Source: an uncultured Deferribacteres bacterium (lineage in GTDB: Bacteria; Zhuqueibacterota; Zhuqueibacteria; Zhuqueibacterales; Geothermadaptataceae). From it: a stretch of DNA of 25,460 nt. The notes beneath the pieces are model-generated. The model made no database searches. It was not told the DNA's origin and worked only from the letters and a program-made list of their open reading frames with translations. Made by a program: the position numbers and the translations under genes. The stretch's first letter is position 1, and the number at the start of each line of letters is the position of its first letter. The DNA is taken from NCBI GenBank assembly GCA_964014485.1, contig CAXHAT010000116.1:1-25460 (forward strand), in the 5' to 3' direction. Shown here one piece after another: positions 1-25,460 of the stretch.

Positions 1-2010
1 GGTGTTGTTGTTGGCCTGAATATTTATTCCGGCAACTTTATACTCGCCGCTAAGCAGCTCAATATTGAAACCGCCAGCGAAATTGTTTGAGGCTGAAGAA
101 AAATATCTGCCGGTTTCACTATCGTAGGCAAACAGAAACATATCAGCAGCTTCCTCTGTAAGCAACGAGTTTTCAGGAGAGTGGAGAAATCCGCTCAGCT
201 TCTTCGGTTTTTCCGGCGTGAAATTGATGTTTCGTCTTCCAAAGGGCGCAGTGACGCTGACGGGAGTTGCGCTTGCCATATCAAGTTGCGCGTCATACCA
301 TTCATCAGAAAAATCGTCAGAGAAATACAAATCCATCCGCAATTTATACTTGCCCGTTCTGAGCCCTTCTACCCGATAGAGTCCGCTGCCGCCAAAGGGG
401 CTCGTCGAGACCTTTTCTCCGTCGAGAGTGTAGCAGTCAATCTCTCCATTTTCAGATAAAGGCCAGCCGTTTTCGTCTAAAACAGATCCTGATATATACC
501 CGCCCGGCCCAAGCTTGATGTCAGCTTTTCCATTAAAAGGAAGTTGCGACACGTCGATAATTTGAGCTTCTTCAAAAGTATCAGCGTCGTCAAACCACTG
601 AAAAGCGGGTTTGAGAATGGGCTGGCCGTCGCTCCATTCGGTATCGACAAACAATTTGTAGCTCCCCGGCTTCAAGCGTTTTATTTGGTAGGCCCCGTCA
701 GACCCGCTGGTTGAAGACTCTTCGTATCCTCCGTTCAGGTCATATGCGGTGACGATGATGCTGCTAACGGGAAGCAAATCGTCTCCAAATCTGACCACGC
801 CTCCAATTTGAGCGCCGATAGGCATTGTGATGACGACGTCTGCCGTCGTGTCCGGCGCATTCACTAAAACCGGGGTTGCATCGCTCGTATCAATAACGCC
901 GGGGTGCCAGACTTCCAGATAGTTTCCCTGACCATTGTATTGCGTTTCCAAAAAGTACGAGCCGGTCGCCAAGCCGCTAATGACAAAGCCCTGGCCTGTA
1001 AATTGACTGGGCGTATAAATTGGAGAAAAGGATTCGTTATGAACCCAAATTCGAACTTCCCACTCTTCGAAAAAGCCACCGTCTTCACCGACGATTTTCA
1101 CAGCAATGGCGCCCCCCGCTTCAAGGGTAAAATCGATGTTTCGCGTTGTGTCGCCGTCGGTCACGGCTATCGGAGTTGCAGTCTCAAAGGAGTTGGCGTC
1201 AAGATACCACTCGCTCAAAAGATTTTCTTGTCCAGAATACCGTGCTCTCAGTTTATAGCTTCCGGAGCCCAATCCTTCTATAAGAAATGCTCCCGAACTG
1301 TCTGTATCCGCCAAAGTCAAAAAGTTGTGATCGTTGTCATATGCAAAAATACTCACTCCTGACGTAACCGGACGGTTTTGAAAATCCTTAACCACCCCGG
1401 CTATTGCCCCATTGCCAAATAGTGTATTGCGCAAACGAGCCAATCGAAAATCTATGAAGCGTGTTTGTTGATTCTCAATCACTTCGACCAATGCAGCGTT
1501 TGACCAGTGATAAGCATCTTCATAATATGCCAAGCGGTAGACAGTAGAAAACTCGGCGGCGACGACGTAATACCGTCCAGGTGCAAGATTATCAATCAAA
1601 TATGTTCCTTGATCAGATGAAAAAACGAAATCGGAACCCGCGAATCCTCCGAATTCATCATATGCGGCAATCGAAACAAGCTCGCTCGCTCGGGTCATGC
1701 CGTCTTCTTCATAAACTATCCCCGAGATCGAGCCGTTAGCTGCATGGTTTCTTTGAGAATTCAGGAATGCGCTAATCTCGTCAATCTTCATTCCTTTGGC
1801 TTTTAGATCGAGAATCAATTCACGATGCGCCTCCATTCTTGGCGCTGGATTCCTGCGTTCACCGAGTACTTCCGTTTTCCGTTCGGCGTCCTTTTTTTCT
1901 AACAGCTTTAGCAATAACGGCTGTTTGTCGTCGCGCACTTGAGCAAATGTGACTTGGCTGAAAAGCAGCATAAATGCGATGCATAGCAGTTGTGTAATGA
2001 CTTTTTTCAT
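1..2010 (-). CDS. Large secreted protein with tandem carboxypeptidase-regulatory-like (CnaB/transthyretin-like) repeats; 3' end runs off the window
   Basis: Checked codon by codon: no stop from ATG 2010 to base 1 (670 codons). GAGGAG RBS upstream. Signal peptide MKKVITQLLCIAFMLLFSQVTFA, then ~100-aa repeats beginning GSISGIV, GAIAGVV, GAIAVKI, AQIGGVV, GYISGSV, with GxY and (E)WY..A...ATP.V...IDF motifs. Absent from the ORF track because no stop lies in the window. Confidence 0.9.
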   Translation of the reverse strand, partial: MKKVITQLLCIAFMLLFSQVTFAQVRDDKQPLLLKLLEKKDAERKTEVLGERRNPAPRMEAHRELILDLKAKGMKIDEISAFLNSQRNHAANGSISGIVYEEDGMTRASELVSIAAYDEFGGFAGSDFVFSSDQGTYLIDNLAPGRYYVVAAEFSTVYRLAYYEDAYHWSNAALVEVIENQQTRFIDFRLARLRNTLFGNGAIAGVVKDFQNRPVTSGVSIFAYDNDHNFLTLADTDSSGAFLIEGLGSGSYKLRARYSGQENLLSEWYLDANSFETATPIAVTDGDTTRNIDFTLEAGGAIAVKIVGEDGGFFEEWEVRIWVHNESFSPIYTPSQFTGQGFVISGLATGSYFLETQYNGQGNYLEVWHPGVIDTSDATPVLVNAPDTTADVVITMPIGAQIGGVVRFGDDLLPVSSIIVTAYDLNGGYEESSTSGSDGAYQIKRLKPGSYKLFVDTEWSDGQPILKPAFQWFDDADTFEEAQIIDVSQLPFNGKADIKLGPGGYISGSVLDENGWPLSENGEIDCYTLDGEKVSTSPFGGSGLYRVEGLRTGKYKLRMDLYFSDDFSDEWYDAQLDMASATPVSVTAPFGRRNINFTPEKPKKLSGFLHSPENSLLTEEAADMFLFAYDSETGRYFSSASNNFAGGFNIELLSGEYKVAGINIQANNNT

Positions 2011-2092
2011 ATCGGGGCTCCTCATTTTCGAAGATTCAGAACATCATGCGTTCACTTTGCCCGCTCCAATTCGTTTTTTCCAATCTGCAGCT

Positions 2093-2857
2093 TCAAATAT
2101 CCGCGGATTCATGGATGAATAAATCTTTGGCCGCCGCTTGCCGCCAGCGCTCGGCGGATTCTTTTCCCGGAACGCCCGCGCGTTCGCCCGATGCGTAGAT
2201 AATCTCGTACAGTTGAAATTGATCGCGTTCGCCCGTTTCCGCTCGTTCCGGGTCGGAAGTCCGCGCACCGAAGCGTTCAACGCGCTGCTTGATTCCCAAG
2301 ATTTGCCGTTTCCCCATGATTGTGTCGATGATCTGGAACGCCCAAATTGCCAAGCGCGCCGTAAAGCCGGTCGTATCAGCCGACATCCGAATCACCAATC
2401 GCGAGCCGCCGCCTTCGGGGCGCAGCAAAATATCCGTAACCAGCCGAGCCCTCGCGCCAAAGAACCGTACGCCGTCCGTCCACCAAGTCAGCTCACGGCC
2501 TGGTTCGATGTGCCGTAAATAACCAATGGCCGTTGCATCGCCAAGCTCGGGGGCGGGAATCCAGGTGACAATGTGCCGTGCTGAAGTTTTGCCGCCGTTG
2601 TCCAGCCAATCGACGCTGTACCATCCCGCGCCGCGCCCGAGTTGAGCCAACCAAAGCCAAACGGTTTCGGGCGGCGCATCGATGGAGACGGCTCGCGTCA
2701 TCGCGGTGCGGGCGGACGGGCCGTTTTTTAGATATGTGTCACCGGTCATTCGCATTGTCACTTCTTCCGGCGCAGCGCCCCAACGCATTCCTCGCCGTAC
2801 GAACACCGTAAAGAGCACAATAATTAAAAACGCGAATCCAATGGTAATAAATGACAT
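2093..2857 (-). CDS. Membrane-anchored SRPBCC/START-like hypothetical protein
   Basis: N-terminal TM, then WGA..E...M.GD, TRAVSIDAPPETVWLWLAQLGRGAGWYS.DWLDN. AAGGAGGTG RBS favours ATG 2857 over 2881. Confidence 0.7.
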   Translation of the reverse strand: MSFITIGFAFLIIVLFTVFVRRGMRWGAAPEEVTMRMTGDTYLKNGPSARTAMTRAVSIDAPPETVWLWLAQLGRGAGWYSVDWLDNGGKTSARHIVTWIPAPELGDATAIGYLRHIEPGRELTWWTDGVRFFGARARLVTDILLRPEGGGSRLVIRMSADTTGFTARLAIWAFQIIDTIMGKRQILGIKQRVERFGARTSDPERAETGERDQFQLYEIIYASGERAGVPGKESAERWRQAAAKDLFIHESADI

Positions 2858-2917
2858 GGAGATCATCACCTCCTTGATCATATGAACTGAATGACAGACA
2901 AGCGTGAGCCAATGTCA

Positions 2918-3391
2918 TTATTTCTCGATCTCAGCGCCTGAACCTTTGACCTGATAAATCGTTATCGGCCCGGTGACGGAAGTCGGATCGAAGACTTCAC
3001 CCTTCTCTTCAGCAAGATGCTCCATATAGGAGACCGCGTCTTCTTTACCCATCTCGATCTTGTAAACCTCGCCCTCAGCAATAGCTTGCTTACCTCTGGC
3101 GGAAGTCGGGAAGACGATCTCACCGTCATTCACTTTGATTTTGATTTTTTGACCCGGCTTGTCGCCGGCGATTTCGATCCAGCAGCCTTGCTGTGTGCAT
3201 ACATCGAGAATTTCTCCCTGAACAAGAACTTTCTTACCGACGAATTCTTCGGGATTCTCCAGAATATTCGAAACCATCGTTGTTTCGGTTAAGACAGGTT
3301 TTGCTCCGTAAACCTGCTTTTCATCAACAGGAGCCGAAGTGCAAGAATTGAGCATGAGAGCGAGGACGGGGATGAGACATTTCAATTTCAT
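2918..3391 (-). CDS. DUF4920-family lipoprotein (OB-fold-like)
   Basis: Lipobox LNSC; motifs VC.QQGCW, IVFP, HLAEE.G, YQVKGSGA. AAGGAAGG RBS. Confidence 0.8.
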   Translation of the reverse strand: MKLKCLIPVLALMLNSCTSAPVDEKQVYGAKPVLTETTMVSNILENPEEFVGKKVLVQGEILDVCTQQGCWIEIAGDKPGQKIKIKVNDGEIVFPTSARGKQAIAEGEVYKIEMGKEDAVSYMEHLAEEKGEVFDPTSVTGPITIYQVKGSGAEIEK

Positions 3392-3453
3392 GAGAAGGTT
3401 CCTTCCTTATAGTTTATCAGAATTTTGTGAACTCCAACCTGGCGTCTGGACAG

Positions 3454-3739
3454 TATTACAACATTGAATCGCGCATCACCCGCAGGTTTAGCGCGCGGAA
3501 ATGCGAGCCTGATTGGCTAAACGAAGGCAAAGTCTAACGCTTAAGCCCCCTGTCAGTTCGACTGACAGGTGAATCAGATTGGTTCGCGAAGCCAATTAGC
3601 TGAACGGCCTTGCTCTCCCGCCGCACAAGGCGGCAAAAGGGAGTTTAAACAAGTATTCCCGCCTTAGCTTCTCAGTCTCTTTCTCCCATCAGACAAGCTG
3701 GCAGGGAGGAAGCTCCAGTTGGAACTTAACGTTGTAATA
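3454..3739 (+). ncRNA. Putative structured ncRNA, or structured MITE, of unknown family
   Basis: Closing inverted repeat TATTACAAC 3454-3462 / GTTGTAATA 3731-3739. Internal stems at 3486-3522, 3494-3505 (GAAA loop), 3549-3569, 3578-3596, 3615-3643 and 3666-3714. Several G-U pairs form only on the + strand. Confidence 0.5.
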
Positions 3740-3776
3740 GTAGCAAGTTGAAAGCGCCGACGCGGCAATGACCAAC

Positions 3777-3795
3777 ACGCCCATCGAACGGGCGT
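3777..3795. terminator. GC-rich hairpin downstream of the GYD gene
   Basis: ACGCCC-atcgaac-GGGCGT about 30 nt after the stop at 3826; no clear U-tract. Confidence 0.3.
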
Positions 3796-3825
3796 CGCAG
3801 CGAAAGCTTTCCATAAAACCACATC

Positions 3826-4122
3826 CTATAACATCGCAGCCAATTCCACGAAATGCTTGTAGGGAATCGCTGTCCAGCTTTCAGCCTGGAGAGCGCCGTT
3901 CGAGAGGCTGATCATCGAGACTTTTGCAGCAGCGTCCGCATTCGGGGCTTCGTAAATATCGAGAAAATCATACTGCCCCAACAACGCATAGTGCGCGATG
4001 AACTTCACTTCAGGGCATTTTTGTTTGACCAGGTCCAACCAGGCTCGTCCCTGCTCGGCTCGATCTTTCATTTGCTTCAACAGCTCAGGCGATAATTTGG
4101 TCATAAGAATGTAGGTCTGCAT
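3826..4122 (-). CDS. GYD-domain protein
   Basis: 98 aa: YILMTKL...YALLGQYDFLDIYEAP...AKVS; AGGAGA RBS. Confidence 0.85.
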   Translation of the reverse strand: MQTYILMTKLSPELLKQMKDRAEQGRAWLDLVKQKCPEVKFIAHYALLGQYDFLDIYEAPNADAAAKVSMISLSNGALQAESWTAIPYKHFVELAAML

Positions 4123-4134
4123 AGAGACTCTCCT

Positions 4135-4299
4135 TCATGTTTTGCTTGCTGTCTTGGCGATAAAACTGCTGAAAATCCGCTCAACTTCACTGCTCTTGCA
4201 TTTCGGGCATTTTACTTTGCGCTGATCATGTTCACTCATCGTCAGCACTTCAGAAAACTTTTGATCGCATTTTTTACAGTAATACTCATACGTTGGCAT
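4135..4299 (-). CDS. FmdB-family zinc-ribbon protein (54 aa)
   Basis: MPTYEYYCKKC...KCPKCKSSEVERIFS. AAGGAGGTG RBS before ATG 4299; the longer ORF-track start overlaps the next gene. Confidence 0.9.
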   Translation of the reverse strand: MPTYEYYCKKCDQKFSEVLTMSEHDQRKVKCPKCKSSEVERIFSSFIAKTASKT

Positions 4300-4327
4300 A
4301 TGCTTCACCTCCTTTAGATTTCCGGTT

Positions 4328-4879
4328 CTAAGACTTCGCATCCATTTTCCGAATCGGGATCTGGCACTCGACGAAACCATCTTCGTGATAGATTTCAAAC
4401 GCCGGGCCGGCAGTCTCGTAACCGTTTTGCTGCATCCAGGCATTCAATGCCGGGTATGTTTTAAAGGGCGCCACCGCCGGATGCGCCTTGATCGTGCCAA
4501 TAATGACTTCCCGCTGCGCCAGTGAATCAATCATAAAAGGCGCTTCGACCATGATCGAGTCTTCGACGATAAACCCGACTCTGCTGCGAAGTTGATCCTG
4601 AGGCACACTTGTCGGATCATCGTGGTAGACGCCGCAAGTATTGCCTATTGCGATACTTTTTTCTTCCAGCAGCGCTCTGACTTCTTCAATTTTTGCCGGA
4701 GCCTGCTGGTAAGGGCCGATATGCTCAAGACAAACGATCTGGTACGGCCCGCGCGCGGCCTGCTGCAGCTCGACGCTTTCAAAAGCGCCGAATTTGTAGG
4801 ATATGCTCACCAAGACGATGATGATAAGCGCCAAGATGGCCGTCACGATAATCAATATTGATTTGACTGCTTTCTTCAT
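4328..4879 (-). CDS. Membrane-anchored GyrI-like small-molecule-binding protein
   Basis: N-terminal TM; HIGPY, GVYHDDP.SVPQDQLRSRVG, YPALNAWMQQNGY..GPAFEIY. Confidence 0.85.
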   Translation of the reverse strand: MKKAVKSILIIVTAILALIIIVLVSISYKFGAFESVELQQAARGPYQIVCLEHIGPYQQAPAKIEEVRALLEEKSIAIGNTCGVYHDDPTSVPQDQLRSRVGFIVEDSIMVEAPFMIDSLAQREVIIGTIKAHPAVAPFKTYPALNAWMQQNGYETAGPAFEIYHEDGFVECQIPIRKMDAKS

Positions 4880-5008
4880 TTTTACACCTTTTTCTAAAAT
4901 TGGGTTTCTCCGCGAACTGCTCGACCAGGTGGCCGCGACGTGCAGAACGCCTTATCCGCCGTTGAAAAAAGTCGCCGTACTCTTGGTCGTCAACCCTTCC
5001 TTCCTGAA

Positions 5009-5167
5009 GAGACCGTCGAAAAAGCCCGCGGCTTGTCATTCTGAAAAGCCGAAGGCCGGCGAAGCAAAATCTTTGTTATCGCCCGGTTCAGATCACGCTC
5101 AAAAGTTCAAGGGTTAGATCAAAAAAGATGCTTCCAGCATGACAATTTTGGGTTTTTCGACAGTCTC
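5009..5167. mobile_element. MITE-like element with ~18-bp TIRs enclosing a GTCATTC-type palindrome
   Basis: GAGACCGTCGAAAAAGCCC 5009-5027 vs GGGTTTTTCGACAGTCTC 5150-5167; inner TGTCATTCTG...CAGCATGACA. Confidence 0.7.
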
Positions 5168-5189
5168 AAAAGGGATTGAATATCAAAGC

Positions 5190-5402
5190 TCAAGCCGTCG
5201 TCCAGGTTTTATCTGAACCGCGATCCGGTTTTCGTTGGGTAACGTGCCAGGAGCTCGGCGCCGTATTTTGGATTTTGCCAACATCCGCAAATGCGGAGCG
5301 AATATCAAAAGCCGGGCTTTGGCCGTCGGTCGTGTTTTCTCCCGCCGCATCTCGTGGAATCAGGAGAATCACGGCGGTGAAAACGATACGTTTTACATTC
5401 AT
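5190..5402 (-). pseudogene. Probable 5' remnant of a secreted-protein gene
   Basis: Signal-like N-terminus MNVKRIVFTAVILLIP begins 15 nt after the DUF4097 stop; early TGA just before the MITE. Confidence 0.3.
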
Positions 5403-5417
5403 GTCATCACCGTGGCT

Positions 5418-6212
5418 TCATTGTCCGGTAACGTCGATGTTGCCGCTAATCGTGCCCAAAAGAATGGTTCCGCGTCCTTCTCCGCACACGCCGCGCAATG
5501 TGTTTTCCGTTTGCACAATATCTTCCAAAACGAAGTTCGAAAGCCGGATTTTGCCGCTGACAACGGAAGCTGAAAAATCCGCCGAAGTGTATTGTGGAAT
5601 AAAGAGATCGATGTTTCCGCTGACCGCGCCGAGGTTGATCGTTCCTTCCAGAGGAAGAACGATGTGTCCCTCGACATTGCCGCTGACCGTGCCCGTATAG
5701 ACGCTGCCGATAATATCATCCAGTTCCACGTTTCCGCTCACACTGGTCACGCTCACGTTGTTGTGAATCATGCTTATCGTTACGCCGCCGCTGACGTTTC
5801 CAACGACGACCCGCATGTCGCGCGGGAGCCTAATCGTATAATCGACAATGTAGTTGCGATTGCGCGTGCTGTTTGGCTGTGTGGTTCTGACAATGACTTC
5901 CTCCGACAAATCCTGCACGTTCACTTTGAGCCGCTCCAACTCCGCGTCGGCGTCGGATTGGCTGAATGATTCGACGCGTCTTTCACCGGTTATTTTGACC
6001 GAGCCAAAGCCGTCAAGTCCGGTGACCGTGATTGTTCCGGCAATGCCTTCGAGGACGAATTGCGTTTGCTCCAAGACTTCGATTTCATAGGAAAAGGACT
6101 TTTCGGCAAGGTACGAATTGCCGTTGCTGAACGGATTGTCGTCGCTGCACGCGACGACTGAAAGACAGATAACCGAAAAGGTTATCGCGATGGTTTTTTT
6201 GACAAAATTCAT
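5418..6212 (-). CDS. DUF4097-family beta-strand repeat lipoprotein (putative adhesin-like)
   Basis: Lipobox VVAC; VDYTIRLP followed by repeated (N/S/T)VSG(N/G/K)(V/I) units; GAGAGG RBS. Confidence 0.9.
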   Translation of the reverse strand: MNFVKKTIAITFSVICLSVVACSDDNPFSNGNSYLAEKSFSYEIEVLEQTQFVLEGIAGTITVTGLDGFGSVKITGERRVESFSQSDADAELERLKVNVQDLSEEVIVRTTQPNSTRNRNYIVDYTIRLPRDMRVVVGNVSGGVTISMIHNNVSVTSVSGNVELDDIIGSVYTGTVSGNVEGHIVLPLEGTINLGAVSGNIDLFIPQYTSADFSASVVSGKIRLSNFVLEDIVQTENTLRGVCGEGRGTILLGTISGNIDVTGQ

Positions 6213-6238
6213 TTGTTAACCTCTCTTGTTTTGCCTGG

Positions 6239-6751
6239 TCACTCCGCAACGGGCAAGTAGAGTTCGAGCACGAAATCTTCTTCGGGCGCAAGCGGGTTAA
6301 GCACTTTTTCCAGCTCGTGGGTTTCGCGCCATGTGTAATTGCTCTCGTGGTCGTGGACCCAGGCGCTAAGTTTTTGCCAGATTTCAACAATGCTCCCTTT
6401 GGGATCGCCGAACAGTTTACACGAAGCGACCGCGTACAAACCGCCGGGGAAATCCTTTAATTCAACGTCCTTTTCCGGCTCGGCTTCGGGATCGACGCGA
6501 ATCCAGAGTTCATACCCGTACTCTTTCCGATTCGGCCTCGGGCCTGGATTGTTAAAGCCGAAAACGGGGTGAGCTTCCACGTCAGCGAACAGGTCGTTTG
6601 GGTTGGCGTAGGCGCGCAATTTTTCCCACGCCTCTTTTTCGGGAGCTTCACCGTCGGCATGCACAACAGCAACCTTCATCGCTTCAAGCTCGACGATGCG
6701 CACTTCAAGCGCGTCGTCGATGCTTGCGTCGGTTATGTCATTGTTTTTCAT
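6239..6751 (-). CDS. GyrI-like effector-binding domain protein (cytoplasmic)
   Basis: VRIVELEAMKVA...APEKEAWEKL...FGFNNP...YGYELWI...FPGGLYAV...W..L...LELYLPV; GAAGGAG RBS. Confidence 0.85.
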   Translation of the reverse strand: MKNNDITDASIDDALEVRIVELEAMKVAVVHADGEAPEKEAWEKLRAYANPNDLFADVEAHPVFGFNNPGPRPNRKEYGYELWIRVDPEAEPEKDVELKDFPGGLYAVASCKLFGDPKGSIVEIWQKLSAWVHDHESNYTWRETHELEKVLNPLAPEEDFVLELYLPVAE

Positions 6752-7796
6752 TTAGATACTCCTTCAAATAGCCTATGCCTTTTTCTTCGCTGGTTTTGGC
6801 TTCTCGAACATTTTTCGCCAGATCCTTCAAAACGTCAGCACGCGGACTGCTTTGCTCGGAGAAGTAGTCCCAAATCGGCTTTAAATGAGAAGCAACCTCG
6901 GCGTAGGCCAACCAGGCCTGATTCAGCGATTCATTTTTCTCCGAGAGCGCCTTGAGATAATCTCGAGCGTAGCAGCGGGCTGAAAAATGGTGCGCCGCGT
7001 AGTAGTTCGCGAATCCGCGAAGCCCATCGTCAATCTTGCCGCTTTTTCCAGCTTCGAGAAGCATGGCCCATCGCTCGAAGACCAGCGCCCACAAGTCAAA
7101 CGCCGGTAAGCCGTCCTGATAGTTGGGGCGCTCAAACCATTCTTTTTGTGCGGCGTGCGCCAAAGCCGTTTTCAACGATTTGCTTATGATCTCCGTTCGA
7201 CTTCGTTGATTTCTTTCTTCCGGAATCGTCACCGAGAGGATATCGATGCCGTTGTGTCCCAATTTCTCAAAAGCCAGAGAGCCAGGCTTGCCTTCAATTG
7301 TCAAAGTATCGTAGGAACGTTTCTCTTCGTCATAGCCGATGATCAAGCCCCACTCGTCGTCGAAAATATCCCAGACGATCGCCGGTACGCCTCGATTTAT
7401 GGCTGAAAAGATGGCGGCTTGTGCTTCTTTTCGTCTCATTTCTTCCACTTCGTCTTCGTCCCAATATCGGCTGATGTAGCGGCAGCGATAACCCGCTTGT
7501 TCAACCGCCTCAGGCAAAATCGCCGAATAATCAAAGACGCTCATCGCGCTCGGGCACATGGTTTCATTGATGAATATTCTAAAAGCGAACGCGGAGCTTC
7601 CCATCAGCCAGGCGGGGTTCAACTCGCCCTGCACATAATTGAGAGCCGTTGCCAGACTGGCCATGAAGGAATGGCGGATTCCGGGCTCGCGCCTTGCCAG
7701 CGCCGCCGGATCGACATACCATTCGATTTGTTTTAGTTTTTTGGCTGACAATTTGAGTCTCCGTGTATTTGTTGCGCTGGAATCCCAGGCTAACAT
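6738..7796 (-). CDS. BtrH-N / peptidase C39-like fold protein, probably non-catalytic
   Basis: LMGSSAFAFRI..CPSA, AINRGVPAIVWD..EWGLIIGYDEE..Y, helical C-terminal half (GLPAFDLW, ARCYARDYL). True start may be TTG 7751 after GGAG. Confidence 0.6.
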   Translation of the reverse strand: MLAWDSSATNTRRLKLSAKKLKQIEWYVDPAALARREPGIRHSFMASLATALNYVQGELNPAWLMGSSAFAFRIFINETMCPSAMSVFDYSAILPEAVEQAGYRCRYISRYWDEDEVEEMRRKEAQAAIFSAINRGVPAIVWDIFDDEWGLIIGYDEEKRSYDTLTIEGKPGSLAFEKLGHNGIDILSVTIPEERNQRSRTEIISKSLKTALAHAAQKEWFERPNYQDGLPAFDLWALVFERWAMLLEAGKSGKIDDGLRGFANYYAAHHFSARCYARDYLKALSEKNESLNQAWLAYAEVASHLKPIWDYFSEQSSPRADVLKDLAKNVREAKTSEEKGIGYLKEYLNEKQ

Positions 7797-7850
7797 TCAC
7801 CCATAAATCTGTACAAGAATGAACGAGTTAAAATTACTGCCACGCTCAAA

Positions 7851-7938
7851 ACCCACCCCTTGCCCCTCCCAGGAGGGGATTCCCAGCGACCGCGAAGCGG
7901 TCGCGTGATTCCCATCCTGGGAGGGGTTAGGGGTGGGT
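7851..7938. repeat. REP-like palindromic element, CCCCTCCC/GGGAGGGG type
   Basis: ACCCACCCCTTGCCCCTCCCAGGAGGGGA ... TCCCATCCTGGGAGGGGTTAGGGGTGGGT with central GCGACCGC-GAA-GCGGTCGC hairpin. Confidence 0.85.
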
Positions 7939-7973
7939 AAACACATGTTCTCATTTGCACTTACTTCTCGTTC

Positions 7974-8480
7974 TCAATCCGTCCCGCCGAACGGGTTGAA
8001 GTCCAGGTTCCAGATCGTCATTTTGATTTTGAACGAACCGTCCTTTTGCTTTTCCCAAATTTGGAAATACGATCCGTGATAAGCCCGCGGCTTGGATTCC
8101 GCCTTCCTGCTGACTGCCATGCCGAAAGTACCTCGGTCGTAAACGAGATCTCCGCACATCCACAAATCTGCAATCGTTCCGGTGATCGAGTGATATTTCA
8201 GGCCGCTTTCGCGTTCTTGCCTGAATATTTCTTTCAAAGCCGCTTTGCTATTAATCATAGGTTGAAAATCCGCCATGATGATCATATCGTCGGTGTAATA
8301 TTTCAGTTGCGCGTCATAGTCCCCGGCGACGGCCGCCTTGCTCATTTCCGCGTTGATGCGTTCCAGTTCGAGCTTGACCTTGTCGAGATCATCTTGAGCA
8401 AAAACGCGCGACGCGGAAAATACGCCGACGGCGAGCGCCAGTGACAGCGCAAAAAAAGATTTTGACAAGCGCTTTTTCAT
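7974..8480 (-). CDS. Secreted DUF4440/SnoaL-like (NTF2 fold) protein
   Basis: Signal peptide ...VFA-Q; GDY..Q..YYTDD, GDLVYDRGTF, GSYFQIWEKQKDGSFKI. GGAGAG RBS before ATG 8480, which overlaps the upstream stop. Confidence 0.85.
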   Translation of the reverse strand: MKKRLSKSFFALSLALAVGVFSASRVFAQDDLDKVKLELERINAEMSKAAVAGDYDAQLKYYTDDMIIMADFQPMINSKAALKEIFRQERESGLKYHSITGTIADLWMCGDLVYDRGTFGMAVSRKAESKPRAYHGSYFQIWEKQKDGSFKIKMTIWNLDFNPFGGTD

Positions 8481-9757
8481 TTTTCTCTCCAATCTTTTGC
8501 GATTCTTCGAACAAGTGCATGAATTTTATTCCCCGGATAGATCGAGCCGTGCCGATAATTTGAAACAACCATCAAGGCCACGTTGCTCTCGCGCTGAAAT
8601 TCGACGTATGCTGAAACGCCGGTCTTGCCGCCCGCATGGCCGTACCAACCGCCGACGGTGCAGCTCCAAATCAGGCACAGACCGCTCGCCGGATTCTGGA
8701 TTTCCAAAATCCGTTGAACCGTGCTTTCTTGCAAAATCCTGGCGTTTTTATAGCGCCCGCCGTTCATGTAAGCCATGATGAAACGGGCGAATTCGGCGGG
8801 TCGGCTTTTCAGATCGCCGGCGGGATAACCGCCATAGCGATAAAACCCAATCGCGTGCGTCGGGGAGTCGTAGGGAACGGCGGCGGCGTTCATGTCCAAA
8901 TCAGCGTAATTATGGCTGGTGTTGAACATTTCAAGCGGCTCGAAAATGCGCTGTTTGCAGTATTCATTGTAGTCGATTCCGCTCACCATCTCTACCACAT
9001 ACGCCAGAATCGAAGCGCCGATATTCGAATACCATTCACGCTCGCCGGGGCGGCTGTTTTTCCAAACCGTCGAAACGTAGTTCTCGCCTTGCGGCAAAAT
9101 GAGTTGCGGCAGCCACTCGCCCAACGGCGGGGCGGCGTCGAGGGGAAAATGGTCGTAATATCCCGGGATGACGGAATCATTCGTGGGCCAGGCCAGACCG
9201 GAAGTATGCGTGAGAAGATGGAACGGCGTGATTTTCAGTTCCGGGAAACTCGGGTTGCGCACCTCGAACGGCAGGTAATCGTTGACGTCCGCGTCCAGAT
9301 CGATCAAGCCTTGCTCTTGCAATTGCATGACCGCCGTGACGATCACAAGCTTGGAAATTGAGGCGAGTCCGTAAGTGGTTTGATTGTCGGCGGCTCTTTG
9401 CGCGGCCAAGTCCGCGTAGCCGATGTAGTTTTGCCAAACGATGGAATCGCCTTTAACAACCCAGGCCGCCAACGAGGGAATTTGATTGTCATTGACTTCT
9501 TTGACAAGTTCACTTTCAAGATCGGCATACTCTTCGACTTCCGGTTCGAAGGGCGATGAACATGACGTAAAAAAGTGAAGAGACAGGCCGATCAGAACAG
9601 TAGTTAAACACTTGTTGAGAATTATCGCCAATTTTTTGGCGATAATTTGGAGTCTTGGAGAATTGGAATGATGGAACACGGAATTCCTCCCTTCTCCATC
9701 CTCCGTTCCTCCTGCAAAACGAGCGAAGCCTCGTTTTGCCCGTTGAAACTTTTTCAT
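8477..9757 (-). CDS. Serine hydrolase lipoprotein, beta-lactamase class C / AmpC-like family
   Basis: LASISK (SxxK), HLLTHTSGL, WYSN (YxN), HAGG; lipobox FTSC; AGGAG RBS before ATG 9757. Confidence 0.9.
   Translation of the reverse strand: MKKFQRAKRGFARFAGGTEDGEGRNSVFHHSNSPRLQIIAKKLAIILNKCLTTVLIGLSLHFFTSCSSPFEPEVEEYADLESELVKEVNDNQIPSLAAWVVKGDSIVWQNYIGYADLAAQRAADNQTTYGLASISKLVIVTAVMQLQEQGLIDLDADVNDYLPFEVRNPSFPELKITPFHLLTHTSGLAWPTNDSVIPGYYDHFPLDAAPPLGEWLPQLILPQGENYVSTVWKNSRPGEREWYSNIGASILAYVVEMVSGIDYNEYCKQRIFEPLEMFNTSHNYADLDMNAAAVPYDSPTHAIGFYRYGGYPAGDLKSRPAEFARFIMAYMNGGRYKNARILQESTVQRILEIQNPASGLCLIWSCTVGGWYGHAGGKTGVSAYVEFQRESNVALMVVSNYRHGSIYPGNKIHALVRRIAKDWREK
9621..9739. repeat. Composite palindromic / octamer repeat within the 5' end of the serine hydrolase ORF
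   Basis: ATTATCGCCAA/TTGGCGATAAT 9621-9646; TTGGAGTC TTGGAGAA TTGGAATG ATGGAACA followed by complementary CTCC-containing units; GCAAAACGAG/CTCGTTTTGC 9714-9739. Confidence 0.7.
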
Positions 9758-9791
9758 CTCAATCGCTCCTGTTCTATGGCGCTTCAGGCGT

Positions 9792-10499
9792 TCAGAACCT
9801 GAAGCCGGTCATTAGCGTGAAGGCAAGCACGGTCACTTTGCCGGCGTCTTCAAATATCTCCGTAAATTCTTCGGGTTGCTCCATGGTATTCGCCAGCCCG
9901 AAATTCAATCGCATTTCAAGCATCATCGGGCGCCACGCGGAAAATTCGGAATTGATTGCGAACACAAGGCCGTAATCAAAATTTTTGACGCACGAGAGAT
10001 TCTTGGTCTCCTTTTCTCCCCAAATATCGAGCGTCCGGTCCGCGTCCAACTTGAAGGCCGCGTATGGGCCCAAAAGCAGACCGGGCTTGAACGGCAGCTT
10101 CAGCGGGATTTCGTACTTGAACAACACGGGGATTTCGATGAAGTCCGCGCTCAATTTGTAGGACGTGTTGTAAAGTTCGGTTTGGTAGAAATAGACGCCT
10201 CGCTGTGAATAAAACAGTTCCGGCTGCACCGCGAAATGCTTCGAGAGCCGCCGCGTGTAAGATACGCCGAATTGCAGCCCAAAAGAAGGCGCCGCCGTAT
10301 CGTCGTGCTGAAGCCAGTCGACTTCGTAGCCCAAAAACGGGCGGTAATCATGCCCTGAAAACGGACTCAAATCCTGCCAGGGCTGAAACCCCGACAGCGC
10401 CGCTCCTCCCTTCACGGCAATTTGTCCTTGAACTTTTTTGGGCGACATGAAAATGAGCAGCAGGAGTCCCAAAAGAATGATGAGTATTTTAATTTTCAT
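9792..10499 (-). CDS. PorT-family outer-membrane beta-barrel protein
   Basis: Signal peptide; VKGG, VQPELFYSQRG, FIEIPVLFKY, GPY, FDYGL; C-terminal GFRF. GGAGG RBS. Confidence 0.9.
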   Translation of the reverse strand: MKIKILIILLGLLLLIFMSPKKVQGQIAVKGGAALSGFQPWQDLSPFSGHDYRPFLGYEVDWLQHDDTAAPSFGLQFGVSYTRRLSKHFAVQPELFYSQRGVYFYQTELYNTSYKLSADFIEIPVLFKYEIPLKLPFKPGLLLGPYAAFKLDADRTLDIWGEKETKNLSCVKNFDYGLVFAINSEFSAWRPMMLEMRLNFGLANTMEQPEEFTEIFEDAGKVTVLAFTLMTGFRF

Positions 10500-10589
10500 C
10501 GTTCGCCTCCAGATTTATTTTTGCGTCGCGGAAACTGATTTTTCCCAACCTTAGCACGCGCGATGAAGAGTTTGTGGATAACTTGCCTT

Positions 10590-10797
10590 GTCCCGGAGGG
10601 ACACTCGAAAATAGCCAGCCAATTGATTGGCTGGACTGAATTTACGCCTGATGTTCTCCAAAGTCCCGTCAGGGACGATTGAAGTTTGGCGTCGTGTAAA
10701 AATCTCAATCGTCCCTGACAGGACTCAACTCAAAAAATGCGCGATGTATCCCCCGCCAGTGAACTGGCGGGCTACCCTCAACCGTCCCTCCGGAACT
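10590..10797. repeat. REP/PATE-like symmetric multi-hairpin element (GTCCC...GGGAC type)
   Basis: GTCCCGGAGGGAC; CCAGCCAATTGATTGGCTGG; AGTCCCGTCAGGGACGATTGA / TCAATCGTCCCTGACAGGACT; CCCGCCAGTGAACTGGCGGG; GTCCCTCCGGAAC. Confidence 0.8.
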
Positions 10798-10813
10798 GAT
10801 TTGAGTTATTCAC

Positions 10814-11047
10814 CTGATGTTACGCGGCTAACCAATGATATGACATTTGACTAAAAGCTTTGCTCTACGCGTCATTCCTGCGGAGGCAGGAATCCAGAAA
10901 ATGGTGCGCCGCCCCTGGATTCCTGCCTCCGCAGGAATGACCTTGAAAAACGTTTTGGGAGTCAAATAGCTTTATTTCCAATTGCAATATTCGACTCGGA
11001 CGGAAACCAATCTACAGCATCCATTATTGGCAAGCGCGTAACATCAG
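10814..11047. mobile_element. CTGATGTTACGC-TIR MITE, copy A
   Basis: Perfect 13-bp TIRs; 8-bp direct repeat TTATTCAC at 10806-10813 and 11048-11055; internal perfect 27-bp inverted pair GTCATTCCTGCGGAGGCAGGAATCCAG spanning 10871-10941. Confidence 0.85.
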
Positions 11048-11078
11048 TTATTCACATTGTCTTTATTGCGCGTCCGAC

Positions 11079-12377
11079 TCACCGAAACGCCAAACCAAGA
11101 ATGATGATCGGCGACGAATCCAAAGCATATCCGTCGATGAAGCCGGAAGATTTGTAGCCCAACTCAACGACAGCGGCGACCGTGTTCCGCGAATTGGTAA
11201 AATCATAATAGCCTCGCAGTGAAAAAGCGCCGCCGAAGTCATTGTTTTCCGATGTGTTTACATCCCCGGTCATTTCGAGAGCGGGCTGCCGCCAAACGTG
11301 AAAATTCATGTCCAGAGCGAGCCGTTTTTTCGCGTAAAAATTCTGAACCAGAAAACCGGCGCCGCCCCAGTTTGAATGAAATTTTTCATCGCCGATGCGC
11401 AAATCCACCAGGGATATTTTGTTTTTGAAACGCAAGTAATTCTCAAGATGATATTCCGTGCCGAACGGCGTTAAACCCAGACGAAAGCTTGGCAGATAGC
11501 CGACTCCGGCAATATTTATCATCGGGAGCTTCCCAGAGACTTCGCCTTCCCAGAGATAGGTTTTGAGCGCCGTGAAAATGGAATAGAACAAAAACGGATT
11601 GGCGATATTGATTCTGTTTCGCGCCTTCAAGCCTTCAACGTCCATCAACAAATCATCCAAATCCGAGTGTCCGGCGCAGCGATTGATTATTCTGACGTAC
11701 GCTTCCGCATCGTCATCGTCCTGAACGGCGGCAAGGTCTTTCTCCGCCGATCCAACATAGGTGTAGCCGGATTGCCACGACCAAAAGTAGACCAATGCTT
11801 CACGGTAATGCATCTCTTGCTCCGCCAGCCACCGCAGGCTGATCTTCCGATTGAGCGCGGGCTGTACTTCAAGGCCGCCAGACCAAATCGCGAGCAATTC
11901 GTGATCTGTGATCGGCTCCGTGATGCTCGTGCTGGCGTGCCCGCCGCCGGCGCCATAAGGCGGAGGCAAATCATAACCATAATCAATGTTGCCAATGCCC
12001 AATTCGCGGTAGCGTGCGCCGTGGCCGAAGTACTCATGCGCGAAAATGACCGAGAAATAATCCACAGGCAAATCGAGCAGCGTCAGTTTTGCCAAACGCC
12101 CGGCCACGCCGCCGGTTTTGCTCAAAGCCGTTTTTTCAGAAGACCAGCGCACGCCGAGTTGCCGGTCTTCAAATCGCGTCAGCCAATGATGCGCGCTGAG
12201 AATATTTTCGGCGCCGGTTCGCATCGACAGATCGAGATCAAAAATGAAGGGCGTGAAAGCGGGCGCCGGGGTGCGAAACTCAGGCTGAGGCTTCAAAGCC
12301 TGCGCATTGTTTTTCTCAACGGCGAGTCCCGCCGCGGGAAGCAGCAGAAGCGTTAAAACGAAAAACCGTATTTTCAT
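11079..12377 (-). CDS. Secreted / outer-membrane hypothetical protein with HEYFGH motif and C-terminal beta-strands
   Basis: Signal peptide MKIRFFVLTLLLLPAAGLA with GAGGTGG RBS; AHEYFGHG; amphipathic strands ending ILGLAFR. Confidence 0.75.
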   Translation of the reverse strand: MKIRFFVLTLLLLPAAGLAVEKNNAQALKPQPEFRTPAPAFTPFIFDLDLSMRTGAENILSAHHWLTRFEDRQLGVRWSSEKTALSKTGGVAGRLAKLTLLDLPVDYFSVIFAHEYFGHGARYRELGIGNIDYGYDLPPPYGAGGGHASTSITEPITDHELLAIWSGGLEVQPALNRKISLRWLAEQEMHYREALVYFWSWQSGYTYVGSAEKDLAAVQDDDDAEAYVRIINRCAGHSDLDDLLMDVEGLKARNRINIANPFLFYSIFTALKTYLWEGEVSGKLPMINIAGVGYLPSFRLGLTPFGTEYHLENYLRFKNKISLVDLRIGDEKFHSNWGGAGFLVQNFYAKKRLALDMNFHVWRQPALEMTGDVNTSENNDFGGAFSLRGYYDFTNSRNTVAAVVELGYKSSGFIDGYALDSSPIIILGLAFR

Positions 12378-12400
12378 ATTCCACCTCACAGTGTGGTCAA

Positions 12401-12560
12401 ATTGTGTTACGCTGCCGGCTTTGAAATACAAACCCGATTCCGAAAGTCATACCCGCGAAGGCGGGTGTCCAACTGTCGGCGCCATTTTATGGATACCCGC
12501 CTCCGCGCATACGCGGGTATGACATAGGGGGCGCGTTTAGGGCAAAGCGCGTAACATCAG
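12401..12560. mobile_element. CTGATGTTACGC-TIR MITE, copy B (degenerate left end)
   Basis: ATTGTGTTACGC ... GCGTAACATCAG followed by TTA; internal GTCATACCCGCG...CGCGGGTATGAC 12446-12523; no clear target duplication. Confidence 0.75.
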
Positions 12561-12874
12561 TTATAAAAATAGATCGCCACGATGATCACAAACAGTGTGC
12601 TGAAGATTTTGACGTTGTGCGCGGCGATCATTTCCGGCAGGAAAATGTCAAAATTCGCCGCACGGTTCGTCGTGTACTTCGCCGCCAGACTGGTGAGCGG
12701 GCACACCCATTTATTCGCGACCAGCACCGCGATTTCCGCAATGATCAGAAGAACCGCCGCGCGAAACAGGTTGTCGAAAGCCATGAACGTCACGCAGTAA
12801 AAAATGTAAAAAGTCGCGGCGGCCATGACGGCCCAGATCATCGTGTGCAGAGATTTGATCAGGTTGAGCATCAT
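12557..12874 (-). CDS. Small membrane protein (DUF2784-like CPLT motif)
   Basis: Three hydrophobic segments; IKSLHT.IW, NKWVCPLT.LA, NFDIFLP. Confidence 0.75.
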   Translation of the reverse strand: MMLNLIKSLHTMIWAVMAAATFYIFYCVTFMAFDNLFRAAVLLIIAEIAVLVANKWVCPLTSLAAKYTTNRAANFDIFLPEMIAAHNVKIFSTLFVIIVAIYFYN

Positions 12875-12902
12875 GCTCGATTCCGTTCAAAAGATGATCG
12901 TT

Positions 12903-13046
12903 TTATTTTCCCAGCGCTTTTTTGATGCGCTGGAGTTCAATCAGAGATTCTCTTTGTAATTCAATCAATTCGCCTAATTTTTGGTAGAGCGTGAACGCGC
13001 CCCCTGCTACCACAATGGCGATAACGATTGCTGCACCGACGCCCAT
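12903..13046 (-). CDS. 47-aa single-TM / coiled-coil small protein
   Basis: GGAGGA RBS just upstream of ATG; MGVGAAIVIAIVVAGGAFTLYQKLGELIELQRESLIELQRIKKALGK*. Below the ORF-track length cutoff. Confidence 0.7.
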   Translation of the reverse strand: MGVGAAIVIAIVVAGGAFTLYQKLGELIELQRESLIELQRIKKALGK

Positions 13047-13080
13047 TTTATCCTCCAATGCCGTCAAACGGCTTTAATAA

Positions 13081-13254
13081 TTGATGTTACGCGATAGCCG
13101 TGACGCCGTAGAAACTCTCGTCAAAGTCATTCCCGCGCAGGCGGGAATCCAGCCAATCGCGCACAGCCCCTGGATTCCCGCCTGCGTGGGAATGACGTAA
13201 TTGTGACGTTTCTCAGGCGCCATTGGGGAAATTTCCGAGAGTGCGTAACACGAG
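13081..13254. mobile_element. CTGATGTTACGC-TIR MITE, copy C
   Basis: TTGATGTTACGC ... GCGTAACACGAG; TTAATAA direct repeats at 13074-13080 and 13255-13261; internal GTCATTCCCGCG REP pair 13126-13196. Confidence 0.85.
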
Positions 13255-13261
13255 TTAATAA

Positions 13262-13503
13262 CTGACTTTACGCACACGTTGTTTGGCGCGTGCGATCAAA
13301 GCTCGCGGGCATTTTCTGATTCTCATTAGCTCCGCTCTTCAGAGCGGAGATTTTTGAAGACGGCTATCCCCTCTCTTCCACCGCAGCGGCGCGACGGAAG
13401 AGAAAAAAGTGGGCGTTTTGCACATCACCGGGCTGAAGCCCGGCGCTAATGAGACGAAATTTGCTCTAAGACTCAGCATATGCGTTGCCGCGTGTAACAT
13501 CAT
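13262..13503. mobile_element. CTGATGTTACGC-TIR MITE, copy D, with a different (GGGCTGAAGCCC-type) cargo
   Basis: CTGACTTTACGC ... GTGTAACATCAT; internal TCTCATTAGC-TCCGCTCTTCAGAGCGGA ... CCGGGCTGAAGCCCGG-CGCTAATGAGA 13321-13454. Confidence 0.65.
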
Positions 13504-13521
13504 TTGCTGCATCGAAAATCA

Positions 13522-13968
13522 TCAACGTTTCATAATGCCCGCCGCGATCCGATCCGCTTCCGCTTTTGTGAAATCACTGATAATCAACGCCCTGCCGTTA
13601 AGAATGGGCGCCTTGACAATCGGCGCCGAAATCAATTTGCCGTCCACCAAAATCGCGATATGCTTCTCGACATTTTCACTGGTCATCAACGCAAATTTGC
13701 CGCTTCCCTGATCGCTGAAGCGAATGTCAATCGCGAGGCTTCCTTGATGTTCGTTGACCTTGGCGGAAACGACATCAACATTGTCAATCGAAGCGTCTTG
13801 ATGGACGTAGAATTTTTCTCCCGTCGGCTCAAAAACCGTTTCGACCAACCCGGCGGCTGGTTCTGTTTCAGCCACGCGGAATTCAACCGTGACCGGTTCG
13901 ACCTGTGCGGCGTTTTTCACGCAAGAAAATGCAATAAACGGGAGTATGAGAAAAATCAACTTCTTCAT
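13522..13968 (-). CDS. Stand-alone SecD/SecF P1-head-subdomain lipoprotein
   Basis: Lipobox AFSC; VEFRVAE, I.F...G..KFA.MT.ENV.KHIAILVDGKLISAPIVKAPI..G.A.IS.FT..EA.RIA; AAGGAG RBS. Confidence 0.85.
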   Translation of the reverse strand: MKKLIFLILPFIAFSCVKNAAQVEPVTVEFRVAETEPAAGLVETVFEPTGEKFYVHQDASIDNVDVVSAKVNEHQGSLAIDIRFSDQGSGKFALMTSENVEKHIAILVDGKLISAPIVKAPILNGRALIISDFTKAEADRIAAGIMKR

Positions 13969-13995
13969 TTTTGTGCTCCTTAAACTTGGCGCGGG

Positions 13996-14430
13996 TTATT
14001 TCCTTTCTTTCAGAAAAGCCGCCAGGTTCGTGAGTTCGGTTACTGTCAAGAAGTCGTTGTAATTGCCCATGCCCGCGACGTCTTTTTTCTTTTCGTAATC
14101 ACGATTGGCGACTTGCTCGTGCCCTTTGATGATGGATTCAGCCAAATATTCCAGAGACAATTTGGTGTAGTCTAACGTCAAGTCAGGTCCGATTTCGCCG
14201 TAAGTTTCTGGCGCGTCAAATCCTGGAATATCAATGTTGTGGCAGGTATAGCATTGCAGCTCGATGAACTTTTCCTTTCCCGCCTGGCTGTTTCCTTCAG
14301 GCAGGGTGAATTTCCACTCCGGCTGCGCTTTGGGCACATTCGTCGCTCTCGTGTCCGTGGCGACGATCATCCAAAAAATCCACATGACTAACGCTCCGGC
14401 CAAAAACGGAATGATAATTTTGAATTTCAT
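13996..14430 (-). CDS. Membrane-anchored monoheme c-type cytochrome (SoxX-like)
   Basis: LPEGN...GKEKF..LQCYTCH, GPDLT, YLAESII, candidate distal Met in GMGNY; AAGGAG RBS 8 nt before ATG 14430. Confidence 0.85.
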   Translation of the reverse strand: MKFKIIIPFLAGALVMWIFWMIVATDTRATNVPKAQPEWKFTLPEGNSQAGKEKFIELQCYTCHNIDIPGFDAPETYGEIGPDLTLDYTKLSLEYLAESIIKGHEQVANRDYEKKKDVAGMGNYNDFLTVTELTNLAAFLKERK

Positions 14431-14462
14431 TGTCGGCACTCCTTTCTGAATTTTGCCGTTCC

Positions 14463-14882
14463 TTACAGTCCTTTGATCAACCGGCGCAATTCGCGCGCAT
14501 GTCCGGCTTCGTCCGCGGCCATTTCTTCGAGCTTGAGTTTCAGTTCGATGTATCCCAATTCTTCCGCCATTCTTGCGTGCTTCATATAATTTTCAACGTC
14601 GGCTTGCTCCATGACTAAATCCAGCTCAAGCATCGCTTTGAGATTTTCAGGTTTGTTGAACGGCTTCGGCGTAGTTGTTGGCTCGCCGCCCAGATCAACG
14701 ATAACGTCTGAGAGAAACGAAGCATGGCCAAGCTCATCCTGAATTTCACGGGCAAAAATTTCCCGCAATTCCGCTCCGAGGATTCCAAATGATCCGGCGG
14801 CCTGGCTGGTATATCGCATAATCGTGCCCCATTCGGCGGCAAGATCATCATTGAGTCCGCTAATTAATTCTTGTTTTGACAT
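14463..14882 (-). CDS. Ferritin-like (bacterioferritin-related) diiron protein
   Basis: LNDDLAAEW...Y, DELGH, LGGEP, DL.ME, DEAGH: two E..ExxH ferroxidase sets. AGGAGG RBS. Confidence 0.9.
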   Translation of the reverse strand: MSKQELISGLNDDLAAEWGTIMRYTSQAAGSFGILGAELREIFAREIQDELGHASFLSDVIVDLGGEPTTTPKPFNKPENLKAMLELDLVMEQADVENYMKHARMAEELGYIELKLKLEEMAADEAGHARELRRLIKGL

Positions 14883-15858
14883 TGCGCCCTCCTTTTTGCT
14901 CGTGGCGTTTTGAGTTGCCCGTGACTTCCAGCATTCGCTGCACAGCCTGGTAAGCGGGCAGTCGGATATTTTCAGATAACTTTATTTTATGGGTCATGGT
15001 CTGAAGCGAAGCCAAGACGTCGGTGAGGCGAATTCGCTTCATATCGCGGCAAACCATGGGTTTCGGCATTTTGAAAAAAGTCTTGTCCGGATTGGCTTTT
15101 TGCAGCGGATAAATGTGCCCTTCTTCCGTGCCAATAATGAATGACTGATGCGCGGATCGCTTGACGAATTTGAGCATTCCGGCGGTTCCCGCAACTACAT
15201 CCGCCAAGGCCAAAACTTCAGGACGGCATTCCGGATGTGCAAGCAAAAGAGCTTCCGGATGGGCGGCCTTTGCCGCACGAGCATCGTCCGCCGTCACTTG
15301 ATCATGAACCGGACAAGCGCCCTGCCAGGGATGTATTTTTTTACCGGTTTTCGAAGCTGTGTAAAGCGCAAGATTTCGATCCGGGCCCATCATAATTTCG
15401 TCTTCAGCCAGGCTCTCGACCACTTCTACCGAATTCGCCGACGTACAGCAAATCGTCGAAAGGGCTTTCACCGAAGCTGGCGAATTGACGTAAATGACAG
15501 TCGGCAAGTCGCCCAACTCAGCAAACTTGTTCTGCAATGCTTCCGGCGTAATCATGTCGGCCAAAGGGCATCCAGCATCTAAACGCGGCAGGAGCACGGT
15601 CTTGGCGGGAGAGAGAATCGCCGCCGTCTCAGCCATAAAAAGCACGCCGCAAAAGACAATCACTTCCGCGTCAGTCTTGGCTGCACGCATACTCAGCTCG
15701 AGCGAGTCGCCGGTGAAATCGGCAATATCCTGAATCTCCGGCAGTTGATAATTGTGCGCCAGCAGCACCGCTTTGCGCTCCTTTCGCAAAACTTCGATTT
15801 CGCGAAGGACGCTTTCGCGGTCATTCTCAGGGAAAGACTTTTCTGTTTTTGAGTTCAT
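14860..15858 (-). CDS. nadA: Quinolinate synthase A
   Basis: LAHNYQ, GDSLELS, FCGVLFMAETA, GCPLA, YVNS, CTSAN, CPVH, AHPEC, GTE, C.DM; three Fe-S cysteines present. Confidence 0.97.
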   Translation of the reverse strand: MNSKTEKSFPENDRESVLREIEVLRKERKAVLLAHNYQLPEIQDIADFTGDSLELSMRAAKTDAEVIVFCGVLFMAETAAILSPAKTVLLPRLDAGCPLADMITPEALQNKFAELGDLPTVIYVNSPASVKALSTICCTSANSVEVVESLAEDEIMMGPDRNLALYTASKTGKKIHPWQGACPVHDQVTADDARAAKAAHPEALLLAHPECRPEVLALADVVAGTAGMLKFVKRSAHQSFIIGTEEGHIYPLQKANPDKTFFKMPKPMVCRDMKRIRLTDVLASLQTMTHKIKLSENIRLPAYQAVQRMLEVTGNSKRHEQKGGRNVKTRIN

Positions 15859-15943
15859 TTTATAGTTTCCAAAGATCGTCGTTCGTTTTTTGACTTCACA
15901 AATGATGCGATCTCGCTGCCTTCACTGCCTCGGCCTGCGCACA

Positions 15944-16777
15944 TCACCAACCCATTAAGTAAACGGCGCCGCCAATAATGATCGCCGCGCTGACATTGAA
16001 GACTTTTATTGCGATTGCGTCTTTCAGCGAGTACGACACAAGCGGCAGCATTCCATGGCCGTCCTGCGAAATCGAGCTCGCCAACAGCACCGAAAACGGA
16101 ACAAGGCCTTCTGCAAAGAGCATCACGAAAATCAGGTGCGGGCCCGATTCGGGAATCGCGCCGACCAACGCGCCGAGTATCAAAACCAAAACAAGGTGGC
16201 TTTGGACGACGTCTCTCAGCTCCAGATATTCCGAACCCGCCTGCACGAGCAGCAGCGCAAAGAACGTCCAGAGAAAGACTCTGAGCATGTGGCGTTTGAC
16301 AATGTGATTCCAAACATGCTCAGTGAGATAGTGGCCGCGACGCCCTTCGTCCGCATGAATTTCGTGCATTTCACAAGTTGCGCAAGGCGCGTATTTCGCC
16401 GTTTTTACCAACTTGTCGGCCAGCCAGCCGAGCGGAATCGCCAGGATAAAAAGAATGGCGGAAAGCGCTATCGCCTGTGCCGGAAATCTGGCCAGCATCA
16501 CAAAAGCTTCATCTCCGGAGGTCGCGATCATGCCGGCTGTGATCGCGCCGAAGCTCAGGAAGCCGTGAACGTACATGCTCACGTTCATAAAGGCCCCGAA
16601 ACATCCGGGCGTGGCTCCAAGAAATGAAGCCGCGGCATATTGACGCCACTGGCTGCCGCGCATCAGGTTTCGAAATCGCCCGCCGCTTCTGACGTCCACG
16701 AAATCGATCACGAGCATCATGAGAAAAACGAGCGCCGTGATGCGCAGCGCGTGTGTAAAAATCTCCAGAAAAAACAT
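15944..16777 (-). CDS. Putative manganese / metal(loid) transporter (DUF2899 / ArsP_2-like)
   Basis: LGATPGCFGAF, IATSGDEAFV, C..C..H..H loop, H.WNHIVKRH, IPESGPHL, SISQDGHGMLPL. Confidence 0.85.
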   Translation of the reverse strand: MFFLEIFTHALRITALVFLMMLVIDFVDVRSGGRFRNLMRGSQWRQYAAASFLGATPGCFGAFMNVSMYVHGFLSFGAITAGMIATSGDEAFVMLARFPAQAIALSAILFILAIPLGWLADKLVKTAKYAPCATCEMHEIHADEGRRGHYLTEHVWNHIVKRHMLRVFLWTFFALLLVQAGSEYLELRDVVQSHLVLVLILGALVGAIPESGPHLIFVMLFAEGLVPFSVLLASSISQDGHGMLPLVSYSLKDAIAIKVFNVSAAIIIGGAVYLMGW

Positions 16778-16814
16778 GGCTCAGTCTCGGAAACAACGCT
16801 TCACGAAATGGCGG

Positions 16815-17183
16815 TTACATACCTGACCCGGCTATCAAAAATTTGCCGTCTCTTTCCCGTGACAAGCCCCAAATGACATAAAGTCCAAAGGCCGTTCCAA
16901 TCGGGAAAAAGATCAAGCTCATGGCTCCGAGAACATTTGCCAGGGGTTTGCCCCACTCATAATCGAAGAGCAGGCCGAAACCGGCGAATGCTCCGGGCAG
17001 AGCCAAGAGCGACAGGTAAATCAAAATCGCCAAGCCTTCCACACTTTCGAGCAAAACGAGGCTTGAGTTCTCTGAACCAATATCTCTGCCGATTATTGAG
17101 ATGAAGGCCATCGCCGCCAGAGCGAATCCGACGACGCTTGCGCCTGTAAACATCATTCCTGAAATCACGACGTGTCTGTTCAT
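16815..17183 (-). CDS. Hypothetical membrane protein
   Basis: Four hydrophobic segments; GFGLL...WGK, FPIGTAFGLY.IW; GGAGGTG RBS before ATG 17183. Confidence 0.75.
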   Translation of the reverse strand: MNRHVVISGMMFTGASVVGFALAAMAFISIIGRDIGSENSSLVLLESVEGLAILIYLSLLALPGAFAGFGLLFDYEWGKPLANVLGAMSLIFFPIGTAFGLYVIWGLSRERDGKFLIAGSGM

Positions 17184-17184
17184 T

Positions 17185-18291
17185 TTATCGCACCTCCGCG
17201 CTTTTATTAGCAATTTCAGACCGCCCGAACGCTGCGTATTCTGTCAATTTTTCCACCAGACCTTCCGCTGCGGCCTTTTCAATTTCGCCGTGCATCCACA
17301 ATTTTTCGAACACGGAATCCAATAGCCGCCGATTGCGGTCAACGCTATAATTGAAAAAAAGCGGTTCGCCGCTTTCATGTTTTTGAGAGTTGACGGCGGC
17401 AATCATCGGCGGGGTATTGTCTGAAAAATCGAAGTCCGCCAATTTGAGCGACCTGATTCTTGAATCTTCTCTGGTTTTGAAAAACAGCTCCAAATTCCTG
17501 GGATCGTAGACAATGCTCCACTGCGTGTCTTGCTGCTCCACCGCAGCCAGAACGCCAAGCGCGTCTTCCGCGATCGACGACGTTTGCGACGGACGATCAT
17601 TTTTCAGCAGCGTCGCCGCCCTAACGAATCTTTCCGGGGAATCAGGGCTGTCGCTCACAAGCTTTTCGCCGCCAAACTCTTTGTGAAATCCCAGATATTT
17701 GACGGCGTTCGCGTAGCTGTTATTGGTCAATACCGGCGCGCGGATTTGTTTTCCACTATAGAAAACCGGGCGGCCGTCCAGAAATTCTATCACCGCGACG
17801 CTGCCGAATCTGTCGCAGACGAAGTAATGCAAGCCGAAGAGCAGGCGGGAAATTCTGAGCAGCGCGTCGCTTGCAAGAACCTCCGCCGTCGATTCATAAT
17901 TATCCAATTGAAATTGAATCCATTGCAGTTCGGTGACGGTGGCGCGATGATCCGGAGCGGGGTATTTTGAAGGCGAATGGCTTAATTCTTCGATGACAAG
18001 TCCGGCTTGATTGATTCCGCCGAGCGGAAATTCTTTGCCGAATTGGTTAAACGTGATGCTGCCGAATCTGGATATCCATCTGGCGGGGGTTGCGTGTGAG
18101 TTGACGAAGGCGGTTTTCGAAATGCCCTTCTTGTTGACGACGATAAAGCCGTCGCCGATCATCCAGTCAAGATTTTTAGCCACGACGATTCCATCGCCGC
18201 GCTTCAGACAAAAAGCGGTGCAAGCTTCAGAAGGCGAACTCGAGCTCTGAAGTAAAAAAATGATCGAAATTGTTAATCCGAGCCCTCTCAT
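17185..18291 (-). CDS. Secreted linear amide C-N hydrolase (choloylglycine hydrolase / penicillin V acylase family, Ntn fold)
   Basis: Signal peptide ending SEA-CTAF (N-terminal Cys nucleophile); KNLDW, GGINQAGL, WIQFQLDN, LTNN, S..RFVRA, TQWSIVYD. Confidence 0.92.
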   Translation of the reverse strand: MRGLGLTISIIFLLQSSSSPSEACTAFCLKRGDGIVVAKNLDWMIGDGFIVVNKKGISKTAFVNSHATPARWISRFGSITFNQFGKEFPLGGINQAGLVIEELSHSPSKYPAPDHRATVTELQWIQFQLDNYESTAEVLASDALLRISRLLFGLHYFVCDRFGSVAVIEFLDGRPVFYSGKQIRAPVLTNNSYANAVKYLGFHKEFGGEKLVSDSPDSPERFVRAATLLKNDRPSQTSSIAEDALGVLAAVEQQDTQWSIVYDPRNLELFFKTREDSRIRSLKLADFDFSDNTPPMIAAVNSQKHESGEPLFFNYSVDRNRRLLDSVFEKLWMHGEIEKAAAEGLVEKLTEYAAFGRSEIANKSAEVR

Positions 18292-18312
18292 TTTGGTTAA
18301 ACTCTTTATTAA

Positions 18313-18451
18313 ATGATGTTACGCACCAGTTGTGAAGCCAAAGAAACTCCTGTCAAAGTCATTCCCGCGCAGCCCCTGGATTCCCGCCTGCGCGGGAATG
18401 ACGTAAAAGCGACGTTTCGCTTGAGAAATCCCCAAGAGTGCATATCATCAG
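18313..18451. mobile_element. CTGATGTTACGC-TIR MITE, copy E
   Basis: ATGATGTTACGCAC ... GTGCATATCATCAG; TTATTAA direct repeats at 18306-18312 and 18452-18458; interior aligns with copy C apart from an internal deletion. Confidence 0.85.
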
Positions 18452-18648
18452 TTATTAAAATTCGCTCAGAGCGGGCGGGCTGCCCGAAAGGAAAAACGTT
18501 GTACGGGTAGCCCCACCACCCGCCTCTTGGCGGCCATTCAAAAATGACCATCGGGAGCGACAGGAGAACTAAAATCCCAAAATACACGGCCAGAACGATC
18601 GCAACCTCCTTGCCTTTTTCCGGCCTTTCTTTCTTGAGAACTAACCGC

Positions 18649-18858
18649 CTAACTCTTTTTCGTGTAAATGACGTACTCGACCATTAGAAAGAACAATGGA
18701 AACGCCAGGCTCACTAAAATTTGCGTATCCAGGCCGACGACGCTTGCGCCGCTGATTTGATTTAGCGCCCGGAAGACAAGAAATATGATCGCGCCTAGCG
18801 ACAGGCTTTGAAGCGTGCCGAATATCCAAAATATTTTCGTACTCATGACTAAACTCAC
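18649..18858 (-). CDS. Small two-TM membrane protein
   Basis: Two hydrophobic helices; coupled to the uspA stop (alternative ATG 18846). Confidence 0.65.
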   Translation of the reverse strand: MSLVMSTKIFWIFGTLQSLSLGAIIFLVFRALNQISGASVVGLDTQILVSLAFPLFFLMVEYVIYTKKS

Positions 18859-19763
18859 ATTAATTGCGCATTGACCGACAGCACGGGAATCGGGGATTTC
18901 CGAACGACCTTTTCTGTTGTCGAGCCAAGGAGCAGGTGTTCAAAACCGCTGAGCCCGTGCGTTGACATCACGATCAGGTCGACCTCGTTTTTCTCCGCAA
19001 AATGGATAATTTCCGTGTGCGCCCGTCCTTCCAAAATGTGAAAATCGCGTTTGATTTCTTTCGGGATCGCTTTCTCGGCGACTTCTTGCATCATGGGTAT
19101 TTGCCGTTCGCGAATAACGGGGCTCATGTTGAAAAGAGACGGGTCTCCGAAACCAAGGTAAGCCGGGTTGGCAATGTCTTCGACCACATGAACGAATTGC
19201 ACGTCCGCTTCAAACTTTTGCGCCAAAGCCGCAGCCGGCTCCAGCGCCGACTCCGAACATTTTGAAAAGTCAAGCGGCACAAGAATCCGCCTGAAATCCG
19301 GTTTGACGAGCCTGTTACCAAACGCATATTTAATGGTCATAACCGGACGCTTTTGATTCCGAATCAGGCGTTCCGCCACGCTGCCGAGAAGCATGTGTTC
19401 AATGCCGGTGCGGCCGTGCGTGCCCATAATGATCAAATCCACTTCATGGTCGGCGGCATAGAACAAAAGCTCTTCGGGGATGGAAGCGCCGCGCAAGACA
19501 ACCTTGCGGTATTTCGCCGTCTGTGCTGCGCTCGCTTGCTTCGCAATCAACTCTTGCGCGTCCTTTTCAGCAGCGGCGTAGAGTTCTTCCAGATCCGGAA
19601 AGCGCTCGCGGAGATAACTCGCATGGCGCTTGAAAACCGAGACGATATGTAAAAAAGCGACGTCAGAACCAAAGCGGCTCGACAGGGTCGCAGCATAGCA
19701 AGCGGCCCTGTTTGCATCTTCAGAAAAATCAGTCGGGACAAGGATATTTTTTGGCGTCCACAT
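18855..19763 (-). CDS. Universal stress protein, tandem UspA domains
   Basis: Two copies of ILVP.DFS ... DLI.M.THG..G.EH.LLGS..E..R...PV. Confidence 0.95.
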   Translation of the reverse strand: MWTPKNILVPTDFSEDANRAACYAATLSSRFGSDVAFLHIVSVFKRHASYLRERFPDLEELYAAAEKDAQELIAKQASAAQTAKYRKVVLRGASIPEELLFYAADHEVDLIIMGTHGRTGIEHMLLGSVAERLIRNQKRPVMTIKYAFGNRLVKPDFRRILVPLDFSKCSESALEPAAALAQKFEADVQFVHVVEDIANPAYLGFGDPSLFNMSPVIRERQIPMMQEVAEKAIPKEIKRDFHILEGRAHTEIIHFAEKNEVDLIVMSTHGLSGFEHLLLGSTTEKVVRKSPIPVLSVNAQLM

Positions 19764-19772
19764 TTTCCGCCC

Positions 19773-21026
19773 TCAGTTAAGTCCAATTTGTCGCGCCAAC
19801 GCCCGCAGGTCTTCCGACGTGGCGGGAATGCACGACAAAAGTTTTTTGCTGTTTTTGCCGATCCACGGATCGGTCGTCGCATCTGACCGAAGGCCGCCTT
19901 CAACGCCAATCAAGTAGCGCCATTCAGACCGCCATTCATCGTTGTATATTTGCAGCATCTCGTCAGACTCGCCGTCTCGCAGAATCTTGCTAATGGTCGC
20001 AGTCAGGTCATCGGCTTCAAAAAGCCCGACGTTCATGCTCTGAATTCCGGCCGGGCCGGTGAGATGAGCGGCGTCTCCTGCGAGCCACACGTGCTGTCTG
20101 CCATAGGCTTCGGTCAGCCGTCGCTCGAAGCGCACCACCAATCGCCACATGATTTCATCGACGTTGCCTCGAAACCAGGGCGCCCGCGTCTCCAGCAATT
20201 CGAACAGATGATCTTTCGCCAGGACGGGGTACTTTCCGGAACCGATTTGTACCTGGAAGCGATCCTTCATGCGACTGTCTTCCGAGGCCAGGTATTCCGG
20301 CAATTCAAAGCTCCAGCGGCACAGTCCTCCCGGCAGCGGCCAAAGCACGCTCATGGCGTCATCGCCGATCACCAGCTTCATCTCATGCTGCAAATCCAAA
20401 TCTGTCTTGAACTCAAAAACGGCGAAGTTTTGCGTCTCGCCGACAATGGGAAAGTCGATCTTCAAGGAGCGGCGGGTGAAAGAGTTCAAGCCGTCCGCAC
20501 CAATCACAAACGGCACGTCAAATCGTTCCGATTTGCCGACGACCCATTCCGAACGGGCAACGATATATCCGAGAGATTCTTTGGTGAGTTTATCAACCAC
20601 GACATGTGCGTGATCATCAAGTGAGGTAATGTGCGCAAGGCGGTGATTCCACAGAACTTTGACACCGCGGTCGGCAAGCGCTTTTTCCAAAATGCCTTCA
20701 AGCATATTTTGCTGCATGACGGCGAGAAACGAAAAATCTTCCCGCAGATCGGTAATCCGCATTTCGGCACGCCGCTTTTGGCCGTCATAGAGTCCAATCG
20801 TGCGAACTTTGTAGCTGTGTGCGAGAATCTCTTCCAGCAGTCCGAGCTTCTCGAAAAGCTTCAGAGTATTGGCGTGGAGAGCGAGGGCGTAGCTGTGACC
20901 TGCGCGCCGCCAATCTTTATCGATAATTTGGACGGGAATCCCCCTTTCAGTGAGCGCCAGTGCGGCAAACAGACCCACGGGACCGGCGCCGGCAATCAAG
21001 ACTTCCGGATGTTTTTTGCCAAACAT
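19773..21026 (-). CDS. FAD-dependent monooxygenase (PheA/TfdB, UbiH-like)
   Basis: GAGPVG, IGADG..S..R, LAGDAAH..PAG.Q.MN.G; AAGGAGG RBS before ATG 21026. Confidence 0.92.
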   Translation of the reverse strand: MFGKKHPEVLIAGAGPVGLFAALALTERGIPVQIIDKDWRRAGHSYALALHANTLKLFEKLGLLEEILAHSYKVRTIGLYDGQKRRAEMRITDLREDFSFLAVMQQNMLEGILEKALADRGVKVLWNHRLAHITSLDDHAHVVVDKLTKESLGYIVARSEWVVGKSERFDVPFVIGADGLNSFTRRSLKIDFPIVGETQNFAVFEFKTDLDLQHEMKLVIGDDAMSVLWPLPGGLCRWSFELPEYLASEDSRMKDRFQVQIGSGKYPVLAKDHLFELLETRAPWFRGNVDEIMWRLVVRFERRLTEAYGRQHVWLAGDAAHLTGPAGIQSMNVGLFEADDLTATISKILRDGESDEMLQIYNDEWRSEWRYLIGVEGGLRSDATTDPWIGKNSKKLLSCIPATSEDLRALARQIGLN

Positions 21027-21251
21027 GTCGATACCTCCTTTGGTCGTTTTGCCGCAGCGAAATTTTGAGTTCCGCAATCAGAAATATCGCCGGCGCCGGA
21101 TTGGTGTTTTTTGAAAGAGTTACACCCAAACACTGCGGCATTGGTTAGAAAGAGCTAAGATTTTTAAGACTCGCCGTCCATAAAATTCGGATTCGCGACA
21201 ACTCTCTTCGGAGCTCGACGCTTCATCATCGTCGGCGGCGGCAAACTATGC

Positions 21252-21271
21252 TCAAACGCCGAAGCGTTTGA
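21252..21271. terminator. Hairpin downstream of the YncE-like gene
   Basis: TCAAACGC-CGAA-GCGTTTGA about 20 nt after the stop at 21293; no U-tract. Confidence 0.3.
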
Positions 21272-21292
21272 CTCCAAAGCTACTCAAAATCC

Positions 21293-22336
21293 TCAGTTCC
21301 TGGGGACAAAGCCTTTCGGTTTCCCGAACATCACGCCCCAGGAACGATCGCCGCCGAGATCTGTCGTCGTCAAAACCGCTTGATTCACAAGGTCGACCAA
21401 GGTCACTTTGAGCCCGGTTGTCATTGCCAAACGCCCGCTGCGGTTAAGACCGATTTGCTGCTGTCCGTGAGGAAGCTCGAGCGTCTTGACCAGCAAGAGT
21501 GACTTCGCGTCGATGATTGATAAAAAATGTCCTCCTACAGTAACAATTTCACTGCCGTCGATTGAAATTTGAACACACCTCGGGCTGTAGTCGAGCTGAA
21601 TTTCGGCGGCGATATCGAATGTTCGTGCGTCAATCACGATGATTTGCTGCGTCGCGGCGCCGATCACCAACTTCCCGTCTCGGCTCAAAACCAACTCGCT
21701 GACGCCCGTAAACCCGGTTTCAATCGTTTCGACCAGTTGCAGCGATTCTACTTTAACGACATGCACCCGGCCGGAATTCAGACTGGCGGCAAAGGCGTAT
21801 TTTCCGTCTGATCCGATGACGATTCCGCTCGGATAGTCATACTCGTCAGTCAGTGGAATCACGGCAAGCGTCGTCATCGTTTCCGCGTCTAAAGCTGCGA
21901 CTGCGTGGTCTTGCAAAAGCGTTACGAAAATGCGTTTACCGTTCGGCGTTATTGCAATATCCAACGGCTGGGAATCGCGGGGCAAAAGCGTCGTCTTCAG
22001 GATCGCATAATTGGACAAGTCCGCTTTGCTGACGCCGGACGGCCCTTGATGCGTGATAAATCCATGCCGTTCATTTGGAGCCAGGACAATATTGGGCGCG
22101 GAAGCGGCTGGAACCGCGATTCGCGTTACTTCAGCCATTGTCGGGACGTCGAGCACGGTGACGTACGAATCCCACATATGCCCGATAAAGGCGATTTCAG
22201 GCGCGTGTTCAAAAACCGCTTCGCTCACCGGAGCGGTCTTGGACAATTCCGGCTCCGGCGGTGCGACCATTTCGCCGGTACGCGGGCATGCGCACAGCAT
22301 CCATGCGAGCAAAAGAATGTATTTTTTGCTCATCAT
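21293..22336 (-). CDS. YncE/YVTN-family beta-propeller lipoprotein
   Basis: Lipobox LCAC; ~42-aa repeats such as PLDIAITPNGKRIFVT, PSGIVIGSDGKYAF, V..ID..T. Confidence 0.85.
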   Translation of the reverse strand: MMSKKYILLLAWMLCACPRTGEMVAPPEPELSKTAPVSEAVFEHAPEIAFIGHMWDSYVTVLDVPTMAEVTRIAVPAASAPNIVLAPNERHGFITHQGPSGVSKADLSNYAILKTTLLPRDSQPLDIAITPNGKRIFVTLLQDHAVAALDAETMTTLAVIPLTDEYDYPSGIVIGSDGKYAFAASLNSGRVHVVKVESLQLVETIETGFTGVSELVLSRDGKLVIGAATQQIIVIDARTFDIAAEIQLDYSPRCVQISIDGSEIVTVGGHFLSIIDAKSLLLVKTLELPHGQQQIGLNRSGRLAMTTGLKVTLVDLVNQAVLTTTDLGGDRSWGVMFGKPKGFVPRN

Positions 22337-22484
22337 TTGGCCTCGCAAACTCCTGATTTTAGTCCACGCTTTTTTGTCACTCGTCCGCTTTCATGTTTGG
22401 CGCCCGCCGTGAAAATCACCGCAGGCGCCAAACTGAATGCCCCGAGAAAAATTGCATCGCTTCGGGATTCGAATAAAATGCGCT

Positions 22485-22985
22485 TCAAGTGCCGAACGGA
22501 TTGAAATCAAGGTTCCAGATCGCCATTTTTATCTTGAAGGCGCCGTCCTTCTGCTTCTGCCATATCGTAAAAGTCGAGCCATAAAACGCTCTGGGCTTGC
22601 CGCCTTCTTTCGGCTTGACCGACATGCCGAAAGTCCCTCGCTCATAAACCAAATCGCCGCACACCCACAAATCTTCTGAAGCGCCGTCAATCGAGTCAAT
22701 TTTCCAACCTTCCTTCGCGCCTTCTTCAAAGCGTTTTCTTAAAGCGGCTTTGCCAATAATCGTCGGTTGAAAATCCGGCATAAGTATGACGTCGTCGGTG
22801 TAGAATTCCAGTTGGGCTTCATAGTCTCCGGATATAACCGTCTGTCTTAATTCTTCTCCAATTTCTCCAAGCTTTTTTTCTATTTTATCCAGATCATTTT
22901 GCGCCAATAAATCCGACGAAGCCAAAGCGCCGCCCGCCAAAAAGAAGGCGATCGACAAAATCGAGATCAAATGACTTTTCTTCAT
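22485..22985 (-). CDS. Secreted DUF4440/SnoaL-like protein, paralog of 7974-8480
   Basis: Shares AQ.DLDK, GDY.AQL..YTDD, DLW.CGDLVY.RGTFGM, KPRA..GS, KQKDG.FKIKM.IWNLDFNPFG; GGAGA RBS. Confidence 0.88.
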   Translation of the reverse strand: MKKSHLISILSIAFFLAGGALASSDLLAQNDLDKIEKKLGEIGEELRQTVISGDYEAQLEFYTDDVILMPDFQPTIIGKAALRKRFEEGAKEGWKIDSIDGASEDLWVCGDLVYERGTFGMSVKPKEGGKPRAFYGSTFTIWQKQKDGAFKIKMAIWNLDFNPFGT

Positions 22986-23482
22986 TTTATTCTCCGATGA
23001 ACTTTACGTTGGAAAAGGCTTATTGAGAACATGACCAACGCGTGCAATCGCGGCGTTCTGCGGGCATGAGAAAAAGGTGAGCAGCGCTGTGTTCGAATTC
23101 GCAAAATGCAGTCGTCAAAGGAGCAGGCTTCACGCATCGTTGCGCTGTTGGCTGAATTTGGAAAACGCAATATAGGCGCCAGAGGTCTGGGGAAGGAATC
23201 GAGCCTAATTAACTGAAAATACGAGGCCAAGGCTCCCCTCCGAACTCAATGATTCTTGAGTTTGCAAATAGGCGGGCGGGGATTGTCAGATTTGGGAATA
23301 AGGCGGGTCATCTTTGGGCGGCATTTCTTGTAAACCGTCCAGAGGTTTCGGGGTCATAAAAGCATATTTGGAAGGTTCAAAATTGGGTAAACGTTCATGC
23401 TTGGCGACTCAAGAAGCTGATTCAAAAATGCCACAGGGACAGTCGAAAACAGGAGGCCGTACCACAACATGGCGCACAGATC

Positions 23483-23510
23483 GTAGGGGTTCAAGATTTT
23501 GAACCCCTAC
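23483..23510. repeat. GTAG-type REP palindrome
   Basis: GTAGGGGTTCAA-GATT-TTGAACCCCTAC, perfect 12-bp stem. Confidence 0.75.
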
Positions 23511-23657
23511 CACAGATTGTACAGCGCCCGCTAAATTATATGCTTTGGGACAATTTCCCGGCGTCAGTTGTTTCTGGAGAAACTCGGACGTTCTTATGCT
23601 GCGACAATACGTCTGTGCATTGCCATCTTACCGGAACGCCGGTTTTCAACGCGAGCA

Positions 23658-24197
23658 CTATCGCTTGGAAATACGCATTGTAACCGCATCCTTTTCGATC
23701 TTCTTCACCGCGCCTTTGTCGATAATCACGATCCGGGATTTGGCTTCAATTTCGGAGCCCGCTTTTAGCCCGACCAAAGCGCCGCCCGCGCCAAACAAAG
23801 CCGTGGAAAAAAACAATGGCGATACGCCGCCTATTTGTTCATCAGAGTCGTTGTCCGTTCCGATGTAACCAACGGCCGCGCCAACCGCGGCGCCGGCCGC
23901 CAAGCCGAAGAACATGCCATGAACGGCGCCGCGCGTTTTATGATGCGTAACAATGCTGGCTATTTCCGAATTCGCAATTGTTTGTTTATCACTTGTCGCC
24001 GGATCAAAATAAAACAAAGAATCCCCGCAGATAAAAAGATCAAAAATATGCAAGTTCTCGCCGCCGCGCAAAGTTAGTTTTGCACACTTGTATCGCGGCT
24101 TCAGATTGGCTTCTTCAGCCGATGAATATTTGCGAGTCGACGTACAAGCTGTGAGAAAAAACAAGAAAATCAGAGTCAGGACAAGTTTAAATTTCAT
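23658..24197 (-). CDS. Hypothetical lipoprotein with glycine-zipper-like hydrophobic hairpin
   Basis: Lipobox LTAC after MKFKLVLTLIFLFF; GLAAGAAVGAAVG and GAGGALVGLKAG; GGGAGA RBS before ATG 24197. Confidence 0.75.
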   Translation of the reverse strand: MKFKLVLTLIFLFFLTACTSTRKYSSAEEANLKPRYKCAKLTLRGGENLHIFDLFICGDSLFYFDPATSDKQTIANSEIASIVTHHKTRGAVHGMFFGLAAGAAVGAAVGYIGTDNDSDEQIGGVSPLFFSTALFGAGGALVGLKAGSEIEAKSRIVIIDKGAVKKIEKDAVTMRISKR

Positions 24198-24321
24198 GAT
24201 AACTTTCTCCCGAACATGACGGTAATCTTCAAAATTGGCGTCGCTCATTTTCGCCTGGAACCGCGCGAAATCCATCGAAGCCGCCCTGGATTGGCGGTGC
24301 GCTCCGGCGTCAGGTTCCGCC

Positions 24322-25305
24322 TTATTCCAAAGTTATCACCACGTTTCCTTTTTTACGTCCTTTATCGACATATCTGTGCGCTTCGACGATTTGCTCCAGC
24401 GGATAGCTTCGGTCGATGACGGGTTTTAGCTTTCCCGATTCGAGCAGTTCTTTGAGAAAAACCAAATTCTCCTTTTTCTCGCTCGCCATGCCGCCCCCGC
24501 CAATCGCTTTCTTCCCGCCTGTCATTGAAGTCAGGAACATTTGCAAAAACTGCGGCAACCCCGCCGCGACCATTAACAACTTTCCCTTTGGCTTTAACGA
24601 ACTTTTGCACCGCGAAAACGACACGTTTCCGACCGTATCCAAAATGAGATCGTAGGTCTCGCCGCTTTTGCAAAAATCGTCCTCGGTGTAATCGATGACC
24701 TTGTCAGCGCCAAGCGATTTCACCAATTCAAGATTCGTCGTGCTGCACACGCCGGTCGCTTCCGCTCCGAAGTGTTTGGCAAGTTGAACCCCCGCCGCGC
24801 CAACGCTGCCGGAAGCGCCGTTGACAAGGATTTTTTGGCCGTTTTGAATCTCTCCCAATTCTCTGAGAAAATACAGAGCGGTCGACGCGCCGTTGGGAGA
24901 AGCGGCGGCCTCCTCAAAAGTCAAGTTGGCCGGTTTTAACGTGATCGCGCCCTTCTCCGGTATGGTTTTATACTCAGCATAAGCGCCAATTCCATCGCCG
25001 TCAATGCCGAAAATTTCATTTCCGACCTTGAACGACTCCACATCTTTGCCCACCGACTCGATGACTCCGGCAAACTCAAATCCCAATATTTTTTTCCGGG
25101 GTTTTGTAAAGCCAAACATGAGCCGGGCAACGAATTTGAGTCCGCGCGGCACAAAGATAAATCCGCGCACATTTACGTCGCCGGTCGCTACCGTGGTCGC
25201 GTGGATTTTCACCAGCACTTCATCATCTTTGGGAGCGGGTTTTTCCACTTCCCTGAGTTGTAGCACCTCCGGCGGGCCGTATTTTTCATAGACAACTGCT
25301 TTCAT
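24322..25305 (-). CDS. NAD(P)-dependent MDR-family oxidoreductase (zinc-free, quinone reductase-like)
   Basis: MKAVVYEKYGPPEVL, ILGFEFAG, GAYAEY, NGASGSVG, LGADKVIDY, PVIDRSYPL, KGNVVI. Confidence 0.95.
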   Translation of the reverse strand: MKAVVYEKYGPPEVLQLREVEKPAPKDDEVLVKIHATTVATGDVNVRGFIFVPRGLKFVARLMFGFTKPRKKILGFEFAGVIESVGKDVESFKVGNEIFGIDGDGIGAYAEYKTIPEKGAITLKPANLTFEEAAASPNGASTALYFLRELGEIQNGQKILVNGASGSVGAAGVQLAKHFGAEATGVCSTTNLELVKSLGADKVIDYTEDDFCKSGETYDLILDTVGNVSFSRCKSSLKPKGKLLMVAAGLPQFLQMFLTSMTGGKKAIGGGGMASEKKENLVFLKELLESGKLKPVIDRSYPLEQIVEAHRYVDKGRKKGNVVITLE

Positions 25306-25366
25306 AATATTTTGGTTCTATGTCGTTTTGTGTGGGTAAATCATTTTTGTACTTGATCATTTCTCT

Positions 25367-25460
25367 ACGCCGAAGGCGTTTTACTATACAGCCCAGGGTA
25401 TGCCCGTGGAACGGCATACCCTGGGACTGCGTCGGCGGAAAATGGAAACTCTGAAAGAGT
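25367..25460. repeat. REP-like multi-hairpin element (AGCCCAGGGT type), truncated by the window edge
   Basis: ACGCC-GAA-GGCGT; 13-bp stem CCCAGGGTATGCC/GGCATACCCTGGG 25392-25425; ACTCT-GAA-AGAGT. Confidence 0.7.

Follow-up and report, generated by a model that had tools for sequence, protein, structure and literature searches.

A probable MITE with IS701-family terminal inverted repeats between two small genes of an uncultured Deferribacteres bacterium

Classical MITEs of bacteria include the Correia/NEMIS elements of Neisseria, the ERIC elements of enterobacteria and the Nezha elements of cyanobacteria. They are short and non-coding, are bounded by inverted repeats, lie mostly between genes and readily form strong hairpins on both strands. 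Among complete insertion sequences (IS), those of the IS701 family are listed in a table of PMC6352166 with a single ORF, a length of 1400–1550 bp and direct repeats of 4 bp. The Acido-Lenti-1 motif, from Acidobacteria and Lentisphaerae, was published by Weinberg et al. (2010; PMC2864571) as a probable non-coding RNA.

The window analysed here is a stretch of 25,460 nucleotides from the assembly of an uncultured Deferribacteres bacterium (GCA_964014485.1, contig CAXHAT010000116.1). An initial annotation had singled out 286 bases of it as either an undescribed non-coding RNA or a non-autonomous element. The second half of this either/or reading was right in kind and the first half found no support. 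Judged from sequence comparison, the 286-base stretch is very probably (a probability of about 0.88) a non-autonomous DNA transposon (MITE) belonging to a superfamily with IS701-family terminal inverted repeats.

The element lies in a gap of 434 nt between the genes of a GYD-domain protein and a DUF4920 protein, both on the minus strand. The GYD stop codon is 86 nt from the MITE, and the left end of the MITE is 62 nt from the DUF4920 start codon. Coding capacity is small, with stop-to-stop frames of at most 63 aa overlapping the gap and of at most 45 aa wholly within the MITE. An ORF of 52 aa on the minus strand (3664–3822), which overlaps the right part of the MITE, has no Pfam match. The features of the locus are as follows.

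2918..3391, minus strand: DUF4920 protein, 157 aa, the downstream neighbour (PF16267, 42.2 bits)
3450..3453, no strand: left flanking 4-mer ACAG, where one half of a 4-bp target-site duplication is expected, now decayed
3454..3739, no strand: whole MITE, 286 bp, transposase gene absent, family inverted repeats at both borders
3454..3470, plus strand: left terminal inverted repeat TATTACAACATTGAATC, 14 of 17 positions as in the consensus TATTACAACGTTAAGTC (3 mismatches)
3454..3462 and 3731..3739: closing stem, TATTACAAC pairing with GTTGTAATA
3471..3722, no strand: unique interior, a chain of local hairpins at 3470–3494, 3549–3569, 3578–3596, 3615–3643 and 3679–3712
3486..3492 and 3516..3522: stem, GTTTAGC pairing with GCTAAAC
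3549..3569: perfect 9-bp hairpin
3578..3596: hairpin
3615..3643: nested stems
3666..3714: stems within this segment
3723..3739, minus strand: right terminal inverted repeat, 16 of 17 positions as in the consensus, reading TATTACAACGTTAAGTT inward
3740..3743, no strand: right flanking 4-mer GTAG, where the other half of the 4-bp target-site duplication is expected, now decayed
3826..4122, minus strand: GYD-domain protein, 98 aa, the transcriptionally upstream neighbour (PF08734, 72.6 bits)

Shared ends, target duplications and a candidate parent element

The two arms of the closing stem make up the core of a 17-bp terminal inverted repeat that is shared by a whole superfamily, whose ends can also be written TAYTACAACGTTAAGTY. 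In a sensitive BLAST search of the 8.4-Mb assembly, a segment of about 20 nt around the right arm matched many contigs of the same genome, often as inverted pairs. A 19-mer that covers the right end was found 29 times with up to 3 mismatches allowed. Eighteen elements of 184–286 bp are bounded by inverted copies of the consensus; the window's is the longest and the 17 others measure 184–223 bp. Solo matches to the end are truncated MITEs or chance matches at 3–4 mismatches. Under uniform base composition, about 5e-4 occurrences of a 17-mer with up to 3 mismatches, in the right orientation and no more than 400 bp from a given end, are expected by chance. What is repeated in this genome is thus the ends, in the 18 bounded elements and the truncated copies, and the interior of the window element is single-copy. 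The copies in the own genome fall into one subfamily of 9 members and one of 8, and the window element stands apart as a singleton.

Perfect 4-bp target-site duplications flank 12 of the 17 other copies (ATAG five times, CTAG and CAAT twice each, and CTAT, TAAT and TTCT). The flanks of the remaining copies agree at 3 of 4 positions in two cases, at 2 of 4 in two and at 1 of 4 in one. As several of these 4-mers are not palindromes, the matching flanks represent directly duplicated target DNA and do not simply prolong the inverted repeats. Direct duplication of this kind is the signature of transposition. At the window copy, the flanks ACAG and GTAG coincide at 2 of 4 positions, and no target duplication is evident there. 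The fallback offered by the initial annotation, a non-autonomous mobile element, is borne out by the closing stem, which is the terminal inverted repeat of a MITE superfamily with IS701-family ends and 4-bp target duplications. At the level of the family there are also the many copies, target duplications and unconserved interiors that the same annotation had named as marks of an ordinary MITE. Elements of this superfamily can be annotated by the 17-bp motif together with the 4-bp duplication.

A full-length IS with the same ends was found in a related genome (G015:C32:552492-554078). It is 1587 bp long, carries TACTACAACGTTAAGTC at both ends and is flanked by TTAA on both sides. Its one ORF of 488 aa, which includes a masked stretch read as X, encodes an IS701-family transposase (NF033540, 332.1 bits with a cut-off of 150; Pfam DDE_5, 206.5 bits). 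The length of this IS is slightly above the published IS701 range, and it agrees with the family in the other features (transposase, one ORF, 4-bp duplication). Related transposase sequence adjoins this end in a further four genomes. G027 (63% identity over aa 1–472) and G016 (65% over aa 99–472) have it nearly complete, and G021 and G026 have short C-terminal pieces only, of 35 and 26 aa, at the ends of the loci. The full-length IS has the terminal 16–30 bp in common with the MITEs of the window's genome and nothing else, and the proposal that the element retains the structured RNA of its parent was not upheld by this comparison.

In the window organism's own assembly (465 contigs, 97% complete, 8.4 Mb), a protein search, the NF033540 profile and tblastn (best E 1.9) found no IS701-type transposase. 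IS copies are often missing from assemblies. This negative result bears on present mobility in the window organism and not on the origin of the MITE. In the proposed mechanism, an IS701-family DDE transposase supplied in trans would bind the 17-bp ends and would excise or copy the MITE. Insertion would then take place at a staggered 4-bp cut, mostly at NTAN targets (ATAG, CTAG, TTAG), and would give rise to the duplication. The window copy appears to be old and is probably immobile now, in view of the 3 mismatches in its left end, the decay of its duplication to 2 of 4 positions and the negative search for a cognate transposase in the assembly.

The ends and their flanks also bear on whether the element could be an integron attC-like site or an ORF-less cassette within an array of small same-strand genes. 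Small same-strand genes are indeed numerous in the window, two of them for Cass2/GyrI-like proteins, and AAC...GTT triplets are present in the ends. Against these points, the RYYYAAC and GTTRRRY-like boxes, compared by eye with the consensus, are wrongly ordered and directly abut the outer arms. In addition, the copies elsewhere in the genome are solitary and flanked by direct duplications of 4 bp, and an IS701 transposase gene is bounded by the same ends, features that do not suit attC sites. The other palindromes of the window are a different type of repeat. An attC origin was set aside by eye as extremely improbable, and the ends are accounted for by the 4-bp duplications and the IS701 parent.

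Other repeats and genes were observed in the window. The two GyrI-like/Cass2 proteins ("integron-associated effector binding") are encoded on the minus strand at 4328–4879 and 6239–6751, among many small genes of the same strand. Near-perfect palindromes starting with GTCATTCC(C/T)GCG are present at 10871–10941, 13126–13196, 12446–12523 and 18358–18402. These are REP-like intergenic repeats with arms of 15–27 bp and a loop of 15–42 nt and are unrelated to the MITE at 3454–3739; one palindrome of the GTCATTCC type also lies inside a sequence of contig C52. An intergenic inverted repeat of 32 nt at 7851–7938 (88% complementary, 24-nt loop) is of a distinct C/G-rich type.

The insertion sites of other MITE copies in this genome were also noted. 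Several of the copies on contigs C49, C131, C61, C140, C26 and C32 lie at the extreme 3' ends of long ORFs. Two ORFs (492 and 707 codons) have their stop codon directly before the 4-bp duplication of the MITE, and an ORF of 803 codons has it within the duplication. Two more (410 and 243 codons) read into the MITE and end at a TAA inside the terminal repeat.

Distribution in related genomes and diversity of interiors

The end motif, at up to 1 mismatch, was found in 13 of the 29 genomes of the order, the window's own included. By family these comprise 12 of 19 genomes of the sister family and 0 of 9 others of the own family; a reversed control pattern gave 0–1 matches per genome. Of 125 genomes of the class, 19 contained a degenerate form of the motif, matched exactly. 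This form occurred in 14 of 19 genomes of the sister family, in 2 of 2 and 1 of 14 of two other families, in 1 of 5 of another and in 0 of 9 of the own family. The loci of the relatives yielded 15 distinct bounded elements of 102–294 bp, with perfect 4-bp duplications in 8 of 15. Ten further elements (nine from G106 and one from G124) had perfect duplications in 8 cases. The right-end variant of the window element, TATTACAACGTTAAGTT, recurs without change in several related genomes. Some of the elements in G106 and G124 are about 281–287 bp long and have exactly this variant, and their interiors are unrelated to that of the window element beyond the terminal 16–21 nt.

Two of the genomes, G016 and G023, are flagged as unpublished, and both are among the positive genomes of both motif counts. 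The flagged genomes also supply one of the five transposase–end associations (L024) and two of the four members of a subfamily of 291–294 bp that is described below (L014 and L026). Without them, the transposase link is carried by G015 and G027, together with the short pieces in G021 and G026, and the subfamily by L019 (G027) and L027 (G026).

Clustering of the interiors of 33 distinct elements (BLAST, E ≤ 1e-3) gave 11 clusters, and the window's interior is one of five singletons. In one bacterial class, a single IS701-type pair of ends is thus associated with at least 11 unrelated types of interior, nearly all of them rich in hairpins. The initial annotation had called for a search for homologs of the element in this genome and in relatives, and the genomes and collections searched held none of the interior. 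BLAST and nhmmer searches of the own genome with the interior or the 434-nt gap returned only the sequence itself and short matches due to chance or to the ends. No interior homologue was found among 40 relatives, where one 28-nt match fell outside the element, or among a further 124 genomes of the class. Exact-pattern searches, which find only near-identical copies, were made with three strings from the interior or subterminal sequence and gave 0 matches in genome_contigs and 0 in metagenome_contigs.

Further observations concern the composition of individual elements. Four loci of G106 (L042–L045), 443–540 bp long and with the same ends, consist of an element of about 285 bp into which another hairpin-rich element, unrelated to the first, is nested, and two of them have the same insert of about 250 bp in opposite orientations. 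In one own-genome subfamily, some copies (C213:281-502, C105:1489-1711 and those at the ends of C386 and C459) have an extra insert of about 23 nt inside one hairpin. The insert is GC-rich and itself hairpin-forming, which suggests a still smaller nested repeat.

In the 9-copy subfamily of the own genome (e.g., C19:35286-35477 and C140:13091-13280), two short hairpins flank a conserved long central stem. The flanking hairpins stay paired through changes on both sides (CACGC/GCGTG, CATGC/GCATG and CAAGC/GCTTG, with the copies oriented alike). Such pairing is compatible with selection on the palindromes, with their templated repair or with their maintenance at the level of DNA. It is also compatible with a reading in which the interiors are selected cargo. 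The superfamily would then spread small structured RNA modules, Acido-Lenti-1 among them, and the 252-nt interior in the window would be the sole sampled survivor of another such module, now acting on the GYD/DUF4920 transcript. The cargo reading is considered quite unlikely. A function for the unique 252-nt interior is conceivable but has no support.

One subfamily of elements in the relatives touches on a described RNA motif. Elements of 291–294 bp with the same ends, at L019 (1224–1517), L027 (55–345) and two further loci, contain inverted modules resembling Acido-Lenti-1 (RF01687). Five RF01687 matches were obtained in four such elements, at 29.5–37.0 bits against a gathering score of 37, and none is listed at the gathering threshold over 17 loci. 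The window itself has an inverted pair of RF01687 matches, at 10589–10634 on the minus strand (38.8 bits) and 10752–10797 on the plus strand (40.4 bits). Positions 10540–10840 align end to end with the 291–294-bp subfamily, with a mean column identity of 75% over 5 sequences. The segment at about 10540–10826 is an eroded copy of this subfamily, with remnants of both ends and both modules above the gathering score, and the two RF01687 matches are its inverted halves. From these alignments, the Acido-Lenti-1 RNA motif may be a module of a transposon (MITE), and its presence as an inverted pair within one MITE subfamily bears on its status as an independent RNA gene. The text supplement of PMC2864571 on individual motifs did not return the term Acido-Lenti-1. 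The term was also absent from titles and abstracts in the literature search, and beyond these sources no claim is made that the link to MITEs is unpublished.

Folding, strand and transcript context of the window element

The stems proposed for the element are all present at their coordinates and can be read directly from the sequence. The description of the element as highly structured was confirmed, with a minimum free energy (MFE) of -101.1 kcal/mol on the plus strand (z -4.38) and 0 of 200 dinucleotide shuffles folding as well. It is also antisense to its neighbours, since the flanking genes are all on the minus strand. The initial annotation had further held that at least four G-U pairs and the GNRA loop work on the plus strand only. 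Strand specificity was not confirmed for the element as a whole, whose minus strand folds as well or better (MFE -110.3 kcal/mol, z -4.35). Taken singly, four of the six local hairpins favour the plus strand by 0.6–2.9 kcal/mol, one is equal and one favours the minus strand by 3 kcal/mol. The structure is real but not strand-specific, as both strands fold about equally well.

Alignment of the element with its own reverse complement gave only local hairpins and the termini, in agreement with the view that it is not one symmetric palindrome. A global palindrome, hinted at by a weak nhmmer self-hit (E 0.011), was dropped on the same alignment. The two arms of the GTTTAGC/GCTAAAC stem are present in the sequence, and the stem itself is absent from the MFE fold both of the whole element and of the segment alone. 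A pseudoknot proposed between CTGATT (3509–3514) and AATCAG (3572–3577) is at the level of chance. When the 23-nt loop was kept and the remainder of the element was shuffled, 56.5% of 1000 trials produced a 6-mer complement outside the stem, and the mean number per trial was 1.06.

A free-standing structured RNA of the plus strand (sRNA, ribozyme or guide-like RNA), antisense to its neighbours and with the inverted ends as its closing helix, could draw on the excess of folding over shuffles (z -4.38), on the four local hairpins that are 0.6–2.9 kcal/mol more stable on that strand and on a GAAA loop in one hairpin. The minus strand is equally folded, with the lower MFE, and the pseudoknot is no better than chance, both of which count against such an RNA. 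The statement that the element matches no known RNA was sustained by a check against Rfam 15, in which nothing in 3454–3739 reached gathering thresholds, and a permissive scan of 3300–3900 gave only noise at E 1.7–9.4. A simple consensus scan of 3300–3950 on both strands gave 0 sigma-70-like promoters and 0 intrinsic terminators. The supposed closing helix is the end common to 17 other transposon copies with unrelated interiors, and no interior homologue was found from which covariation could be read. An undescribed RNA or ribozyme-like fold of the plus strand, as first proposed, was not borne out by these results and is regarded as very unlikely.

Strong folding is also the norm across the superfamily. 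Each of the 33 elements is more stably folded than its shuffled versions, on the plus and the minus strand alike (z -2.6 to -16.3). With 60 shuffles the window element has z values of -3.6 and -4.6, weaker than 30 of 32 others on the plus strand and 29 of 32 on the minus strand. Its multi-hairpin fold therefore carries no special message; a hairpin-rich interior is a general trait of the superfamily and no sign of a dedicated RNA gene. The finding removes one candidate novel ribozyme or non-coding RNA, and it illustrates that the inverted ends of a transposon can mimic the closing helix of a multi-domain RNA.

If the MITE is transcribed, this is most likely by read-through on the minus strand between the GYD and DUF4920 genes. 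Co-option as cis-acting RNA elements has been reported for some other bacterial MITEs. The copy in the window could similarly act on the minus strand, as a stabiliser or attenuator at the 3' end of the GYD mRNA or as a 5' leader of DUF4920. Its place between two genes of the same strand, 86 nt past one stop codon and 62 nt before the next start codon, would suit such a role, as would the MFE of -110.3 kcal/mol on that strand and the position of other superfamily copies at or a few bases from the stop codons of long ORFs. Random intergenic insertion would, however, yield the same position, the scan of 3300–3950 found no terminator- or promoter-like site, and the gene arrangement is not conserved in relatives. 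Co-option as a cis element is on balance unlikely.

A search for a syntenic empty site found none; the order has one close GYD homologue (G022, 83% identity), and the DNA downstream of it is unrelated. The runs listed with the window stretch are three DNA metagenome runs, all from one study, and no RNA run. Where contigs of these runs cover the two junctions, their sequence is that of the window; no contig spans the whole MITE and none joins across it, and the runs are silent on expression and polymorphism. Overall, the 286-bp element is best explained as a mobile-DNA relic of a familiar class and not as a new structured RNA gene.

Comparison with known elements

The MITE at 3454–3739 does not resemble the Acido-Lenti-1 motif, to which it has no match even permissively, and it has no similarity to the interior of the 291–294-bp subfamily. 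With IS701-family insertion sequences (NF033540; DDE_5) it shares the 17-bp ends of the 1587-bp IS and, through the other copies of its superfamily, the 4-bp duplications. It differs from them in that the window copy is without a transposase and the sequence in common is limited to the terminal 16–21 bp; moreover, the window copy retains only a decayed duplication, and the search of its genome yielded no parent IS. Like the Correia/NEMIS, ERIC and Nezha elements, it is short, non-coding, bounded by inverted repeats, intergenic as they mostly are, and able to form hairpins on two strands. The differences from these elements lie in the sequence of the ends, the family of the parent IS and the length of the duplication, which is 4 bp here. 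A further difference is that one pair of ends here bounds no fewer than 11 unrelated interiors, of which the window's is single-copy.
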